Of a stretch of DNA of 64,000 nucleotides, positions 1 through 64,000 are shown one piece after another. The notes under the pieces are model-generated. The model ran no database searches and had not been told where the DNA came from. It saw nothing but the letters and a program-made list of their open reading frames with translations. Every line of letters begins with the position of its first letter. The stretch's first letter is position 1. The DNA comes from a virus. The translations under genes were made by a program, and so were the position numbers. The stretch is from IMG/VR virus record IMGVR_UViG_3300001102_000006; one strand, given 5' to 3'.

Positions 1-2682
1 CCGGCAGAAGAACAGCAAAAGCATTGCAAGAATGTGTGTAACGGCTGGAACGCCGTCGCCATTCATAACTTCTTCGATGATTTCATCGCGCGTCAAGCCT
101 GCAAACGGAAAGTCCGCCAACGTCTCCGAAACAATAAGCTCAATCGCCTGCGAAACTTCTTGTTCGGTTGGCTTGTCGTTGATTGCGGGGATGTCCAGTG
201 TGAGGTCCGGTGCGTAGAAAAGGCCGCTCTCGTGATATCCCGGCTCAGTGATCAGGTCTCCGTCTCGGGTAAATGCAGGGGACGTGATAAGGCCGCGTAG
301 CGGCGGATACACGGCATCTACATCGAAGAAGATTGTCTTCACGACATCATCCGGTGCTGACACGCCCCGTGTGCGCACTTGGTCGCCCATCATGGTCTGG
401 TGGTTCCATGTCGTGAACTGGTTCAACTCCGAAGCAAACTCGTCTTTCGTAAGAATGTGAATGTGCCACTTGCCTTGTGCGTTCTGACGTACCCGTGCTA
501 CCCCGTCCATGTAATGAAACAGTGACGGCTTTGCGGCGTTGTGAGCTTGGATGCGTTTTTCTGCCCATTCCACCATTTTCTTGAAGTCCCACATGTTTGT
601 CACGGGGTAACCTTCAAAATTCTCGATGTCTTCTGCGGCAGCTTCGCGTTCTTTCTGCTCACGCTCGCGTGCAACTTCCTTCCAGAGGCCGTTCACACCG
701 GCTTTGCCCAGTTCTGTAACTTCAACCAGCTTTTTGGTGATCGCCGCTTTTACAGCCGGATCGACATTGAGACGAAGCTGACGCTTCATGAATTTTTTGA
801 TGTCTTCCGCGCGCGTCCGGTCGCTAAACTTGGCAACTTCATCAACCACAGAAAATGGATCGTCCGCGTCAGCGGTCGGTTCCGGAGCTTCTTCGCTCTC
901 GTCCATCAGCAGAAATTCTTCGTCTTCTAGAACGCTTTCTGGAAACCACTCATCGGCAAGCATCTGCTGTAAAAATTCAAGTTTGTGTCGTCCTTTGCAC
1001 GTATCGTGATGACAAAAGATTGTCCAAACTTCTTGCTCGTTTGCGTGTGGATTCATCACCATGGTGGCGGTGCCGCCAGATGATGAGTGCTCGTGCTCGA
1101 AAGGACATTCAATGTGAATGGTGCCGTCGCGTTCTCCGCCTGCCGTCCGCACTTTGTCTGCTGCGTGCGCCTCAATGGCGTCTACCAACAGAAAACGTCC
1201 TTTAGCCTTCCGATGCCAATCGTTCAGTGAACGACCAGACTCTGGCATAAGGAACATTTCCCGCTCATTTCCACCTGATCCAGCAAGGAAAGGATCACCG
1301 TCTGGCTCACGCTCACGCACATATTTGGCTTTGGAATATGGCTCAATATCATCAAAGCTGAGCGGATTGCCCATAATGATGGCAGAATACCATTCCCCAT
1401 CTTTTGGGTGGCGTGGCGTGTAGAACAAACGGTTCACATCACAAGAGGCTGTATCAAAGTGTGCGTCGAGAATGTTACGACAAACACCCGCAACTTTGTC
1501 TGCCCAGATTTCTTTCCAGCCTGAAAGCGTTGGTGCGAGATCGGCAAGCTCAACCGGTTCCGCCAGCGGAATGACCACGCGGAATTTATCAATTGGCGGA
1601 GTCTTTAGGACGATCCGCATCCCGTCTTTTGTTTGCTTGCGTGCTTCAACAACTTCGACCTGAGAAATAAATTCCCGATCAAAACGCGTAGCGTGGTGCA
1701 GGCGCAGATATTCTTGGATTTGCGTTCGGTTTGGGGACTCATCGAGTTTCATCTTGCGCATGACATCATCATGCTTCAATTCAAACTCAGTTTTCCGGTG
1801 ACTGAACGTGGTGTAAACCGTCGCGAAGATTTCTTCTTCGACCAGTTTATCAAGAACGTGCTGCAAAGATGTGCCGGAGTCGATGTCGATCCCGATAGCA
1901 TACATCGTCTTGACTGCGCTGTCTTTGCGCGCGCCTTCGATGTTCTCCGATGGGACAATGGACGCCCCGTCCTTTGTCTTGCCCTCTGGGTGAACAGACA
2001 AGCCCCATTTCTCACCGTCGCCATTGATCCATTGGATCAACGACAATTCCGTACGATTCCAGTCACCGTCTCGCGTGCTGCGTCGGTTGTCGGCAGGATA
2101 CAGATCACCAGTCATAAAGACCATAGGCTGTTCGAGAAATTCTCCCAGCTTAATATCTGTATTTCCAAGAATGTCTGCGTCGTTTAGTTTCGAAGGTTCT
2201 TCCGAAGCTTCCGAAGGAGTCGTTGTTCCTCCTTCTTCATCCGCCACATCAGAAACTTCCACCGGAGTTTCCGGTACAGTTTCATCGCTTTTTTCATCTC
2301 TCATCGCCAAAAGTTCGGAGAGGAATTTGAGGTCCCCTCCTTGGTCTGCAAAAGTACGATCCGCGTCCATGGAAACGCAGGCATCCCAGTCTTGTGGAAC
2401 GTCATCAATGTGCGCAGGTTCTTCCAAAATAAAGACGCCCGCGTAGTCTTTGCCGTCACGTTGAATAAGCACATTTGCTTGATCCAGCGGCAACTGATTT
2501 GTCACAACAGCGTATGCTTTGTCGCCCACAGTGAGATCAACAAAAGCCCCCGGCAACTCTTTGTTCAGGGTGTTTTGATCAAAATTAGAAAGAAAGACCT
2601 CGATCTCTTGGTCGTCGGTAAATGCCGCAATAACCGTAACATCGTCACCAAAAACCGCGTCGAGAAAATCGTATCCGTTCAT
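1..2682 (-). CDS. Primase-like replication protein (AEP/RepB-type primase domain plus Zn finger); runs off the window start
   Basis: Long frame from ATG at 2682 (MNGYDFLDAVFG...), absent from the ORF track because it has no stop inside the window. Motifs IDIDSG, VYTTFSH, KFRVVIPL, DVNRLFYTP and HIECPFEHEH...FCHHDTC. Confidence 0.6.
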   Translation of the reverse strand, partial: MNGYDFLDAVFGDDVTVIAAFTDDQEIEVFLSNFDQNTLNKELPGAFVDLTVGDKAYAVVTNQLPLDQANVLIQRDGKDYAGVFILEEPAHIDDVPQDWDACVSMDADRTFADQGGDLKFLSELLAMRDEKSDETVPETPVEVSDVADEEGGTTTPSEASEEPSKLNDADILGNTDIKLGEFLEQPMVFMTGDLYPADNRRSTRDGDWNRTELSLIQWINGDGEKWGLSVHPEGKTKDGASIVPSENIEGARKDSAVKTMYAIGIDIDSGTSLQHVLDKLVEEEIFATVYTTFSHRKTEFELKHDDVMRKMKLDESPNRTQIQEYLRLHHATRFDREFISQVEVVEARKQTKDGMRIVLKTPPIDKFRVVIPLAEPVELADLAPTLSGWKEIWADKVAGVCRNILDAHFDTASCDVNRLFYTPRHPKDGEWYSAIIMGNPLSFDDIEPYSKAKYVREREPDGDPFLAGSGGNEREMFLMPESGRSLNDWHRKAKGRFLLVDAIEAHAADKVRTAGGERDGTIHIECPFEHEHSSSGGTATMVMNPHANEQEVWTIFCHHDTCKGRHKLEFLQQMLADEWFPESVLEDEEFLLMDESEEAPEPTADADDPFSVVDEVAKFSDRTRAEDIKKFMKRQLRLNVDPAVKAAITKKLVEVTELGKAGVNGLWKEVAREREQKEREAAAEDIENFEGYPVTNMWDFKKMVEWAEKRIQAHNAAKPSLFHYMDGVARVRQNAQGKWHIHILTKDEFASELNQFTTWNHQTMMGDQVRTRGVSAPDDVVKTIFFDVDAVYPPLRGLITSPAFTRDGDLITEPGYHESGLFYAPDLTLDIPAINDKPTEQEVSQAIELIVSETLADFPFAGLTRDEIIEEVMNGDGVPAVTHILAMLLLFFCR

Positions 2683-2906
2683 GTTCCATCCAATTTCTGT
2701 AGGCTTCCAACATACACAGGTGGTGCCCTTATTGCAAGCCCTTTAATCCTCGCGGGTCAAATCAGCTTGACGTAATTTTCGCTTGGTTTGCTGCCGTTTA
2801 CGTGCTTTTTGTGCTCGGCGCTCCTGACGATTGCGTGGCTCCGGTTCTTGTGTTTCGGCCCACATATTGTGTATGGACCGAAGCATGTCATCATCAGAGT
2901 GTGCCA

Positions 2907-4055
2907 TTAGTCGGAACGCTCGCCCCAGCCGTAGTCAACTACAACAGGGAATCGAGGCATACCATCTGGGGTTGGAGTAAAAAATCTTACTGTTGCCCAG
3001 TCCGGCGTGTTTCCGCTCTCAAAAAGCTCTTTGAGTTTTTCTTGTGTTCCGCGAACGCCTGCACCACACTCACGACCGTCCGGCAGTGCAAAGATAAAGC
3101 GCTTGACCATGCCAGCCCAGTTGCCGTTGCCTTCTTCTGTCCGAAGAACGTGGAATTCTTCGGACAAGAACTCCTTGCGTTTGAGTAGAGTTTTCGACCG
3201 CTTGTGTTCGTAACCGACATTGGGTAAGCGGATCATCTGACCTTCATAGCCTTCTTTGATCCACTCGGCGTACCACGTGTCGATCTGGTCGAAAGTTTCC
3301 GTGTACACGAAGTCCACAGTAATGACCATACTGTCTTTCCAGTCGGCCCAGCCAAATTCTTCGCCAAGCTTTCCAAGAATACACTGACGTTCGTAGGCGG
3401 TGGCTTCGTCCACGATGTCATAAACGTGATATTGAATCAGTCGTGCAGCTTTTTCAACATCTTCGGGTTTTGGTTTTGCTTTCCGGACCACAGATGTGAT
3501 CGTGTTGAAATCTTCGCGCAGTTCGTGATTGTAAAGCTCACCGTCGAGGATCAAATCGGGGTACAGATCGAATGCAGGACGCAGGGCATCAAAGATGTGG
3601 TCGCACGAAATGATCGGCTTGCCGGTGCGTGTCCAAAGGCCATCTGCGCGGGCAATGCAGCGAATGCCGTCAAGCTTAGGCTGCAAAACAACACCATCGC
3701 TGACGGAAACTTTTGTCTTTACCTTTTCCCAATCAGTCGCCAACATGGGCTTTGTGAAAGGAACATTGTCGATCTCGTTGATGTCCTCAAAACATCCTCG
3801 ATCTTTCTTTCGAACGTATAGTGCGGCAATTTCTGCGCGCGCTTGTTCTTCGGCGGTCGTGGCGTTGGCGCGACCGACATTCTTGGGTTCACAAAACGAC
3901 CAGCCGGATTCGACTTTCTTGCCATCTGTGATGCCAGACACGACTCGGTGCGCAAACACGTCACCGTCTTGCCCAAGCTGCATGGACCATTGACGGACTT
4001 CTCCGCCCACGCCTCGTTTGTAAAGCGGATCGTAGCTTTCGATCACCTGCATCAC
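2907..4055 (-). CDS. lig: ATP-dependent DNA ligase
   Basis: Motif I QPKLDGIRC, ILDGELY, YHVYD, EGYEGQMIR, KRSKTLLKRK, C-terminal OB fold ending MPRFP. Confidence 0.93.
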   Translation of the reverse strand: MMQVIESYDPLYKRGVGGEVRQWSMQLGQDGDVFAHRVVSGITDGKKVESGWSFCEPKNVGRANATTAEEQARAEIAALYVRKKDRGCFEDINEIDNVPFTKPMLATDWEKVKTKVSVSDGVVLQPKLDGIRCIARADGLWTRTGKPIISCDHIFDALRPAFDLYPDLILDGELYNHELREDFNTITSVVRKAKPKPEDVEKAARLIQYHVYDIVDEATAYERQCILGKLGEEFGWADWKDSMVITVDFVYTETFDQIDTWYAEWIKEGYEGQMIRLPNVGYEHKRSKTLLKRKEFLSEEFHVLRTEEGNGNWAGMVKRFIFALPDGRECGAGVRGTQEKLKELFESGNTPDWATVRFFTPTPDGMPRFPVVVDYGWGERSD

Positions 4056-4375
4056 AGGTGATCCTTTGCCATCGTACGAAGGTCCCCGGTCAATTCGGTG
4101 ACCTTTTCGGCAACGTTGTCAGTAGCGGATTTCTTGTTCTTGGCGTAGCTCGGGTCGATCAGGCGGATCATGCCGATTAGTGACCAACCAATAGTGGCAC
4201 AAATGAAGAACAGAATTCCCCACAAAGCCGTGTATCCGAGCGCTGCAAGAAACAGCCCAAGAACGCCAATCACCAATCCCGCAATTCCAAGGAAAAATGT
4301 GGTTCCCAGAATTGCAACGATCACTGCACCCACGATCTTATGGATCAGTGCAAAAGGCTTTACGTACCACTTCAT
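4052..4375 (-). CDS. Hypothetical membrane protein
   Basis: Long hydrophobic stretch; stop/start overlap with neighbours. Confidence 0.7.
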   Translation of the reverse strand: MKWYVKPFALIHKIVGAVIVAILGTTFFLGIAGLVIGVLGLFLAALGYTALWGILFFICATIGWSLIGMIRLIDPSYAKNKKSATDNVAEKVTELTGDLRTMAKDHL

Positions 4376-4638
4376 TCGACGTTCTCCTTCCCAAGCAAGG
4401 CGTCGAGCGCCTTCATGTCGTCCGCCGTCACCAATAGTGTGGCGGTGTTATCTCTCCCAATGCCGATTGTGACAACTTTGTAGGTCGGATCAATCAGATC
4501 AATACGCTGTGGAGCCGGTTGCGGTGTGCAACCCTCAATGAGAATGTCCAAGGCTTGAAGCTGTGCCCGTTCGCGGTTTGCAGCGTCAAGTTGTTCTTTA
4601 CGGTCCCGAACTTTTTCGGCAATGGTTTGCTGTGTCAT
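4372..4638 (-). CDS. Hypothetical protein
   Basis: GGAG RBS before MTQQ; overlaps the downstream gene. Confidence 0.65.
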   Translation of the reverse strand: MTQQTIAEKVRDRKEQLDAANRERAQLQALDILIEGCTPQPAPQRIDLIDPTYKVVTIGIGRDNTATLLVTADDMKALDALLGKENVE

Positions 4639-4701
4639 TCTGTCTCCATACAATAAAAATACGGGCGGTGCAAGAGAAAACTTGCGCCGCCCGTATTTAA
4701 T

Positions 4702-6099
4702 TTAGATTGCTGCCCGTTGACGGATGGTTTCAAAGTCGTCATCCACCTTGAGTACGCCGTCCAGATAGACGGTTCGCAACTGGTCCGCAATCCCGTGACC
4801 CATATTGGTAGGGATGTCGTCAATCCGGCGCGGAACGTACTCGCCGTCGATCAGCAATACAGCCTGACGGCCTCGCTTGGACTTCTTGCCTTGGTCGGTA
4901 ATCGGGTCTTTGTAGACATCCAACCAAACGCCATCGACTTCGACCGCATTGGCCTTCATGGCGTACTTGCAAGTGTCTCGATCAACTTTTTGAAGAAGAC
5001 CGCCGCCCATGCCCATGGCAAAGTTTGAGATAGAGATTTTGCGCTCCATCGCATTCATGCACAGGCGGGTCAGCGTTTCGACAGTCATGCCGTCGCCTTG
5101 AATGACACGGACTTGATCCGGCAAAACCTTGTAGCCTTTTGAGTTCACGGTGTAGCCAAATTGCTCCATCAGGATATCGATGATGTCCAGTGGCATTGTA
5201 GTGGGATCACCACTGTCCGGACGAACGACCAGCGCCCCTTCCCGTGCCAGCACAACATCTTTGAGTTCCTTGCCCCAGTATTCGCGGGTGGCCTTGAATA
5301 CGTTGTAGCTGTCGGACACGCAGGCGACAAGTCCTGTTGGATGCTTTTCGAGCAAGTTGCGGAACATGTCAAGCTCGCCGTCACGTCCCCAAGAAGTCAC
5401 AGTGCTGTGTTCCGTTGCAGGGATCGAGAAGCCTACAGGACCATCCGCATTGTAGTAGGACATAGCCCCAATCAATGCTTCAACCGTGTCGGTGCCCATG
5501 AAGTTGACAAGGTGCCCCAGTCCGCCCAGCATGGCGGCTTCGGAACAGGTCGCGCCGCGCGCGCCAAAGTCGTGAAGCTTAAATCCAATTTCTGCATCAG
5601 GATCATCGGCTGTCATCGCCAGACCGGCATAGATCACTTTCTTTGCCTTTCGGCTCAGCGATGCAACGGTAGAAGGGTACCAAACGGCGCGCAGCATTGC
5701 GGTCTCAACATAAGAAGTCAACCACGGGAAACGTGGGTCCGTGTTCACCACCTGCACTTGCGGAATTCCCGGCTGCGTGACGGTGCCTTCGGGCAGTGCC
5801 TTGATCTCGATAGGAAGCTTGCCGTTGGGCAGGCTGGCGATCTGCATCCAACCTTCGTAGTTGAATGGCATCCCGTGTGCTTCAAACAGCTTGCTTGCCG
5901 CCTGAACATCTTCGTGCGTGACCGGCGTCATCAGGTATTCTTTGATGAATGCTTGCAGTCCGAAGAAAACGACCTCATCAAATTCGCCGCCACGCGGCTC
6001 GATGTAGGACGAAACGCGTGTCGCGCCTTCGGGGTATTGCAGGAAGTGTGAAGCTTTGTAGCTGTCGGTACGGGTGATTGGGGTAAGTAGCTTGTGCAT
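4702..6099 (-). CDS. nadV: Nicotinamide phosphoribosyltransferase (NAMPT)
   Basis: TDSYKASH, LHDFGARG, SIPATEHS, CVSDSY, VRPDSGDP, IQGDG, GMGGGLLQ motifs; start moved to MHKLL after the AGGAG RBS. Confidence 0.95.
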   Translation of the reverse strand: MHKLLTPITRTDSYKASHFLQYPEGATRVSSYIEPRGGEFDEVVFFGLQAFIKEYLMTPVTHEDVQAASKLFEAHGMPFNYEGWMQIASLPNGKLPIEIKALPEGTVTQPGIPQVQVVNTDPRFPWLTSYVETAMLRAVWYPSTVASLSRKAKKVIYAGLAMTADDPDAEIGFKLHDFGARGATCSEAAMLGGLGHLVNFMGTDTVEALIGAMSYYNADGPVGFSIPATEHSTVTSWGRDGELDMFRNLLEKHPTGLVACVSDSYNVFKATREYWGKELKDVVLAREGALVVRPDSGDPTTMPLDIIDILMEQFGYTVNSKGYKVLPDQVRVIQGDGMTVETLTRLCMNAMERKISISNFAMGMGGGLLQKVDRDTCKYAMKANAVEVDGVWLDVYKDPITDQGKKSKRGRQAVLLIDGEYVPRRIDDIPTNMGHGIADQLRTVYLDGVLKVDDDFETIRQRAAI

Positions 6100-6146
6100 G
6101 AGAAAACTCCTTTCTCGGTTGTTGTCGCAGGGTCTATCCCTTTGAC

Positions 6147-7166
6147 TTAGATGCCCACCATCGTCTCGATGATGTCGTAGTGATCTTCGAACATAGCGTC
6201 CCGGCGAAGATTTGCAATGGGAACCCATTGCGCCTTTTCGGCGTCGTCCGAACCTTTGATCTTTGGCAATTCTTCTGTCTGCCGAAGCTCAAATTTGTAG
6301 GCGGTGGTAATTGTTCGCCCGCGCTGTGATCGGAAGGGGTCTTCAAAAACACGCCAAGAGCGTATGGAACCCTGCAAGACTTTATCCGGAACAGAGATGC
6401 GCGTTTCTTCGCGAAGCTCTCGAACCGCCGCTTCTCGCGAAGTTTCATATTCGTTGACGAACCCACCCGGAATAGCCCAAAGACCTTTCCCCGGCATAGC
6501 GCCACGTTTCACAAGAAGAATATGACCGGCCTGAACAACAACCGCGTCAGCGGTGAAGAAGGTGGGGGCATACGGAGCAACGGACCACTGCTTTTTGTAG
6601 TCTTGAATGAAATCGTGCTCTGCACAAACCTCTTTGTAGGCGTCCGTGTACCGCCAGTCACGCATAAACGCCTCAACTTCGACCGGTAGTCCGCGCGGCA
6701 TCCCGTTTGGATTGAAATATTCCCGGCGGATATCGGTCGCGTTCAGGTTGTCAAAATTGATGACTTCTTCGTGCTCCCACGTAGGGAAGGCTTTCAGGTA
6801 GAAGCTGGATGCATCTTTCGAATGCCCAATCAATCCAGTGCGAACTGGGTCAGGCGTGAACGGCGTGTTCGCCACGGTCATCGCACTCGACTGGACCCCG
6901 CCAATCCAGCGGTCCATGTTGTATGTGTGATCCACTTGGGGACAGAAGTGCAGACGACCTTGTTCCACCTCGTTCGGATAGACGCGGCTGATCATGTCGA
7001 TGCGTTCTTGCGTGGTAAACGGGTTTCGGGCACTGCGCGGCTGTTGGTCACTGCCTATCACAAGCGCGACTTTTCGTGCGCGTTGCAAAGCCGTATCCAC
7101 AACAAATTTGTGTCCCAAATGAAAAGGCTGGAATCGCCCAATAAAAGTCAAAACGTCATAATTCAT
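6147..7166 (-). CDS. nadM: Bifunctional NMN adenylyltransferase / ADP-ribose Nudix hydrolase (NadM-Nudix)
   Basis: IGRFQPFHLGH (HxGH), RNPFT, NATDIR and Nudix box PGGFVNEYETSREAAVRELREET. Confidence 0.95.
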   Translation of the reverse strand: MNYDVLTFIGRFQPFHLGHKFVVDTALQRARKVALVIGSDQQPRSARNPFTTQERIDMISRVYPNEVEQGRLHFCPQVDHTYNMDRWIGGVQSSAMTVANTPFTPDPVRTGLIGHSKDASSFYLKAFPTWEHEEVINFDNLNATDIRREYFNPNGMPRGLPVEVEAFMRDWRYTDAYKEVCAEHDFIQDYKKQWSVAPYAPTFFTADAVVVQAGHILLVKRGAMPGKGLWAIPGGFVNEYETSREAAVRELREETRISVPDKVLQGSIRSWRVFEDPFRSQRGRTITTAYKFELRQTEELPKIKGSDDAEKAQWVPIANLRRDAMFEDHYDIIETMVGI

Positions 7167-7198
7167 GTGAAAACTCCTTTCACGTTTTATGCTCTGAT

Positions 7199-7747
7199 CT
7201 ATTCAGAGACTTTGTTCTTACCTACTCTGTTTATCCAAGAAATAAACTCGGAAAAGTTCAATGTACTCTTTGCACGGTTACAAACATCGCAGCAAGGAAC
7301 CGTATTTTCCGATGTATATCCTAACTTGTTATCTTTTCTATCTATTCCATTAAACTTTATTTCCGACGACACATAACTGGAACGTGCCCGATCTCCGCAC
7401 ATACTATATTCAATGCCACAATAGTGGCAGGGGCTTTTCAACTTAGAATAAAATTCCTCATCAGAAACATCCCAGCGTAATTCTCTTGAAATTGCACCTC
7501 GTAAATATCTGTCTTTTACTCGACTTAAAACAGCCATCTCCGCGTTTTTTGATCGCCAAATTTTTTTAGACAGGCATCCACAATTCGGTGTGTGAAAGTT
7601 TTTTAAGTATTGTTTTCTTTTCTTTGTTGTTTTGCCACAACTACACTGACAAACGTACAACCATTCAGGCTTACCTTCGTATCCAACTACTGTTAGTTCG
7701 CCAATTTTAGAACCTAGTGTTATTTCAGAATGTTTCGGTGGCTGCAT
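7199..7747 (-). CDS. Free-standing HNH homing endonuclease
   Basis: CQCSCG, CHYCG, GIDRKDNKLGYTSENTVPCCDVCNRAK; visibly AT-rich relative to flanks. Confidence 0.85.
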   Translation of the reverse strand: MQPPKHSEITLGSKIGELTVVGYEGKPEWLYVCQCSCGKTTKKRKQYLKNFHTPNCGCLSKKIWRSKNAEMAVLSRVKDRYLRGAISRELRWDVSDEEFYSKLKSPCHYCGIEYSMCGDRARSSYVSSEIKFNGIDRKDNKLGYTSENTVPCCDVCNRAKSTLNFSEFISWINRVGKNKVSE

Positions 7748-7768
7748 GTATGCAATTTAACAAGAAAC

Positions 7769-8266
7769 TTACGCCATGTCAAGCGTAAAAATACTACATG
7801 GTTTACTGTTTTTTGTAACAGACACAACTTCTCCCCCTGTTCCGTCATCCAGATCAATGGCAGCACGAACGGCGTTTATGGGAGTCGCACCTGCGTGCAT
7901 AGCTCCCAAGGCAAAGCGTGCGCCGCTACCTATGGCTTCGAATTCTTTCCCCCATAGGGGTGATCCGTTACCATCCGCCGCGAAATACCAAAGCGGGCCT
8001 TTTCCATCATTTGGGGCAAGCAAAACAGTAATGCCCGAACTACCCGCGTCAAACTCCGGCGGTTCTTTGTAGAATTCATGCAAGGGTGTGTCGCCTTTAC
8101 CCAAAATCCAATCATACATAGGATGAGCAAACGGATACGCACCCGAAAAACCCATCATAAATCGATCAGTCTTGGCAAGCTTGGGGACACCGTAATTGAT
8201 GTCCCCAGACCATGAACCCATGGTGTCCGCCGCCATGACCCCATCGCGGTATGCAATTGTCGTCAT
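7769..8266 (-). CDS. HslV/proteasome-beta-like Ntn peptidase
   Basis: N-terminal MTTIAYRDGVMAAD, AIGSGARFALGAM, AAIDLDDGTGG. Confidence 0.8.
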   Translation of the reverse strand: MTTIAYRDGVMAADTMGSWSGDINYGVPKLAKTDRFMMGFSGAYPFAHPMYDWILGKGDTPLHEFYKEPPEFDAGSSGITVLLAPNDGKGPLWYFAADGNGSPLWGKEFEAIGSGARFALGAMHAGATPINAVRAAIDLDDGTGGEVVSVTKNSKPCSIFTLDMA

Positions 8267-8748
8267 GTGTTGAGCACCCGAATTTCGTTCCAGCCTTCGC
8301 CCAGCATAGGTTCTACCATGGAAGATTTCATCGATTCATCGATATGCGGTGGAATGACTTTGCCGGGACGTTGACGAAGACGCTGTTGACGCACGTCCTC
8401 ATCACACTGAACGACAATCAAAACCGTATAGTACGACGCTGGAATTTGTGTCAGAACACCCCGACGCTTTTTGCGAGTCAGGTTGGTTTGATCCCAAACA
8501 ATCGAGGTCTTGTCTTTCAACGCCTGCCGGAAAGCACTATTGACAGTGCCCGTGGCATCTTTGATCGCGTCAGGAAACGCCTCGGAATAGGTGATGCCTT
8601 TCCAGCGCGCAACGTCTTCGATCAAGTCATCCGTCGAAAGCTGGATGAAGCTAGAGGGGACAGACTGCCGAAAGGTGGACTTCCCGGAACCGGGAAGACC
8701 CATGAGCATGACAAAAATCGGGCCATTGTGTTTGATGGTATCGATCAT
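8263..8748 (-). CDS. P-loop kinase (polynucleotide kinase-like, AAA_33)
   Basis: GLPGSGKST, LSTD, VWDQTNLTRKKR; directly downstream of the RNA ligase. Confidence 0.85.
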   Translation of the reverse strand: MIDTIKHNGPIFVMLMGLPGSGKSTFRQSVPSSFIQLSTDDLIEDVARWKGITYSEAFPDAIKDATGTVNSAFRQALKDKTSIVWDQTNLTRKKRRGVLTQIPASYYTVLIVVQCDEDVRQQRLRQRPGKVIPPHIDESMKSSMVEPMLGEGWNEIRVLNT

Positions 8749-10007
8749 TCAAAGTCTCCTTTCTCTTTCCAAGCAGTCTCAAAGTTATTGAGATTTGCCG
8801 CCATAGCCACATTTTCTTTCATCTCCTGCCACTTGGTTTCAGAGACCAAGCCGCCGGTAATGACACGATCCGCCGCTTCCGAAGCGTCTGCAATTTTGCC
8901 GTCCCACATGGAGAAAACAAGAGAAGCTTCGAGACGGGTCATCGACTTGGCCCCCTGCGGGCTGATAGCAAACGACTTCTTGTCGTCGTAGCTCAGACGC
9001 GCGTCCTTGTAAAGAGCCGCAATGTCGTCCCGAAGCCGTTCAAAACACCACCAGAACCGCTTGATGTACGCTTCCACGTCCGCGCGGTCTTCCGCAGAGA
9101 CAAGAGGAAGAAGGTCGTCCACCGTGCCTTCACGAATTGCCGTCACCAGAGTCCGCTCCGTGCGGGACGCCTCTTTGACGCGGTGAAGCGTGCTATAGAT
9201 GTCCGTCTTGACCTTGGCGCGGTGACCGTTCTCCCATTGAATCACGATGCCTTCGTCCAAATCATCGCTTTCTTTGACAGCCGACAGGTAAACGGTCGGG
9301 TCGCCCTCGACAGGATCATAGGTGCGCACAGTCGGAATGCCGAACAGTTCCGCTTGGCGGTCAACTTGTTCGGGCGTCAGATACCAACCCTCACGGTTGT
9401 GTCGAATTGCCAAAAGAACCATGTCTTCGGCATATTCCGCCACAATGCGGTTGAACGGACCAACGTATTCAAACATTGGCGTCCAACCGTGTGAGATACA
9501 GAATTCTGCGAAGCCAACGTAGTCACGTTTGTCCCCGGCAACAAAGTCTTCGGCCCACATTGCCGTGTCCGTGATTCCCATCTTGGTTCCCCAGCGAATG
9601 CCCGCAGGGGTTGGCAAAGGGCGCACCATGGAGCCATCCAATTTGTCGAGGACCCAGTGACGTGCAGAGAAGTCCAGAACGCCTACGTCCATGTCTTCGC
9701 GTTCTCCCACATTGAAGAATTTGTGGAAGGGGCGAGACACAATGGCACCAGTTTCAGTGTCGAATGCAATTCCTCGGCACTCCCGGCGCACGGCGGCGCG
9801 CTGCCACTGAGACCGTGCATAAGCAATGTCCCACGGGTCATCGGATTTTGGGGCAGGAAAGGCAGGAAAAGTGTCATTGCCCATCTTGACATAGTTCACA
9901 AAGGTGTGCCCGCTGTCCTTCTCGACAACCCGGAAACAATCGGCGTCCACATGCACGCGAACATCGTCAAGGTGCTCAATGCGCGGAAATGAATAAGTGA
10001 CAGACAT
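8745..10007 (-). CDS. T4 Rnl1-like RNA ligase
   Basis: RECRGIAF, PFHKFFN, motif I DKLDGSM, TPMFEY, DEGIVI, KVK. Confidence 0.9.
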   Translation of the reverse strand: MSVTYSFPRIEHLDDVRVHVDADCFRVVEKDSGHTFVNYVKMGNDTFPAFPAPKSDDPWDIAYARSQWQRAAVRRECRGIAFDTETGAIVSRPFHKFFNVGEREDMDVGVLDFSARHWVLDKLDGSMVRPLPTPAGIRWGTKMGITDTAMWAEDFVAGDKRDYVGFAEFCISHGWTPMFEYVGPFNRIVAEYAEDMVLLAIRHNREGWYLTPEQVDRQAELFGIPTVRTYDPVEGDPTVYLSAVKESDDLDEGIVIQWENGHRAKVKTDIYSTLHRVKEASRTERTLVTAIREGTVDDLLPLVSAEDRADVEAYIKRFWWCFERLRDDIAALYKDARLSYDDKKSFAISPQGAKSMTRLEASLVFSMWDGKIADASEAADRVITGGLVSETKWQEMKENVAMAANLNNFETAWKEKGDFE

Positions 10008-10110
10008 GGGTTCCTCCTTTGTTAGTTGATTCTTGATACCTTGTTAGAACTGATTCGTCAACAAGAAAGGCCCGGAAAAACCGGGCCTTTGTTATCTTGT
10101 GCATACCGCG

Positions 10111-10353
10111 TCAGCGGTAAGGGTTGCCGTCTTTCAGCGCCTTGAGAACAGCGTTGATCTCGGCGGACATCAGACTGGAATCAATCAGGGCGTCTTGCAC
10201 CATGTCGATTGCGCCGTCGAACACGACTTCATCTTTTTGGTCGCCTTTGAGGCCGGATGCTTTGTCTTTCAGTGCCGTTGTTTGCTTGCTGATGGCATCG
10301 CCTGCGGTGTCTGCCAGTGCTGCGCCTCGGCGCAAAAGATTTCCAAGTGCCAT
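10111..10353 (-). CDS. Hypothetical protein
   Basis: AGGAG RBS, coding-like ORF. Confidence 0.6.
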   Translation of the reverse strand: MALGNLLRRGAALADTAGDAISKQTTALKDKASGLKGDQKDEVVFDGAIDMVQDALIDSSLMSAEINAVLKALKDGNPYR

Positions 10354-10354
10354 G

Positions 10355-10738
10355 TTACGTCTCCTTCGGTTGCGCACCGTTCATGGTGCCTTTGAGTTTA
10401 GCGATGATCCAAACCATCGCGCCGTTGATCCCGAGGTTTGCCATTTCATCCAGAAACAGCGTCGTGATCGAGAAGTCCAGCGCAATCACAAAGCCCTGTA
10501 TCGCCAGAAGTCCCCGTGCTGCCCACAGAAGGCCACGAGAGGCCAGATTGGGGTTGCTGCGCCGCAGGCGTTCGATCAGCCACAGAAGGGCACCACTGAC
10601 GCCCAGCGCCGCTAGTTCGTCAAAGAACAGGGTTTCCATGATGATGTCGGCGGCGATGATGAGGCCGTTGAAGCCGAGAAGAAGTCCCGCGATTAGCAGT
10701 GCGCCGCGCACCCACCAACGTCCTACCGACGCCGCCAT
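10355..10738 (-). CDS. Membrane protein with an internal two-fold repeat
   Basis: Hydrophobic segments; FFDELAALGVSGALLWLIERL vs FLDEMANLGINGAMVWIIAKL. Confidence 0.7.
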   Translation of the reverse strand: MAASVGRWWVRGALLIAGLLLGFNGLIIAADIIMETLFFDELAALGVSGALLWLIERLRRSNPNLASRGLLWAARGLLAIQGFVIALDFSITTLFLDEMANLGINGAMVWIIAKLKGTMNGAQPKET

Positions 10739-10915
10739 CAGATTGACTGCCAGCGGTGTGGCTTTTCAACCTTTGTCCCGGTCAGGACATAGCTGTAGGC
10801 CAAAACGAACAAGCGAACAGGGCGCATGATCGGGGAAAATTGGTAAAAGCGTTTCATGTGTTCCTCCTTATTTGTGTGGTGATGGGGCCGCGTTAGCGGC
10901 CCCGTCCGTGAGTGA

Positions 10916-11731
10916 TTACTGAATGGAGCGAATGATACTCGCAAAGCGCGCCAGTGCGGCGGGGTTTGCGGCGACCCAATCAGGGTTTGCGGCCCAGAAC
11001 GAACGCACTTCGATAGCGTCTTGCGAAACATTGCGCCAGCGTGCCGGGTGATCGATTTCGATGGTCGAGCGTGTGTAGAGAGCGCTGCGACCGAACTGGA
11101 AATCGTCAATGTCACGGTCGTCCAGTTCACCGAGTTCCCATCCCGCACCCAGAAGGGTTTGGATGATATCGGCGTCTGCCGAAGTCACGAGAATTGCCGC
11201 GTCGATCTCACCGAATTCAGCTTGGGTCGGTGCCAGAGCGAAAGGACCGAATACCGGTGTTGCCTCGGACCACGCAGACCCGTTGCCGTTCTCACCTTGC
11301 TCGATGCCCACGATGGTACGCCAGAAAAGCGCAGCGCCAGAGCCGATCTCGCCCACCAGAATGCTGTGGCTGGAGTCCAGATCATCCATTTCGTTGTAGC
11401 CGTCCGGCGGGAACAGGATGAAAGCGAATTCCTGTGCCGGGTAGGTCCCAACCGGTTGCAACGCGCAACCTTCGGAACGCATCTGAACCATGGCGTCGAT
11501 TTGCATGATGCCCAGTGGCGTATCGTTGTCGGCGCAGACAGACCGGGCGATGTCTTCGGAACCAGCAAAGTTCTCAGACTGCCAGCCGTCCCGGATTTGG
11601 GCAACAAAAGCGTCCGCGCGTGCGTCATATCCGCCGCCGTCGCGACCGGTGGCAATTGTTTGGGCCATGGCAGGCAGGGCCAGAGTGACTGCCGCAGCAG
11701 CCAGCACAAGTGTGCGAAGTTTCGTGATCAT
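10916..11731 (-). CDS. Secreted TAXI-type TRAP solute-binding-like protein
   Basis: Signal peptide, then IATGRDGGGY, AGSEDI, GIMQID and DL...ILVGEIGSG, which parallel TAXI motifs. Confidence 0.6.
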   Translation of the reverse strand: MITKLRTLVLAAAAVTLALPAMAQTIATGRDGGGYDARADAFVAQIRDGWQSENFAGSEDIARSVCADNDTPLGIMQIDAMVQMRSEGCALQPVGTYPAQEFAFILFPPDGYNEMDDLDSSHSILVGEIGSGAALFWRTIVGIEQGENGNGSAWSEATPVFGPFALAPTQAEFGEIDAAILVTSADADIIQTLLGAGWELGELDDRDIDDFQFGRSALYTRSTIEIDHPARWRNVSQDAIEVRSFWAANPDWVAANPAALARFASIIRSIQ

Positions 11732-11785
11732 GTGATCCTCCTTTTGGTTACGGTGTTTTTCGTATAAGTGATTCGTGGTGTGTTG

Positions 11786-12085
11786 TCAATCCAAATCTGT
11801 AAACCGAATTTTCACACCATCCTCGGCTTCGACCGTGAAGCCGGGTGTAGACGACTCCGGGTCTGCGGCGTATTCGTCTGCCCAACCTTCGGGTCCGCCC
11901 TCCCAGAAAATGAGAAACCCAAATTCCCCGTCTTCTGGTTTACGAAGCAATGCACGCCCACCATACACTTTGGCAGCTTCGTGGACGCTGCTCCAAAGAG
12001 CGTGTGCTGCATGAAATGCCGTAGTCATGTGTGACACAGCGATAAGGACCACAGGCTGATTCGTAACTGTAGCAACTTCAATCAT
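11786..12085 (-). CDS. Hypothetical protein
   Basis: ORF with RBS in operon. Confidence 0.6.
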   Translation of the reverse strand: MIEVATVTNQPVVLIAVSHMTTAFHAAHALWSSVHEAAKVYGGRALLRKPEDGEFGFLIFWEGGPEGWADEYAADPESSTPGFTVEAEDGVKIRFTDLD

Positions 12086-12443
12086 GTTGTTTGTTCCTTT
12101 CCCGGCTAAACCGCATTTTTTTGTTGCGGAGAAGCATGAATAATGGTAGTGAAAATGGAAACGATGTATGCCAAAATAGCAAATTCTCGTAATGGACCAT
12201 CGTAATGTAAACGATCTTTGCCATGTCCTCGGGAGATGCCAGCACGCGAACCGGTATCATTCGCTCTGCAAAAAGCTCTCCCTCATGTTCCCATTGTCCC
12301 TTAGCGGGCTGATAGATCGTAAGTCCGCCGCTGACCGCACGAACTTTTTCATCCCACGCCTTGTGGTGACGCATACGTACCGGCGTACCGTCATTCCATT
12401 GGCAAGGGACCAGAATTTCATACAAGTTTTTCTCAGAGGTCAT
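12078..12443 (-). CDS. Conserved-looking phage protein, possibly frameshifted near the C-terminus
   Basis: YEILVP...HHKAWDEKVRAVSGGLTI...ERMIPVRV; an alternative frame after HY gives EFAILAYIVS...stop. Confidence 0.55.
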   Translation of the reverse strand: MTSEKNLYEILVPCQWNDGTPVRMRHHKAWDEKVRAVSGGLTIYQPAKGQWEHEGELFAERMIPVRVLASPEDMAKIVYITMVHYENLLFWHTSFPFSLPLFMLLRNKKMRFSRERNKQHD

Positions 12444-12735
12444 CGAGAAGCCTCACAATTCGGTCGGCAGGAACTGCCCCGGCAACAGCGTCCATGACGC
12501 GTCCATCTACGAACAGGACGAACAGCGGAATCTGTTTGACCGCATACTTAGACGGGATATCTGGGTTCCCCTCAAGGTCGAACTTACCCATTGTGACCTC
12601 ACCCTTGAGTAGGGCTTTTACATGGTCGAATGTAGGTTCCGCCAGCAGAGATGGTCCGGCAAAATCCGCCTTGAACATCACCAAAAGTGGGCCAGATGTG
12701 TGTGCGTCAAAGTTTTCATCATTGAGTATAAGCAT
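12433..12735 (-). CDS. Thioredoxin-fold protein lacking both active-site cysteines
   Basis: Aligns to TrxA (LNDENF, FKADFAGPS in place of FWAEWCGPC, NPDIPSKY, QIP, AGAV). Confidence 0.85.
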   Translation of the reverse strand: MLILNDENFDAHTSGPLLVMFKADFAGPSLLAEPTFDHVKALLKGEVTMGKFDLEGNPDIPSKYAVKQIPLFVLFVDGRVMDAVAGAVPADRIVRLLDDL

Positions 12736-13166
12736 CAGAACAACGGTATCACTTCCTCTGGGTCCATGGCAGACAGTTGATTGACTTCGGATTCCCAAAA
12801 TACCCGCTTGCGTTCGGCGTTAGGGTCATCCGGGTTATCCCACTCAACATCACGCGCGATTGCCTGTTGGCGTCTCGCCTTCTGCAATTCGACTGCGGCT
12901 GTGCTGAGCATGATTACCTCCTGTGATTCGTTTCTACAACATATAAGGTTGACAGAAACGTGTCAACACGAAAAAGGGGCTTTCGCCCCTTCATCATCTA
13001 CTCGCCTGTGGTCCAGCTTCGCACTGAATCAAGAAAACCCGGCGCGCTGGTTATCGCCCCTTGGACGGTGTTTCGGGCCATATCACACGTGTTCGGCAAC
13101 GCCCAAACAATCATAGTCGCCGTGAACATGCCCAGCACAAAAAGAAAGATATTTTTCCACATGTCC

Positions 13167-13535
13167 TCATCCCTTCAAAAGTTGTGGGCGACCAGTTTGC
13201 AGTGCCCGCCGGTTCAAATCCTGTTGTTCGATCTGCCCCAGAATGACATGGTGGGCATCCTGAACCGCCAGAGCGATGTTGTCTACAAATGGCAGCATCT
13301 TCGCCCGCCCTTCGGGCGTCTTGGGGTCCGCACCAAATGCAGCAAACATGCGCAGGATAACAGGCTGGGAGGCTTGTTCAATGATTTGTTTGGGCTGCAT
13401 GCGCATCGCGGCGAGAACCTTTGCGTAGTCCGCCAAAACAGAAATGCTGTTGGTTCCAAAAACGTCACACAGCATGTCGCGAGAATCTGTAAATCCGGAT
13501 AGGACCACATCATCCACAGTTGTTTGTTCAGTCAT
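13167..13535 (-). CDS. Hypothetical protein
   Basis: ORF with RBS in operon. Confidence 0.6.
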   Translation of the reverse strand: MTEQTTVDDVVLSGFTDSRDMLCDVFGTNSISVLADYAKVLAAMRMQPKQIIEQASQPVILRMFAAFGADPKTPEGRAKMLPFVDNIALAVQDAHHVILGQIEQQDLNRRALQTGRPQLLKG

Positions 13536-13764
13536 TTTGATCTCCTTCGAGTTTGCTTTGCCCCAATTCGGTGACTTTATAGCTGGTTGTAAATCTGCGA
13601 TCTTTGGCGTTCACAACTTCAATTCCCCCAAATCGAAATAAGAGGGCTGCAATACGCTGATCTCCGCAGGGCATCAAGCGTTTATCTTGATTTGCGATGT
13701 CTTGAAGAACGCGTCTACTGCGGACGCTTTTAAGTGTGTTGTCCAGTGCTACCGACAATTTCAT
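13528..13764 (-). CDS. Hypothetical protein (possible winged-helix)
   Basis: Ends YKVTELGQSKL. Confidence 0.5.
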   Translation of the reverse strand: MKLSVALDNTLKSVRSRRVLQDIANQDKRLMPCGDQRIAALLFRFGGIEVVNAKDRRFTTSYKVTELGQSKLEGDQND

Positions 13765-13925
13765 TCAACCTGATTGTTGCAGTTACCGCTTCGTCAAATT
13801 CTTCACGGCAGGTGGATAGGTGTGTGCATTCCCAAAGTTGTTGAAATGTCATTCCCGAAAAGAACGCATTGCCAATTGCACTTCCCATGTAGGCGAAAGT
13901 GTCAATTTCAAAATCGGGGTCTAAA

Positions 13926-15074
13926 TCAGGCATTCACAACCATTTCCAAAAGATCGTCTTTCTCGGCTGTAAGGCCAGTTTCGATCCATATTTCTTTTGC
14001 ATCTTGCAGCGCTTTACCCATTTCTGGGCCGGGTTCAAAACCAAGCTGCATTAGATCGGCTGCCCGCACCGGGAATTGTGCATTCTCGCCACGCGCCGCT
14101 TCTCCGTGGCTCCATCCACCACAGCTTATTCTCAGCGCGTGTGCATCTTTTGCCACAAGCTTCCCATAAAGGTGCGTAGATACAGCAATTGGGTACTGCA
14201 TGTCAAGTGCTTCTGCAATTTTATCGAGATGTTTCTGCTCATTGTTTGCGTGAGGAAACGGAATTGCATTGCCGTGCAAGGCGTAAAAACGCCGTGTCCA
14301 GCTTGCGGAAAAAAGATTTGTCCGTTCTGCCATTTGCACAGCAAAGAAAGCTTTCATGTCGGCGTTAGGCAGAATTTCTTGCAGAACACCTAAACGGTTC
14401 ATTTCTGCAATAGCTTGAAATGGCTCAGGCAGATCAAGAATCTTTTTCAATTCAGACCAAACACGCTCTCCGCTGACAACCGTTGGCAGAGCGTACTTGT
14501 GCTTCCACGCCGCGTTAGCGGCGTCTGGGTGAAGCTCATCGATTCCGTATTTGGCGTGAAACCGAAACAAACGCATGATGCGAAGATAATCTTCACGGCA
14601 ACGCTGTTCGGCGTCCCCTACAAAACGTACTACGCCCTCCACGATATCATCAACACCTGTACCGGTGGGATCGTAAACGTTGCCACCTCGATCCATGTAC
14701 AGCGCGTTCATGGTGAAGTCTCGGCGCTGGGCGTCTTCTTCCATTGTCTTCGCAAACTCTACCGTGGCACGGCGTCCATCTGTGGCGACATCATAACGAT
14801 AGGTCGTCACTTCAAAAGTCTGATCACCTTTGCAAATTGTGATCGTGCCATGATCAATTCCCGTAGGATACGTCTTGAACCCGAACCACTTGAACATCTG
14901 CAAAAGCTTGTGTGGCGGAGCGTCCGTCGCAATGTCAATATCATTGCAGGGTACTTCCGCAATGGCATCTCGAACACAACCTCCAACCGCATAGGCTTCA
15001 AAGTTATGTTGTTCAAGAACCATGCAAGCTTCTTGAAACTCAGGCAGGGACAGCCATGGCGGAGAGAATTTCAT
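13926..15074 (-). CDS. cca: CCA-adding enzyme / class II tRNA nucleotidyltransferase
   Basis: VGGCVRD, DIDIAT, EVTTYR, RRDFTMNAL, EDYLRIMRLFRF, SGERVWSEL. Confidence 0.92.
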   Translation of the reverse strand: MKFSPPWLSLPEFQEACMVLEQHNFEAYAVGGCVRDAIAEVPCNDIDIATDAPPHKLLQMFKWFGFKTYPTGIDHGTITICKGDQTFEVTTYRYDVATDGRRATVEFAKTMEEDAQRRDFTMNALYMDRGGNVYDPTGTGVDDIVEGVVRFVGDAEQRCREDYLRIMRLFRFHAKYGIDELHPDAANAAWKHKYALPTVVSGERVWSELKKILDLPEPFQAIAEMNRLGVLQEILPNADMKAFFAVQMAERTNLFSASWTRRFYALHGNAIPFPHANNEQKHLDKIAEALDMQYPIAVSTHLYGKLVAKDAHALRISCGGWSHGEAARGENAQFPVRAADLMQLGFEPGPEMGKALQDAKEIWIETGLTAEKDDLLEMVVNA

Positions 15075-15466
15075 ATTGTTTTCCCTGTAACCAGTGCGTC
15101 AAGAAAATCAACAACGAGTTGATTGATCGTCGGCGCGCGTTCAGGCAATTGAGAAAGACCAGTTCCCAAGCCATCTGCCGGGATGATCAGTAGACGCCCG
15201 CGTGAGCGGGCATCGAATGCCTTGAGAAAGTCTTCTGTGATGATGGGTGAAATGCGTTCGAGATCATCATCCGAAAAGAAAGACGTTTCACGATTGTCCG
15301 GTGCCCACTTTGTAGCGATGCCGATTGCATTGGGTTCGCCGCGCATTGCGGCTGCTTGTCCGCCCATACCTTTACGGCGCACGTTGTCCCCAAACAGAAA
15401 CACTGCGTTCGGGTTGTTGCGCAGGTCGTCGCGCTCAATCCATTTCTGTGTGTAAATTTTCACCAT
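15071..15466 (-). CDS. Conserved phage protein (FLFGDN...GMGGQA family)
   Basis: FLFGDN, GGQAAAMRGEPNAIGIATK, DGLGTGLSQL motifs. Confidence 0.65.
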   Translation of the reverse strand: MVKIYTQKWIERDDLRNNPNAVFLFGDNVRRKGMGGQAAAMRGEPNAIGIATKWAPDNRETSFFSDDDLERISPIITEDFLKAFDARSRGRLLIIPADGLGTGLSQLPERAPTINQLVVDFLDALVTGKTI

Positions 15467-15575
15467 ATCATTGCTCCCACCACAACACCGGCACCAAACA
15501 CAAGTGCAAGGGCGGCAAAAACATACGGAGCGACGGGACCCATTGCCATGAGCATAAGACGGACGTAATCAAACA

Positions 15576-16277
15576 TCATGATGCTTTATTTTCCTCCATC
15601 CATTTAGTCGTTGCAGTGTTGATCAGGTCGAACAGGTCGTTCGGACGCTGGCGAGAATCACCTTGCACGACATTGATTTCTTCGCAGGTCAGGCCAAGCG
15701 GTGCCCAGACTTCATCGTTGTGCCCTACTGTGAGATTTGGAGTCCCGTAAAGAGCAGACTTGCGTGTCCATTCTTCCAGCTTGAAGGCGAGACGTGCTTT
15801 CGGTGTGTTGGCTTTGCCTTCTGCCCGAACATGCCCACGCATCATCGCACAGAAGACGAGGATGTCCCCGCACTTGTCACGCCATTCCGCAGTCTTGCGT
15901 TTGCCACGTTCCTGCATTCCAATGAGATCGGCCTGCCTCTTGATGATGTCACCGGCGACAGCAGCCGCATACGACATACTGCGCATGGCATCTTCGATAT
16001 CAAGTTCTTCGCGGTGCGTGTGAGGCTCACGCAGCGTGTACATTCTGCCCCAGTTCCGGCGATTCAAGGCGAAGTCGATGACCATATCGCCATCACAGTC
16101 GCGCTGATACTTCGCCTCAAGGATGTCTGCGAACACTTCTGAAAGCTCCCGCAGATCATCGTCTGTCACAGGAGGCCAACTGGCGTCCTGTTCCAGAATA
16201 GGATTCTCAAGGAAGGCTTTGACTTTGGTAACAACCGCGTCCGCAGTTGGGCCTTCGTAATTCAGTGGCTCGGGCAT
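15576..16277 (-). CDS. Hypothetical protein
   Basis: AGGAG RBS and its own promoter. Confidence 0.65.
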   Translation of the reverse strand: MPEPLNYEGPTADAVVTKVKAFLENPILEQDASWPPVTDDDLRELSEVFADILEAKYQRDCDGDMVIDFALNRRNWGRMYTLREPHTHREELDIEDAMRSMSYAAAVAGDIIKRQADLIGMQERGKRKTAEWRDKCGDILVFCAMMRGHVRAEGKANTPKARLAFKLEEWTRKSALYGTPNLTVGHNDEVWAPLGLTCEEINVVQGDSRQRPNDLFDLINTATTKWMEENKAS

Positions 16278-16439
16278 GTGGGTCTCCTTCTGTGGGTTTC
16301 CCTACAGATACGAGTTCACCAACGATTCGTCAAGCCCAAAAGGAGAAGTTCTGGATGGTCATAATAGATCGAATGCGGCACTGTGATGAGGCCAATAGAC
16401 GCCGCCACGACAATCAGATAGCTAACAATCACACGCATA

Positions 16440-17042
16440 TCAGACCTCCAAGTCAAGGTAACTGTTGATACCAAGGCACACAAATCGCGTACCATTGACC
16501 ACACGGTCCACATCCTCGTGCCAGTGCCCGAAGACCCATGTCTCAGGCTGATGCCGCTGGAACATGCCTTCCAGCGCCTCTGCGGTGCGTGTCTTGTACT
16601 GCTTCTTGCTGGTGCCTGCGATAAAGAAATCTAACGCCACAGACGTGGGGCAGTCATGCGTCACGACAGTTTTTGGTTTGTGATAGACCATGAGTTCGTG
16701 CATGCGTACTAACTCAGAAGTGGAAAGTTCTTCGTCGTACCACCAGTTCAAACCGGGTGTTCGGATGCTGTGATCGATTGACCAAGCCCCGCCAATGTAG
16801 AGGATGCCGCGCTCATCGTAAGTGCCGTCCTCAATATATCCGACACGCTCTTTGCAACGTCCCGGATCGTCGTGATTGCCACGAATGAATTTATGTTGCC
16901 CGTCTTTGTGCAACTCGTCCACAAACTCGTCATCTCGGATGAAACCGATTCCAAAGTCCCCTACCTGCACGCTTTCTGTTGCCCCTGCAATCAAAGGCAT
17001 GTAGCTATATAGGTCTCCGTGAATATCACCGATCAGTCGCAT
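16440..17042 (-). CDS. Calcineurin-like metallophosphoesterase
   Basis: GDIHG, VGDFG, RGNHD, VTHDCP, FGHWH. Confidence 0.92.
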   Translation of the reverse strand: MRLIGDIHGDLYSYMPLIAGATESVQVGDFGIGFIRDDEFVDELHKDGQHKFIRGNHDDPGRCKERVGYIEDGTYDERGILYIGGAWSIDHSIRTPGLNWWYDEELSTSELVRMHELMVYHKPKTVVTHDCPTSVALDFFIAGTSKKQYKTRTAEALEGMFQRHQPETWVFGHWHEDVDRVVNGTRFVCLGINSYLDLEV

Positions 17043-17068
17043 TTGTCACATTTCTTTTGTGGGGCTAA

Positions 17069-17575
17069 TCACTTAGCCCGATTGAGTATCTTGCGCAATG
17101 CTTCGGCGTTTCCGCGCGCATCATCCAAGGCGTTGTGGGTGTGTTTGGTGTCACGCAGGCGCTTCCACTTAGAAGCTGCCCCGACCTTGCCCTCAAGACC
17201 GGCGTAAAAATCACCAATGCGGCGCATGCTCCAACCCATTGGGTTACCGTCTGTGTACAACCACAGGTATCCATTGACAAATTGCCAATCAAAGCCGGGA
17301 TTGTCTGACCAAACCGGAATTCGTTTGCCGCCGTAAGTTTCCCGAAGCCAGCGATTGAAGGCGAGAACACCAACGCGAGGATCAGGATACTTTTGGATCG
17401 TGCTTTCGCTCAATCCGATTGCTTCGAGCGCGCGGGGATCAATGTCCCGACCTTCAAGCGGACGCATTTCCGCGTAAAAATCATTTCCTTCCAGATCGAC
17501 AGCGCCGATCTGGATCATTGAGTGCGTCATGGCGCTTCCGCCAGTAGCCTCTACATCTATAACAAGTCCATTCAT
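17069..17575 (-). CDS. DEDDh 3'-5' exonuclease (Rv2179c-like exoribonuclease)
   Basis: IDVEATG, DNPGFDWQF, HTHNALDDA. Confidence 0.88.
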   Translation of the reverse strand: MNGLVIDVEATGGSAMTHSMIQIGAVDLEGNDFYAEMRPLEGRDIDPRALEAIGLSESTIQKYPDPRVGVLAFNRWLRETYGGKRIPVWSDNPGFDWQFVNGYLWLYTDGNPMGWSMRRIGDFYAGLEGKVGAASKWKRLRDTKHTHNALDDARGNAEALRKILNRAK

Positions 17576-17606
17576 GTGCCCGTCCTATCATGCAGAGATT
17601 GAGATG

Positions 17607-18251
17607 TCAAGCGTAAACCGCTTCATCCTGCGCCTGCGCTGCCAAATGCTCCGCCAACACCCCAGCAAATTGTTCTTTGCTCATTTTGGAATATGCCTTG
17701 CGGACACCGGGCAAGCGCATGGTTTGGACGACAGAAACCTTACGGGGTGCCTCATCGAAAACCTTGCGGACGATACAGGGCAATTGATCGTACGCTTCCA
17801 TTTCAGCCGCTGCAACACGTTTCAAAAGATTAGACATTTGGCACCTCCACTTTGGCAAAATCATTGCGAACAACGTGTTCTTCGTCGGTCACACGAAAAT
17901 TTCGGTTCCTTTTCAGTATGCGCACGAACATGCTTTTTGCTGTGAAGCGCGAAACCACACACAAGCGGGATTCTGCGTTGCGACCTGTTGTGCTGTAAAA
18001 GATGTGATCACCTACGACCACATCCTTCCCGAGAAAGTCTTTCATACTGGTGCGCATCAGACAACCACCCCATTCAAAGCGTTGCGAGCGCACGTCTTAC
18101 CGAAGGGATAGCCACCCAGATCATCGTGGCCTTCCGGGATGTCATCGTGATCCGCGACGTATTTGTCATCGGTATTGTCGTAAACAAGCCAGACCGTCTT
18201 CGTCGGGTCCAGTGTTCGTCCGCAGCAGTGGCAAGTAAGTCTCTCGGTCAT
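17607..18251 (-). CDS. Three small hypothetical ORFs (17607-17840, 17830-18057, 18057-18251)
   Basis: Tightly coupled ORFs with RBS. Confidence 0.55.
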
Positions 18252-18324
18252 GGGTTCCTCCTTGTAGCTTGTCTCTACACTAAGCCACCCATGACCGATT
18301 CGTCAAGACCTTTTTTGCTCTATC

Positions 18325-19137
18325 TTACTTTTCGAATATGAACGCAGTACGATCCTCTAGCCCTGCCCAGTCTACGGCTTGGCGTGTGATTTGTGTACGT
18401 GTGACCAGATCATTGCGTGGTGGGCGGTGGTCAGCGGGGATGGCGGTCCATTCGCGTTCGGTGAGCTTACGTTCTACTGTCTCACGGTAGAAGGTTCGGC
18501 CAAAGCGATCTTCGGGAGACACCACTTGATAGAAGTCCGGACCACCCGCGTCGATGACTGCTGCTATTTGCTCAGCAGAACTCAGTCCCTGCATCTTTTT
18601 GTGGCTCATATGTGATCGAGCGAAAGAAGATACTGCATTCTTTCTGGCGTCGAGAAAACGCCACAAAACAGTGTTTGCTGCTTCCATCTGGCTTGGAACA
18701 TTCCAAACACGGCAATCAAAATGAGGGCATGCGCGCACAGCAAGCGAGCGCGTATTGTCGCTCTGCTTCACAAGCTCGACAGCAAATTTACTGCTGGCCA
18801 TGCCTGCGAGCACACTGCAAAGCTTCTGTGTTCGCCCATCAAAAAGCATCTGTGCCGCCGGGTTTTCTTCCCGATCTACATACCAAACAAGTGTGATTTC
18901 GTCTGATTGCGTGTAGCCGATACTTGCATGGGTCTCACGCACAAGGTGCGCGGTTGTAGCGTCCATTACGGCTGTTACGCGCTTGTCAAACGGCTTCTCA
19001 AAAGGCTTGGTGAACTTGGAGAAAGACCGCCCGTCAATACGTGCAACCACAGGCAGGGTGGTATCCAGCCGCCGATGGGCTTCGACGCCTTCGTATTCTT
19101 TCATGCGGTCGCCTAAATCGTCTTTACTCATCATCAT
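18325..19137 (-). CDS. thg1: tRNA(His) guanylyltransferase-like protein (Thg1/TLP)
   Basis: RIDGRSFSKFT, YTQSDEI, FDGRTQKL, FDCRV, DARKN. Confidence 0.93.
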   Translation of the reverse strand: MMMSKDDLGDRMKEYEGVEAHRRLDTTLPVVARIDGRSFSKFTKPFEKPFDKRVTAVMDATTAHLVRETHASIGYTQSDEITLVWYVDREENPAAQMLFDGRTQKLCSVLAGMASSKFAVELVKQSDNTRSLAVRACPHFDCRVWNVPSQMEAANTVLWRFLDARKNAVSSFARSHMSHKKMQGLSSAEQIAAVIDAGGPDFYQVVSPEDRFGRTFYRETVERKLTEREWTAIPADHRPPRNDLVTRTQITRQAVDWAGLEDRTAFIFEK

Positions 19138-19510
19138 CCTCCCTGTCCAAACAGTCCTTCATTCGGTAGTAAATATCCCCTACCTTGTCCCACGACGCAT
19201 CGTGCTCAAGGCGTCGGCACAGCGTCTCCATTTCAGATGAAGACAGCATCATCGTGCCACTGTCTCCCGGAGAAGACCGTGCATAGTGCCGCCAAATTTC
19301 AGAAACCAATTCACGCATCACGCGAACAATCTCATGCGTCATACCATGAAACATGTCGGCGTTGATCTTCATGTATTGCTCGGAATGATGGCGTAATGCA
19401 CATTCACCAATTTGTCCTTGGCGTTCGAAGTCATCATGATTCTTCATGCACTGTCGCATGTCGGCGTCCGTCATCTCTGTGTGGATATACTCGCGAAGTG
19501 TCAGCATCAC
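19124..19510 (-). CDS. Hypothetical protein
   Basis: ORF in operon. Confidence 0.55.
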   Translation of the reverse strand: MMLTLREYIHTEMTDADMRQCMKNHDDFERQGQIGECALRHHSEQYMKINADMFHGMTHEIVRVMRELVSEIWRHYARSSPGDSGTMMLSSSEMETLCRRLEHDASWDKVGDIYYRMKDCLDREDDDE

Positions 19511-19917
19511 AGCCCCATCATCTTTGCCATGTCAGACTTGGCTTGATCAGTCACGGTGGGTTTCTTTGTCGAACGCCGGTTGGGTCCACGCACTTCACCC
19601 TTGCCCGCGTAGCGGGGCATGTGAGAGCACACGTCATCCAGTAGCTTCTTGCGGGCGGCAGCGGAATACGCCGCGCGGCTGCCTTTGGCAAAATCAGAGC
19701 GTGTGGTGTATTTGGACGCTTCGGCCCGGATCAGGTCTTCTGTCCACACAAAACGTGCAGAAAACATATGCGCACACGCGTCTTCCAACCAGCCTCGGCG
19801 GCGAGCGGTCATGTAGGCGTGATTGTCCTTATCATGAAAGTCACCAGCAGTTTGATAGTTGGAGGCCCGTTCCATGACCATCTCTTTGGTCCATTTTGTA
19901 TATTGCCGTTTGGCCAT
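19507..19917 (-). CDS. Small protein with two tandem DNA-binding-like repeats (homing-endonuclease-associated type)
   Basis: WTKEMVMERASNY...AY..ARR.GWLEDACAHM repeated as WTEDLIRAEASKY...AY.AARKKLLDDVCSHM. Confidence 0.6.
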   Translation of the reverse strand: MAKRQYTKWTKEMVMERASNYQTAGDFHDKDNHAYMTARRRGWLEDACAHMFSARFVWTEDLIRAEASKYTTRSDFAKGSRAAYSAAARKKLLDDVCSHMPRYAGKGEVRGPNRRSTKKPTVTDQAKSDMAKMMGL

Positions 19918-19965
19918 ACACTGTCCTCCTTATGATTCGTTTGGGTTTTTCGTTCAACCTTACTT

Positions 19966-21113
19966 CTATTGCGAATTCATGAGGATGTCAAGGGCCTGCG
20001 TTGCGTGTGGCCTAAAAGCCGCTTTACCGGCGTCAGTGTAGGGTAGATGCAACATCGTCGTCGCTGTACCGTCGCCCTTCAAGTTGTACTTGACGGAGAA
20101 CTGATCGTGCTTTGGTGCGCCTTTTACGGTCACAGCGATGTTTGCGCTACTAACCTTGGGTTCTTCCCCATTCCAATTGATCCAGCAATGTGAATTGTCG
20201 TCAACAAATATTGGGTCCAAAACGTATTGTTCCGCAATTCCTTTGAGCTTCTGGAACATGCGATACTTAATTAGCGGCTCTCTTTCTTTCTTAGATTGCC
20301 ATTCTTTCTTACATTCGTCAGAACAGAATCCCGCCCCAAAGAAAGTGCCGCAAGGCGTTTTGTTTTCGTATTCTTCTTCGTCTTCATACATCTCGGAATT
20401 AACACGAACGCCACAATTCGTGCAATCAGTCCACCAGCCCATCCAAATCATTTCCGCCATCGGAATAGGCTTGCCTTGATAAACATCTAAAGAAGGCTCC
20501 CGGCGGACACGTAATCCGCCGAATTCACCGTCTGTCAATTCACCTGCCGCAATACGGCGCGCTTCGACATTACTATCGGCGTAAACGACAGTTCCCGAAT
20601 ATTCTCCCGAAAGTTCCTCAACGGCTGTGTATGCTTTCATCACCATCTCCGCGCCATTTTCAATTCGTATTCATCAATAATATACGAAACATCGACGGCT
20701 GGGATATGCAGCGAGAAACGATAGTTCTGTGAAAACAATTCCTCCATCCAGCGCATCTCAATTGCACCTTGTTGTTGAATACGAGCAAAAGGCCAAGCAC
20801 CGTTGAATATGTCCTCAGATACACGTCCAATGGCTGCGGACCATGGTGGGGACCCAAACATATCCGCAATGGGGCGGTGCATCTCACGCGCTGCGTGTGC
20901 AGCGGACTTATCTATCAAATGCTTCATGTAGTCCGAAGGTGCCTCAATGGCCACGCTTCGAGACCGGTGGCGCAGATTGTCATTTTCCGCCTCAAGCCGC
21001 GCTACACGGCGTTTTTCATCGCTCTGTTCTTTTGCTTCACGAGCTTGTCGAAGCTGCTGAGCTTTGCGAAAGTTCTTTTGAATTTTCTCTTGTTTTGCAG
21101 CATTCGAAAGCAT
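19966..21113 (-). CDS. Two hypothetical ORFs (19966-20646 with CxxC pairs; 20640-21113)
   Basis: Overlapping stop/start. Confidence 0.55.
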
Positions 21114-21884
21114 GTTATTCCTCTTTGTCGTCAGAAATTGAAAAGACTGCGGGTTGCCCCGTGCGTACGCATGTGCGCAGACCAGCGATTATTTGCTCCG
21201 TACGCATGCGTTCAACGTGTCGCGCAATGCTGTCAGGCATTGCGTATGACGCTTCTGCAAGTCGCCCACTTTGGACGAATTGTTCCAGCAAATCTGCCAA
21301 CGCCCCCGCGTCAGCGGGCATGATGACGCCATCATCGCTCATGTGAAACAGCATGACCAGCAAGGGATCATCAGGCGTTTTGTTCCAGCGCCCCATTGCG
21401 TTGTCTTCGGTCAGCCCTTCTAACGGCAGAATCGGTGCCTCAAAAGAAACTCCATCTACTGTCTGCAACTCCATTGTGTATCCGGCAGCGCGCGCGACAA
21501 GTGCTCGCCATTGCAGGAACGCCATCGGGCTTCCCGTATCAGCAGTCCAGCACCCGTTTGAAATCTCAAGCTGGGCCATGTGCATCATACCAATCGTGAA
21601 GAACGCCAACCCAATCGATGCCGGTGCCATCAAGGTAATGCTCAGCGTTGGCAAATGCCCACTTGTGAAATGCCTGTTGCTGATCGGCGTCAAGTTCTGC
21701 GTATTCTTGCTCAACAATCAGCGTATCGCAAATATCTTCGAGAACGTCTTGCTGTGCTCCATATCGGTTCGCAAGGGTTTTTGTCAGTTCGGGCATGGTG
21801 GACCTCCTTTTGATTCGCTCTTGTTCAACGTAACAGGCTTGCCTGCATACTGCAACGGAAAAGGGCCTCCGCAGAGGCCCCAAA

Positions 21885-22604
21885 TCACTGAACGATTTCG
21901 TCTTCTTTGGCCACCATCGCCTGTAAGTCTTGACGTTGATCGGGTTCTTTGAGGCAGTAACCCCGCCCCCACACAGTGGAAATCAAACCGTCCGCGCCTG
22001 CTTCTGCGAGTTTTTTGCGCAGTTTACAGACAAAAACGTCCACAATTTTGACTTCGGGTTCATCCATGCCACCATACAAATGGTTCAGGAAGTGTTCTTT
22101 TGTGAGCGTAGTGCCTTTGCGCAGCGAAAGAAGTTCGACCATGCCGTATTCTTTGCCGGTCAGGTGTACCGGAGCGCCATACACGGTCGCGCTCTTTGCA
22201 TCCAGATCAACGACAAGGGGTCCGGTCTCGATTGTGGCGGATGAATGTCCTTTCGACCGGCGTACAACCGCCGTAAGTCGAGCAAAAAGCTCCACACGAT
22301 GGAAGGGAAGACCCATAACATCGTCAGCGCCTTCGGACAGAAGGGCGGCTGTTTCATCCGGATCGACAACGTTAACAAGGCACACGACTGGCGTGTGGAT
22401 GCGTGAGTTGCGTAGCCGGGTCAAAGTTTCTCGGGAGCCAAAAACGCCCAAGTTCATCAAGATCACATCATAGTCATATAGCGATGCCAGATCAAACGCT
22501 TCGTCAGCGGCGTCGGCAATGTACGGATTGAACCCCTTGCTGGACAAGGACATTTCAAGCAGGTTCGCCCGAGCAAGATTGTTTTCTACAACGAGGATTC
22601 GCAT
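21885..22604 (-). CDS. ctrA: CtrA homologue with a degenerate (non-phosphorylatable) receiver domain
   Basis: C-terminal HLTGKEY.M.ELLSLRKGTTLTKE.FLNHLYGGMDEPE.KI.DVF.CKLRKKL...TVWGRGY is nearly identical to CtrA; receiver has ENN for EDD, N at the D51 position and GLPF for TKPF. Confidence 0.93.
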   Translation of the reverse strand: MRILVVENNLARANLLEMSLSSKGFNPYIADAADEAFDLASLYDYDVILMNLGVFGSRETLTRLRNSRIHTPVVCLVNVVDPDETAALLSEGADDVMGLPFHRVELFARLTAVVRRSKGHSSATIETGPLVVDLDAKSATVYGAPVHLTGKEYGMVELLSLRKGTTLTKEHFLNHLYGGMDEPEVKIVDVFVCKLRKKLAEAGADGLISTVWGRGYCLKEPDQRQDLQAMVAKEDEIVQ

Positions 22605-22654
22605 TGTCTTCTCCTAGATATTTCAAGGGGGTGTAACTCAGTTTCTGCGTCTTG

Positions 22655-22669
22655 TCAAGCTCTTTTTAA
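22655..22669 (-). promoter_or_regulatory. Near-consensus CtrA box (TTAA-N7-TTGA) overlapping the -35 of the ctrA-like gene
   Basis: Minus strand GGTTAAAAAGAGCTTGACA. Confidence 0.5.
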
Positions 22670-23071
22670 CCTATCAAGTTCTCGAACTTCATCGACAATG
22701 CTTTGGACAAGGTAGTCAACCATGTAGGCCAGCGTCTCGTCGGCTTCACGGTTTACCGGCACCCCCAATGATTCACATATGGCTCCGGCGACATGCACAC
22801 TCTCGTGCGCCACAATCCCAATTCGTGGATTGGGCTGATTGAACAGAATGTAAAAGTAGGGAAGACCAGCGTCATTAAATATGGCACCGGCTTCCGCGTT
22901 AGCGGTGTCACTGAAATCTTCATCATCCAAGCGAATAGAGAAATTCTTTTTCGCGTAGCGAACAAAGTCTTTCCGAGAAAAGAAAACACCAACATCTGTT
23001 TTGAAGACATCAAGTGTAATCCCGAAAAGAGGTGCCTCGGGCTTTTTGAGTTTCAGGGCGTGTGTGCTCAT
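22655..23071 (-). CDS. Hypothetical protein with HExxH motif
   Basis: IVAHESVHVAG...EADETLAY. Confidence 0.55.
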   Translation of the reverse strand: MSTHALKLKKPEAPLFGITLDVFKTDVGVFFSRKDFVRYAKKNFSIRLDDEDFSDTANAEAGAIFNDAGLPYFYILFNQPNPRIGIVAHESVHVAGAICESLGVPVNREADETLAYMVDYLVQSIVDEVRELDRLKRA

Positions 23072-23203
23072 CGAATTTGAAGTCCACCCAGACACGAACG
23101 TGTGTACGTATCCCAGTGTCCTCCTTCAATCTCACATTTCAGGATGTACGCCGAACTGATGACGAACATCAGCAGGCACACAATTCCAAGTGCGTACCAA
23201 AAC

Positions 23204-24538
23204 TCACGCATTAGTATATACACGTGCTGCCGTTTGGGCGTAGATCGTCGCCAAGGCGAACACCTCTGCACGTTGGCTGGGGTTGATATTGTCTTCCATA
23301 TCCATTTGAAGGCGCGTTGCCGCGTGACGCATTGCTGCATCGGTGATCTCGGCGGCTGTGTCGCAGGCGCGCTGCATTTTGGTTTTGTGCTCAGATGCCA
23401 TGTCTATCTCCTAATGTCGTGGCCACATGAGAAGGACACGTGGTGAATTTTCCTGTGTCTCTGCCCATTCATCGTCAGTCATGTCCGCGTCAGCGGCGTC
23501 CCAGTTTGGGTCGTAAATATCCTCGGCGTCTTCGACACGAATGCCAATATCCGCACCCTCTGCCACACTGTATCCGTTGCCCTCCGGGTCTTTTTGCATC
23601 CAAACCTCCATATCATCAGGAAGTTGAGAAAGGACGGCTTTTAGCTGGGCAACGTTCATGTGGGTCTCCTTCAATGGTTCAGTGTATTTACGACGATTCG
23701 CGCGTCAGGTCAAGGGCGGTGCATACCTGTCCATTTCCGCTTGCGCGGCTTCAAGACGTTCTTTTGCCCGATCAAACCGGCGCACGCGCTCAAGTTCTGC
23801 AACCGCTTCCATCTCCGCCTTGGCTGCGGCAGAAATATTCAGGTGAGGCCAACGCTTGAACCACGCAATTTCATCCGATGTCGTCATAGACGGCTGCCCG
23901 TTGAACATGGAAGAAACGTGCGCCTTCATAGCGTGTTCATCGGCAAAGATCATGATGTCTTCATCGCCATCATCATATTTTCCCTGATAGTGCCATTGCG
24001 TGGCGTCGTGACGGTTGGACTTCAATTCAATATCAAACGGATTGCACGAGTGTGGAATGCCGGGACCTGTGGAAAGAACAAACGTGGGGTCTTCCCCAAT
24101 CAGGCGCTTGAAGTCGCGGACCCACTGGAACCGGCGTTCCAAAGCGCGGGCTTCCCCTTCAATTTCCTTGCGCATAGTTTCCATGTTTTGCTCTGTAACA
24201 CGCAGTTCCGTTCGCGCTGCGCCGATCTGCGAATTCAATTCGTCCAGCGCGGATTTTTTCTCCGCAACTGCTGCGGCGGTTTCGGCGTGTATTTTCCGCA
24301 CCCACGGTGTGCGTGACAGCTTAGCCAGCGGGATAGGGATCATATGATCTGCGACTTCTTCGTGCTCATCGAAGTCATCGCCGTGGTAGCTTGTGGTTTG
24401 GATAATAATGATTGGTGACACATACCCATGCTCACCTGCACGGTGGTCAAAGTAGTAATTGGTGCCATCCTGCGTGTAAACCGTATCACCTTTTTGGAAG
24501 TCGCGGTTGACAGCTTCGCCATTTGGAAACGTGCTCAT
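23204..24538 (-). CDS. Hypothetical ORFs (23204-23401, 23411-23659, 23705-24538 coiled-coil)
   Basis: RBS-preceded ORFs. Confidence 0.55.
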
Positions 24539-24671
24539 TTGTTTGTTCTCCTTTCGGTCCTTCCGCGTCTGCCATAACACATCCAGCATGGCTTAAACGT
24601 CAGAGGTTGTATTGTTTTGATGTGGCATCCCGTTCCATGGCAGGCCCAGCAAATTGAAACCACATACTCTT

Positions 24672-25124
24672 TCATATGCGTTCGCCACCGGGTTTCAATC
24701 GTACCGGGGCATCCGCCGGATCACAAGGATGATGTCCATGTGTGGCAAAATACTTGTCCCGCTTGATCAATTTGTTCTTCACCCAGAAGCCCCAGCGTCG
24801 GCGGGGTCGTCCTGCAAGCAAGATTGTAATTGTTCCCGGAACCACGTCGATGACGGCGTGTCGATAGCTGGCGGGGCGATATCGTATTGCCCCCGGTCCC
24901 AATCGAGCGTCCCCGTTTTCTGATCTATCGGTATAACCGCCTTTGACGACGAACGTCCAGAACCATTGGGGGTGGTCATGCATATGCCGAGCATCGTCGT
25001 CGGCGTGCCACTCGTGAACCCGCAAGGTCCAGCCGTTTCGAAATCCAAAAACACTTCTGTGAAAATACGGGCATTCTGACAGTCCACCGGGTTGCCTCCA
25101 TAGAAAAACAAAAGGGTTACGCAT
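24672..25124 (-). CDS. Cupin-fold protein
   Basis: RVHEWH..DD.RHMHDHPQWF...KGGY, RPASYRH. Confidence 0.7.
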   Translation of the reverse strand: MRNPFVFLWRQPGGLSECPYFHRSVFGFRNGWTLRVHEWHADDDARHMHDHPQWFWTFVVKGGYTDRSENGDARLGPGAIRYRPASYRHAVIDVVPGTITILLAGRPRRRWGFWVKNKLIKRDKYFATHGHHPCDPADAPVRLKPGGERI

Positions 25125-25596
25125 AGTGATCACAGCGCTTGCACTGATCGAGAACATCTTGGCGTGCCAACATCCCATCAGTGGCAGTATTCTGGTCTCG
25201 GCAAAGTACCCATTCAGAAAGGCCGTAGCGGTTTTCTTCGAACACATACATCTGCACATGCCGACCGGTGCTGCCTTCTTCAACCGGATAGCTCAAAAGA
25301 AAGCGTTGTGAAAGAACTTCCCATGCAGTTTCAGCATCAACAAACCAGCCCTCGAAATGCCCACGCAAGCAATTCCCAAGACGGAACTGCGTATCTTCTG
25401 GCTCCCATGCCACAGACATTTCAGTATAGCCACGCGGTGCTTCGGGTAGGGCCAACTTGAGAACATGCGTCATGCCCAGATCGACATCCCCGTCATACTT
25501 ACGTATGCCCAAGATGCGCGCCTCGTGTTGTCCGGCGGGCTTGCCATCATTTGTGTCCCACCAAACGGGCCATAAATCTCCTACTTTCGGGTACAT
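25117..25596 (-). CDS. Hypothetical protein
   Basis: AGGAG RBS before MYPKV. Confidence 0.55.
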   Translation of the reverse strand: MYPKVGDLWPVWWDTNDGKPAGQHEARILGIRKYDGDVDLGMTHVLKLALPEAPRGYTEMSVAWEPEDTQFRLGNCLRGHFEGWFVDAETAWEVLSQRFLLSYPVEEGSTGRHVQMYVFEENRYGLSEWVLCRDQNTATDGMLARQDVLDQCKRCDHYA

Positions 25597-25649
25597 GCGG
25601 GTCTCCTTGTTCTGATTTACCTGCACCTTACATTCGAGATAATGATTCG

Positions 25650-25940
25650 TCAAGGACGAAATGGCATCAATCCACTGACCACAAACTGAGGCATATCATC
25701 GATCCAGATGTCCACTTCTTCGCCTTCCAGCTTCGCCATCTCCTGCTTGCTGCGTCGTGCGCAATAGATCACACGGTCACACAGGCGGTGATATCGTTGG
25801 TCTTCAATAGGTTCTTCGGCATACCGAAAGGTCGTGCCTATGATTCGAAAGCCTTTTCGTTTTAGCAGCGACATAGCTCCGAACCATGCATCCGGATCAG
25901 TCGTGAAAGTATCGTCATAGTCCAGTCCAATTGTGTGCAT
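25650..25940 (-). CDS. Small HAD-superfamily protein
   Basis: GLDYDDT motif I and IWIDD motif IV. Confidence 0.7.
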   Translation of the reverse strand: MHTIGLDYDDTFTTDPDAWFGAMSLLKRKGFRIIGTTFRYAEEPIEDQRYHRLCDRVIYCARRSKQEMAKLEGEEVDIWIDDMPQFVVSGLMPFRP

Positions 25941-25944
25941 CAAT

Positions 25945-26463
25945 TCACTTCCACCAATGTACAGGCCCCGCCTGTATGATTCCACAGGGAAGGTCTTGCC
26001 CACCCATTTCAAACTTGTCCTCGACACGCTCATATGAGGGCCACAGAGACAGGTCAACGTTCTGTTCCTGCACCAGTGCCACAACCGTGCCGCCATGCCT
26101 CAGAAAGCGCTGTGCGTGCTGTATGTGGTCATCTGAGCGCGCAGGTGGGCACATGATCACCGCATCAAACATCGGAAGCTCCGCCGGGACATTCCGCCCA
26201 GCGCCATCAGGTTTCCACGGCTTGATGTCCAAAAAGTTTCTACGATAAGTGCGTTCACAGTCGTGCGCTTGCAACTCGCGATGCAGGTCCGCATTCAATT
26301 CAATCGAAATGACGCGTCGTGTGAATTCGTAGATCACTTTGACCATGCCACCAGAGCCTGCGCTGGGTTCGAGGACACGCATATCGGGGCGGATGCCTGC
26401 CATCTCGCACATCCGGCGCGTCAAGTGTTCAGGTGCCCGCGTAGCGGGGAGCGATCTTGTCAT
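25945..26463 (-). CDS. Class I SAM-dependent methyltransferase
   Basis: VLEPSAGSGG, IELN, NFL, FDAVIMCPP. Confidence 0.75.
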   Translation of the reverse strand: MTRSLPATRAPEHLTRRMCEMAGIRPDMRVLEPSAGSGGMVKVIYEFTRRVISIELNADLHRELQAHDCERTYRRNFLDIKPWKPDGAGRNVPAELPMFDAVIMCPPARSDDHIQHAQRFLRHGGTVVALVQEQNVDLSLWPSYERVEDKFEMGGQDLPCGIIQAGPVHWWK

Positions 26464-27095
26464 GTGAAGACTCCCAATTGCGTGAGAAGTGTAAGCGCCG
26501 AATCCTGCTTTCGCCGCGTCGGTGCAAATGTTCTGCCCAGCGCTGTGTGGAGCGCCACTGCGTGGCGGACCTGTGCCAGTGTGGGAGGCACATCACCTTT
26601 TGCCACATTGCACGGCACGCATGCGGGCATGGTGTTGTTTTCGAGAGAATATCCCTCAGATTTTGGGAAGACGTGATCTCGTGTCGTCTGGCTAAACGGA
26701 ACTTTCTTGCCGCAAAGGTAGCAGCACTTATTATTTCCTACCCAGAGAATGTGGAGATTTAATCGTTTGTTGATCGAGCGCTTCTGCGTGCGTCGAGTCG
26801 TCTTGCCTAGCCCATTGCGAAGTTGCTTGGCATGCTCACAGATGCTGATGTAGATCGACTTCGGTATTGGAAATTGAACGGAAGGAAATAATTCCAGTAC
26901 GCCCTCTTTCGACAAATAGAAGTTTGCGGGGCGACCGATTGCAAAGGATGCAATCTCGTCCCAGTTAATGGTCCGCCGGGATAGATTCGAACTACCGACA
27001 CCCCGTGCTTCATAAGAAGGCTCGCTTGCGGCGCTATTGTCAGTCGTGCTTTGTACTCCGACCATGGTACCAGAACTAGCTAAGGACGTTCCCAT
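26460..27095 (-). CDS. HNH endonuclease; its start lies inside the tRNA-Phe insertion
   Basis: CCYLCG, TRDHVFPKSEG, NTMPACVPCNVAKG; GGAGG RBS 8 nt before the ATG at 27095. Confidence 0.8.
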   Translation of the reverse strand: MGTSLASSGTMVGVQSTTDNSAASEPSYEARGVGSSNLSRRTINWDEIASFAIGRPANFYLSKEGVLELFPSVQFPIPKSIYISICEHAKQLRNGLGKTTRRTQKRSINKRLNLHILWVGNNKCCYLCGKKVPFSQTTRDHVFPKSEGYSLENNTMPACVPCNVAKGDVPPTLAQVRHAVALHTALGRTFAPTRRKQDSALTLLTQLGVFT

Positions 27096-27202
27096 GATTG
27101 TTTCCTCCACATTTCTTATCGTTGCGCAGACCCGACGCTAATCAGACCCTTTTTCACAAACTCCATTTCTAACGGGTGCTCTACCAACTGAGCTACCGGC
27201 GG
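26969..27202 (-). tRNA. tRNA-Phe(GAA) interrupted by a 158-nt insertion in the anticodon loop (exons 27202-27171 and 27012-26969)
   Basis: 5' CCGCCGG-TA-GCTC-AGTTGGTA-GAGC-A-CCCGT-T and 3' TGAAGC-ACGGG-GTGTC-GGTAG-TTCGAAT-CTATC-CCGGCGG-A-CCA; 32+44=76 nt with all stems pairing. Confidence 0.88.
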
Positions 27203-27327
27203 ATATAGTAGGTTCACCCTCCGTGACGAACAAGCGCCCTGCCGAGTGTTGCCGTGAACCCTGTCCCAGTGATGGCAACGATCTGGGATGAGACTTACCT
27301 AAACGATGGTAAGTGATTCGTCAAGGG

Positions 27328-27804
27328 CTAAACACCCAAAACCGCAGAAAGTGTCGAAAAGCTTTTCGCATACTTTGCGTTCAGTCGTTCCCGACGCTCT
27401 GCATCCATGCCTGACTTGTCGCCGGACATGTTTGCCATGTTGTCGGCCCACTTCACCTTGATTGCGGCGCGGTTGCCGCTGGAAATGATGCGAAGAATGT
27501 TGCCCTCGTAGGTCAGTGAACGATCTTTTGTGAGCAGGCCAACAATTTCCGCCACGCTGTCACCAAACTGATCCGCAATGTCTTGCAAGGTGAATGGCGT
27601 GTCTTCGACAACATCGTGCAGCAGTGCCGCAATGATCTCATCTTCGGTCGCGTGGTTTGCGAACGGACCATTTGCCACCGTCTCCGCAACTTCCAGCGGG
27701 TGCGTGTAGTATGGGCGTGCGCCGTAACGCTGCTCACGGTGCGCGACAACACAGAATTCAAAAGCTTCGGCTACCCGTGGAATGCGTAAGAAAAGCTGCA
27801 TCAT
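27328..27804 (-). CDS. HD-domain RelA/SpoT-type (small alarmone) hydrolase
   Basis: H.EQRY...PYYTHPLEVA, AALLHDVVEDT, VKWADNMANM. Confidence 0.85.
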   Translation of the reverse strand: MMQLFLRIPRVAEAFEFCVVAHREQRYGARPYYTHPLEVAETVANGPFANHATEDEIIAALLHDVVEDTPFTLQDIADQFGDSVAEIVGLLTKDRSLTYEGNILRIISSGNRAAIKVKWADNMANMSGDKSGMDAERRERLNAKYAKSFSTLSAVLGV

Positions 27805-29629
27805 TCCACCTCCAAGGGAGCCGCACACTGGGCCATGCTGCCGTCAGGCATGTGTCGGTGTATCGGGACACCGCCCGCGCGCAGGCAGGCGTCTCTGTCG
27901 CGCTGCCACGCATTGTCGTGCGTCATTGCGTCAGACACCATCCACACCATACCGCCGACCAATACAACGATCACGAATATTGCAAAGGGGCGGGGATCAA
28001 GCATCTTCGTACTTTGCTTTGAGCCGCGCCAGTTCTGCCAGTTCCGCATCCATTGCAGCCTGTTTTTCGGCTTGGGTCATAGCGGATACGATGGCTTCCG
28101 CGTCAGTGCGTGCTTGGTCGATCCATGGCGGCATGACAAAAGTCATCTCAGCCTCAGATTTGAAGACTTCACCCGCATGTGCCCATGCTCGCCAAATGTC
28201 CCCGCTTTCCTCGCCGGAACCATCGAGTTGGAAGATAACACCGGGGTGATTCTTGCTCACCTGCGCTGCGTGATTTTCCCAGTCATACCACTTGGCCTCA
28301 TGAATCTCGAACGTGTTGTGTCCGGTCATGTCGACGCTATATCCAGACGTTTCAGCCAAATCTTTGGCCGCAGCTTGGGCGGCGGCGATGCTCTTGCTGG
28401 TCGCCTCGACTTCGAAATGTGTGTAATATCCCATGGGTTCCTCCTATGCAGGTTTCGCCATATTGGTATCCGATTCGCTTACGACAGTCAAGCCACTACT
28501 TACGTCCTTTGCAGACATAAGCATAGCCAACACCACGATTGGCGTGTTGATCACTTGCTCATATGTGAGGTTGAGGCGGCGGGCGAGTTCTTGAAAATGG
28601 CGTTCGGTGTGCTCTGGGTTGCGCATATTGATTCTCCTTTGTTGTTTCTAAGGAGAACATGGCACACAGATTTTAGCGGATCAAGAAACAGATACCTAAG
28701 ATTTTAATCCAAGGCATTCGATCACAAATTCGGGCCATTTGTTTTCGACGTAATCTTCTTCAAGATCGGTGTTCTGCCGCATCCAATTGCGCACTTGCAT
28801 CCCTTCCCGGAAATGAACAGGATGTCCAATGCCCGTAGTAGACGGAATTACCAAGGGAATTTCGCCGTATTCAATCCACCATTTGGAAAACAATTGTACA
28901 CCGTCTTCTCCCAACCATTGGACAAAATCTTTCTTTGTCTGTTCCTCAATTTGAGGCCAGTGCATGACTTTGTATTTCAGGTGGTCTCCGATCTGGGCGG
29001 CGGCAGCGCAATTCGCTTTGTCTTTGCCGTAAGTCGTAACGGATTCCCACCCGTCATCACCAACAACGCGACCAATGATAATTATCTGGTCGTAGCCATG
29101 GTCTTTGGCGACTTTCTCGGCGGCTGAAATAGGAATATCTTTCATTTGTAGGCCCAAATCCTTGCTTGTTTCTCCGGGCCTAAATCTTCTACGTAATTCA
29201 TGGCCTCGTTGAACGTGTAGGTTCCAATACCGGAATCATTCACGTCGATCACATAGCCCTGTGCGTTCGGACGCCAGAAGCCGTTCTCTGTGCGAATATG
29301 CACGAAAAGTTGTTGCTGCCACCAGATGGCGCGCTCACTGTCAGGATAGCGTTGAAAATAAGCGGGGCGGACCCAACAGAAGCCCTTCCACTCTCCAATC
29401 AGTGTGCGGCGGCTCATCGCTTGTCCCTCTTGAATACTGTGCAGTCAAGGCCCCCGTGTTCACACGTACACCCCATGCACCTTCCGGGTTCCCAACCGGG
29501 CTGTGCCGCCAGCCATCCAGAACGGAATGCATCCGCCAAGATGTTCGGCTCATTCGCGGGCATGCCATGACAGATCAGGGCAGATTGAATTTCAGGTGTG
29601 TTGAAATTCGGGTTGTTGTGCATACTCAT
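27801..29629 (-). CDS. Run of small hypothetical ORFs (27997-28434, 28444-28626, 28696-29145, 29142-29417, 29414-29629)
   Basis: Coupled ORFs with AGGAG RBS. Confidence 0.55.
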
Positions 29630-29656
29630 GGGTTCCTCCTGTTCTAGGATATAACC

Positions 29657-30295
29657 TTAATGCATGTATAACGACGATTCGTCAATACCATTCTTGTGAA
29701 TTTCTCCGTGCATCCAATGTGTGTCAGTCTGGACGTGATTGGGTCGCACAAACTTCGCAACACTCACGCCGAAGTCATCATAGTAAAATTCGTCTGCAAC
29801 ACGAACAACAAAACCCTCGTGCCCTTCTTCGTGTAGTGCCGCAATTTTAACCGGGTCCCACTGTCCATTATATAGAACCGGAACCGTGTCCATGTTCAGT
29901 CTAATGCACCAACCACGTGTATCTTTCCACGACAAACACACATTGTCAGGGTTCCACACAGAAATGAGCGGCAGATACGTGGATAGTTGCGTATAGGCGA
30001 TTGAATGTTGCGCATACAGATTCTCTGCGCAAACTCGATAGCCATTTTGAAGGAGATAAGAACGGCGTGTCCAATAGTTCTTGGCCCAATCTCGTGTCCA
30101 ATGCGTTCGCCCGTCTATGCTCCGGGCGTGCGTGCCGCCGTCAGAGTATCCCGTGAAGTTCTCGCCGTCCATTTTTCGTGTGACAACAACGCGTTTGCCG
30201 TCGAAATGTGACGTATCTTTTAGCACACGATCATCGTTCGTAGCTCCGGGGGAGGACGGCAAGTGTGGTGTGCGGGGATATTTATGTCGTTGCAT
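29657..30295 (-). CDS. Second RNA ligase (small Rnl2-like family)
   Basis: KYPRTPHLPSSPG, VTRKMDGEN, HARS, CAENLYAQHSI, HEGFVVR, AKFVR. Confidence 0.85.
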   Translation of the reverse strand: MQRHKYPRTPHLPSSPGATNDDRVLKDTSHFDGKRVVVTRKMDGENFTGYSDGGTHARSIDGRTHWTRDWAKNYWTRRSYLLQNGYRVCAENLYAQHSIAYTQLSTYLPLISVWNPDNVCLSWKDTRGWCIRLNMDTVPVLYNGQWDPVKIAALHEEGHEGFVVRVADEFYYDDFGVSVAKFVRPNHVQTDTHWMHGEIHKNGIDESSLYMH

Positions 30296-32636
30296 ATGCG
30301 TGGTCTTCCTTTTCTGACCACGATTCTACACCACCCGGAATGATCTTGTCAATACGACTGTGCGGATAAAACACACCGGCAATCTTTGCACCATACTGAC
30401 CCGCGTTTTTCAGAAAGCCTTGTGCCGCTTCACGATGAACGTGCTCGACTGACATCATCCAGTCGTCTCCGAAAAAACGATCCTCAGATTCAATCTTTCG
30501 GTAAAGCTGCGTGCCATCGTCCAATATGACAACGAAACACTGCTTGCGGTAGTTTATTGTGCGCGGCTCGCGTGGCTTTGAAAAGTCCCACACTTTCTCC
30601 GCTTCCATCGGGCACCAGAACCAATGAAGGCGCGCTTGCCAGCGTTGAAAAAATCCTTCGGGCTTCTTCATTCTGATAGCTCCAATCCGTAGTCTTGCAA
30701 AACATCAAGAATTGCATCAAGCAATTTGACTTCTGCGTCTCCCATAGCTTCATCGTAAGCTTCCATGGGAGAACCACCCCGGTCAGCCGGTGAAAAGTCA
30801 GCCCACTTCACAATCTCTTTGTCGTATTCCTGAATTGCCTCACGGCAACGCTTTTGAATATCCCAGCGAACTTTGTGGCGCATGACAGGCGTTGCTTGTA
30901 GTCGAGAAACCAGCTTGGCGAATTCTTCTTCGACGCGAATTTTCGCGTATTCCAAACTGTTTTCACTTACATGCACCATCGACCCGTCCGAAGAAGTCCA
31001 TGGGAGCGTACAATCGTAGCTGTCGTATTCTTTCCACGACTTCCATTCAATGCGAATTACGCCAAACGGTGTTGTCGTTTCAACGTGATCGTAATAGGAA
31101 TGTACGCCGTCTCCTTCGCGATGATCAGACCATTTCATGGCGCATATTCCGATACTTTGCAATTTCAAGGGCTTGCTGATACCGCTCCCTTTCATGGGGT
31201 CCGGCGTAGAAACTGGGGCGAGAGAAGGGATGGAACAAAATTACTCCGCCCCATCCATGCAGACATTGTGGTGCCGCGCCACGCCCTCTGAAAATGACCA
31301 TCAGGTCGTCATAATAAAGAACCGGTGGGCGGCGCGTTGCTATTTTGGTGGGATGCTTTTCACGCATCCGTTCCATGTCTGCAAAGGCCGCTCGATCATT
31401 TTCACAGATGACCATGACATTGATGCCACGGTCAAGATATGCTTGTATTTCAGGCTCCATCATCAGGTCGGTCCTCCGGAGGTGGCGCGTTGCCATAATG
31501 TTCATACCGATAGGTTTCCCCATCAGCATCTTTGAAAGTCAGATCGTCCAGAGGGCTTGGAGGCATGGTCCATGTCTTACCCACAAGGGCCGCGTGAGCG
31601 GCAACGTAGTGCTCCATCAAAATGTAGGGCTGCGACACCATGTTCGCTGTCTTCCACTGTGGACCAATGTCAAATCCAAATGCTTCGCACGTCGCGCTGT
31701 AAGCGTGTACGAACGGGTCGAGCGCCGCGCGAAGTTTGTCAATCTCATTGGCAGCGTCTTCCAGCAGTTGTGGCGCTGTTTTCGATTGGCAGGTGCGGGC
31801 GACCATGCGCATGTCGTCGGTATCCACCGGGGTAAATGCATCAATGTCTTCTTGGGTAATCATTTCATTCCTCCTTCTCAATCTTTTGATATTGTCGAGT
31901 GCATTTCATGGTGGATTTGTTGTCTTCCAAAGCAACAGCAAATTCCACAGGCCACAACCGTACAAAAGGAACACCATCCAATGCAATTTCTTCAACACCA
32001 TCCGGATATACCGACGAGGAAAAGCGGTGAATGTTGGTGACAATTTCTCGCCGGTTCAGCCCGCAGGTCTCAATGATAATGTTGTCATAGTCGGCGGCGA
32101 GCGCTTTACTTATGTCGTCGGCAGCGACTTCTTTCGGATCAGAGAAAGCATCGATATCATCGGCAGTAATCATGATCGAACTTCCTCATAACAAAAGACC
32201 AGCGCATACAATACACGGTCGGCTTCGGGTTCTGTCAAACACGTAGCGAGAAGATTGTCGTGGACAATACCATCAGACACTTCTCCATCAACCTCGTAGA
32301 TATTCCATTCTTCGCCCACAGCGTCATATTCTTTGTAGAACATCGTACTGGTATTCATGGCGTGCTCGGGATCGTACATTAGCGTCCTCCTAAAAAGGAA
32401 ACGACACCGGTCAGGGTTTCGCTGATCGGCTTATTTATTGGATAGGTTCCCACTGGGGAAAACCCATGAACTTGCAACATGCAATCCTTTGGACCCATGC
32501 CCTCAACAGCAAGACCTTTTTCAACAAGAGCACGTAAGGGACGGTTGCGTTGTCCACGCGCCCATCCACCAGCTTCTACAAACCCGTGGGTCCGCAGTTT
32601 ATAAAGCCACTTTCTTTGCGCGCGCGTAAGTTTCAT
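30282..32636 (-). CDS. Run of small hypothetical ORFs (30282-30671, 30668-31195, 31125-31529, 31450-31863, 31865-32173, 32170-32379, 32379-32636)
   Basis: Coupled ORFs; no recognisable motifs; some starts uncertain. Confidence 0.5.
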
Positions 32637-32680
32637 ACGTTCCCTTTGAAGTGAGGGCCGCGTTAGCAGCCCTCTGTTCT

Positions 32681-33769
32681 TTACATCCAGAAGTCGGCGG
32701 CGTCTTCCAGAACAACGGTCGTGGTGCCATTGAGGCTGGTGTCGGTGATGTAGAGGTCATCGCCCTGCACCGATGCCGACAGGCTCGACGTGCCATTGAT
32801 CAGCGCATCCAACTGGTTTTCGTTGTTGACGGACGTGCCTTGGAGGACCAAGAAGTCGTAGCCCGTGTCAACGACATTGTTGCCTTGCATCTCGGTCCAG
32901 TCGAAGTCGGTAATCACCAGAGTGCCGTCATCATTGGAACCATAGACGTTGTAGGTGTTGCCGCCGTTGGCCAGAGAACCGTTCCCAGTCACAGTGACCG
33001 TGGAATCATTCTGTGCAGAGAAGTGAAATTCGTCCTGACCAATGCCCAGATCAACCAGCTTGTCGCCGTTGCTTGTGGCAAAGACTTCATCGTCGCCCGC
33101 GCCTGTGCTGATCACATCGTCACCCGCGTAGGTGTTCACAACGTCATCGCCCGCGCCCGTGGTCACGTTCTCGACTTCGTTGATGTCATCCGCGCCCCAA
33201 ATGAATGCGGATTCGAACTCACCCAGCGCCGACACGTCGATGGTATCAGAGCCGCCGCTGTTGGAGATGGAGACCCAGCCCTGCGCGTCAGTCGCCGCCA
33301 CAGTCACAACGTCATCACCAAATCCGGTATCGAACACAGCACCTTCCCAAGCACTGTCACGGTCGATTTCGATGGTGTCCTGACGCGCCGTGCCTTCGTC
33401 GCCACTGGCCTCGTAGGTCACAAGGGACTCACCCAGATCGAGCGTCGGTGCCAGACCTTCAAGGCGGATTTCACCCTGACCGTCCCACGAAAACACAACA
33501 TCATTGCCGTCGATGGTGTAGGATGTGCCGATTGCCGACCAGCCCAGATCGCCTGTGGCCTCGATGTCGAGCATCGCTTGCTGGAAGTCCGCGACCGAGG
33601 ACAGGGCTGCAAAGCCGCCGTCAAACGGGATATAGAGCGTGTCCGCGCCCAGTTCAAAGTTCACGATGTCATAGTCTTGGTAGCTGGTGACCGTGTTGCC
33701 CGTCCACGTCTGCGGATAGATGTAGAAATCTTCGGCGGTGCCATTGGTTCCGGTAACAGTGTTCGTCAT
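32681..33769 (-). CDS. Acidic RTX/hemolysin-type Ca-binding repeat protein
   Basis: TGFGDDVV, GGSDTI, TGAGDDVV, AGDDVI, TGAGDDEV, LGIGQDEF repeats; very acidic; own promoter and terminator. Confidence 0.8.
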   Translation of the reverse strand: MTNTVTGTNGTAEDFYIYPQTWTGNTVTSYQDYDIVNFELGADTLYIPFDGGFAALSSVADFQQAMLDIEATGDLGWSAIGTSYTIDGNDVVFSWDGQGEIRLEGLAPTLDLGESLVTYEASGDEGTARQDTIEIDRDSAWEGAVFDTGFGDDVVTVAATDAQGWVSISNSGGSDTIDVSALGEFESAFIWGADDINEVENVTTGAGDDVVNTYAGDDVISTGAGDDEVFATSNGDKLVDLGIGQDEFHFSAQNDSTVTVTGNGSLANGGNTYNVYGSNDDGTLVITDFDWTEMQGNNVVDTGYDFLVLQGTSVNNENQLDALINGTSSLSASVQGDDLYITDTSLNGTTTVVLEDAADFWM

Positions 33770-33832
33770 GTGTACGTCTCCTTTTGATTCGTCGTCACCT
33801 CTCTGTGATGACACACGCAGGTTTACAGGGTC

Positions 33833-34183
33833 TTACTCGATGCCGTCAAGAGGCAAAGATTCCCTATATTTCATGTACGAATTCATGTATCCGATGATGT
33901 TGTCCCGCCCCACCGGATTCTGTGAGTGGACGTAGTAATCGAACCCTTCCGGAAAGGTGTATTCCGTATGCATATCCAATTCGCACAGATACTTGGCGAC
34001 TATGTGACCGTTCCCGTTGGGGATCAAATCGCCCAAGTCATGATCAAAACTGACAAACACCGGCATGCCGTGTAGCTCGATCAGATCGATCACTTCTTGG
34101 TGCGTGCGTGCAATCTTCCACTCACGACCATCATCCGGCGGAAAACGTTCGTCATCCAGAAAAAGAGACCAGACTGCCATCAC
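33833..34183 (-). CDS. Cyclic-phosphate-processing receiver-like domain protein
   Basis: LFLDDERFPP, WKIART, VSFDHDLG, NG, YVHSQNPVG. Confidence 0.75.
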   Translation of the reverse strand: MMAVWSLFLDDERFPPDDGREWKIARTHQEVIDLIELHGMPVFVSFDHDLGDLIPNGNGHIVAKYLCELDMHTEYTFPEGFDYYVHSQNPVGRDNIIGYMNSYMKYRESLPLDGIE

Positions 34184-35888
34184 TCAGGCTGCGTGCAGAA
34201 GCACTCATACAGAATATGGATGGGCAGCGCATCAAATTCTTCGATCTTTGTGCGTCCGGAAACCACGTGCCCCGCCAAAGCCATGAATTCGTCTTTGGTC
34301 ATGTCGGGGTAGAATACCGTCATAAGCACACGGGCGAGGTCGAACGTTGGTGACTTCACCCCCGCAACGCGCATCAGGCAGATGTGAAAAAGACCGCCTT
34401 CTTCAAGGCGTGCAATCTCATATCGATAACAATCCCCCATATCCGAAGGATCACCTTCTTGTGCGATGTGGTTGTTTGCAGCCTCGACCGCTTGCTCCAC
34501 TCTGGCGCAGAACGTTTCGTAGTCTAGAACCATTTTAGGCATCAATATCTCCTAGCATTGTCCGCAGTATCCTTCGGGATGCCCGCATGTATCACATATT
34601 TTACGCCTTTTTGGGGCGGGCTTCTCGATTGGATCACCAAACAGCCAATAGGGTTTGCCACAGTCCACAATATCGCGTGCTTCTGATTCGGTCAAGCCCC
34701 GTTTTAAGGTCTCATAATCGGTGGGGCCGCAGCAATCATGGCGTCGAATTTGTAGCGCATAGTGCCCGTCTTTGTAGATGTCTGGGCGAAGTATCAGGTC
34801 TGCCATCAACCAATCCTCTTAGCTGTCAAACATCCGCGCATGAATTCTTGATCGCTTGCGCTGTCGCCCGCGTAGCGGGCAGAGATGACGCTATCCTTTG
34901 CCGCCTCGGCGTCACGTGCATGCACCGCACCAAAGTCTTCGGTCATGGGGTTTCCTTCCATGCCGGATGCGAGATAGTAAAGAGTGACGTGGTAGACAGA
35001 CATCAGCGAAGTTTCCATTGTTGTATTGCCGGGTTCTCACACATGGTGGGTTCTTCGTCCCGCTCCAAACGAATCTTTACGCCGCAGGTTTGGCACCGCC
35101 ACTTGGAAAATAGGTGGGACAGGGTTTTCTCCGCAACCCACGAACAATTCCAATCGCGGCTCATTCTTCCACGTATCCCGTGCCATTGCACCGCTCGCAG
35201 TCATCAGTTCCATTGTCCCAGTGTGGGTGCCATTGAATGTATCCGCGTCCACGACATGGTGCGCATTCAACCTTCCGCGTTGGGCGGTCGCCAGCCATAT
35301 AGGGGTAAGCGTCTGCATCAGCCTGCGTCAGCAGGTTAGCACCACAGTTTGGGCAAGGCTTGTCAACCATGTCCCATGTCAGTTCCGGATGCACTTCGAG
35401 ATGCATGCAGCCCTTGGCGTCACACTTGAGATAGTGGACCATCTTTCCACCGACCGGGAGCTTTGCAGCAAGGTCAGGGTATAGTCTTTCGACAGCCTTC
35501 ATGGCGAGCATACGCAGAGCGTCAGCAGGTACTTCGGGCGGACAAAACGCGATGGTTGCAAGGGTGGCAGAAGCCGCCGTTAGGCGGTCGTCTTCGGTCT
35601 TTGTCACGGCATGTCCTCCGTAATGATAAAGGGAATCGGCTTCCACGCCATGCCATCCACACGCTCAAACTTCTTCTGAAATTCATGTAATGCACGTGTG
35701 AAAATGATCACCGGGCCGTACAATGGCGCATATTGGACCTGCAAAGAAACATCGGATGCGCTCAGGCTGTGCGAACGAACCATGTATTGATCACCCGTTT
35801 TCAGGTTGCGTGCAATCACACCTTGCGGTACGTGTTCGGCAGCGAGACGCATGCGCGTCTGCAACTCTTTCTGTGTGGCGCGACTCAT
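34180..35888 (-). CDS. Small hypothetical ORFs (34180-34545, 34552-34809, 34806-35018, 35161-35607 with CxxCxGxG Zn finger, 35604-35888 DUF1653-like)
   Basis: CAPCRGRG...CERCNGTG; QVQYAPLYG..IFTR. Confidence 0.5.
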
Positions 35889-36042
35889 AGCAGGCCCATA
35901 TCAGTCAAGGCCGCAAAGCCAATTCCAATTCCCAGAAAAACGGGCAGCACCTTAAAGAAAAGCGCGGACATGATGTTGGGTGTTCCCATGATCACGCCAA
36001 TTGCAACGAGATAGGCGGCACCTGCGAGTGTGACATATTCCA

Positions 36043-36894
36043 TTATTCAAGTCCTCCCTTGTATGGTTGGATGATCGCCTGCACCAGCGGCATCTGTGCA
36101 ATGCGTTCGCGATTGATCGCATCGTAGTCATACTTCCCTTCCGGGAAATCTCGATCTTGCGGACACTCTGTTGAGCGGTCACCAGCAAGCCATTCCTTGC
36201 GCGCCGTTTGGTATGGTTCGTTGTATGTGTCATCGTGGTGCAGGAACCACAGAAACGGATTGGCGCGCCACTTGGGAAGAAACGTTCCGTTCTTGCGCAG
36301 CCGTTCCATGTTGAAAATCAAAGCTTCGCGGCAGTCATGGTCCCCGGTCCACGTTTTCACATCGTCTTCATCGAAATGAAATCCGCCAGAAGACGTGCAG
36401 GACCAGTAATTCAGATCGGCATTGGGGACCCAGTTGTAATAGACCTTGCCGCCATTGACGGAATATCCGTCTTCTTTTTTACCGCCGTGGGTGTCAAAAC
36501 AGAGAACAAGTCCATATCCCCGATGGACATAGACGAACATGATCTCATCGTAATCCCACATACGTGACTTGAAAGGAAATTCTCCCGCCAATTCAAACCC
36601 GTAACCCGTGATGATATCGACGTATCGATCCAGCTTATTGCTGAACGTGGTGTCGCCGCGCTCCGTCAGAACTGCGTCTTTGCGCGCGCCGTGCATCTGC
36701 ACAAAAGCCAATCCCGAACCAAGGGTTTCGGGACCCATGCTTTTTCCCGTAAAATCTTCTGCCGAAGCAAGTGGATCATGGCGCAGCAGCGCATCCACGC
36801 CTTCGTCGCTGACATCAATAGGTGGCGTTTTGAGGTCCGCGCCAACCATTCCAATGAGGGTGTTGAGCGGCAGTTTGTCGAGGGTATCGGACAT
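36043..36894 (-). CDS. Hypothetical protein
   Basis: 283-aa ORF with GGAGG RBS. Confidence 0.6.
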   Translation of the reverse strand: MSDTLDKLPLNTLIGMVGADLKTPPIDVSDEGVDALLRHDPLASAEDFTGKSMGPETLGSGLAFVQMHGARKDAVLTERGDTTFSNKLDRYVDIITGYGFELAGEFPFKSRMWDYDEIMFVYVHRGYGLVLCFDTHGGKKEDGYSVNGGKVYYNWVPNADLNYWSCTSSGGFHFDEDDVKTWTGDHDCREALIFNMERLRKNGTFLPKWRANPFLWFLHHDDTYNEPYQTARKEWLAGDRSTECPQDRDFPEGKYDYDAINRERIAQMPLVQAIIQPYKGGLE

Positions 36895-37169
36895 GCGGGC
36901 CTCCTATGCGAGAATGATCAAAAGAAAGACGACGATGACAACGAGTTCCCATGGGAAATCATTTGGGGGTGGGGCGTATGACATAGCATCCTCCTGATAT
37001 TCAATCTGTTTCTGTTGATAGCCGTACTCACCATACGACTGTATTTCTTCATCTGACATCCCCGCAGACAGGATCAACCGGTCTCCAATCTTGGAGAATA
37101 TCGGCCCCACCACAGCACGTGGAGGTGGGGCGCGAAAGTCAACGGTTCCGTCCGTGTGGACGTAGAAGA

Positions 37170-37586
37170 TCATTCCACCGCGCGACCTGCTTCAAGCACG
37201 GGCACACCGGCTTCGGTCGGGATATAGATGATCTGTCCAGCGTTGCCGGATTCTTCCAACATGCGGATATAGAGGTAGCGCAAATACGCCTCGGGACCGC
37301 CCAAACCTTCTGCCAATTCTTCGTTGGCGCGGGCCGCAAATTCAGCGCGCGTCAGTTCGGCTTGGCCTTCGAGTGCAGCAGCATCAGCGCGTGCCTGTGC
37401 TTCCTCAACGCGAACTTGCCGCGAGAATTCAGCTTCGGCAAGGACAGCGCGACCACTTTGCTCTGCGCCCCAGACCTGTACGTGCTTCCATGCGTAGTAA
37501 ACGCCACCGACGCCTGCGACTGCGATGCCGAGGGCGACAGTAATGCCCAGAATAAATGCAGGGGTTTCCCACCAATCGTTTCTCAT
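37170..37586 (-). CDS. Membrane-anchored SPFH-like (membrane protease subunit-like) protein
   Basis: N-terminal TM, then EAYLRYLYIRMLEE...IIYIPTEAGVPVLEAGR. Confidence 0.6.
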   Translation of the reverse strand: MRNDWWETPAFILGITVALGIAVAGVGGVYYAWKHVQVWGAEQSGRAVLAEAEFSRQVRVEEAQARADAAALEGQAELTRAEFAARANEELAEGLGGPEAYLRYLYIRMLEESGNAGQIIYIPTEAGVPVLEAGRAVE

Positions 37587-37618
37587 GTGTTTCTCCTTTT
37601 ACGAGGCGTTTTTGCCTA

Positions 37619-39388
37619 CTATCCAGTTGTGTTGACGACGATCAGGCGTGCATGCGTTTGCAGCACATCAGCGATTGTCGGGTGATATTTTTGAGCGAGC
37701 GCCGCGAATTGTGACGCCTCAAACCCTGTGAGTTCGACCAGTTCAAAGCTGTCATACCAGCAATCAATACTCGCCAAGCGTAGGCCAACGCCGCCGGTTT
37801 CGTACCCGAATTGGAATTCGTTGATATAGTCATCCTCGAATTCGTAGTCCTTTCCAAGAACCGGATCAGGCAAAGAGATTTGAACGCCGCCGCTCAATAC
37901 CAATACGCGGTGTGATTCATTCACCTCGCGCTCATATGGTTCTCCCGTCATCTCATTGTAACGGGTGACTTTGCGCGGCGTCTTGGCGTACACAAACGGC
38001 ACGCCATACATCACGGTTGCAGAAGGATCGACGCCCATCAGCTTGCCATCGCAGCGATAAGCATGTGTCCGCCACCCATCAGGATGAAAATCAAAAATCC
38101 CCATCCAATAAGATTCCAAAAGTCTCCCATACAGCCTCCTACAGCAGTGCTTCCGCGTCTGCCTTATTCGTGTGAACGGACAGCACAGTCTTTGTGACCT
38201 TGCCCATGAAATGGACGATCTCGACTAGTGCCCATCCGCGTTTGTGCTTCTCGACCCTCCGCTGACCTTTCGGTAGCGGATGGGTGCGAGGGCGAACCAT
38301 TTGTACCGGTGACACCGGCTGGACCATGTTCGGGTTCATCAGAACCAGAGAACGAAGCCGTGGATCACGCCGACAGGCGGGACGAACGTGCCGATGATGC
38401 CCAGCGTGATCTGTCCGCCAGTCGCACCGAGGTCCGATGCAAGGGTCTGAACGATCCAGATGACGTGCGTCAGCCATGCGCCGAGGACAGCGAAGAAGAA
38501 TGCGATAACAGCCAGAAAGCCGCCAAGGCCGAGTTTTTCCGAAAGTGACATGTAAGAACCTCCTAATGATTCGTTGTTGATGAGACCTATGTATCAGGTC
38601 AAGAAGTTGCGCGCAACCTATAATCTGTATGTTTGTCGCATGAAGGGCATATCGTCCTCACTTTTGACGTTGACCAGACAGGCATTGACCCACGTCTTAT
38701 CACCGGACGGCAACGTTCTCATGTGTCCCCGGCGATAGTGCGGGCGCGGTGATTTACCGTCACCGGTATCGCGGCTGTCGCCGCGTTGATAGGATCGAAG
38801 GGCTGTGAAATAGTTGTTGTCGGGCTTATGATATCCGGCACGATACACGCGCTTGCCTTTTGCTTTGGGAGGCGTTGTTTGCCATCCCACGCCTTTTGTA
38901 TTCAGCACAGAGACGAGATTGTAAATCACCGACCGCATCGAAACGGTTTCGTCTTCGGATGATTGCCGAATTGGCTCCATATCTTTGTCAGAGAATACGG
39001 TAATGCCTATAATCAGAAAGCCTTCACGTTCATGCGTGAAAGAAATAGCGCATACTTCTCCAATCTCATGGGTATAGAAAACCAACACGCTATAGCGGTG
39101 CAAATTCTCTTTCGATTGAAAAGTGACCAGCCACGGTTCTTGGAAAGGCAGAGACGCAATTCCTTCTTGGAACAATTCCATTCCCAAATAGGCTGTGTCA
39201 ATAAAACTCTGGGGGTCCTGTTTTCCCAAATCAAATACACGGCCCGTTAGGGCCGATTCAATTAGCAATTCATTTGTGCCAATGAATAGATCATTCGGCA
39301 GCATGAATTCCAATTCTTTCAATGCCCCGAATAGAGGCTTAGGCTGCGCCAATTGCGACAGGAATACTTTTTGATTTGCAATGAACAT
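37619..39388 (-). CDS. Hypothetical ORFs (37619-38119, 38339-38551 membrane, 38618-39388 with PRPHYRRGH motif)
   Basis: ORFs with RBS. Confidence 0.55.
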
Positions 39389-40683
39389 CAGACAATCCTC
39401 ATAGCCTTTGCAAGCGGGCTTTCTTCTACTTCGAATTCATATAGGGGTATGCCTCTATCCCAACCCGTGAATTCGGCATTGTGGAAAGTGTTGAGGGGTA
39501 GAAAGCCATTATCGCCCGCGTAGCGGGACTTGGGATCACGTCCCGCGATGTAATCAATTGCCCGTGGCAATGCCCACGTTCCGCGTGCATTCCGTCCTTT
39601 TACAGTGAGAGCACGTGCCAACGTGTCCGTCACATTCATGTCGATCCATTTGATCCCAGTGACATCCAGTCGCCCAATCGGATTATACTGCCCGTCAAAC
39701 CTTACTGGTCCGCGCTGTTTTTCATCTGACAGAAAGAAAGACGGCGGCAAGAGGTCAGACACTTCTGCCCATACCGGTTCAATGTCGAGTTGATCTTGTA
39801 TCTCATAGATAAAGGCGGGCATGCGTCCGACCCACACGAAAGCGTGGATGAAAGGGTCTTTGTCCAAAGCAACCCAAATGGTTTCGTTCTCTAACCCGTC
39901 TTCGGCGCAACCTTTACACGGCATTGACGTACGCAGAGAATTGTGGTTTATCACTTGCTGCGTGCCACACGTCAGACATTCATATGTGTTTTCGACCACG
40001 TGCCGAAAGCCGCGTTCCCGTCCTTGCATCGCTTTGACAGTTTTGCGCGGGCGACACGTTTGGCACAGTGTCTGTCCAACTCTTTTATCCAGCCGCTCCC
40101 GAATGTATTGTGGACGCATCCAAACATCGTGACCGTTTTCACAAACCAAATGCATCTCATCTTTTTGTGAGACCCACGCCGAGTCATGTGCGATATAGCA
40201 GCCCACAACATTTGGATGCAGAAGTTTCTGTGCTTCAAGCTGCGCCGCCAAGTTCTCACGTGAAGCAAGCCGCCGCGTCTCAATTACCATCTCATCGACA
40301 TCAAGTCCGGCGAGCATTCGCATCTGACGATACAATGCATTATACCAACGCTGTGTCTCGTAAGCGATTGCACTTAATGACGGCACGTGTTTATATAGGT
40401 AACTATCCGTCACATCCCGTGCCAGCGCATCCCCCATCTCCGTGAACACAGCAACAATCACATCGGTTTGCACTTTATGCCGCGCGCTACGCGCGTGTCT
40501 ATAGAGTGTCTTGCCGGTGCGTTGCCAGTTCTCCAACACGTCATCTGGCATATCTTGACCTGTGTGAGGCACACCGACCTCGACACATATCTGCGCACCG
40601 CTGCGCATTGGGTGGTTAGAAGCAAAGTCGGTACAGGCAAGCTTAGCAACACCTATGGCGAATCGTTGTACGGCGTATGTCAT
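39388..40683 (-). CDS. Zn-ribbon-containing hypothetical protein
   Basis: CENGH, CQTC, CLTCG, CKGC; preceded by a CtrA box. Confidence 0.6.
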   Translation of the reverse strand: MTYAVQRFAIGVAKLACTDFASNHPMRSGAQICVEVGVPHTGQDMPDDVLENWQRTGKTLYRHARSARHKVQTDVIVAVFTEMGDALARDVTDSYLYKHVPSLSAIAYETQRWYNALYRQMRMLAGLDVDEMVIETRRLASRENLAAQLEAQKLLHPNVVGCYIAHDSAWVSQKDEMHLVCENGHDVWMRPQYIRERLDKRVGQTLCQTCRPRKTVKAMQGRERGFRHVVENTYECLTCGTQQVINHNSLRTSMPCKGCAEDGLENETIWVALDKDPFIHAFVWVGRMPAFIYEIQDQLDIEPVWAEVSDLLPPSFFLSDEKQRGPVRFDGQYNPIGRLDVTGIKWIDMNVTDTLARALTVKGRNARGTWALPRAIDYIAGRDPKSRYAGDNGFLPLNTFHNAEFTGWDRGIPLYEFEVEESPLAKAMRIV

Positions 40684-40707
40684 GGGGCATCCTTACATGC
40701 AGGTCGG

Positions 40708-40722
40708 TTAAGACTAAGTTAA
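40708..40722. promoter_or_regulatory. CtrA box TTAA-N7-TTAA
   Basis: TTAA GACTAAG TTAA, 25 bp upstream of the 40683 start. Confidence 0.55.
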
Positions 40723-41188
40723 GCCAGAGACCATTATTTCTGTTGATAGATTTTGAACAAGCGGCGGCTCAGGCGGACACTCTAAACAAAATAGGGTCCA
40801 ACCCGGTGATCTTGGGCAATGCAGTATGTTATATTTACGAAAGTAACGCCTCACCCGGTGATCTGATATGCGCACCGCAGGCTCTCTTTATTACCAATTC
40901 ATTTATTTTTATTATGACTCTCTCTGAAAGAATCTAGGTTTCTTACTTAAATATAACAATTCTATTTGTACAAGTCTACCGGGTAACGGGTTACTTTGGT
41001 GAAAATAACTGCTCGGATTTGAGGCACTTACCGGTCGCATAAATACGACAGTATTTCGGTTGACATGCGCAAAGGACCTGTGGTAGTGGTGCGTGGTCAC
41101 GTGACGAATCGTGAGGAACAATGGATGGCTGCGTTTCCTTACACCCGCGTCAGCGGGTGATGCAGTCTTCTGTGGATATGGAGATAGA

Positions 41189-42268
41189 ATGACTGATCAG
41201 TCTATGGATGAGCGCGTTAGCGCTCTCGAAGAAAAACTTGATGAACAGAACAAGGTTCTGCTCGCAACAGCGATGATGGTGCTGGGTGCAATCGACAACG
41301 CAAAAGAACAGGCAGAGAAGGATGACCGGTCTTTCGAAGAAGTTGGGAAGATTCTTGAGAACCATAAAGATTCGATTGAAGCTCTCGCAAAGATGAGCAC
41401 GCTTCGTCAAGAAGGCACCGACAATCGTCTTCAAGAATTGACTGATGCTCTGACCGGTATTGAAGAACAGATCGATTTCTTGTGCATGTCTCTCGATGAG
41501 ACTGATGATGTTGCTGAAAGCAACGTCGATGAAACGGCGGACGCAATCGAAACCCTGCGTGCCAATGTCAATCTGATGGCGAACGGCCTCGCTGCTTACA
41601 TCAAACATCACACGGACTTGCATGAATCAATGGCAGGTGTGATTGGTGATATGGGTGAAGCTGTCGATCAACTGTCCACAGATTTTTACGACCCCGAAGA
41701 TGTTGACGATGGTTCCGGTGCCCTCGCTGCCGATGATGACGGTGTTGTTTTCGTGTCCGGTGCCGCAGACTTTGACGGCCTGATGGATGATCTGCCCGTG
41801 GAAGAACCTGATGCGACGATCATGCGTCTAAGTCCTTCGGAGTTCGATGAAGAATTCGATGCAGACAGCGTTCCGCCCGAAGCAATCGAAACGATGCTCG
41901 AAATTCAGGCCGATGCTGTTGGTGTCATGTCGTTGGAATTCGACGGTGACTTGGAAGATCGCGAAGAAGCGCTGCTTTCAATCTACCAGATGCTGGATGA
42001 AGCTGCGCAGGGCGGAGGCTACGATGAAGTTCTCATTGAAGACTTCCGCACGCTGATCACAAAAGGCGGAATGGAATTCCTGACCCAAGCAACGCACATG
42101 GCACCTCCGGGTTTCATTTCTTCGTCGCTGGGCATGATGGCGGAAGCCGAGATTGATGACGATGAGCCGGGTGTCTATCTCGTTGCACTCAGTGACACGC
42201 GGGATTTGATTGAAGTCTGCGCTGCACTCTATCTGATCAACTGCGCGAAGAACAACATCCAGCCGTAA
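41189..42268 (+). CDS. Highly acidic coiled-coil hypothetical protein
   Basis: GGAG RBS before MTDQ; D/E-rich heptads; own terminator. Confidence 0.7.
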   Translation: MTDQSMDERVSALEEKLDEQNKVLLATAMMVLGAIDNAKEQAEKDDRSFEEVGKILENHKDSIEALAKMSTLRQEGTDNRLQELTDALTGIEEQIDFLCMSLDETDDVAESNVDETADAIETLRANVNLMANGLAAYIKHHTDLHESMAGVIGDMGEAVDQLSTDFYDPEDVDDGSGALAADDDGVVFVSGAADFDGLMDDLPVEEPDATIMRLSPSEFDEEFDADSVPPEAIETMLEIQADAVGVMSLEFDGDLEDREEALLSIYQMLDEAAQGGGYDEVLIEDFRTLITKGGMEFLTQATHMAPPGFISSSLGMMAEAEIDDDEPGVYLVALSDTRDLIEVCAALYLINCAKNNIQP

Positions 42269-42291
42269 TTTAACGGACAGGACGTATAAAG

Positions 42292-42317
42292 AAGGCCCGC
42301 TAACGCGGGCCTTTTTG
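42292..42317 (+). terminator. Intrinsic terminator with TAAC loop
   Basis: AAGGCCCGC-TAAC-GCGGGCCTT then T tract. Confidence 0.8.
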
Positions 42318-42390
42318 TTTGTGAACCGCATGCTGTTGACATGTGACAATTTGTATTGCACAATGCCCATTGAAAATCTAGGTAAAAGTC

Positions 42391-42966
42391 ATGCCCACAT
42401 ACCCACCTCGCCCCACGTGGAACCATCCAGACGCAAAAGCACTCGCTGCTGTGGAAATTCGTGATGACGTTCATAATTGGACGCAGGAGGCAGGTGTGTC
42501 CGTTGACAATGATCGCGAGTTTCTTGCGCTCATCACACTGGCAATGATGGAGTCACCAGACGCATACTGGACAGGACGCTATATCGAAAGCTTCTTGGAT
42601 TGGCCAGTCGATGCTGTTCTCGTGAATATCTTTGATTCCGCTTTCCGTCGATTGAAGTTTCTCAAGACGCGCCTCGTCCATGACTGGGTGACGAAACACG
42701 CTGTCCGCTTTCCTGCCAAAAAAGGTCAAGGTGTTATTGCTCGCATTGGTGACTTAGAAGTCAAAGTGAAGATCGAAGACATTGTTTTGCGCGAAGCCGC
42801 CGCTTACGGTGAACCAATAGGCAAGCCCGGAAAGAAAATTCGTGTGCATGCCGAAGAAGTTTTGCAGGTCATATCCTTGGGTTCTTCCAGCAAGGGACCC
42901 AATGATTTTCCAACAGGGGGTACCCCTGTCGCCTCAGCAAAAACAAAAGAGGCACGCGTAGCATGA
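42391..42966 (+). CDS. Hypothetical protein
   Basis: First ORF of the packaging operon. Confidence 0.6.
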   Translation: MPTYPPRPTWNHPDAKALAAVEIRDDVHNWTQEAGVSVDNDREFLALITLAMMESPDAYWTGRYIESFLDWPVDAVLVNIFDSAFRRLKFLKTRLVHDWVTKHAVRFPAKKGQGVIARIGDLEVKVKIEDIVLREAAAYGEPIGKPGKKIRVHAEEVLQVISLGSSSKGPNDFPTGGTPVASAKTKEARVA

Positions 42967-42985
42967 AAGAAACGGTTGGATTGAT

Positions 42986-43507
42986 TTGACTGTCATTGTA
43001 GGTATTGACCCCGGCAATAGTGGTGCGTTGGCGTTCTTGGATTACGAGAGCGCCATCATCCGTATTGTGGACATGCCAACTTTCGAGTTTACGACAACAA
43101 AGAACCGAACAGAGATCGATCCACATACGATCACTGATGTAATGCGGGCGCACGATATTGAGCACGTTTACATGGAAGAAGTCTTCTCGTCTCCACAGAT
43201 GGGGGTGACTTCCGCTTTCAACTTTGGTCAGGGCAAGGGAATGATCCGTGGCGTTGTAGCTGCGTTGGGTTATCCGATGACTCAGATCAAACCGGCCAAA
43301 TGGAAAAAGGATATGCATGTCCCCGCCGACAAGAAAGCAGCAGTTGCACGTGCATCCCAACTAATTCCCGGCGCAGCCTCGTGTTTCAAGGGACCTCGTG
43401 GAGGAACTTTGGATGGTAGAGCGGAAGCTGCACTACTCGCGCTTTACGGCGCGCTTGAACTGGGACGAAACCCGACGCGTCCTTTAACCATGGCTACAGG
43501 AGACTGA
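42986..43507 (+). CDS. ruvC: RuvC-like Holliday junction resolvase
   Basis: IVGIDPG, VYMEEV, SAFNFG, KPAKWKK, DGRAEAALLA. Confidence 0.85.
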   Translation: MTVIVGIDPGNSGALAFLDYESAIIRIVDMPTFEFTTTKNRTEIDPHTITDVMRAHDIEHVYMEEVFSSPQMGVTSAFNFGQGKGMIRGVVAALGYPMTQIKPAKWKKDMHVPADKKAAVARASQLIPGAASCFKGPRGGTLDGRAEAALLALYGALELGRNPTRPLTMATGD

Positions 43508-43590
43508 AATGCCATACAAAGGTGGAAAGAAGAAAGGCGGGAAAAAGAAATGACCCGCATCGATCCAATCATCATCTAAAGGAAAGTACA

Positions 43591-43956
43591 ATGGTCAAGA
43601 CAGAAGCAGAAAAGCGCGCACGCCTCGATAGCGGAAGCGTTCCGAAAGCTCCAATTCGTCACGGACAGTCCGCAAAGACAATGGGTGGCGGCACGCCAAC
43701 TCGTTCCGTTTCGTCGCCTCCCGGTCGCGGTAAGCGTTCCGCATCGGTCGGCAAGTAAACAATGTCCGACGCCGAGTTAGACAACGAGAAACATGAGATG
43801 TTTGCCCGGTGTGTTGCCGTTGGTAACGATCCTTATGTTTGTCGTTTCGGCGTCGGAATGTCCCGTGAACGGACAGCGGCAGAACTTCTCGCTAAGCAGA
43901 AGATTGTAAAGAACCGCATACAATATTTGAAAGAAGCTCATGCCCTGTCTGGATAA
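43591..43956 (+). CDS. Two small hypothetical ORFs (43591-43758 basic; 43762-43956)
   Basis: Coupled ORFs upstream of terS. Confidence 0.5.
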
Positions 43957-44485
43957 CCCAAAGCACGAAGCGTTTGCAGGACACCTCGCCCGAGGTTTGT
44001 CCCAGTCTAAGGCGTATACGCAGGCGGGTTACAATCCGAACCCGGCAGGTTCTTCTCGACTGGCGAATAGCCCAGCAGTTATCGCACGTGTCGAAGAACT
44101 CAAAGATGAGATCGCATCAAAAATCGATCACGCTATGCAGGTCACAGACGAAGAAACGTTTGGGTCTCTTGCTGATCTGGGTATCACAATTGAATATATC
44201 GCTCGGCGGTACAAAGAATTGTCCGCTGCTGCCGAACAAGCGGGGCAATATGCGCCTGCAATCAATGCTATCGACAAACTGGAAAAGCTTCTGGATATTT
44301 CGGGACGCGCCGGTTCTGATGGTGACGATGAGGCAAACTCCCCCAAAATTGCCATCAGCCAAGTCAATGAAATGCTTGGCAATGTGACCGAAATGCTGAA
44401 AGCCGCCAAAGATTCTCCTGAGATGATCGACGTTACTCCGGCAGAAGAAACTCCAAAGGAAATCACGGATGATCACACTTCATGA
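43940..44485 (+). CDS. terS: Terminase small subunit
   Basis: LDNPKHEAFA.HLARGLSQSKAYTQAGY HTH; overlaps terL. Confidence 0.75.
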   Translation: MPCLDNPKHEAFAGHLARGLSQSKAYTQAGYNPNPAGSSRLANSPAVIARVEELKDEIASKIDHAMQVTDEETFGSLADLGITIEYIARRYKELSAAAEQAGQYAPAINAIDKLEKLLDISGRAGSDGDDEANSPKIAISQVNEMLGNVTEMLKAAKDSPEMIDVTPAEETPKEITDDHTS

Positions 44486-46109
44486 GCGCAAAGAGTATCG
44501 CACAGCGATTGCTCAGTTTGACAAATACATTGAAGTAGTTGACGAAGCTATTCTTCGTGGTAAGCCTTTAGACCCGGCAATGGCTGCGGGTTTGTTGGCA
44601 ATGACAAACACGTCTGACTTACACAACCAGTTGAAAGCACTCAAAGCTGTTCGAGATCAGATTGACGCACAGTATGATGCAGAACTTTTGCACGCCGCGC
44701 CTTTCCGCTTTTCCCCATTCTGTGAGTATATGTCACGCCACGAACCCCCGGCGATGCACCATGAATTTCTGATCGACCACATGGAACAGGTGCATAACCG
44801 CGACATCATGCGATTGGCTATCTCTATGCCTCCCGGTTCAGCAAAAAGCACCTATGCTTCAAAGCTGTTTCCAGCATGGCATCTCGGTCGTCGTCCGAAT
44901 GATCGTTGGCTGCAGGGCGCACACACACAAACATTTGCCAAGGACCAATTGGGTAAACCTGTTCGCCGCATTGTTTCTGATCCACGGTACCGTGATGTGT
45001 TTCCAGAGATGGGACTATCGGCTGGGTCTGCTGCTGCTGATTTCTTTGAATTCACCGGGGGTAAAGGATCGTACAAAGCGGTTGGCGTTGGCGTGGGTAT
45101 TTCTGGTTTCCGCGCAGAGATTGGCGCAATCGATGACCCTGTTGCTTCTCGTGAAGACGCCGAAAGTCCCACAAGTCGCCGTAAACTACACGCTTGGTTT
45201 GAGGATGACTTCTCGACCCGACCAATGCCGGGTTCTCCCATCTACATTGTTGCCACACGCTGGCACGAAGATGATTTGATCGGACACGAACTTTCAAAGA
45301 TGAAAGAAGGCACGTCTGATTATGATTGGGAAGTTATCAATGTCCCCGCCATTGCAAAGGAAGAAGACCCACTTGGTCGTGAGGCTGGTGAGGGTCTTTG
45401 GCCCGAAGTTTTTGGAACAGATTGGTACCTCGCAAAGAAGCGCGGCATTACAGGACGTTCGTGGAATTCTTTGTATCAAGGCGAACCGACTGATGAAGAA
45501 GGCGGCATTCTGAAACGCACAGATGTGTCTCGCTGGACAACAATGCCGCGCGACCGTGTGCGGAGTGATGGGACAATGGTAGACAAGGTGGTCAAGAAGA
45601 TCAGTTTGTCCGTTGACTTGGCGGAAAAAGCAAATCAACGTGCCGACTTCTCGGCGGCGACCGTGTGGATTGAAACGTTTGATCGCAAACACTATCTTGT
45701 GCATGCCTCACGTATCCGGAAAGAATTCAACGACCAAGTGAAGTGGATTGAACACCTCGCAAAGTCGTGGAATGTTCATCAGGTTTTGGTGGAAGATCGC
45801 GGCGCTGGTACACAATACATCCAAGTGCGTAAGGAACAACCGGGTTTTGCCCCGGTCATTCCTATTGCTACAAAGCAACAGTCCAAAGACTTCCGCTTCG
45901 ATGGTGTCACTCCGATGTTTGCTGCCGGAGAAGTATTCCTTCCTGAAAGCGGCAACGACTGGATCGCGGACGTTGAGAATGAACTGTTTGTCTTCCCCAA
46001 CGGCAAGAACGATGACTACGTTGACAGCGTGTCACAGTATTTGGCATACGCCCGCGCAGGTGGCGGACGTGTCCGAGGCACGGCGAAGGTTAACTCCGGA
46101 TTTGGATGA
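44469..46109 (+). CDS. terL: Terminase large subunit
   Basis: Walker A MPPGSAKST, GAIDDP, VATRWHEDDLIG, SVDLA, VEDRGAG, FPNGKNDDYVDSVSQ. Confidence 0.93.
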   Translation: MITLHERKEYRTAIAQFDKYIEVVDEAILRGKPLDPAMAAGLLAMTNTSDLHNQLKALKAVRDQIDAQYDAELLHAAPFRFSPFCEYMSRHEPPAMHHEFLIDHMEQVHNRDIMRLAISMPPGSAKSTYASKLFPAWHLGRRPNDRWLQGAHTQTFAKDQLGKPVRRIVSDPRYRDVFPEMGLSAGSAAADFFEFTGGKGSYKAVGVGVGISGFRAEIGAIDDPVASREDAESPTSRRKLHAWFEDDFSTRPMPGSPIYIVATRWHEDDLIGHELSKMKEGTSDYDWEVINVPAIAKEEDPLGREAGEGLWPEVFGTDWYLAKKRGITGRSWNSLYQGEPTDEEGGILKRTDVSRWTTMPRDRVRSDGTMVDKVVKKISLSVDLAEKANQRADFSAATVWIETFDRKHYLVHASRIRKEFNDQVKWIEHLAKSWNVHQVLVEDRGAGTQYIQVRKEQPGFAPVIPIATKQQSKDFRFDGVTPMFAAGEVFLPESGNDWIADVENELFVFPNGKNDDYVDSVSQYLAYARAGGGRVRGTAKVNSGFG

Positions 46110-46902
46110 ACGCATCAAGAGAGCAGCGAAGCATAAGTTTAGCTGATCGTGTTGGCCATTCCATTTTCTTCTCGTATTCTTCGAGTCCCATTTCTTCGGA
46201 CAGCAAAAGTCCGATAATGGTTTCAAGAAAAGCGCCTTGCAATCGCCACAAAACCACAGCAATTTCGTCGTCAGACTCAAGAAAGTCGGTGACAGAGACT
46301 TTTCCAGCCGATATGCAGAACGTTTCCCAGTGCATGAGAATGTCGAGCGCCGCGTCCACGTGCTTTGTTTCAATTTTGAAGCCCTGACGACGCCGACCCA
46401 ACGCGAAGATCATCTCACTTTTTTGGCTGTATGAGGTGAGATATCCGGTACGTTGGTAACGGACCCGCGTTGGAACTGCGCGGTCCGAAGAACCCGACGC
46501 TTGTTTCTTTGCGGCATATCGCAAAATGTCCTTACCTTCGTGTGTGCGGTAAATGGCATCAGACGCCAACAGCGCTCCGATTGCTTCGGCAGGAATTGGT
46601 TCGACAACTCGACCAGAACGTGCGTCGATCACGCCCGCAACAGAAAGATCGCGCGACACCACAAAAGTATGGTGTGTCGTTTGCGCTCGGGTCAGCATGG
46701 CATCAAGGGATTGTTGCTTGAGTGTCGTTTTCCCTTTCTCACGCAACTCCATATAGTGATCGAAAACTGGGTCTTCGCGCATATCCTCAACCTTGCGGGT
46801 TTGTCGCAGAATGGTGGAGGGCTGAACGTCCTTTTCGCGGGCGACCTGTCTCATCGACTTGCCGCTCACATGTTCTTCGTAGCTGTCAATAGCCTCTTGC
46901 AC
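46090..46902 (-). CDS. gafA: GafA-like (DUF6456) GTA activator homologue
   Basis: N-terminal SMRQVAREKDVQPSTILRQTRKVEDMREDP parallels GafA HTH; RVRY; C-terminal GLEEYEKKMEWPTRSAKLMLR parallels GLE.AEKR.GWSARSGK.VLR. Confidence 0.7.
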   Translation of the reverse strand: MQEAIDSYEEHVSGKSMRQVAREKDVQPSTILRQTRKVEDMREDPVFDHYMELREKGKTTLKQQSLDAMLTRAQTTHHTFVVSRDLSVAGVIDARSGRVVEPIPAEAIGALLASDAIYRTHEGKDILRYAAKKQASGSSDRAVPTRVRYQRTGYLTSYSQKSEMIFALGRRRQGFKIETKHVDAALDILMHWETFCISAGKVSVTDFLESDDEIAVVLWRLQGAFLETIIGLLLSEEMGLEEYEKKMEWPTRSAKLMLRCSLDAFIQIRS

Positions 46903-46911
46903 TTGCTTCTC

Positions 46912-47454
46912 CTAACTCTGTTTGGCTTTCATGTCGGAACCGTAGAACTTTGCTTTGTTCCAGAATTCGACGCTTGCCATATTTACACGATAGCCTGCGG
47001 CTGCATTCATGTGGGAGATGTGCGACAGAAATTCCTGCGCAAGCTCGGCACTATGTAGAAGCGACAGACTTTGGATGATCCGGCATACCCGGAGATGATT
47101 GTGGTCACGATGTGACAGCACCAAAGGCTTGCCCACGTCACCACTGTAGAAGCGCCGCATGTATTGGTTGGCGCGAATGAGTTTGTCTTGGGCCGCAGCA
47201 TCGACGCGGATGCTTTCGACATCATCCCACGTAAGCACAGGAGAGTCAGGCTGGCAAGCCGAAGGCGTCATGGTCGGGAACATCCACTGGATCAGTGTAT
47301 GGTACCTTTCAAATTCGGAATGGGGCATACCATACCCACCACCATCCGGATAAGCGGTGCCGTCTTCGGGTGTCCGCACAATCTGATGGATGTAGTAAGG
47401 AGCGTCCGGATGCATGATCTCGCCGCGCAGAAATTTGTGTACGTTACTCGCCAT
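46912..47454 (-). CDS. Opioid growth factor receptor (OGFr)-like domain protein
   Basis: HTLIQWMFP...PVLT, DHNHLRVCRIIQSL. Confidence 0.75.
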   Translation of the reverse strand: MASNVHKFLRGEIMHPDAPYYIHQIVRTPEDGTAYPDGGGYGMPHSEFERYHTLIQWMFPTMTPSACQPDSPVLTWDDVESIRVDAAAQDKLIRANQYMRRFYSGDVGKPLVLSHRDHNHLRVCRIIQSLSLLHSAELAQEFLSHISHMNAAAGYRVNMASVEFWNKAKFYGSDMKAKQS

Positions 47455-47980
47455 GGGTGTCCTCCGCTTTGTATGATTCGAAGTTATAGCCGATTGTCTC
47501 GTTGAACACAACCTCCCTTCCGCTGTCATTGAGAATTACCCAGACAGTCCACTTACCATTGATTTCGGCGGAGCGCAGAACGACACCAAGCGTTCCCTTG
47601 GACACAGGCACGAAACCCTTGGTCCCATCAATCTTGACATTTTTCCGCCGGTTGAATTTGAACGGTCCCCACTTACAGGGAACATAAGTGCCGTAGCATT
47701 TCTGTTCGTAGATCGCTGCGAGGCAGTTTGCAGTGACGCGAATGATGCGGCCTTTGTAGTATTCAGCGTGACCATCACGCGGCTCGTCGTGATCTGGAAC
47801 CCGGCTGATCTCAGCCCAATGTGTTGCCCGGAACCGGCGCGGATCACCCTGCCAACCAACCCGAGTGTTTCCGGACGGGCTATCGACTTGAAGAAATTTC
47901 ATCGTTTCCTGATGTCCACGATGCCCGACAATATACGTGCCGCTTTTTGTTGGTGGGGTAGTTAGTGGGGTCCAATTCAT
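47444..47980 (-). CDS. Hypothetical protein
   Basis: W.P...PP.KSGTY...THWAE N-terminal module. Confidence 0.55.
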   Translation of the reverse strand: MNWTPLTTPPTKSGTYIVGHRGHQETMKFLQVDSPSGNTRVGWQGDPRRFRATHWAEISRVPDHDEPRDGHAEYYKGRIIRVTANCLAAIYEQKCYGTYVPCKWGPFKFNRRKNVKIDGTKGFVPVSKGTLGVVLRSAEINGKWTVWVILNDSGREVVFNETIGYNFESYKAEDTHGE

Positions 47981-48881
47981 TCGTCATCTCCTTCATCCAA
48001 ACACTTCTCACAGGCGTTGCAAGACCAGCAGTAACGGCAGCCGCAATCGCTCCCACCGCAGTCGCAGCAGTCATATACATTGTCGCAGTCACAATCGTCG
48101 TCCATCGTTCGCCCTCCAAATTTTGCTTAGCCTTACATCTATATGATTCGTTATGGTCCGTCAACAGGAAAATGCTTGACAAGATGTGACAATTTGTGTT
48201 AGACATGTTGGGCCAGATAGGCTCATCTGGTGTTCCTCCTTCAAACTGTCCCGGCTTCGCGCCGGGACTTTTTTCGGGACCCACCGATATCGATCTACCG
48301 GGTGGGGAGGGCGAAAAAGGGATTGTAGTAGCGGGAAAGAAACCTGAATCCCTGAGATACCCATTAAGATCGCCAGTAGCTTTCCCATTTCCTCCCACAC
48401 CATACCACCCATTCCCAGCAGCCGCCGGGAAAGTTAAGAGTATGTGAAGATGTAAGCCCTGCGTAAATTTGGCAGACCTTCATTCTTTCTCTCGGACGAT
48501 TTGTTTTTTCAAAATTGCATCACCATCTCAGCCCAAAATGAGATGTGACAATTTAGAGACCCAGTTTAATCGATTCGCCGGGTGGGTCACGAATCACAGT
48601 ACCCGAATCGTGTGAACATCTAACTAACTGATTTTGCTCAATTTATTTTGTCACATCTCAATTATTGACGTGACAATTTGCCTGAAACGTCACATTTAGG
48701 CTCCGACAAGCCCTGATTTGCCCCCGACACAGGCGAATCAGGGCTTTTTGTCTGCCGGGACCCACCATGATTCGAGATGGGGGCACGGTACTAATTTTGC
48801 TGATGTTGACTTTTTCTACGCTGACGAGTTTTTATTATAGAGATGCGTTGTTTATTAAACTTTTCGCTGTAGCGTATAAAC

Positions 48882-49514
48882 ATGGAAATCAAAGAAATCC
48901 TCGGCTCGGGAATAGAGTCCGTGTACGCCTATCACTTCCCATCTGATGAAACAGATACGATCTGGCCTATCAAAATTGGAAGAACACGGGGTAACCCGAT
49001 TGATAGAATTCGTAATCAACAAGCATCAATGAAAGAAACGCCTGTTATCGGCGTTGTTTGGCGTACAGCCAATTCTTTTTGGTTGGAGAAAGAACTTCAT
49101 GTGTCTTTTTGTGATCGCAAGCTTGACACGTTTGGCAACGAATGGTATGAGACAAACTATGATGAGATAAAGAGGGCGTGCCAAATCCAAGCACGTACCG
49201 GGGATAAGATTGTAAGGGACCCGCGACAATTAGGAGCCGCCTTACGGCGGTTTCGAACACAACGTCAGATGACCCAATCCGAACTCAAAGACGATACAGG
49301 ATTGAGACAGGGGACCCTATCGAATCTGGAAGGGGGTGGGGCCTCAAAGCTACAAACTGTGATGTCTGTTATGGCGGCATTGGATTTGGAGATGATTATT
49401 CGTCCCAGACAAAAGACTGAGTACCATGACGGCAACCCTGACAGCCTTCCAACCGGTACATTCGACCCATCCAGCGTTCTCGCAGATTACGATCCCGCCA
49501 ATAAAGGACGATAG
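48882..49514 (+). CDS. GIY-YIG-like (T5orf172-type) domain fused to a HipB-like XRE HTH
   Basis: VYAY...IKIGRT...RIRNQ...LEKELH...GNEWY; LGAALRRFR...TQSEL...GLRQGTLSNLEGG. Confidence 0.7.
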   Translation: MEIKEILGSGIESVYAYHFPSDETDTIWPIKIGRTRGNPIDRIRNQQASMKETPVIGVVWRTANSFWLEKELHVSFCDRKLDTFGNEWYETNYDEIKRACQIQARTGDKIVRDPRQLGAALRRFRTQRQMTQSELKDDTGLRQGTLSNLEGGGASKLQTVMSVMAALDLEMIIRPRQKTEYHDGNPDSLPTGTFDPSSVLADYDPANKGR

Positions 49515-49520
49515 AGCCAC

Positions 49521-49907
49521 ATGGTCAAACGAAGAAACCCAGAATGGTGGCACGTTGATAGTCAAGGTCGTAAGATCGGATACATGTGGCCCGAGGACAT
49601 GCTTACCTCCATCGAGTCGATCTGGGGTCACCGCAAAGGCATAGAAGGCTTCTCCCGCTACGCGGGCTTCAACCGTACATCAGTTGAGAAGTGGTGCCGT
49701 GGTCAGAACCCCATCCCACGCCACGTGGCGCTGCTGGTCTTATCACTTGAGAAGCTGGTTCATCGTTGGATCAAGCCGGGTGGTGACGCATACAGACGGC
49801 CAACGGAGCTATCCCATCGGCGGGACTTCCCTAAGCTCGATCCGTCATGGCTGCCGGATGAGACGAAGCGTCTGTTTGCGCTTGACATGGTAAGAGAGAT
49901 CAAATAG
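49521..49907 (+). CDS. Small HTH-like protein
   Basis: FSRYAGFNRTSVEKWCRGQNPIPRHVALL. Confidence 0.6.
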   Translation: MVKRRNPEWWHVDSQGRKIGYMWPEDMLTSIESIWGHRKGIEGFSRYAGFNRTSVEKWCRGQNPIPRHVALLVLSLEKLVHRWIKPGGDAYRRPTELSHRRDFPKLDPSWLPDETKRLFALDMVREIK

Positions 49908-50084
49908 GTATCAGGTGTTCGCAGCGTTTTGGGTTTCCGCTGTGACGCCTCCTGCCTCGGCAGCGCCTCCTGTTCCTCATGGCAGTTGATGGCGCTGCCG
50001 GGGTCCTTTTCTCACCCGCTGACGCGGGCACATGAAAACAAGAAACCTATTGACATCATCAAACGAATCAGGTATACGGTAATC

Positions 50085-50178
50085 TCTGCTCGATAGGGGA
50101 GCTTCCTTGTTCAATCCCCTGCCTCAGACTGGACCGCCTTGCTGGGTTTCCCCCTTTCCACAGCAGGGCGGTCTTTTT
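50085..50178 (+). ncRNA. Candidate small RNA with a 13-bp terminator stem and C/U-rich loop
   Basis: TTGACA(50050)-17-TATACG promoter; no ORF; GACCGCCTTGCTG/CAGCAGGGCGGTC then T5. Confidence 0.5.
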
Positions 50179-50406
50179 CGTTTCACACATTCTGCAACGT
50201 TTATCCGTTAGGCTGATGGCTTAACGATCCGCTGGGACAGCCAAGTCTCTTGGCTGTCTAAAGTTGGAGAAGCCCGCGTTAGCGGGTCAAATATGGCCTG
50301 TTACTCCGGCTTATCGACTGTAAGCGGTAAAAGATTGCCGGTTACGCCTGAGCCGCCCGCGCAATCGTCGCACGATAAATGAAACGAATAGGTGCTGCTT
50401 CACTTT

Positions 50407-50553
50407 TTGTTTTGACGATCTCTCATTTTTGTTCTGGTGATCAATCATTTTTGTTTTGACGATCTTCCATTTTTTGATACGAGATTGTTTTGACGATTGA
50501 TCATTTTTTCTATCGCACACGCACGCGCTCTGACGAGAGTTTGTTTTGACGAT
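50407..50553. repeat. Four exact TTGTTTTGACGAT repeats (50407, 50451, 50485, 50541)
   Basis: Direct reading; T-rich non-coding context. Confidence 0.85.
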
Positions 50554-50663
50554 CAGCCGTTTTTACGTTTGCTCATTTTTTCTATAGCGAAAAAGTTGTT
50601 TTCGTCTGGCGCGTGTACGCCCCGGAGAAAAAATCTATTGAAACAAAGCCGCGTTAACCTTTT

Positions 50664-50741
50664 GAAAAAGAACAGAGTCCGCACTCCTAACCCGTCCCCT
50701 ACTCGCCCGGTGTCCGCCGCGCTTTCCTGACCTCACATTTA
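50664..50741 (-). ncRNA. Repeated small RNA, copy A
   Basis: TTGCGA-17-TAATCT promoter, TGTGAGGTCAGGAAAG, hairpin, AGTAGGGGACGGG, terminator. Confidence 0.65.
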
Positions 50742-51046
50742 GATTAGATCATTGCCCAGTGATTCGCAAGGGCTAAAATAGGCGTCTTACAGATCAGACA
50801 TTTCAGCCTCGCACCGCGCTAGACCACTAAGGCCCGCTTACAGTAACGGCACGACTCCGCGTGCTATCCTGCGCCTATCTCTAAGCTATCGCCTGCGGTT
50901 TGATTCGTCAAGCGATATAAAGGCGATTGCCGCGATACCGACTCCAACGGCAAGAAACAACGCCGCCAAGGGATTCCACATGGTCACCCATACGTTACAG
51001 AATGCCCCGATTGACATCCCCGCCCATAAATACGCGCGCCCTGTCA

Positions 51047-51278
51047 TTAGAAAAGCCCCCCGATACCATACCAAACGAAAGCGCCGAACAATGCCCAGCC
51101 CGCGCCCAGCATAACGCAATCAATCGCCTTTTCGGTGGCGATGGAAAGCGCGCGCCGTGCGGGTGACATCGCGCGCAATTGTGCCTCGCGCAAGCGCCGC
51201 GCCGTGCCTGCTACGTTCCACTTGCCATAGTCGATTTGCGCGTCAAGTGTCTCTTTCAATTGTGCTGCGGTCTGCATT
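51047..51278 (-). CDS. Hypothetical protein with C-terminal TM
   Basis: AAAGGG RBS before MQTAA. Confidence 0.5.
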
Positions 51279-51350
51279 GTGATTCCCTTTCTTTGATAAC
51301 CCTTTGTCGCATGATTCCCCGTGCCAGTCAATAGAAAATTTGCGCAACCT

Positions 51351-51366
51351 TGTTTCACGTGAAACA
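51351..51366. other. parS: parS centromere palindrome 1
   Basis: TGTTTCACGTGAAACA, exact consensus. Confidence 0.9.
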
Positions 51367-51419
51367 ACGCACGCAAAAAGACCCGCTAACGCGGGCCTTT
51401 CCTTTGCAATTGCGTGGCG

Positions 51420-51737
51420 TTAGATTGCCACGGCTTCCCCGCCTGCGGCGGTCAATTCGACCAGCCAAACGGGTTTGCGACCGCGACCGGACCACGTAAG
51501 CGATTCGTCATCGGGGTGCCGGAATTTCGGCGCGGCGGGATGCACGCGCTTGGCGTTCGGGAAAACATCCTTGACCGTGAAACCGTGCGACTCAATCAAT
51601 TCGATTGCAGCATCCTTGCACGCGGCAAGCCGTTCCTTTTCGACCTGCGGGGCCAGCTTTGCAGCATCGGCGGCAAGCGCCTTGAGCGCGGCGGGGTCCA
51701 TGGTGGAAAGGTCAATACCGTGGGTTTGGGTTGTCAT
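51420..51737 (-). CDS. hns: H-NS family nucleoid protein (HvrA-like)
   Basis: IDLSTMDPAALKAL N-terminus; PKFRHPDDESLTWSGRGRKPVWL DNA-binding motif. Confidence 0.9.
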   Translation of the reverse strand: MTTQTHGIDLSTMDPAALKALAADAAKLAPQVEKERLAACKDAAIELIESHGFTVKDVFPNAKRVHPAAPKFRHPDDESLTWSGRGRKPVWLVELTAAGGEAVAI

Positions 51738-51910
51738 GAAAAAAGTCTCCTTGGGTTTGTGGCGTTGTTCGCCGTTTCGATAAAACAGTTATTGCATGGG
51801 AAAAAACGATTCGCAAGACAAAAAAGCAAGGTAAGCCAAAATTTTTATCCTTGCATCGGCTTTGCCCCTATGTCATAAGGTATGCATCGCAACGCCAAAA
51901 AGGAATCGGC

Positions 51911-52672
51911 ATGACAAAATATAGCTACATCGGAAACCTGATCCGCGTCGGTGGTGACGCAAAAACCGTCAAAGGTAACAAGGGCGGCAAGTATGTCACC
52001 GGCATTATGTATTTGATCCCGTGGAAACATGTTATTGAGGGTAAGCGCGTCAACGTCTGCCCCATGGCTGAAACCGCCGGTTGCCTTGACGGTTGCCTTG
52101 TGACCGCCGGACGCGGGCGCATGTCAAACGTGCATGCGGGCCGCATGCGCAAAACGGAATGGTTTGCAAGTGACCGCGCCGGATTCATGGCCCAGCTTGT
52201 CAAAGATTGCGCGGGCCTTGTGCGCTACTGTGGCAAGCGCGACGTGCGCCCCGCCCTGCGCCTTAACGGCACGTCTGACATTCGGTGGGAGTCGATCCCA
52301 TGCGAGCGCGACGGGCAAACGTTCCCGCATATCTTTGCGGCATTCCCTGAAATTCAGTTTTACGATTACACAAAGATTGCGAATCGTGACGTTGAGTCGA
52401 TCCCCAACTATGGCCTAACCTTTTCCTATAGTGAGGCGAATCCAGCCTATGCAAAACAGGTTGCAATTGCCCGCGCCAAGGGAATGAATATTGCGGTTGT
52501 TTTCCGCAAGAAAGAAAACATCCCGCCGCGCTTTCTTGACCGCGACGTGATAGACGGTGACGAAACCGATATGCGCTTTCTTGACCCGCAAGGCGTTATC
52601 GTGGCCCTTTACGCCAAGGGCAAGGCAAAGCAAGACGACTCCGGCTTTGTCATTGATTCAATCGCGGCATAG
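51911..52672 (+). CDS. Phage gp88-like (radical-SAM-like) protein
   Basis: CPMAETAGCLDGCL..AGRG, RLNGTSDI.WE, FYDYTK, LTFSYSE, IDGDETDMRFLD. Confidence 0.75.
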   Translation: MTKYSYIGNLIRVGGDAKTVKGNKGGKYVTGIMYLIPWKHVIEGKRVNVCPMAETAGCLDGCLVTAGRGRMSNVHAGRMRKTEWFASDRAGFMAQLVKDCAGLVRYCGKRDVRPALRLNGTSDIRWESIPCERDGQTFPHIFAAFPEIQFYDYTKIANRDVESIPNYGLTFSYSEANPAYAKQVAIARAKGMNIAVVFRKKENIPPRFLDRDVIDGDETDMRFLDPQGVIVALYAKGKAKQDDSGFVIDSIAA

Positions 52673-53037
52673 GAAAGGAAAAAACATTCAACTAATCACA
52701 ATCGGAATCCTAGTGGCCCTTTACGTTGTTCTAGGTCACTTCTAAACTAGGCGGGGGGAATCATCCCCCGCCACAAAACAGAAAGGCAAAACCCATGGCC
52801 AAAGATAGCAGAAACGAAAAGCACGAAAACCGCGACCGCAAGCGCGACCGCGACGGGGTGCAAGCTAAGCGCCGCGATGCACGCCGCGCCAAGGCAAAGC
52901 GCCGCGCGTTTGAGGCAAGCGGAAAGCACCGCTAAGAAAGTGAAGGCTAGGCGAATTTTTTACTTGCGAATCGCCTAGCCGCATGCGATAAACAGTTATC
53001 GAAACGGCGCAACGCCACAACCCGAGGAACCTAAAAC

Positions 53038-53364
53038 ATGACACGCAATTTTGACCCCGCCCTGATGTCCTTCCTGCCGCAAAGCGTTGTTGACGCTGAA
53101 TTGAAAGCGCGCGGCGCGCAGATCACAACCGTGACGTTCGCCAAGAAAAGTGGCGAAGTGACAACCCGCACGGGCATGCCCAAAGTTTACAAGCGCCGCG
53201 TGGGTGGCGAAAAGGGCGCGATTGCCGCCGCCGCCCTGCGCGACAACGGCAACGTGTTTTTTGACTACACAAACCCCGAAGGCAACGCCGCCGGAAACAA
53301 GGGCTTTGCGTTTAACAAAGGCCGCGTGATTGCCATTGGCGACTCCGGCAAACATCCCGCCTAA
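53038..53364 (+). CDS. Hypothetical early protein
   Basis: Promoter, GAGG RBS; TVTFAKKSGEV.TR. Confidence 0.65.
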   Translation: MTRNFDPALMSFLPQSVVDAELKARGAQITTVTFAKKSGEVTTRTGMPKVYKRRVGGEKGAIAAAALRDNGNVFFDYTNPEGNAAGNKGFAFNKGRVIAIGDSGKHPA

Positions 53365-53413
53365 GCGGGCGCGGCGCGCTAGGACCGTTTCGACTGGGAA
53401 AGCGCGCCGCCAT

Positions 53414-53429
53414 TGTTTCACGTGAAACA
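53414..53429. other. parS: parS centromere palindrome 2
   Basis: TGTTTCACGTGAAACA, 19 nt upstream of TTGACA. Confidence 0.9.
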
Positions 53430-53478
53430 AGGTAGCGGTAAATTACTATTGACACCGGACCCCGAATCACTCTAATCT

Positions 53479-53556
53479 AAATGTGAGGTCAGGAAAGGCG
53501 CGCCGCCCGCGCCAAGTATGGGACGGGTTAAGAGAGCGGAGTCCGTTCTCTTTTTT
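53479..53556 (+). ncRNA. Repeated small RNA, copy B
   Basis: TTGACA-18-TAATCT promoter, same motifs, terminator GAGAGCGG-AGT-CCGTTCTC then T6. Confidence 0.65.
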
Positions 53557-53636
53557 GTTTCCAACGTTTGAACGGATTCCTGCGACCCTCGCGTCCCCTA
53601 CTTGATGCTGTCGGCATCTTTCCTGACCTCACATAT
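53525..53636 (-). ncRNA. Repeated small RNA, copy C (convergent on B)
   Basis: TTGCGA-17-TAAGGT promoter, TGTGAGGTCAGGAAAG, GATGC-CGACA-GCATC hairpin, AAGTAGGGGACG; 3' end uncertain. Confidence 0.55.
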
Positions 53637-53770
53637 ACCTTAGCCGCGCGTTGCGTGATTCGCAAGAGAAAAAAATTTCGTTTGACCTGTTTTTTGTGTT
53701 GCGAATCGTTCGGGAATATGGGAAAACAGAATCACGGAAACACAAACAGACACCTAGAGAGGTTCACACA

Positions 53771-54679
53771 ATGACTTATAATCGTTACATGAAGGGCATG
53801 AGCAACGGCGGCAACATCTTTTGGGATGGCGCAACCCCGCTTGGCAATGATGAATTGCAGCGCGCCGTGCCGTCGCTTTTCGCCACCGAGGCCCACGAGT
53901 CGCGTTCTGACCGTTTCGTGCCTATCCCTACCGTCAACGTTCTGGACGGCTTGCGCGCCGCTGACTTTATGCCCGTGATGGCACAACAGGCCCGCACGCG
54001 CATTCCCGGCAAGGCCGCTTATACGCGCCACATGATCCGCATGCGCCACCGTTCGCTGACCAATACCGCCGGGGAAGCGTTCGAGGTTATCTTGACCAAC
54101 GCCAATGACGGCACCGCCGCCTATAAGATGATTGCGGGCATTTTCCGCTTTGTCTGCACCAATGGGCTGTTTACCGGGGAAGCGTTTGACACGGTATCCG
54201 TTCGCCACGCTGGCAAGTCTGTCATTGATGACGTTCGCGATGGCGCGGTGAATATGCTTGACATGGCCCCCCGCGTGCTGGACTCGGTTGAACAATTCAA
54301 GGGAATCACCCTTGACCGTGATGAGGCCCTGACCTTTGCAGAGGCCGCGCACCGCGTGCGCTTTGCCAACGCATATGAGGCTGACCCGGAAAACCCCGAC
54401 GCCTTGCCCACGTTGAACCCTAACGCCTGCCCCGTGCAACCGCTGGACCTTTTGCGGGCACGTCGCACCGCTGACAAGACTCCGACGCTGTGGAGCGCGT
54501 TCAATATCGTGCAGGAAAACACCGTGCGCGGCGGGCAGCGGGGAATCATCCAAGGCACCAACGGCAAGGCACGCCGCGCCAAGGTGCGGGAAGTCAAGGG
54601 CATTGCGCAAACCACGGCACTGAATCAAGCCCTTTGGGACCTGACCGAAAAGATGGCGGATATCAAATGCGCCGCCTAA
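53771..54679 (+). CDS. DUF932 family protein
   Basis: SRSDRFVPIPT, YTRHMIRMR, LTNANDGTAAYKMIAGIFRFVCTNGL, TLWSAFNIVQEN, LNQALW. Confidence 0.88.
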   Translation: MTYNRYMKGMSNGGNIFWDGATPLGNDELQRAVPSLFATEAHESRSDRFVPIPTVNVLDGLRAADFMPVMAQQARTRIPGKAAYTRHMIRMRHRSLTNTAGEAFEVILTNANDGTAAYKMIAGIFRFVCTNGLFTGEAFDTVSVRHAGKSVIDDVRDGAVNMLDMAPRVLDSVEQFKGITLDRDEALTFAEAAHRVRFANAYEADPENPDALPTLNPNACPVQPLDLLRARRTADKTPTLWSAFNIVQENTVRGGQRGIIQGTNGKARRAKVREVKGIAQTTALNQALWDLTEKMADIKCAA

Positions 54680-54767
54680 ACGACAACCCCCGGCGTGGCA
54701 CGATCCGCGCCGGGATTGCCTTTGCGGTCCTGACCTACGCCTTGCTAGTGATTGGACTCGCCTTGTA

Positions 54768-55096
54768 AAAGAAAAGCCCGCTAACGCGGGCTTTTTGCTT
54801 GCGAATCATTTGAAAGGATGCGATAAATAATTATCGAAACACAAACCCAATGGAGGCCAAAATGGCTGATACTACTTCTCTCGAATATTACCTTTCACCT
54901 GAATACGCTGCTAAGTATGCAGCAGAACAAAAGGCTTTAGAGGAAAGCCGGGGAAGGGTAGCCCTAACAAAGCGGCGCAATTGGGAAGCGCTGCACGGGG
55001 AACCCGCCCCTCGATGGATGTGAAAGAAAAGCCCGCTAACGCGGGCTTTTTGTCTTGCGAATCATTTGAAAGGGTGCGATAAATAATTATCGAAAC
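54768..55096 (+). repeat. Near-identical ~73-bp terminator-plus-promoter cassettes (54768-54840, 55023-55096)
   Basis: AAAAGCCCGCTAACGCGGGCTTTTTG(T)CTTGCGAATCATTTGAAAGG(A/G)TGCGATAAATAATTATCGAAAC. Confidence 0.85.
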
Positions 55097-55116
55097 GCTA
55101 AACAAGGATAGCAATC

Positions 55117-55365
55117 ATGGCCCTCAATCTCACACAAGCGCAAATCAATGATCTTTGGGAAAAAGGTTACCGCCCTTATGAGATTTACACGAAAAACCCC
55201 GCGCCGGTTGAATACTATGGCGAACAAAAACAGGCGGGCGAAATTGGCGGCTGGGATATCAAGTTTGTTTTCGCGCGCCGCGAAACGCTGGAAACCTTCC
55301 CTTTCTTTGATTGCGTGATAGGGCAAGACGCGGTTTATTCCTGCACCGAAATTCACCACGGTTGA
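55117..55365 (+). CDS. Hypothetical early protein
   Basis: Own promoter, AAGGA RBS, terminator. Confidence 0.65.
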   Translation: MALNLTQAQINDLWEKGYRPYEIYTKNPAPVEYYGEQKQAGEIGGWDIKFVFARRETLETFPFFDCVIGQDAVYSCTEIHHG

Positions 55366-55415
55366 CAAACAAAGAAACCCTGCTAACGCGGGGTTTCTGA
55401 TTCGTTCCGCGCGCT

Positions 55416-55487
55416 AAAAAAGAGAACGGACTCCGCACTCCTAACCCGTCCCCTACTTGGCGCATCCGCCTTTCCTGACCTCACAAA
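55416..55487 (-). ncRNA. Repeated small RNA, copy D
   Basis: TTGCGA-17-TATGGT promoter, same motifs, GGCG-GATG-CGCC hairpin, terminator with T6. Confidence 0.65.
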
Positions 55488-55604
55488 TACCATACCGCGA
55501 CCCTAAACGATTCGCAACACAAAAAACAAGGCAACGGTAAATTATTATGCTTGCGAATCGCCTGCACATATGCGACAAAGGGTTATCAAGGAAAGGAACC
55601 CACA

Positions 55605-56156
55605 ATGTTTGATGCAATCGAAACTCGCGACGTTGGCGAATTCACTGTCAAGGTTATCCCTGACGATTCCGGCTCGGCTGAAAGCCCTCGTGATTGGGCA
55701 CCGCTCGGAAAATTCTTTGGCTTTCACAATCGCTATGCGTCACCTGATAAGCCCCCGGCACAAGACCCGCAAGAGGCGCGCGCCATTGCCGAACGTGGCG
55801 ACAATATTTGCCTGCCCGTGTGGATGTATGACCATTCCGGCACGTGCTACCGCGCGGCGGAAACAAACCCGTTTTCCTGCCCTTGGGACTCCGGTTGCTT
55901 TGGGTTTATCTACATCACGCGCCGGGAAGCCCGCAACATTTTTGGCTGGGCGCGAATCACTGAGGAACGCCGCCAGCAAGTGCTGCAACACCTCAAGTCC
56001 GAAGTCAAGGAATATTCGGCATGGGCCAATGGGGAGGTTTACGGCTTTGTCGTGGAAGACTCCGAAGGTGATGAGGTGGATTCTTGCTGGGGCTTTATCG
56101 GTGATCCTGAATATGCCATGGAAGCCGGAATCGACGCGGCGGGGTGCGCGGCTTGA
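55605..56156 (+). CDS. Conserved-looking phage early protein
   Basis: ESPRDW, PVWMYDHSG, CPWDSG, W.NGEVYGF, DSCWGF. Confidence 0.65.
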   Translation: MFDAIETRDVGEFTVKVIPDDSGSAESPRDWAPLGKFFGFHNRYASPDKPPAQDPQEARAIAERGDNICLPVWMYDHSGTCYRAAETNPFSCPWDSGCFGFIYITRREARNIFGWARITEERRQQVLQHLKSEVKEYSAWANGEVYGFVVEDSEGDEVDSCWGFIGDPEYAMEAGIDAAGCAA

Positions 56157-56418
56157 GCACTGCAAACATGCTGCGCACGTTATTGGCGTGCGCAGAACGC
56201 CCCGACGATAAACGCCTGAATTCGCACCTGTCAGAGTCTGACATTGCTGAAACAATTCGCCTTGCAATCGAGTGTCTGGAAACAGAACAATTCAAGGCGG
56301 ATGAATCGGAAAAGTTGCGCGCCGTGCTAGTCGATCTATCACGCGCCGCCATTGCAACGGACTCGCCTGAATTCGTGGCAATCCCCGCCGCTACGTGGCA
56401 AACCTTGCTGGACTCCAT

Positions 56419-56434
56419 TGTTTCACGTGAAACA
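56419..56434. other. parS: parS centromere palindrome 3
   Basis: TGTTTCACGTGAAACA, in a 47-bp block matching copy 2 at 46/47 positions. Confidence 0.9.
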
Positions 56435-56519
56435 AGGTAACGGTAAATTACTATTGACACCGAACAACGAATCGCCCTATAAAGGGTTATCGAAACAACA
56501 AACCCAAAGGAACGAAAAA

Positions 56520-58082
56520 ATGGGCACTCGCGCTGCATACACCTTCAAAGATGACACTGGCGTTTTCCACGTCTATAAGCACTGGGATGGATATCCCACG
56601 GGCGCGGCAATGCACCTGAAAGCTACGCTGGAATCCGGCAAGGCTTGGGCACTGCCCCGCTATGAAGCGGATGAATTCGCCGCCGCGTTTATCGCTGCAA
56701 ACAAAGATTCGGACGGCGATATTCGCTTGCTGAAAAGCCCCCGTAAAGTTGGCGACATTGAATTCGCCTATACCGTATGGCAGGCGGGTGATGGCGAATT
56801 GATGATCCGCGTGCAATCCGTCAATAACTGGGATAAGTGGCAGGCGGAAACCCTGTGGCGCGGCAAGCTGGCAGAATTCCTTGATACCGGCGCGGAGTCC
56901 ATCGAATGAAACCCCTTGTCCTATTCCTCACCATATGGGGCGCTGACGCGCCCCACGATGGCCCAATGGTCTACGTCATGGGCGGAAACCTGACGCCGCA
57001 AGCCTGCACCGCTGGCATGGTTGCCCTTGATCGTATGGCAACGCTTGTGGGCGGGTCTGTATCGTGCGAGTTTGACCTTGCAGAACCCCACGACTCACCC
57101 GATGCACCGCTAGTGCGCTTCCCCGCTTGTGAGTATGAGGACTCCACCAATTGCATATGGAATGCGCAAGAACGGGGTAACGGTATCGGGCAATCCTTTT
57201 ACAACGTCTATGGCGATGTGTTGCCCATTGACTGGAACAACGAATCGCAATAACATCTAAGATGTGACAAAACGAAACCCAAAAGAAAGCCAAAGCTATG
57301 ACCCACGCCCCGACCCTGTTACCAACGCAAGGCACCGCAATTCAGATGGCGGATGTCTATTTCAATCTACACCGGGGGGTGTGGTCCTGCCGTTCGCGCA
57401 AAACAGGGCGAGTCGAGCATCACGCCCGTGCCGTTGTTTCGCTCGATCCTGTCGCCATGGTGGTGCAGCAAGCGGGCCGCGCCAAGGTATGCCGCACGGG
57501 GCAAAAGAATGTGCATGCATTCGCCCGCATGGCGCTGGGCGTTGTATCCGATGACGTGCAGGGCTGGGCTGATTATGCCAATGCAATCCCCGGCCTTGTG
57601 CGCCTGTCATATTCCCCTACCTATGCGGGGCACTTCTATCGTGTCGATACGAAAGAACCTGTGACCCACGTGCAGGGGCTGTATATGCTGGCCCCCTGTG
57701 GTGCGCCGCCCCGCGTGCTGGCCTATCTGTAAGATGTAGGGCAGGGCAAAATTACTATTGACCCTGCCCCACGAATCACCTATAACAGTAGGTATAGGAA
57801 CACAGACACACAAGGACAGAGACAATGGCATCCATCGACACATACATCTACATCGAGCACAACGGCACAGAGTATGAGTGTGCTGTCACTGTGGAAGGTG
57901 ACGTTAGCCATGGTGGCAGCAACAGCTATGGTAGCGATGAGCCTGAATGGACAGAGGTGGATGACGTGACCGTATACAACGCACGTGGCAAGCGCGTGAG
58001 CAAGCGCCTGATGGATAAGATTGATGCAAAGCAATGGGATCACATGACAGACCTGCTAGTCGAGGCTGATGCAAGCTGGTGA
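56520..58082 (+). CDS. Early hypothetical ORFs (56520-56909, 56906-57253, 57298-57732, 57825-58082)
   Basis: Promoters and RBS; VYKHWDGYP; VYFNLH. Confidence 0.6.
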
Positions 58083-58346
58083 TGACAAGTCAAGTGTGTT
58101 GCGATGATGTGATCGCAACACACAAAGAAAAGACTTGACAAAATTAAAAGGGGAGGGACCCAACGGGGGGACGGGGGTAGGGGTGATTCGCGCGCGTAGT
58201 AGCTGTGTGCTAGGCCAAGACCAACTTTGGGTTGTGGTAGCTGTCGGCACCTGTTAGACCAACCGGGGGACCCAGCCAGAAAACAGACCCCCCACCCCCT
58301 ATTGAAAAATCGGCTCTACAAAAATTTCATATTTTTCAATATCAGG

Positions 58347-58361
58347 TTAACAGAGTATTAA
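58347..58361. promoter_or_regulatory. CtrA box TTAA-N7-TTAA(C)
   Basis: GTTAACAGAGTATTAAC, intergenic, upstream of 58458. Confidence 0.6.
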
Positions 58362-58457
58362 CAAATCTGGACCGGGACAAGAACATACCGTAAAATAAGG
58401 TACTTGACACAAATTTATCTGTACGTTACATTCACAAGACACAACGCAGGAGGACCC

Positions 58458-58970
58458 ATGAAGATCATCGGCGCACATGTGAACAAGGCTGACGCCTCTG
58501 ACGTAGCACGTAAAGTCAAGAGATGCATCAGGCAGCTACGCCTCAAGCAATACGAACTGAATATACCCGCTGACGCGGGCACCATCGCAACACAAATTCT
58601 CCACGTCAGAAGCACTCCGGGTATCCTGTCCAGAGGCGGTGCCAACACTCTAAAGATCAACCTTGCATACTGGCAGTCTGGAAGGCATATGTGGACAGAG
58701 TATAAGAGATTTGACAAGGACCCAATCATTGGACGCATAATGGTCAATGACGCTGATGATTCTCTGTGGTGTTTGGTTGCACACGAAGTAGCCCATCACG
58801 TTCAATACCGGTACTGTCCGCGCGTAGCGCGATTCAGTGCTCGGTCATCTAAGCCGTATACCAAACCACATGGATATTGCTTTCAGGATGTGTACCGGTA
58901 TCTTCGGCGCGATCTGATCAATCCGATGATTGAGAACAAGCGCGTAAGCCTTACGAACGGCAGATTGTAA
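58458..58970 (+). CDS. HExxH (SprT-like) hypothetical protein
   Basis: LVAHEVAHHVQY...KPHGYCF. Confidence 0.6.
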   Translation: MKIIGAHVNKADASDVARKVKRCIRQLRLKQYELNIPADAGTIATQILHVRSTPGILSRGGANTLKINLAYWQSGRHMWTEYKRFDKDPIIGRIMVNDADDSLWCLVAHEVAHHVQYRYCPRVARFSARSSKPYTKPHGYCFQDVYRYLRRDLINPMIENKRVSLTNGRL

Positions 58971-59196
58971 GCGCGTCAGTCTGGGAGGTTCCGTCTAGGT
59001 CGGCCCGCACTCACTTTTCGTTTGACATGCCAAAAGACATCTGGTACGCATATGGTCTAAGGAGAAAATCATGGTCACAATCACTGTCACAGGTTTCTGG
59101 GGTGCCGTCATGTTCGGCGCAGGTGTTGCTCTCGGCGGAATGCTTGTCGGTATCGGCATCGGTATTCTTGGATTGATCCTCGGCGTAAACCGGTAA

Positions 59197-59649
59197 ATGG
59201 GCTGGGCTGTCGGATATGACGTTGGCTGGCAGCGGGACATCGGTTACGGTGTTCCGGCGCTCTGCGATCACCCTGAATCGGATGAAGTGATCGACCGAGG
59301 TCTTGCCTATGTATGCGGCGGAGACGTTTATGGCGGGGAACACGGCTGCGGTCTGTTCTTTTCCAGCAAACATCTTTTCTATGTTCGGAATGAAGATTTG
59401 CCGGACGGAGAGAAGTGGTCGCCGCAGCTATGTGAACGATGCGCCAAAGGCTTTCAGTTGCTGGGAACCGATGGGGAATACAAGGAAGACCCGCCTGAGC
59501 CGTTCACGCCAAAACCCGATACCTTGGAATGGATTACGCACAAGATGAATTGCCCATCGTGGGCAGACTGGCGCGATAAGCATCCATCCTTCGTTGAAGA
59601 ACACGCGGATAAGATCGATCCTGATTGGAAACGAGATGAATACGACTGA
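59197..59649 (+). CDS. Hypothetical Cys-rich phage protein
   Basis: RDIGYGVPALCDHP...IDRGLAYVCG...GCGLFF. Confidence 0.6.
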   Translation: MGWAVGYDVGWQRDIGYGVPALCDHPESDEVIDRGLAYVCGGDVYGGEHGCGLFFSSKHLFYVRNEDLPDGEKWSPQLCERCAKGFQLLGTDGEYKEDPPEPFTPKPDTLEWITHKMNCPSWADWRDKHPSFVEEHADKIDPDWKRDEYD

Positions 59650-59970
59650 CGAAGAAGTCACTGGCTACTACATGCCCGAAATCGATGAGGAAGAACTGAG
59701 ACGTGATCGACCCAAAAAACCCAAAACAGATAAAAGACGCCGCGCGCAAATTCGTGCGACCGCTGGTATGGTCGGACGGAGAGTTTGACGGAAACCCAAC
59801 TGGCGAATGGTATGCGTATGGTGTATCCGAGCACGTCATCTACAAAGACGGAAAGCTCTTTGCCTACTGGTCCGAAGGTGAGGGGCCAAAATACGATACG
59901 CTGATTGAGGCGCAAGAAGCGGCAAACGAAAACCACGTATCTGAGGTGATGCGTCTTTTCAATTGGATGA

Positions 59971-60312
59971 ATGATGATTGAACTTTTTCTTTTGCTGGTG
60001 TTCGGGCACTTTATGGCAGATTATGCCTTTCAATCCGAATTCATGGCATTGGGAAAGAACCGCCACGATCCGCTACCGAATGCGCCATGGTATCATCTTC
60101 TGTTCGCTCACTCCGCAATCCACGGTGGCATCGTCGGGATCATTACCGGATACTGGATCATAGGTCTTCTTGAGTTCGCTTGCCACATGGTCATTGACGA
60201 TCTACGCTGTGCGAAACGACTGACCTACACACAAGACCAGATGCTGCATGTCGGATGTAAAGTTGTATGGGTCTCGATCACTGTTGTTATAGGTCTTCCA
60301 GCCTTTCTATAA
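59971..60312 (+). CDS. DUF3307 family membrane protein
   Basis: GHFMADYAFQ, LFAHSAIH, HMVID, DQMLH. Confidence 0.8.
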   Translation: MMIELFLLLVFGHFMADYAFQSEFMALGKNRHDPLPNAPWYHLLFAHSAIHGGIVGIITGYWIIGLLEFACHMVIDDLRCAKRLTYTQDQMLHVGCKVVWVSITVVIGLPAFL

Positions 60313-60657
60313 AAAAGATGACCCTTTCTCAAAAAAGTTGTTGACATGCCGGATCACTTAACGTATGTATGTCTCATCAACGAAGCGGGATGCCTACTTG
60401 CCCGCAGACGCAACGCCAACATGGAGGCGACAATGACAAAACGATTTATCACGCCTCTGATGGCGACACACTCCCCCTTGCAACCCATTCCGGGTTCAGG
60501 TTATCCAGACACGCGAGAGATCATGCCGGTGCATCGGAAGCATCGGCCCGGTATCCCGGACATAGATTGTCCATCGGTCCCCGCCAGTTCGAATTCGAAT
60601 ACCGAACTCCAACTGGCCTAAGTGCTCTCCGAATGCCCCGGCAAAATGCCAACACAT

Positions 60658-60733
60658 GGGGCCTTCGTCTAGCGGTCTAGGACGCCTCCCTTTCAAGGTG
60701 GAAACGCGGGTTCGAATCCCGTAGGCCCTTCCA
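60658..60733 (+). tRNA. tRNA-Glu(TTC)
   Basis: Cloverleaf, CT-TTC-AA loop, GGTTCGAATCC, encoded CCA. Confidence 0.92.
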
Positions 60734-60754
60734 AAATTTAATAGAGAGGTACAT

Positions 60755-61033
60755 ATGGACCTTCTCAATCTGCACCCTCCAATGCCCGAGGGCAAGGAAC
60801 ATCTCGTCTATCGCGACTTTCCAAAAGTGCGCAAAGGACTGTTTGATTGGTTTCTTGAACAGCTTGAACCGTATGAGCTTGAGGTCTTGACCTACGCTCA
60901 ATACGAAACCGAACACGGGCTTCTTGCCCGAGGACAGATTTGGGTTAACCCTGACGGGTTAGCGCTATTGCCAGAAGCCCTTGAACGGGATATGGCTAAA
61001 CTAATCGCTGCGGGTCATATTGATCCGGAGTGA
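60755..61033 (+). CDS. Hypothetical protein
   Basis: GAGG RBS; lies between tRNA genes. Confidence 0.6.
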   Translation: MDLLNLHPPMPEGKEHLVYRDFPKVRKGLFDWFLEQLEPYELEVLTYAQYETEHGLLARGQIWVNPDGLALLPEALERDMAKLIAAGHIDPE

Positions 61034-61058
61034 GGGGTTCGCCCCGCGCTCTTTGACA
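61034..61058 (+). promoter_or_regulatory. rrn-type boxB/boxA antitermination-like element
   Basis: GGGG-TTCG-CCCC hairpin followed by CGCTCTTTGACA. Confidence 0.55.
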
Positions 61059-61271
61059 ATTTGGTGTTCTGAACGTTGCTCCACGGATGTGGGTTAAACA
61101 ATACGGCAATGTGCGCTGATAGGGGCCTCCCAACGGGGGTTATCCGATGACCGGCGTCCCTTACGGGGAACAATTATTTGGCGCGCATCCGGGATATTCC
61201 TGTGTTCGTTTCCGTGTTTGCCTCCTTAGTGCTTTGGCACTTCTCGGATGCGCACCTAATGATTGTTCTAT

Positions 61272-61343
61272 CGAGACATGGTATGGTGGGTGTAGGTTGC
61301 GCAACCTCTCACGCGGATGGTTCAATTCCTCCGGTCTCGTCCA
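61272..61343 (+). pseudogene. Degenerate tRNA-like gene, anticodon unassignable
   Basis: CGAGAC/GTCTCG acceptor, GGTTCAATTCC T-arm, TCCA end; poor D-arm and irregular anticodon arm. Confidence 0.5.
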
Positions 61344-61478
61344 AAATTAGCGGAATCACGAGGTTCTTGGCACAGACGCCCCAACGTCCCTGCCCTGATA
61401 CTGGTCGTGCCGTTGGATTGGGGTCCACGAGAGTTCCCGTCTGTAAGTCGGGCATAAAATACTCAAGTTTTCTTATTT

Positions 61479-61554
61479 GTGTCTGTGGTGATGCTGGTGC
61501 CCACATCGGATTGAAGTCCCGAAGATGAAGGTTCGATTCCTTCCGGACACACCA
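61479..61554 (+). tRNA. tRNA-Phe(GAA) with G37
   Basis: GTGTCTG/CGGACAC acceptor, TTGAAGT loop, GGTTCGATTCC, ACCA. Confidence 0.85.
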
Positions 61555-61679
61555 ATACTACGTGCTGCTGAACAAGTGGCACCAACTTTGCAAGGTTCAT
61601 TCGGGAGCGTGGTGGCGCTTGACTGGAACCAGTCTGGATCAGATGACGTAAAATATGCCCTTGCAACTTCCACCGCTTT

Positions 61680-61751
61680 TGTGTCACCGCATGGTGCGGA
61701 CATCGGTCTCATAAGCCGAATGACTGGGATCGTTACCCAGTGACACAACCA
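61680..61751 (+). tRNA. Atypical tRNA with CAT anticodon (Met/Ile2)
   Basis: TGTGTCA/TGACACA acceptor, TCGGT-CTCATAA-GCCGA, T-loop ATCGTTA, short D-arm. Confidence 0.65.
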
Positions 61752-62180
61752 AATAAATGGTACTGTCCAAAGATACCGGGCAGCTAAGACGCCGAGAGAG
61801 GGAGATCGGTAGTGCCGAACGCTTGACACAACAGACGAATCGTTCTATACGACACACAACACGGAGCAGCGGGGAAACGTCCTGATCCCCAGTGGTGAGG
61901 TTGTGTGCAGCCGAGGCTAAGCTAATGACATAGGAACTTACCGAGATGCCGGTCAACGCCCGCTATCGGACAAAACTATGATCAAGCTGATCGTCTCCGC
62001 AGGAGCCGCCAAGCAATAACACAAAGCATGGGCGTGACTTGGTTGGTTGAGAGGAACCAACACTTTTTTCTGAGGCGCATCCCCCGACCAAAATAGAGGC
62101 GGTTTAGGGACCGTTCCGATCCCTAGTCGGACGAGGTGTATCACCAAGCGAGGCGGGGTGCGCCTGAGAAAGAAGTGATT

Positions 62181-62270
62181 GACGTGGTGACGGAGCGGTA
62201 ACGTGCCGGATTGCAAATCCGAGACACTGGGTAGCACCAGTCGTGGGTTCAAATCCCACCCACGTCTCCA
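62181..62270 (+). tRNA. tRNA-Cys(GCA) with a long variable arm
   Basis: GACGTGG/CCACGTC acceptor, TTGCAAA loop, 20-nt variable region with ACTGG/CCAGT stem, U73, CCA. Confidence 0.85.
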
Positions 62271-62323
62271 TTAAATAGTAACCTTTCAGTGGTCTTATTG
62301 GCTTAGCTGAAAAGGATACTCCG

Positions 62324-62644
62324 ATGAAAAAGCTCCTACTCGCCGCAGCAGCGGTTATTGCCCTGTCTGTGACGCCATTTGCTGTTGCTGCACAACAGCA
62401 AAACTGTGGACCACGAGAAGTTGTCGCAGAACGACTTACGGATAACTACGGCGAAACGCGTCAAATGCGTGCCTTGGGAGCGAACAACACTCTTGTCGAA
62501 GTCTGGGCCAGCACAGAAGGCAGCGACCCTACGGGGTCTTGGACTATCACTGTTACTCGCCCTAACGGGGTCACGTGTTTGGTTGCATCCGGACAGGCGT
62601 ATGAAGCGCTGAGTGAATCTCTGGTTGAGGGCGACCCAACTTAG
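62324..62644 (+). CDS. Small secreted protein of a conserved alphaproteobacterial type
   Basis: Signal peptide; CGPRE...L..NYGE...VEVWAS...GSWTI..T.PNG.TCLVASG. Confidence 0.7.
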   Translation: MKKLLLAAAAVIALSVTPFAVAAQQQNCGPREVVAERLTDNYGETRQMRALGANNTLVEVWASTEGSDPTGSWTITVTRPNGVTCLVASGQAYEALSESLVEGDPT

Positions 62645-62654
62645 GAACCTTACC

Positions 62655-62930
62655 TTGGAATATTTCGCCGTTATTCGAATTGCTTTCGGGCAGTACATTC
62701 TGACTGTTTCAGAGACCGAGCGATCTTGGTCAGACACTGACATCGCTGTTCGCGCCGAGCGCTTGCAACAAGAAATTGCGTCCCAAGATTGGGTTCGCGT
62801 CATGGACACTTCGATGCAAATTCGGAATGACTCCATCCAGTGCATGTTTACAGAGACCTATTCGGTCGAGAACGATGTCGTCGCGCTGGTCAGCACGGAC
62901 GGACTGCCTACTTTCAATACTGCATATTGA
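62655..62930 (+). CDS. Hypothetical protein
   Basis: ORF between 62644 and the DUF2793 gene; start uncertain. Confidence 0.45.
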   Translation: MEYFAVIRIAFGQYILTVSETERSWSDTDIAVRAERLQQEIASQDWVRVMDTSMQIRNDSIQCMFTETYSVENDVVALVSTDGLPTFNTAY

Positions 62931-62933
62931 TCC

Positions 62934-63281
62934 ATGGCAGACACACCGAATTTGAGCTTGCCGCTAATTGCGGCGAGCCAAGCACAAAAGCATGTGACTG
63001 CTAATCAAGCCACACTCGGTCTTGATGCACTGTCACAGCTTAGCTGTATTGATCGGAACCTATCGGCTCCGCCGGGATCACCCGGAAACGGTGATACCTA
63101 CATCGTCGGATCATCACCTACGGGTGCATGGGCCGGACAAGCGAATTCCGTCGCCTATTTCTACGGCGGCGCATGGTATTTCTATCCTCCGAAAGAGGGA
63201 TGGATTGCATACCTTCAAGACGAAACAACCTACCGGGCCTTTAATGGAACGAGTTGGGTTCTTCTTTCAACGCTAATATAG
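62934..63281 (+). CDS. DUF2793 domain protein (GTA/phage tail-associated)
   Basis: TPNLSLPLIAASQAQKHVT.N.A...LD, PP..P..GDTYIV...PTGAWAGQ...A....GAW....PKEGW. Confidence 0.85.
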   Translation: MADTPNLSLPLIAASQAQKHVTANQATLGLDALSQLSCIDRNLSAPPGSPGNGDTYIVGSSPTGAWAGQANSVAYFYGGAWYFYPPKEGWIAYLQDETTYRAFNGTSWVLLSTLI

Positions 63282-63286
63282 CGTAA

Positions 63287-63362
63287 CAGGGTGTAGCTCA
63301 GTTGGTAGAGTGCCGGTTTTGGAAACCGGAGGCCGTGGGATCGTGACCCACCACCCTGACCA
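63287..63362 (+). tRNA. tRNA-Pro(TGG)
   Basis: Cloverleaf, TTTGGAA loop, atypical T-loop ATCGTGA, ACCA. Confidence 0.88.
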
Positions 63363-63365
63363 TTT

Positions 63366-63441
63366 TGCGGGTTAGAGAAGTAGTTATCTCGCCATCCTCA
63401 TAAGGTGGAGATCGTTGGTGCAAATCCTTCACCCGCAACCA
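63366..63441 (+). tRNA. tRNA-Met(CAT), fMet-like
   Basis: TGCGGGT/ACCCGCA, CTCATAA loop, T-loop TGCAAAT, ACCA. Confidence 0.82.
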
Positions 63442-63446
63442 ATAAT

Positions 63447-63558
63447 TCGATGTTTTTTGAGGTACACCAGCGCTTCGCGGAGAGGCGGTGAAGGTCATGC
63501 TTTGCAAAACCAAGGAACATGACGCCTTGGTAGACTGGTGTCTCACAAAAAACATCGA
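63447..63558. ncRNA. Unassigned multi-stem structured RNA
   Basis: TCGATGTTTTTT/AAAAAACATCGA and ACACCAG/CTGGTGT closing stems with two internal hairpins. Confidence 0.4.
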
Positions 63559-63596
63559 ATAGCCATTGACATGGGCGACCAAGTTGCCTATGTCTC

Positions 63597-63968
63597 ACCT
63601 TACACACGTTCATCTGCAAAGCGGATGCATTTCTGGACCGGGGGGCAGTACCCCGCGCCTCCACCATAATAGCGTCAGTCTGACGAGACGTTCTGAGAAG
63701 GTTTGTTGGGAAGTCATGCCCTGATGGATTGGAGAACAGACGCTATTTTGATGGGGGCGATATAGGATCGACAGGATGAATAAGTAGAGTGGCGTGTCGG
63801 CGTAGCCTCACCGTTATCGGGGACAGGACGAAAGTCTGAACTTTACAAATGCAATCGACATGAATGCACTTGTTGCTTCCGCTGCAAACGATGACTTCGC
63901 GCCTCGCGAAGTTGCAATCGCAGCCTAAGCACTTGGGGTCCGGAGGTACCTAGCAACAGAAACCTCCA
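63597..63968 (+). ncRNA. ssrA: Circularly permuted two-piece tmRNA
   Basis: Acceptor piece ending CGCCTCCACCA (63666) precedes coding piece starting GGGGGCGATATAGGATCGAC (63753); G3:U70 pair; tag ...ANDDFAPREVAIAA-stop; outer ends approximate. Confidence 0.92.
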
Positions 63969-64000
63969 ACCTACCCACTTACCTACAAACATACTAAAGG

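Follow-up and report, generated by a model that had tools for sequence, protein, structure and literature searches.

A short GafA-family (DUF6456) gene converging on the terminase gene of a DSS3phi8-like roseophage

Introduction

When a phage carries a gene resembling a regulator of gene transfer agents (GTA), it has to be asked whether the resemblance amounts to membership of the same protein family and what such a protein might do during infection. Both questions are raised by a locus on a 64,000-nucleotide stretch of DNA from a large, uncultured marine phage (IMG/VR record IMGVR_UViG_3300001102_000006, hereafter the window), where the gene for a protein designated P0001 runs against the terminase large subunit gene (terL) and had been predicted to encode a relative of Rhodobacter GafA. 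The same prediction considered that roseophage homologues of GafA might already have been reported, which is the case: in phage RDJLphi1 (Xiamenvirus), gp38 is a published GafA homologue, found beside a truncated CtrA (gp37) and a homologue of rcc01866 (gp36) (Hynes 2016, PMC5026251; Fogg 2019, PMC6363796). A GafA-like gene of this kind is thus already in the literature, lying next to a truncated CtrA gene. What is added here is a clade lying outside the chromosomal crown of the family, three cultured relatives that have neither a GafA-like nor a CtrA-like gene, a pairing of the two in at least six lineages, and a fusion protein, gp59 of another phage.

The gene and its operon

The reading frame, its length and its convergence with the terminase gene were all confirmed as originally predicted (Table 1). 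The 3' ends of the two convergent genes overlap by 20 bp, and a search of the junction detected no terminator between them. Translation of P0001 begins at a GTG codon six bases past an AGGAG, a position backed by the orthologue P0002 (84% identical), which starts with ATG at the same place. Since the dN/dS ratio is 0.048 in comparison with contig L005, gene order is maintained in L005 and in a second contig, L004, and the operon promoter is conserved, the open reading frame is a genuine gene, kept by purifying selection.

Table 1. Features of the window discussed in the text.
Feature	Position	Strand	Evidence or remarks
CtrA-like response regulator (CtrA*), full-length	21885..22604	(-)	Response_reg + Trans_reg_C
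Terminase large subunit gene (terL)	44469..46109	(+)	Terminase_6N/6C, phrog_38 E 2e-102
GafA-family (DUF6456) regulator gene, 270 aa (P0001)	46090..46902	(-)	Pfam, BLASTP, profile, AF2 model
OGFr_N-family protein, ~180 aa	46912..47454	(-)	directly upstream of gafA-like gene in 3/3 contigs
178-aa protein, no known family	47444..47980	(-)	operon's first large gene; conserved in 3/3 contigs
42-codon ORF, 11 Cys	47977..48105	(-)	found in window and L005, absent from L004
Operon promoter-like element: TTGACG, GAATC in spacer, TATAGAT	48137..48164	(-)	conserved in window, L005 and L004

The gafA-like gene is the last of a conserved operon. The succession of the 178-aa gene, the OGFr_N-like gene and the gafA-like gene, converging on terL, is kept in L005 and L004, both of which are uncultured phage contigs. 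The likely start of the OGFr_N gene is the ATG at 47454, which follows a GGAGG, with the longest possible reading frame extending to 47529. At the head of the operon, the stop codon of the small cysteine-rich reading frame overlaps the start of the next gene (ATGA), and this frame has a weak nucleotide match to a hypothetical gene of a Stenotrophomonas phage. The geometry of the operon promoter equals that of other early-region promoters of this phage and, judged by its sequence, the element is an ordinary early-type sigma70 promoter. In one of the two other contigs the GafA-like protein is only 37% identical, as against 86% for TerL, so that the regulator evolves faster than any other gene of the locus. 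Fast evolution has likewise been reported for gafA.

Membership of the GafA/DUF6456 family

A profile search and a structure prediction had been proposed as checks of the GafA-like identity, and both came out in its favour. With Pfam DUF6456 (PF20057), the match of P0001 is confined to residues 234-264 (E 4.5e-6) and, at 27.2 bits against a gathering cutoff of 26.3, is marginal when taken alone; it is secure through the clade to which the protein belongs, where P0002 scores 28.6 bits and P0003, a syntenic orthologue 35% identical to P0001, reaches 48.4 bits (E 1.3e-12). A second profile was built from chromosomal proteins, for which 80 loci of named Rhodobacterales were fetched, yielding 79 GafA proteins with a median length of 382 aa, the length of GafA of R. 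capsulatus (RcGafA). This profile recovered P0001 with an E value of 2e-18, through residues 3-65 (39 bits) and 239-263 (12.7 bits), bearing out the proposed parallel between the N-terminal helix-turn-helix (HTH) and C-terminal segments and those of GafA; the middle of P0001 was undetected by it. The N-terminal HTH is 40% identical to Ruegeria GafA over 53 aa, and three residues of the C-terminal helix, R252, S253 and K255, are nearly invariant across the family.

Wider searches gave concordant results. RDJLphi1 gp38, itself a DUF6456 protein at 42 bits with a Trans_reg_C neighbour in gp37, aligns with P0001 from end to end (BLASTP, E 8e-15, 24% identity), and the N-terminus of P0001 matches phrog_31864 in PHROGs (E 3e-16). 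When 1.84 billion representatives were searched exhaustively with phmmer, 97 matches were obtained, most of them proteins of 340-400 aa matched in two stretches, the N-terminal HTH and the C-terminus; DUF6456 is present in 25 of 26 aligned members, with a best E value of 1e-60. One match, of the 3544-aa protein P0006 to residues 62-151, was rejected as spurious, being summed over 34 stretches of identical coiled repeats that each have an E value of about 0.005. No significant match was found in the PDB by sequence search or by Foldseek, and scans of IMG/VR with P0001 or with small alignments gave no confirmed relatives. Among the chromosomal loci, that of Ruegeria arenilitoris has the order DUF6477-GafA (388 aa)-LysR-redoxin-lipA, and a DUF6477-GafA-lipA arrangement is the published neighbourhood of gafA. 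The assignment of P0001 to the GafA/DUF6456 family is secure.

Domain architecture

The AF2 model of P0001, computed from an 82-sequence alignment, has a mean pLDDT of 89.7 and consists of an HTH (residues 1-55), an alpha/beta domain (63-131), a disordered linker (136-154) and a helical C-terminal domain resembling sigma region 4 (157-269). Its best matches among AlphaFold DB clusters are full-length DUF6456 proteins, covering residues 2-270 (E 2.6e-9), and according to the model and alignments the order of the three domains is collinear with the family. Among solved structures, residues 1-60 resemble domain IV of DnaA (PDB 1j1v, Z 7.7) and residues 197-270 resemble region 4 of ECF sigma factors (Z up to 8.1), scores which are middling and in a range common for HTH domains, while residues 61-137 have a weak winged-helix resemblance (Z 5.8). 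Likeness to DnaA and to sigma region 4 has also been published for GafA itself. No domain aligned to sigma region 2 occurs among the matches listed.

The recognition helix of the N-terminal HTH, PSTILRQTRK, retains the S-x-I-L-x3-R-R/K spacing of the family (pattern PST[IV]LRQxR[RK]xE), with S29, I31, L32, R36 and K37 matching the spacing of S43, I45, L46, R50 and R51, positions at which alanine substitutions impair RcGTA activation. For the central alpha/beta domain, similarity to the family is visible in the fold model only; the profile of 79 GafA proteins detected no likeness in sequence to the part of RcGafA that binds Rpo-omega. The shortened middle that had been proposed for P0001 holds in part, as losses do flank the centre; the central domain itself is kept in the model, and the roughly 98 alignment columns missing relative to the long forms are distributed over five places, with 25 each after residues 62 and 150, 19 after residue 199 and, at the two ends, 18 N-terminally and 11 C-terminally.

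Phage context and cultured relatives

At the DNA level the terminase gene shares about 69% identity with that of the 147-kb siphophages vB_RpoS-V10, DSS3P8, RcXuper and MD18, whose hosts are Ruegeria, Roseobacter, Rhodobacter and Phaeobacter. The P0001 cluster sits on a contig of 145,870 bp, and the left 40 kb of the window are occupied by minus-strand genes of nucleotide and DNA metabolism. The phage is assigned to a lineage of DSS3phi8-like roseophages of about 146 kb and looks virulent. A DUF2793 gene standing alone is also present in the window; in RcGTA this conserved domain belongs to the tail-fibre protein Rcc00171. No rcc01866 homologue was detected in the 64 kb with the DUF6477 profile, which does find gp36 of RDJLphi1.

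Both the GafA-like and the CtrA-like genes are absent from three cultured DSS3phi8-like relatives, V10, RcXuper and MD18, which share the terminase block and the promoter and terminator layout ahead of the terminase genes. As the cultured relatives have the same layout without either regulator, the GafA-like protein is not a core late-transcription factor of the group; the pair formed with CtrA* is an accessory module of this lineage rather than the core late switch of the group.

Association with CtrA-like proteins

The CtrA* gene lies 24 kb from the gafA-like gene and encodes a protein 55-58% identical to bacterial CtrA; an orthologue with 61% identity is located on the same contig as P0003. 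Elsewhere the association is closer. GafA-like genes and genes with a CtrA-type DNA-binding domain are adjacent in RDJLphi1 and in the contigs carrying P0022 and P0063, and the 103-kb phage MW462191 carries both. In Rhodobacter phage RcPescado the two are fused in gp59, where DUF6456 scores 33 bits over residues 32-81 and Trans_reg_C scores 55.6 bits over residues 120-192, and gp68 of the same phage is a stand-alone GafY-like HTH protein (E 1e-19, family profile). At least six phage lineages show the pairing; a tblastn tally of phages with CtrA-like genes was overwhelmed by generic regulators of the OmpR family from contaminated records. Of the hints that GafA-like and CtrA-like proteins work together, the strongest are this recurrence and the fusion.

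The co-occurrence of a phage CtrA with the gafA-like gene, as originally predicted, is thus found in the window; for the two-step cascade from CtrA* to gafA that was built upon it, the operon promoter offers no conserved CtrA box. Near the operon there is a single CtrA-like box, TTAA-N7-TGAA at 48434. With one mismatch, a distance of about 270 bp on the upstream side of the operon promoter and no conservation in L004, it lends no support to a simple cascade in which CtrA* would switch on the gafA-like gene; control of the operon by CtrA would nevertheless be compatible with a missing consensus box.

Other candidate sites were likewise set aside. One of them, a CtrA box that precedes the terminase block at 40708, was rejected since conservation is already lacking in L005, a close relative. 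The GTGACAATTTG / TTGTCAC motif, with 5 copies against 0.9 expected, is enriched and lies in the spacer between the -35 and -10 elements of both the terminase-block promoter at 42336 and an sRNA promoter at 48176. It was rejected as a GafA site because V10, RcXuper and MD18, which do not have GafA-like genes, have TGTCAC in the same promoter spacer; TGTCAC also occurs in their early intergenic regions. A search for a ZBE-like palindrome or an internal terminator specific to the GafA-bearing phages found none, and no GafA binding motif has been defined at the nucleotide level in Rhodobacterales.

Origin of the short forms

In a quick tree (SH-aLRT support, arbitrary root, rows shorter than 200 aa left out), P0001 to P0004 constitute a fully supported clade on a long branch, outside the crown in which the long chromosomal forms, those of the named Rhodobacterales included, are united. 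Short forms cluster on this tree, with 7 label changes against 26 expected. The phage homologues are located in early or replication regions, and all short forms whose context was read belong to early regions of phages or prophages. Taking into account the position of the clade outside the chromosomal crown and the residence of the short forms in such regions, the gene does not stem from a recent capture of a host gafA.

Proposed role and alternative explanations

The reading we favour, and regard as reasonably probable, is that P0001 is a compact transcription factor of the GafA family, made early, which activates and possibly antiterminates later transcripts, most likely together with CtrA*, as an accessory function. 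The host RNA polymerase would produce the protein early, from the sigma70 promoter of the operon, after which promoter DNA would be bound through the DnaA-like N-terminal HTH and the C-terminal HTH resembling sigma region 4. RNA polymerase would be contacted, by analogy with GafA and GafY/GafZ, and a later set of transcripts would be activated or possibly antiterminated, the partner most likely being the phage's own, phosphorylation-independent CtrA. As to the targets, we lean slightly towards phage genes rather than genes of the host GTA or CtrA regulon. The role may nevertheless lie outside phage gene expression, given that close cultured relatives transcribe their late genes without a GafA-like protein.

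The foremost alternative holds that P0001 and CtrA* mimic the host CtrA-GafA regulators and act mainly on host promoters during infection, with the GTA cluster, the lysis, head-spike and tail-fibre loci and other genes of the CtrA regulon as the supposed targets. The part of P0001 closest to chromosomal GafA is indeed its N-terminal HTH, with the 40% identity to the Ruegeria protein over 53 aa and the functionally required positions retained, yet this conservation could also come from contacts with RNA polymerase rather than from a shared DNA site. Host-directed action would likewise agree with the 55-58% identity of CtrA* to bacterial CtrA, with the accessory nature of a pair absent from cultured relatives and with the stand-alone DUF2793 gene in the window. 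Against this, the long-branch position of the clade outside the chromosomal crown indicates no recent copy of a host gene, the C-terminal and central domains are highly diverged, the 64 kb hold no rcc01866/DUF6477 homologue, and a lytic phage has no evident gain from turning on a GTA; the original suggestion that host GTA genes would be activated to obtain parts finds no support. Action on the host regulon is consequently considered possible and rather unlikely.

It has also to be considered that P0001, trimmed as it is, sits on GafA sites or ties up a partner of GafA without activating, and so blocks the induction of the host GTA and the lysis that attends it. Such a dominant-negative action would accord with the kept DNA-reading helices and with the loss of about 98 residues, including linker and loop segments beside the central region, which in RcGafA carries the Rpo-omega contact. 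It is nonetheless improbable, as the central domain is present and confidently folded in the model, many phages and prophages have forms just as short, located in early regions where activators are typically found, and GafYZ of Caulobacter crescentus activates although it is without those loops. Finally, that P0001 is a generic HTH protein, like GafA by chance or only in common HTH folds, might be argued from a Pfam match 0.9 bits over the cutoff and 31 residues long, middling fold Z-scores and the lack of a PDB match by sequence or Foldseek, and is scarcely credible in view of collinear two-end matches to more than 90 family members, the full-length AlphaFold DB match and the strong match of the syntenic sister P0003.

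Comparison with known systems

A compact activator of the GafA family, as favoured here, can be placed beside several described regulators. The closest in kind is RDJLphi1 gp38, which is also a phage-borne short form (310 aa, compared to 270 aa) with the same three-part architecture, in a phage that likewise has a CtrA-like gene. The two proteins are, however, only 24% identical and fall in different clades of the quick tree. In RDJLphi1 the CtrA gene is truncated and adjacent, whereas in the window it is full-length, with a receiver domain, and lies 24 kb away; RDJLphi1 is a 63-kb phage with GTA-like tail genes and has gp36 (DUF6477/rcc01866), in contrast to the DSS3phi8-like phage of about 146 kb studied here, whose window has no such homologue.

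With RcGafA (Rcc01865, 382 aa) and its Rhodobacterales orthologues, P0001 shares the DnaA-like HTH with the functionally required positions, the C-terminal sigma4-like DUF6456 HTH with its W-x-x-R-S-x-K helix and, in the fold model only, a central alpha/beta domain at the same place. It is shorter by about 98 residues, and its gene belongs to a phage operon beside terL, with no conserved CtrA box, rather than to a DUF6477-gafA-lipA or lipA-guaA locus.

In C. crescentus, GafY contacts domains 3-4 of sigma70 and activates together with IHF, while GafZ loads between the -35 and -10 elements and antiterminates (Tran et al. 2024, PMC11150451). These proteins are of the same family and, as in P0001, the long central loops of RcGafA are missing from them; they are encoded by two separate genes, whereas the corresponding parts are fused in the phage of the window. 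A preprint on BaGTA argues that GafA and GafZ resemble Q21. A functional analogy with Q-lambda and Q21 may be proposed for P0001 as a phage factor with a sigma4-like fold that would load at a promoter. The gafA-like gene, however, converges on terL instead of lying upstream of a late operon, and neither Q-lambda nor Q21 is found, by fold or sequence, among the matches listed for P0001, those from the PDB included.

Significance

Taken by itself, the window represents a modest gain, with a secure family assignment and a function that is not new in kind. Its interest lies in the wider distribution of the family, for short GafA-family genes are found in phages and elements of unrelated types, comprising DSS3phi8-like phages, Xiamenvirus, RcPescado, elements that bear an integrase, and a 45-kb contig with a replication operon whose first gene is the GafA-like one. 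A broader proposal, which we put forward as doubtful, would be that GafA-like and CtrA-type proteins form a portable module in unrelated alphaproteobacterial phages, be they linked, unlinked or fused, which rewires RNA polymerase at promoters of the CtrA/GafA type, including those of the host GTA regulon, and from which the host control of GTA was inherited. The compact natural variants, together with a culturable case in RcPescado, which grows on R. capsulatus, are suited to dissecting the contacts of GafA with RNA polymerase and CtrA. This distribution, the repeated co-occurrence with CtrA-type DNA-binding domains and the one fusion speak in favour of the view that control of gene transfer agents by CtrA and GafA originated in phages.

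Sequence features around the GafA-like gene and elsewhere in the window

The operon that ends with the GafA-like gene opens with a 42-codon cysteine-rich ORF. At the DNA level this ORF weakly matches a gene of Stenotrophomonas phage DLP_5 that is annotated as hypothetical; it is missing from L004, the more divergent of the two other uncultured phage contigs with the same operon layout. The protein encoded directly upstream of the GafA-like gene belongs to the OGFr_N family, whose atlas clusters are half viral, with fusions to ADP-ribosylglycohydrolase occurring in some members.

A small RNA gene is transcribed divergently from the GafA operon, with 12 bp separating the two -35 boxes. It begins with a 5' hairpin, ends in an intrinsic terminator and leaves a CCUCC stretch single-stranded; the folding z-score is -4.25, and the gene has been kept in both L004 and the closer contig L005. 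Comparison with Rfam gave SorX at 30 bits, under the gathering score. A further stretch shows almost no variation across the three phage contigs and shares 83% identity with a 71-nt stretch of KVP40-like Vibrio phages, which carries no annotation and sits in tRNA arrays, flanked by tRNA-His on one side and tRNA-Cys on the other. Neither ARAGORN nor Rfam made a call on the stretch in the window, and its folding energy was unremarkable on both strands.

As listed in the table, a stand-alone DUF2793 protein is also encoded in the window. DUF2793 is the conserved domain of Rcc00171, the RcGTA tail-fibre protein.

Coordinates of the features described (window positions unless a locus is named)
Feature	Position	Strand	Remarks
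42-codon ORF	47977-48105	-	11 cysteines; first in operon; ATGA overlap with next gene
OGFr_N-family protein	46912-47454	-	Kept in three phages
Small RNA gene	48205-48274	+	Promoter about 48176-48204
Near-invariant stretch	48311-48385		
DUF2793 protein	62934-63281	+	115 aa; E 4e-27; within tRNA region
TTGTCAC/GTGACAA motif	42336-42364, 48176-48204, 48545, 48648-48678, 57264; L002 about 13030-13290		
RcPescado gp59	L003:5659-6264		
RcPescado gp68	L003:2977-3180		
L093 GafA-like gene	L093:106-1020		304 aa; DUF6456, 115 bits

GafA-related genes in another phage and a phage-like contig

The gp59 protein of Rhodobacter phage RcPescado, whose annotation says no more than HTH protein, naturally joins the C-terminal DUF6456 segment of GafA to a winged-helix DNA-binding domain of the CtrA/OmpR type. 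In gp68 of this phage, the N-terminal (GafY-like) HTH of GafA stands alone. No rcc01865 match was reported in the R. capsulatus phage paper. A GafA-like gene with a strong DUF6456 match is also the first called gene of L093, a 45-kb phage-like contig, and is followed by primase/helicase and DNA polymerase A genes.

A shared promoter motif

The TTGTCAC/GTGACAA motif is placed in promoter spacers and also occurs as the inverted repeat TTGTCAC-N15-GTGACAA. DSS3phi8-like phages without GafA-like genes have it too. It probably marks the operators or promoters of a regulator that all phages of the group possess.

Follow-up and report, generated by a model that had tools for sequence, protein, structure and literature searches.

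Short phage RNAs of 50–80 nt that are made from their own promoter and end at an intrinsic terminator are exemplified by AgvB and AsxR, the anti-sRNAs of EHEC prophages, and by the oop RNA of phage lambda. RNAs of the AgvB/AsxR type act in trans by defined base-pairing or by mimicry of mRNA targets; their complements are identifiable, and some are present in several copies. Type III antitoxins are known by tandem direct repeats of 34–45 nt that lie beside the gene for an endoribonuclease toxin. A different repeated unit, the promoter-early stem-loop (PeSL) cassette, is found in T4-type phages (Arbiol et al. 2010, PMC2839356); its stem-loop lies within or next to the promoter, and a Shine-Dalgarno sequence and a gene come next. 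Due to this arrangement, PeSL cassettes make no conserved transcript.

The roseophage units that we describe here share several properties with PeSL cassettes (PMC2839356). Both are multicopy elements of large lytic phages, located in an early or plastic region, both combine a strong σ70-type promoter that has an A/T-rich upstream part with a transcription-terminating stem-loop, and both are interspersed among small genes of unknown function. However, while the promoters of the roseophage units agree with the σ70-like early type with A/T-rich upstream sequences, a stem-loop followed by a Shine-Dalgarno sequence or start codon is absent. Instead, the promoter leads into a conserved, folded non-coding RNA of about 60 nt, after which comes a terminator or a facing copy of the same unit. 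AgvB, AsxR and oop are similar in size, promoter, terminator and copy number, but the roseophage RNA has no sequence or Rfam relationship to them and no complement of its conserved 5' end was found in host-family or phage genomes. Multiple copies or sites, repeated GGA motifs (CAGGAA, UAGGAG, GCGGAA) and a terminator are also shared with CsrB, RsmX and RsmY. Unlike in those RNAs, none of the GGA motifs is in a hairpin loop; they are located in the 5' tail, the linker and the terminator stem. The rsmX and RsmY models of Rfam matched only unrelated terminators nearby (E-values 0.04–2).

The window, by which we mean the whole analysed stretch of 64,000 nucleotides of viral DNA, had been annotated initially with four paralogous repeats, and these are real. 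The exact 16-mer TGTGAGGTCAGGAAAG is shared by all four, at positions 50722–50737 (−), 53482–53497 (+), 53618–53633 (−) and 55470–55485 (−); in shuffled sequence it had on average 0.43 matches with up to three mismatches, and five matches were reached in none of 100 shuffles. Our data identify the repeats as paralogous stand-alone genes of an uncatalogued, phage-specific family of folded non-coding RNAs of about 70 bases. Copies A, B and D belong to type 1. Copy A (50665–50734, −; cmsearch score 93 bits) has the P1 hairpin loop CGGACA, with a P1 stem of CGG/CCG plus GC/GC flanking a G·G mismatch, and both its sequence and its fold place a hairpin followed by five U residues at the 3' end. Copy B (53485–53556, +; 78.9 bits, fold z-score −1.98) has the P1 stem GGCGCG/CGCGCC, and a terminator scan assigned to it a strong intrinsic terminator consisting of a hairpin at 53530–53552 (+) and six U residues. 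Copy D (55416–55482, −; 76.9 bits) folds into a P1 of GGCG/CGCC with the loop GAUG and also ends in a terminator hairpin with six U residues. The conserved core of copy C (53567–53630, −; 58.9 bits) is of type 2, its 3' domain being a GCGA-GGG-UCGC hairpin. The hairpins that were said to differ in sequence and yet to pair (GGCGCG/CGCGCC, GAUGC/GCAUC, GGCG/CGCC) indeed do so, the element AGUA(G/U)GGGACG follows the hairpin in all four copies, and the terminators that had been assigned to copies A, B and D were each found as a hairpin plus U-run. The statement that the repeats contain no ORF needs to be narrowed: the family has no conserved ORF, but short ORFs overlap copies B and D. A conserved reading frame in the RNA is ruled out because the differences in P1 length within the family are not multiples of three.

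As had been proposed, each copy has its own promoter, with predicted σ70-type −35 and −10 boxes separated by a spacer of 17–18 nt in every copy. For copies A, C and D the −35 box TTGCGA is fused to the sequence CGAATC: in the promoter of copy A (50741–50769, −) they lie at 50764–50769 and 50761–50766 and the −10 box TAATCT at 50741–50746, in that of copy C (53637–53665, −) at 53660–53665 and 53657–53662 with TAAGGT at 53637–53642, and in that of copy D (55489–55517, −) at 55512–55517 and 55509–55514 with TATGGT at 55489–55494. In the promoter of copy B (53449–53478, +), TTGACA is located at 53449–53454, CGAATC at 53463–53468 and TAATCT at 53473–53478. The same architecture, which includes a σ70-like promoter and an A/T-rich upstream part, emerges from the logo of 96 distinct upstream regions of the family (T at −12 in 93/96, A at −11 in 95/96, T at −7 in 89/96, TTG at −35 in 93/96 and CGAATC in 88/96). 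On the opposite strand CGAATC reads YGATTCG, and the consensus for GcrA is TGATTCG/YGAKTCK (PMC4647560); judged by its sequence, the promoter CGAATC is thus the preferred methylated site of this alphaproteobacterial cofactor. The RNA start had been placed just 3' of the −10 box. This promoter-proximal position is correct, since exactly 6 nt separate the −10 box from GAGG in all four copies, but the conserved RNA begins only at GAGG, and the preceding TGT varies across the family (AGGA, UUAU, AUUC). Because each copy sits 6 nt after a σ70-type −10 box, the predicted RNA start is the G of GAGGUCAGGAA. Two metatranscriptome contigs hold the RNA copy of a relative; as both also span its promoter, they may represent DNA or read-through.

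No same-strand gene lies downstream of copies A, B, C or D, and the next genes are on the opposite strand, with separate promoters. This, together with the terminators of copies A, B and D and the convergence of copies, marks them as small-RNA genes rather than leaders. Copies B and C are convergent, with 15 nt separating their cores. Copy C has no U-run of its own and runs into the back of the copy B terminator; the region 53515–53630 folds at −40.6 kcal/mol (z-score −3.8), and a copy C transcript extended as far as about 53515 would base-pair with the antisense of the 3' half of copy B. Nearly half of all copies in the family face another copy head-on. In 37 of 94 distinct copies the core is immediately followed by a U-run; half of the solo copies have none in this position, so that transcripts from some copies may be longer. 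Six 22-bp direct repeats lie behind copy A, at 50404–50580, and in relatives the RNA is often directly followed by 11-bp-phased arrays of the GAAC-N7-GAAC or AAATGTGKC type.

The P1 hairpin consists of six pairs, every one of which shows two-sided changes, and 92% of cells are paired. Its covariation (0.55 compared to 0.14 in shuffles) was not equalled in any of 500 shuffles, and slid controls collapsed. Among the 61 distinct P1 hairpins, G-U exceeds A-C on the sense strand (19 versus 6). The transcript has hairpins at +13 to +30 and +45 to +65, and conservation is concentrated in the unpaired segments. P1 is flanked by invariant purine-rich strands, GAA facing AGUA, then GGGAC, then GGANUCYG; G13, A14, A15 and (A41), G42, U43, A44 show little or no variation among 91 sequences and lie between P1 and a GUC/GAC helix. 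An AGUA facing a GAA between two helices is the arrangement of the loop E or sarcin-ricin (bulged-G) motif, and the primary structure suggests a signature of this kind here. The region is possibly closed by the 3-bp GUC/GAC helix, in which the pair U9-A49 is replaced five times by U-G and once by C-G, and the pair G8-C51 is broken in 17 of 91 copies without compensation. The G-rich tail GGGACGG..AGGAGUGCGGANUCYG doubles as the 5' half of the terminator hairpin. GANTC is present in the promoter and again at about +58, where its middle base is free; the latter site reads GAATTC in a few copies. Mimicry of 5S rRNA or SRP RNA gained no support: neither RF00001 nor SRP models matched at the loci, and the RNA shares only GAGUAGG with the 5S rRNA of Rhodobacteraceae, which is about what is expected by chance.

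The initial annotation recognized no known family and proposed searching Rfam and phage genomes with a covariance model. None of the Rfam 15 models matched the four loci, even with E-values of up to 10 allowed. With our covariance model, cmsearch found 129 copies (93 distinct) in phages of Ruegeria and Phaeobacter and in marine and estuarine viral contigs, at 3–6 copies per contig of 4–11 kb and four to seven in each of the large Roseobacter-group phages; no copies were found in 151 Rhodobacteraceae genomes. At the nucleotide level, the RNA itself is the only similarity between the window and the isolated Ruegeria phages.

The best explanation of these data, which we give nearly an even chance of being correct, is a stand-alone, trans-acting RNA that docks a protein. 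A strong host-type σ70 promoter with a built-in CGAATC site would fire an RNA of 65–75 nt beginning with GAGGUCAGGAA, which would be released and act in trans. P1, being free to vary in sequence, would be clamped by the invariant purine-rich strands. A protein is the likeliest partner because the unpaired purines, which do not vary, resemble a docking surface; candidates would be the host Hfq or the Sm/WYL-like protein encoded by the phage next to the RNA genes, and several copies with differing P1 hairpins would raise the dose or provide sub-specificities. The adjacent gene (53038–53364, +) is a lead in this respect. It is conserved and encodes a small β-barrel of 108 residues of the Sm-like or WYL-like kind, and in 17 of 23 related loci an orthologue adjoins the RNA genes, although this synteny, being within one phage lineage, is not independent evidence. 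The predicted structure (AF2 pLDDT 77) has middling fold matches to the WYL domain of PafBC (VIA Z 6.4) and to Hfq (5.0–5.4), and a WYL-domain protein was found in AFDB at an E-value of 2e-3. On the basis of this model, the 108-residue protein is a possible RNA partner. More speculatively, and in our estimation rather unlikely, the RNAs could form the nucleic-acid part of a ribonucleoprotein or decoy system that the phage uses early, in which many copies of this purine-rich RNA with its putative loop E would capture a host factor or the phage Sm/WYL-like protein. Host factors in such a decoy might be Hfq, a WYL-domain defence regulator, an RNA-targeting immune effector or an immune signalling nucleotide.

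Of the more specific suggestions of the initial annotation, an anti-defence RNA may apply. A sponge for a CsrA-type protein is rejected, as CsrA is missing from the host family: PF02599 was found in 0 of 81 sampled genomes of this family and in 0 of 3 further Rhodobacterales genomes, with positive controls. A type III (ToxI-like) antitoxin or a phage mimic thereof has no support, the copies being dispersed with a promoter each; tandem repeats of 34–45 nt are absent, and Pfam and PHROG scans revealed no toxin-like gene among ten neighbouring ORFs.

Alternatively, the RNA might regulate or sponge by base-pairing, the exposed G-rich, Shine-Dalgarno-like segments GAGG, AGGGGA and AGGAG pairing with C/U-rich partners, which we regard as unlikely. 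Such partners could be, for example, the anti-Shine-Dalgarno seed loops of alphaproteobacterial sRNAs, in a manner resembling AgvB/AsxR, or C-rich mRNA leaders. The succession of a conserved single-stranded 5' end, hairpin, linker and terminator with U-tail is that of Hfq-class sRNAs (copies A, B and D do have the intrinsic terminator and U-tail), most of the conservation is in unpaired segments, and GGGG/CCCC pairing has a precedent in CcnA, which uses it in alphaproteobacterial cell-cycle control (bioRxiv 10.1101/756452). However, a search with the 5' segment in 101 host-family genomes found its complement only as in-frame FLTS codons and never as the non-coding target of an Hfq-dependent seed. 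In four phage genomes the complement occurred at the RNA genes themselves, apart from the isolated Y-variant TCCTGACTTC, which two of the phages each carry at about 21.6 kb. The best duplexes within the window were unremarkable, the sole 9-mer site (54722–54735) resembling a decayed copy. Since no complementary target of the conserved 5' end was found in these genomes, protein docking is favored over base-pairing. It is quite improbable that the conserved junction nucleotides form an aptamer through which the free RNA sequesters a small molecule, for example a nucleotide second messenger. Invariant junction and loop nucleotides around a co-varying helix are the pattern of riboswitch aptamers, and a multicopy, high-output design would suit stoichiometric capture, but there is neither similarity to any Rfam riboswitch nor an expression platform controlling a gene. 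The gene layout largely refutes a cis-acting leader, such as an attenuator, riboswitch or nut/put-like antitermination site governing terminator read-through, and we accord this very little probability: the element does start at the promoter +1, is followed by a terminator with a sequence-conserved 5' half and in half of the solo copies lacks an immediate U-run, but no downstream gene on the same strand accompanies any of the four copies in the window, and nearly half of the copies meet another one head-on.

Transcription at origins of replication has precedents in oriF and oriG of T4, the primary origin of T7 and RNA II of ColE1. By analogy, the promoter and G-rich RNA might form an R-loop or primer at, or transcriptionally activate, an adjacent iteron-type origin. 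The six repeats after copy A, the phased arrays in relatives, the parS-like palindromes in the same cluster, the G clusters soon after +1 and a minimum of the cumulative GC skew of the window at about 54–56 kb are consistent with this idea. Nonetheless, we consider it improbable. No array follows the strong intrinsic terminators at which copies B and D end, a number of four to seven per genome is high for origins, DnaA-box enrichment was looked for and not found, phage skew mostly tracks gene direction, and the compensatory changes in the conserved hairpin argue for a folded free RNA. These changes, which keep P1 paired, and the excess of G-U on the sense strand also leave hardly any room for a module that works as DNA, be it a protein-binding or methylation site (GANTC) or a PeSL-like recombination cassette, with the RNA as a by-product. 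Such a module would account for GANTC in the promoter and at about +58 with its free middle base, and for the multiple copies in a region of small variable genes, since PeSL cassettes mediate shuffling (PMC2839356). The initial annotation had named a DNA site independent of orientation and transcription as the alternative to an RNA, and this conflicts with the single orientation and the fixed distance of the repeats to the −10 box. Moreover, the middle base of the GANTC at about +58 may just as well be the central base of the terminator triloop, the G-GANTC-C flanks of this site are not of the GcrA-preferred type, and a few copies have GAATTC instead.

Dozens of marine and estuarine viral contigs carry the RNA, as do large DSS3P8-like phages that infect Ruegeria and Phaeobacter, and these phages devote four to seven of their strongest promoters to this one small RNA. 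Its unpaired nucleotides have remained invariant while the rest of the genome diverged past recognition at the nucleotide level, and this degree of constraint points to an important function. If true, the decoy reading would describe an RNA-based device for counter-defence or takeover of a kind undescribed for phages of Alphaproteobacteria. The function is directly testable because hosts and several of the phages are in culture.

As to the surroundings of the RNA genes, Pfam and PHROG scans of the ten neighbouring ORFs identified DUF932, GP88 and T5orf172 plus HTH domains. Palindromes resembling parS are found in the same cluster, one of them (53413–53430) just upstream of the copy B promoter. 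The window also contains PeSL-like terminator-promoter junctions that serve protein genes, at 54764–54845 and 55019–55101.

A search of the window for the 16-mer TGTGAGGTCAGGAAAG gives four exact matches and no more, each of which marks one copy of a small RNA: copy A at 50722-50737 (minus strand), copy B at 53482-53497 (plus strand), copy C at 53618-53633 (minus strand) and copy D at 55470-55485 (minus strand). In 100 dinucleotide-preserving shuffles the mean was 0.43 matches with up to three mismatches, and none of the shuffles reached the observed count; the four related copies reported by the initial annotation were thus all located exactly and lie far above the chance level. Their refined limits are 50734 to 50665 on the minus strand for A, 53485 to 53556 on the plus strand for B and 55482 to 55416 on the minus strand for D, while the conserved core of C extends from 53630 to 53567 on the minus strand. 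The other features ascribed to these copies were also seen when all four were read, namely a -10 box just 5' of each copy, a hairpin that differs in sequence yet still pairs, the motif AGUA(G/U)GGGACG and, in A, B and D, a terminal hairpin followed by a U-run. As to the start of the copies, the succession of -10 box and shared 5' block stood, but the TGT before GAGG is a feature of the window copies that is not conserved across the family. The copies were further said to contain no open reading frame. Indeed, the short frames over B and D are unconserved, and no reading frame could survive in the family since the lengths of the variable hairpin, here termed P1, differ by 1, 5, 6, 7 or 8 nt.

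The arrangement of the cluster bears on whether these copies are genes in their own right or leaders of other genes. The conserved protein genes of the cluster all lie on the plus strand, each with its own TTGCGAATC promoter and a conserved leader: a gene for a 108-aa protein (53038-53364), a DUF932 gene (PF06067; 53651-54679) and the genes at 54850-55023, 55117-55365 and 55551-56156. Neighboring plus-strand genes encode a T5orf172 (GIY-YIG-like) protein with an additional HTH domain (48882-49514) and a protein with a GP88 domain (PF17338; 51851-52672). Since no gene follows A, C and D on the minus strand, and B on the plus strand runs into C, a role as cis-regulatory leader is excluded for all four. 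Judged by this layout, each of A to D is a transcription unit of its own that encodes a short RNA. Convergence as seen for B and C is common, with 44 of 94 distinct copies facing another copy, the cores usually being 15 nt apart. Should C be read past the back of the B terminator, a long hairpin is predicted (-40.6 kcal/mol, z-score -3.8) in which the 3' domain of C pairs with the antisense of that of B. An additional element, AGGTCAGGA with a weak -10-like box, is located at 54715-54745 on the minus strand, 3' of the DUF932 gene. Relatives carry an intact minus-strand copy of the RNA at the same place behind this gene, and the element is probably a decayed fifth minus-strand copy. A 9-mer complement of the RNA within it (54722-54735), which had been considered as a possible target, is probably part of this remnant instead.

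The promoter was defined from 96 distinct upstream regions. In the -10 element, 93 of them carry T at -12, 95 carry A at -11 and 89 carry T at -7; the -35 element contains TTG in 93 of 96, and positions -45 to -38 are A/T-rich. As the distance from the -10 hexamer to GAGG is always 6 bases, the RNA should start at that G, plus or minus one base. A CGAATC motif is present in 88 of the 96 regions, mostly from -22 or -21 and otherwise merged with the -35 element as TTGCGAATC. On the opposite strand CGAATC(A/G) reads (T/C)GATTCG. The sigma-70 cofactor GcrA has its best site at CcrM-methylated promoters in TGATTCG, or more broadly YGAKTCK (PMC4647560), to which the motif of the RNA promoters is by sequence an exact match. 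Such a GcrA-type site probably bears on how the RNAs are expressed and not on their function. In two estuary metatranscriptomes a relative's copy was found within contigs of 159-195 nt that include the promoter, at a depth of 3-4. An apparent terminal repeat in the related phage G002, taken as a genome end that would prove early entry, was dropped because the repeat is just 144 bp long.

Conservation of the RNA was assessed over 91 sequences. Invariant or nearly invariant positions are G5-A15 (GAGGUCAGGAA), G42, U43 and A44, G46-G48 together with the almost invariant A49, G52, G58 and G59, and, in the 3' part, G65, G66, A67, C70 and G72 around a fully invariant U69. P1 sits between the blocks G5-A15 and G42-A44 and behaves very differently in that 61 distinct hairpins were found. 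Each of its six pairs shows two-sided changes, 92% of cells are paired, and its covariation amounts to 0.55 against 0.14 for shuffled alignments, with none of 500 shuffles reaching the observed value and with a collapse of the score once the partner columns are slid. The excess of G-U pairs over A-C mismatches in P1 (19 to 6) is what one would expect if the folding molecule is the sense-strand RNA and neither DNA nor antisense strand is. On its 5' side P1 is bordered by GAA and on its 3' side by AGUA; at the level of sequence, this is the signature of a loop-E/sarcin-ricin module. A three-pair GUC/GAC helix may tentatively be drawn to close the loop: its middle pair is U-G five times and shows one C-G double change, but 17 copies have lost the outer pair G8-C51. 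Inspection of the strands showed a misfit to the K-turn consensus, and extended 3' helices (GGGACG with YGUYC, or a CGG/CYG mini-hairpin) were rejected because their covariation was not consistent.

The 3' part comes in two types. Type 1, found in A, B and D, reads GG(G/U)UU(A/G)GGAGUGCGGANUCYG, while type 2, found in C, has a small GCGA-GGG-UCGC hairpin instead of UUAGGAGU. Where a U-run is present, the purine block of type 1 supplies the 5' half of the terminator stem, whose triloop has the N of GANUC at its center. Because the 5' half of this stem is conserved in sequence and the 3' half varies freely, the pattern suggests a second, sequence-specific role for the purine block.

The distribution of the RNA adds a further line of evidence. 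Across 50.3-55.9 kb, nucleotide matches to isolated phages are limited to the RNA itself (Ruegeria pomeroyi phages DSS3P8, vB_RpoS-V10, RpAliso and DSS3_MAL1 and, in a more sensitive search, Phaeobacter phage MD18), the remainder being too diverged to be recognized, which already speaks strongly for constraint on the RNA element. The initial annotation had proposed to build a covariance model and to search phage genomes with it. The model built for the family, R1, was applied to viral and metagenome contigs first picked by pattern scans and gave 129 matches, 93 of them distinct, mostly on marine and estuarine contigs and typically 3-6 per 4-11 kb; DSS3P8 and V10 have 6-7 apiece. R1 had zero matches in 151 sampled Rhodobacteraceae genomes, on which basis a host homologue or host-RNA mimic was rejected, and bacterial genomes scanned by pattern gave chance matches only, many within one recurring conserved coding stretch that we take from its motif to be an aldo-keto reductase. 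The family was said to match nothing recognized, and Rfam indeed held no matching family for the four copies even at E-values up to 10; the motif strings were found in no relevant paper, and the DSS3P8 and MD18 genome papers mention neither small RNAs nor promoters. Taken together, it is very probable that A to D are true genes for a small RNA whose family is new and specific to phages, a reading that is well supported by the comparative sequence evidence. The patterns also caught a separate conserved stretch, GGTCAGGAAC..GTATGGGACG followed by TTCCTGG, in five IMG/VR contigs (L024, L026, L031, L040 and L044); it is outside the RNA family and, from its pattern of differences, probably coding.

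The main rival with positive evidence is that the RNA acts at a replication origin. At 50404-50580, 90-330 bp downstream of A, a stretch with no credible gene contains a direct repeat of about 22 bp in six copies (TTTTTGTTTTGACGATC...CATTTTT); these resemble iterons and may mark a replication origin or a regulator-binding array. The cumulative GC-skew minimum of the window is nearby, arrays with an 11-bp phase often start directly after the RNA in relatives, and the same cluster contains parS-like palindromes. Three identical 18-bp copies of the latter (TTGTTTCACGTGAAACAA), each with a perfect parS-type core and followed after about 15-20 bp by a TTGAC..CGAATC promoter, are found at 51350-51367, at 53413-53430 (upstream of the B promoter) and at 56418-56435. 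An origin role is, however, counted against by the strong terminators of B and D, by the number of copies and by the conserved RNA fold. The arrays in relatives are of more than one kind. GAAC-N7-GAAC arrays with an 11-bp phase, such as GAACAAACCGUGAACAAAAGG, lie downstream of RNA genes in the contigs L186, L227, L251 and others, including L190 (about 9560-9640) and L191 (about 3900-3990), and they share their spacing with the LexA box of Alphaproteobacteria; in other relatives, AAATGTGKC arrays take their place. The window itself has no GAAC-N7-GAAC array, and neither this motif nor DnaA boxes are enriched in it.

With the copies read as RNA genes, several functions were considered. The proposed protein sponge was not borne out for the CsrA type, an idea based on the GGA motifs, since a search with positive controls detected no CsrA in 81 sampled host-family genomes or in 3 more Rhodobacterales genomes; weak rsmX matches nearby correspond to terminators only. 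The complement of the RNA 5' end, TTCCTGACCTC, is 8-fold enriched in host genomes, but at 30 loci (of more than 400 matches) it reads TTC-CTG-ACC-TC(N), encoding FLTS in a frame that is open around most of them; the enrichment was therefore ascribed to codon bias and a host base-pairing target of the 5' end was rejected. In four phage genomes this complement is essentially confined to the RNA genes themselves. Mimicry of 5S rRNA loop E was rejected with just a 7-mer in common, and mimicry of SRP RNA, in which we take domain IV to resemble the GGUCAGG of the RNA, finds no support in Rfam. A very strong predicted promoter, many copies, drifting helices, unchanging unpaired purines and the lack of a detected complementary target together give the profile of a bound RNA. 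The invariant unpaired purines would form a surface for a binding partner, for which a protein is the simplest assumption, and we tentatively propose protein docking as the mode of action, at slightly less than even confidence. Host Hfq is a candidate partner, in view of the terminator with its U-tail and of purine runs that resemble A-R-N repeats. Another might be the 108-aa basic phage protein encoded at 53038-53364 (plus strand), whose gene neighbors those for the RNA at 17 of the 23 related loci, this synteny being that of one lineage only. With its orthologues, among them DSS3P8 gp224 and V10 gp230, it spans a length range of 102-108 aa. In its predicted structure (pLDDT 77) a helix precedes a small beta-barrel that is similar to WYL and Sm/Hfq domains, with middling scores: the VIA Z-score is 6.4 to the PafBC WYL domain and 5.0-5.4 to Hfq, and among AFDB entries a WYL-domain protein matches at an E-value of 2e-3. 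The protein matches no Pfam family at the cut-off and has one sub-threshold GSDH match (E-value 0.012). Owing to the middling scores and the single-lineage synteny, we regard it as a lead and not as evidence.

The family is new, while its kind, a phage-encoded small RNA, is not. Lambda oop and the anti-sRNAs of EHEC prophages are likewise short phage RNAs that each have a promoter and a terminator to themselves, and they act via defined base-pairing. The closest described kind are the PeSLs of T4-type phages (PMC2839356), early promoters that carry a stem-loop and occur in several copies within plastic parts of the genome. A PeSL gives rise to no conserved transcript and precedes a gene, whereas the genes described here are predicted to produce a conserved RNA and none is followed by a gene; they are therefore not PeSLs. 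PeSL-like elements do occur in the cluster. Small plus-strand genes are preceded by a TTGCGAATC promoter and the conserved leader GCGAUAAAUAAUUAUCGAAAC at 52957-53010, 54764-54845, 55019-55101 and 55544-55597, and at 54764-54845 and 55019-55101 a terminator hairpin (AAAAGCCCGCUAACGCGGGCUUUUU) abuts the promoter, as in a PeSL. The leader GCGAUAAAUAAUUAUCGAAAC is repeated many times at 8.3-13.2 kb of phage G002. The window is part of a large phage and is fully covered by runs of one algal metagenome sample, from which this DNA may originate. Five phage-carried tRNA genes (Glu, Phe, Cys, Pro and Met) are located at 60658-64019 together with a tmRNA of the alphaproteobacterial, permuted, two-piece type (Rfam score 121.7 bits).

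Follow-up and report, generated by a model that had tools for sequence, protein, structure and literature searches.

The ParB-parS system is usually seen as a means of inheritance for chromosomes and plasmids, and its use by phage phi29 as a curiosity of sporulation. The lytic-classed phages phi29 and Nf possess no ParB of their own and carry several host-type parS sites on which Spo0J/ParB is reported to act, with Spo0A sites near the early promoters (Meijer et al., 2005, as relayed in PMC2731898). In phi29, with its 19-kb genome, five such sites are used through host Spo0J and the function given is spore entrapment (PMC2731898). The claim of the initial annotation that capture of host parS by a lytic phage is undescribed consequently falls: phi29 already borrows host ParB, which makes the case presented here a new variant and not a new principle. 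Chromosomal parS/ParB-CTP complexes, as in Caulobacter, Hyphomonas and B. subtilis, form at a cluster of a few sites, with a 16-bp sequence identical to the one described below. Centromere sites on phage genomes are also found in P1 (ParAB-parS) and N15 (SopAB-sopC), both of which encode their own ParA and ParB for element-specific centromeres. The sopC sites of N15 are scattered and lie near promoters. Lastly, parS-like palindromes near promoters of mobile elements are described for KorB-OB of RK2, VirB-virS and BisD of ICEclc, where the sites are diverged and the elements encode their own clamp.

The stretch analysed here (64,000 nucleotides, 52% GC; hereafter the window) stems from an algae metagenome and is part of an approximately 146-kb CbK-like siphophage of roseobacters. 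Its phage nature is evident from TerL, tRNAs and a tmRNA, and its TerL is 64-69% identical to those of DSS3P8, vB_RpoS-V10 (V10), RpAliso, DSS3_MAL1 (MAL1), MD18 and RcXuper, relatives whose cultured hosts are Ruegeria, Phaeobacter and Rhodobacter. An exact 16-mer scan of the whole window located the palindrome TGTTTCACGTGAAACA at 51351-51366, 53414-53429 and 56419-56434, that is, three times within 5.1 kb, just as the initial annotation had it. Its identification as canonical chromosomal parS is likewise upheld: all three copies match the consensus TGTTNCACGTGAAACA, many ParB papers print TGTTTCACGTGAAACA as the parS consensus, and EMSA experiments on ParB from Hyphomonas neptunium, a marine alphaproteobacterium, used the same sequence as the wild-type parS (PMC6650430). 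Beyond the three exact copies, the window contains no parS-like 16-mer with up to three mismatches, the next best match having four, and shuffled sequence is expected to give 0.03 matches per window at up to two mismatches. The same gap in the mismatch spectrum, from 0-1 directly to at least 4, was seen in every parS-bearing genome. The features surrounding the sites are as follows.

51326..51331, minus strand: -35 hexamer TTGACT, 19 nt from site 1, in the promoter of a 76-aa gene (51047-51277, minus strand), as read from the sequence
51351..51366: parS site 1, exact 16-bp palindrome, kept in relative G001 and contig L186
51374..51400, minus strand: intrinsic terminator-like hairpin with T-run that ends the H-NS-like gene, immediately followed on this strand by site 1
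51420..51737, minus strand: H-NS-like gene, 105 aa (Pfam PF00816, E=2e-12), 82% identity in G001, adjoining site 1
53414..53429: parS site 2, syntenic with the RpAliso site at 140695 and with sites in G001 and L186, each after a conserved 108-aa gene
53449..53478, plus strand: predicted early promoter (TTGACA, spacer with CGAATC, TAATCT) that drives a small RNA
53483..53556, plus strand: small structured RNA from the site 2 promoter, with a covarying hairpin, ending in a hairpin and T-run
55513..55528: possible remnant of a fourth site with 9/16 matches, after which comes the same AGG..AACGGTAAATTA cassette
56419..56434: parS site 3, sharing sequence with the final seven codons of a conserved, approximately 90-aa ORF that ends at 56440
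56454..56459, plus strand: -35 hexamer TTGACA, in the promoter of an operon starting at 56520

The sites had been described as all intergenic, which does not strictly hold for site 3; the ORF that it overlaps was called independently on another contig and has 66% identity in G001. Sites 2 and 3 lie within a near-identical block of about 47 bp, and site 1 has the terminator of the H-NS-like gene on one side and the promoter of the 76-aa gene on the other. All three sites are exactly 19 nt upstream of a -35 hexamer (TTGAC), site 1 on the minus strand. The promoters of sites 1 and 3 have the 5' UTR motif AAAGGGTTATC in common, and the operon behind site 3 comprises genes for a 129-aa, a 115-aa and an L5 gp82-like protein. 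The small RNA is present in four copies in the window, with no Rfam match at gathering score. The possible decayed site precedes the promoter of a 183-aa gene (55605-56156), and V10 and MAL1 possess an intact parS at the equivalent position.

Conservation in related phages, the lack of which would have refuted the initial annotation in its own terms, was found in several genomes: the window, L186, G001, V10, DSS3P8, RpAliso, MAL1 and L184 have two or three perfect parS sites each, without exception in the syntenic early region. Every one of the four cultured Ruegeria pomeroyi DSS-3 phages in the clade is among the carriers. The complete 147-149-kb genomes of parS-bearing relatives have no parS outside the early region, and in V10 and RpAliso all sites fall within about 6-8 kb. 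Among the relatives compared, a core of 14-16 bp is perfect while the flanks diverge. Presence is nevertheless patchy, as MAL1 carries parS and its sister MD18 does not, and the same is true for RpAliso and its sister RcXuper. At the orthologous position in MD18 the site has decayed to 9/16 matches within nearly identical flanks, and these approximately seven changes in 16 bp imply that selection acts on the site itself as a unit. Judged by these comparisons, the phage parS sites are kept under selection, and they are accessory, because MD18, RcXuper and contig L182 (no parS in the 20 kb covered) do without them. A host-wide pressure for parS was considered and rejected: there is none in five unrelated R. 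pomeroyi DSS-3 phages (V11, V16, V18, V12, V13) or in the more distant CbK-like phages Lacusarx, vB_EliS-L02, CcrColossus and RXM.

Domain searches for ParB_N, HTH_ParB and CbiA/ParA gave no match in the five complete relatives, where positive controls worked, and none among the approximately 115 ORFs of the window (64 of about 146 kb), and no ParB domain was found in G001. The reported absence of parB is thus confirmed for these sequences, and with neither an element-encoded ParB nor a ParA-type ATPase in them there is no self-contained parABS cassette. This bears on the most conventional account, an ordinary plasmid-prophage partition system in a temperate phage with its own ParAB outside the window, which the initial annotation had named as what would overturn its reading and which is now largely refuted and very improbable. 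The window covers less than the whole genome, each of the five complete relatives has two tyrosine recombinase genes, and an XRE protein is annotated as an "immunity repressor," all of which would suit a temperate phage; against this stand the missing ParAB domains in complete genomes, the description of MD18 as potently lytic, and a search of 185,579 species genomes (parS-promoter pattern and TerL, requiring exact 8-residue words) that returned no prophage or plasmid copies. As relatives are described as lytic and no such copies were found, there is no sign of a persistent state for which partition would be required. The deposited records contain no terminal repeats. A look for RNA-seq runs that contain this phage yielded none.

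Three exact copies of the chromosomal parS and the lack of a matching phage protein make it most likely that the phage borrows host ParB. The three palindromes would then be orphan host-type parS sites that load host ParB, most likely used as in phi29, an explanation in which we place about even confidence. That host ParB binds the sites is inferred from their sequence, and what the binding achieves, be it hitch-hiking or positioning, promoter control or ParB titration, is a matter of speculation, as are the effects through MipZ and PopZ that the initial annotation proposed. After entry of the early region into the cell, host chromosomal ParB would be nucleated at every perfect site, close as a CTP clamp and slide, turning the approximately 5-kb early region into a small ParB partition complex in which both ParB and ParA come from the host and neither from the phage. 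The infecting genome might in this way be coupled to host ParABS, which would position it or pass it on along with the chromosome during a delay or stall of lytic development. Bound ParB probably influences early promoters too, given that every site closely precedes one.

The resemblance to phi29 is close in that a lytic-type phage without parB carries multiple sites of the host consensus; a further parallel is that phi29 has sites for the host master response regulator Spo0A near its early promoters and the phage described here itself encodes a CtrA-like regulator. Differences concern the size of the genome and the arrangement of the sites, which are confined here to the early region, adjacent to promoters, and gained or lost between sister phages. 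Spore entrapment, the function given for phi29, does not apply to roseobacter hosts. Ruegeria, Phaeobacter and Rhodobacter are non-sporulating alphaproteobacteria, so the purpose known from phi29 cannot transfer directly. Unlike chromosomal centromeres, the sites are viral, have no cis-encoded ParAB, and are not beside parAB or a recognised origin; in contrast to P1 and N15, neither gene is encoded and the consensus is that of the host chromosome; and in contrast to the KorB, VirB and BisD elements, a canonical site is used and the host would have to provide the clamp. The phi29 precedent would thereby be extended to large marine phages that infect alphaproteobacteria without sporulation, with sites that are under selection, adjacent to promoters, and switched on and off between sisters.

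A cell-cycle context was counted in favour of coupling to the host: the CtrA-like response regulator is encoded at 21885-22604 of the window, and a proposal of CtrA "lytic deferment" in CbK-like phages argues that this clade reads the host cell cycle (PMC9437464). Full CtrA boxes (TTAA-N7-TTAA) have only two matches in the window.

Promoter adjacency is the property that partition leaves superfluous, and its constancy points towards a transcriptional role. Across the clade, nearly every parS examined is closely followed by an early promoter on one side or both, the small RNA is transcribed from several of them, and the spacer to the -35 measures 19-46 nt at nearly every site examined, with no -35 recognised beside the L054 site. 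The spacers cluster at 19-21, 29-30 and 40-42 nt. In the window, one promoter family has about 16 early members, three of which are marked by parS. Host ParB at parS, 19-46 bp from the -35, could therefore activate, repress, insulate or counter-silence some early promoters. The ParB-family clamps KorB, VirB and BisD do much the same for their own elements; here the proximity to promoters is the same and an element-encoded ParB-like regulator is missing. Besides the placement and spacing of the sites, the H-NS-like gene adjoining site 1, the GC content of the window and the gene-activating ParB-like clamp on record (PMC12409273) speak for it. A helical phase between parS and the -35, with -35 hexamers assigned by eye, initially appeared strong (R=0.85, p=0.002-0.017), but was dropped as a robust result and is suggestive only, because adding the relative L195 with its 46-nt spacer raised p to 0.05-0.19. 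Compact intergenic regions would place any element near a promoter, a terminator hairpin separates parS from the promoter in L184 and L195, and transcription usually responds weakly to chromosomal ParB, all of which count against such a device. On balance we regard it as possible though unlikely. An extension, equally tentative, is that ParB-CTP clamps at phage parS are a borrowed transcription or anti-silencing device, VirB/BisD-like, for early promoters and small-RNA genes of a virulent phage, and that gain or loss of the 16-mer between sisters tunes the phage to its host.

Several perfect sites of predicted high affinity without a phage ParB could also act as a sink: as the phage DNA replicates, every copy would add three sites, titrating host ParB away from the chromosome, disturbing segregation and blocking division via ParB-bound MipZ. 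The effect would be automatic once ParB binds, and the ParB-MipZ coupling is established in Caulobacter (PMC3355305). Titration leaves both the confinement to the early region and the position beside promoters unexplained, two or three sites are kept and not many, and sister phages on other MipZ-bearing hosts have no parS; we regard a sink as improbable.

The promoter-proximal placement is operator-like, and a phage protein other than ParB might bind the palindrome as its operator, with the identity to parS being coincidence or mimicry; an XRE-type HTH protein (49521-49907) and many small uncharacterised proteins are encoded by the phage. We consider this quite improbable, as chance would hardly produce agreement with the ParB consensus at 16/16 positions and its retention in diverged phages, the parS-free MD18 and RcXuper likewise possess the XRE gene, and the presence/absence comparison leaves no DNA-binding candidate that tracks parS. 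In that comparison, which took V10 ORFs shared with RpAliso and absent from MD18 and RcXuper, the sole credible gene family tracking parS was the 183-aa protein (55605-56156). The confident structure predicted for this protein (pLDDT 95) is an alpha/beta fold that is uncharacterised, lacks a DNA-binding motif and finds no match in the PDB; it is similar to YubB-like plasmid proteins. It was rejected as a parS binder on the basis of this fold and of a homologue on L182, without parS in the 20 kb covered.

Returning to orphan parS sites served by host ParB, none of 50 sampled IMG/VR contigs with a perfect parS encodes ParB_N, which together with the present case suggests that phages in general may borrow host ParB, a strategy that has hardly been described. 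Genetic work is feasible in both R. pomeroyi DSS-3 and Phaeobacter inhibens, and MAL1 with MD18 and RpAliso with RcXuper constitute near-isogenic natural pairs with and without parS, of phages that are in culture.

The initial annotation's claim of three exact copies of the 16-bp palindrome TGTTTCACGTGAAACA, the chromosomal ParB/Spo0J consensus (parS), was confirmed in the window at the following positions:

51351, site 1, between the terminator of the H-NS-like gene (PF00816) and the promoter of a 76-aa gene, with the -35 on the minus strand
53414, site 2, upstream of the promoter for a small RNA
56419, site 3, upstream of the promoter for the operon starting at 56520

No other match with two or fewer mismatches occurs in the window (shuffles expect 0.03), the next-best 16-mers having four mismatches. 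Sites 2 and 3 are held in a nearly identical block of ~47 bp, and a TTGAC -35 hexamer lies exactly 19 nt downstream of each of the three sites. All three had been described as intergenic, which is not strictly so for site 3, as it overlaps the last seven codons of a conserved ~90-aa ORF.

The gene content of the window includes the large terminase (TerL), NAMPT, RNA and DNA ligases, and a CCA-adding enzyme, together with five tRNAs, an alpha-type tmRNA, and a response regulator:

60658-63441, tRNA genes Glu, Phe, Cys, Pro, and Met (five)
63562-63970, plus strand, alpha-type two-piece tmRNA (Rfam RF01849, 122 bits)
21885-22604, minus strand, CtrA-like response regulator (best NCBIfam hit the CtrA model for Rhodobacterales, E=1e-83, with 280 bits where the equivalog cut-off is 350; next family 112 bits)

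TerL is 64-69% identical to that of the ~147-150-kb siphophages DSS3P8, vB_RpoS-V10 (V10), RpAliso, DSS3_MAL1 (MAL1), MD18, and RcXuper, and 34-41% identical to that of CbK-like phages of Caulobacter, Sphingobium, and Erythrobacter. DSS3P8, V10, and RpAliso were isolated on Ruegeria pomeroyi DSS-3, the host of MD18 is Phaeobacter and that of RcXuper Rhodobacter; the MAL1 record names no host. Metagenomic relatives are nearer than the cultured phages: the IMG/VR contig G001 (TerL 85% identical), whose 53 kb are 36% complete and thus imply a genome of ~148 kb, and the contigs L186, L184, L182, and L195. The parent contig of the window is recorded as 145,870 bp from an algae metagenome. The Rhodobacterales-type CtrA-like regulator points to a roseobacter host, and it agrees with the published proposal that CbK-like phages make use of the CtrA pathway, by which the clade would sense the cell cycle of its host (PMC9437464). 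Positions 1-31000 also carry a dense RNA-repair/nucleotide module with a Thg1-like tRNA-His guanylyltransferase, the CCA-adding enzyme, two RNA ligase types, a cREC_REC cyclic-phosphate receiver domain, an AAA_33 kinase-like domain, NAMPT, thioredoxin, and an ATP-dependent DNA ligase.

Whole-record scans showed that the sites are kept in relatives, a check that the initial annotation had set:

V10 and DSS3P8, three perfect sites each
RpAliso, three sites (one perfect, the other two differing at the outermost base alone)
MAL1, two perfect sites
G001 and L186, three perfect sites each
L184, at least two sites
L195, one site

No extra site within three mismatches was found in the complete 147-149-kb site-bearing genomes. 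Every site across the relatives lies in the early region downstream of the terminase gene, and two positions or more keep their synteny throughout the clade, one after conserved 46-aa and 108-aa genes and the other before an operon with 115-aa and L5 gp82-like genes. Between lineages the flanks are wholly different around a perfect 14-16-bp core, which is the mark of selection exerted by a protein whose specificity is exactly that of ParB.

These perfect, clustered, and conserved sites occur without a phage-encoded ParB or ParA, as the second set check revealed: ParB_N, HTH_ParB, and CbiA/ParA were absent from five complete relatives in six-frame profile searches (control genomes scored as expected) and likewise from G001, and partition families were absent from about 115 window ORFs in Pfam scans. 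A phage ParAB outside the window is therefore extremely unlikely. Presence/absence analysis yielded one credible gene family tracking parS, a protein of an uncharacterised family whose gene lies beside a DUF932 gene:

55605-56156, plus strand, 183-aa protein (AlphaFold pLDDT 95)
53651-54679, plus strand, DUF932 gene

As a parS binder the 183-aa protein was rejected, since a homologue is present on L182, where the 20 kb fetched lack parS, and the confident model displays an uncharacterised alpha/beta fold without a DNA-binding motif. A phage binder other than ParB is thus quite unlikely, and the host's ParB is most likely the binder. The same 16-mer served as wild-type parS for the ParB of Hyphomonas neptunium, a marine alphaproteobacterium (PMC6650430). 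No prophage or plasmid copies of the phage turned up in two genome-collection scans (185,579 species genomes), a search that depends on exact 8-residue words. The 183-aa protein has more than 100 metagenomic homologues; its model has no match in the PDB and resembles YubB-like plasmid proteins, the nearest named AlphaFold DB clusters being "YubB ferredoxin-like" and "antitoxin YezG". Both this gene and the DUF932 gene resemble genes of plasmid leading regions and so may be early anti-defence genes.

Host ParB very probably nucleates on the phage sites and, in the form of CTP clamps, spreads across the early region. A phi29-like use of host ParABS is ranked first, with about an even chance once ParB binding is counted in: the infecting genome would be coupled to this machinery and so be positioned or inherited during a delay of lysis. 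This reading alone has an experimental precedent (PMC2731898), and it fits both the CtrA reading proposed for the clade and the window's own CtrA-like gene. Titration of ParB, with division blocked through MipZ, ranks third and is doubtful.

The initial annotation knew of no capture of host parS by a lytic-type phage, which is contradicted by the five host-type sites of phi29 and Nf (PMC2731898). At least 119 viral contigs in IMG/VR (loci L020-L138) carry the perfect 16-mer, 26 of those listed with two to five copies, and ParB_N was absent from all 50 sampled, 11 of them estimated to be at least 90% complete and two being ~15.5-kb phi29-like genomes with inverted terminal repeats. Phages thus seem to carry orphan host parS widely; the principle is known from phi29 and Nf and is probably widespread. 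Unlike phi29-type cases, the present one concerns a non-sporulating alphaproteobacterial host and a large, cell-cycle-aware phage, in which parS is confined to the early region next to promoters and is gained or lost between sister phages. No paper on parS in these roseophages was found.

In the TerL tree, parS-bearing and parS-free phages are interleaved: parS-free MD18 has parS-bearing MAL1 as its sister, parS-free RcXuper has parS-bearing RpAliso, and L182, lacking parS in the 20 kb fetched, branches outside the group of G001, the window, and L186, each of which carries parS. The four cultured members of the clade that are linked to R. pomeroyi DSS-3 all bear parS; none of five unrelated DSS-3 phages does, nor do more distant CbK-like phages. 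In MD18 the orthologue of one MAL1 site has decayed to 9/16 matches plus one deletion within almost identical flanks, and the other MAL1 site falls at a ~55-nt indel. A putative 9/16 relic followed by the same cassette precedes the promoter of the 183-aa gene in the window; V10 and MAL1 carry an intact site at this position. Turnover is therefore quick, with roughly two to three sites per genome kept in some lineages.

The early region (48-58 kb) contains about 16 promoters of one family, reading TTGCGAATC, or TTGAC plus nine bases plus CGAATC:

48100-57800, early promoters, about 16 sites
plus strand, e.g. 50050, 52964, 54799, 55055, 55551, 57758
minus strand, e.g. 55517, 53665, 51816, 50769

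Each embeds a GANTC (CcrM) site, the CGAATC falling within the -35 element or directly behind it. This hexamer is enriched (58 vs 31 expected) amid an overall depletion of GANTC (179 vs 249 expected), which suggests that early transcription is tied to host control of the CcrM/GcrA type; MD18 alone yielded a GcrA-like gene. Three of the about 16 promoters are preceded by parS, and across relatives the gap to the -35, assigned by eye, is 19, 21, 29, 30, 40, 41, 42, or 46 nt. The first seven values look helically phased (p=0.002-0.017), a signal that fades once the 46-nt gap is added (p=0.05-0.19). The sole site with no recognised promoter beside it is that of the fragment L054, which carries the small RNA. 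This proximity may be partly due to compact intergenic regions, and it suggests that bound ParB and early promoters influence each other; promoter control or counter-silencing by ParB at parS is ranked second, as a possibility of low probability.

In the small-RNA family (~70 nt) the 5' GAGGUCAGGAA is invariant, the hairpin varies and shows many compensatory changes, and a AGUAGGGGACGGGUUAGGAG segment is conserved; no Rfam family was reached at gathering score. Each copy has its own promoter and terminator:

53483-53556, plus strand
50736-50660, minus strand
53632-53560, minus strand
55484-55410, minus strand

Thirty-two distinct copies were collected, with three to four per phage in the clade and eight, some overlapping, on the 12-kb L184 fragment.

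All five complete relatives, each described as lytic, encode two tyrosine recombinases (~400 aa and ~225-250 aa), located in V10 at 55375-55881 and 83969-84559, with equivalents in RpAliso, MAL1, MD18, and RcXuper; genome dimer resolution and integration are possible roles.
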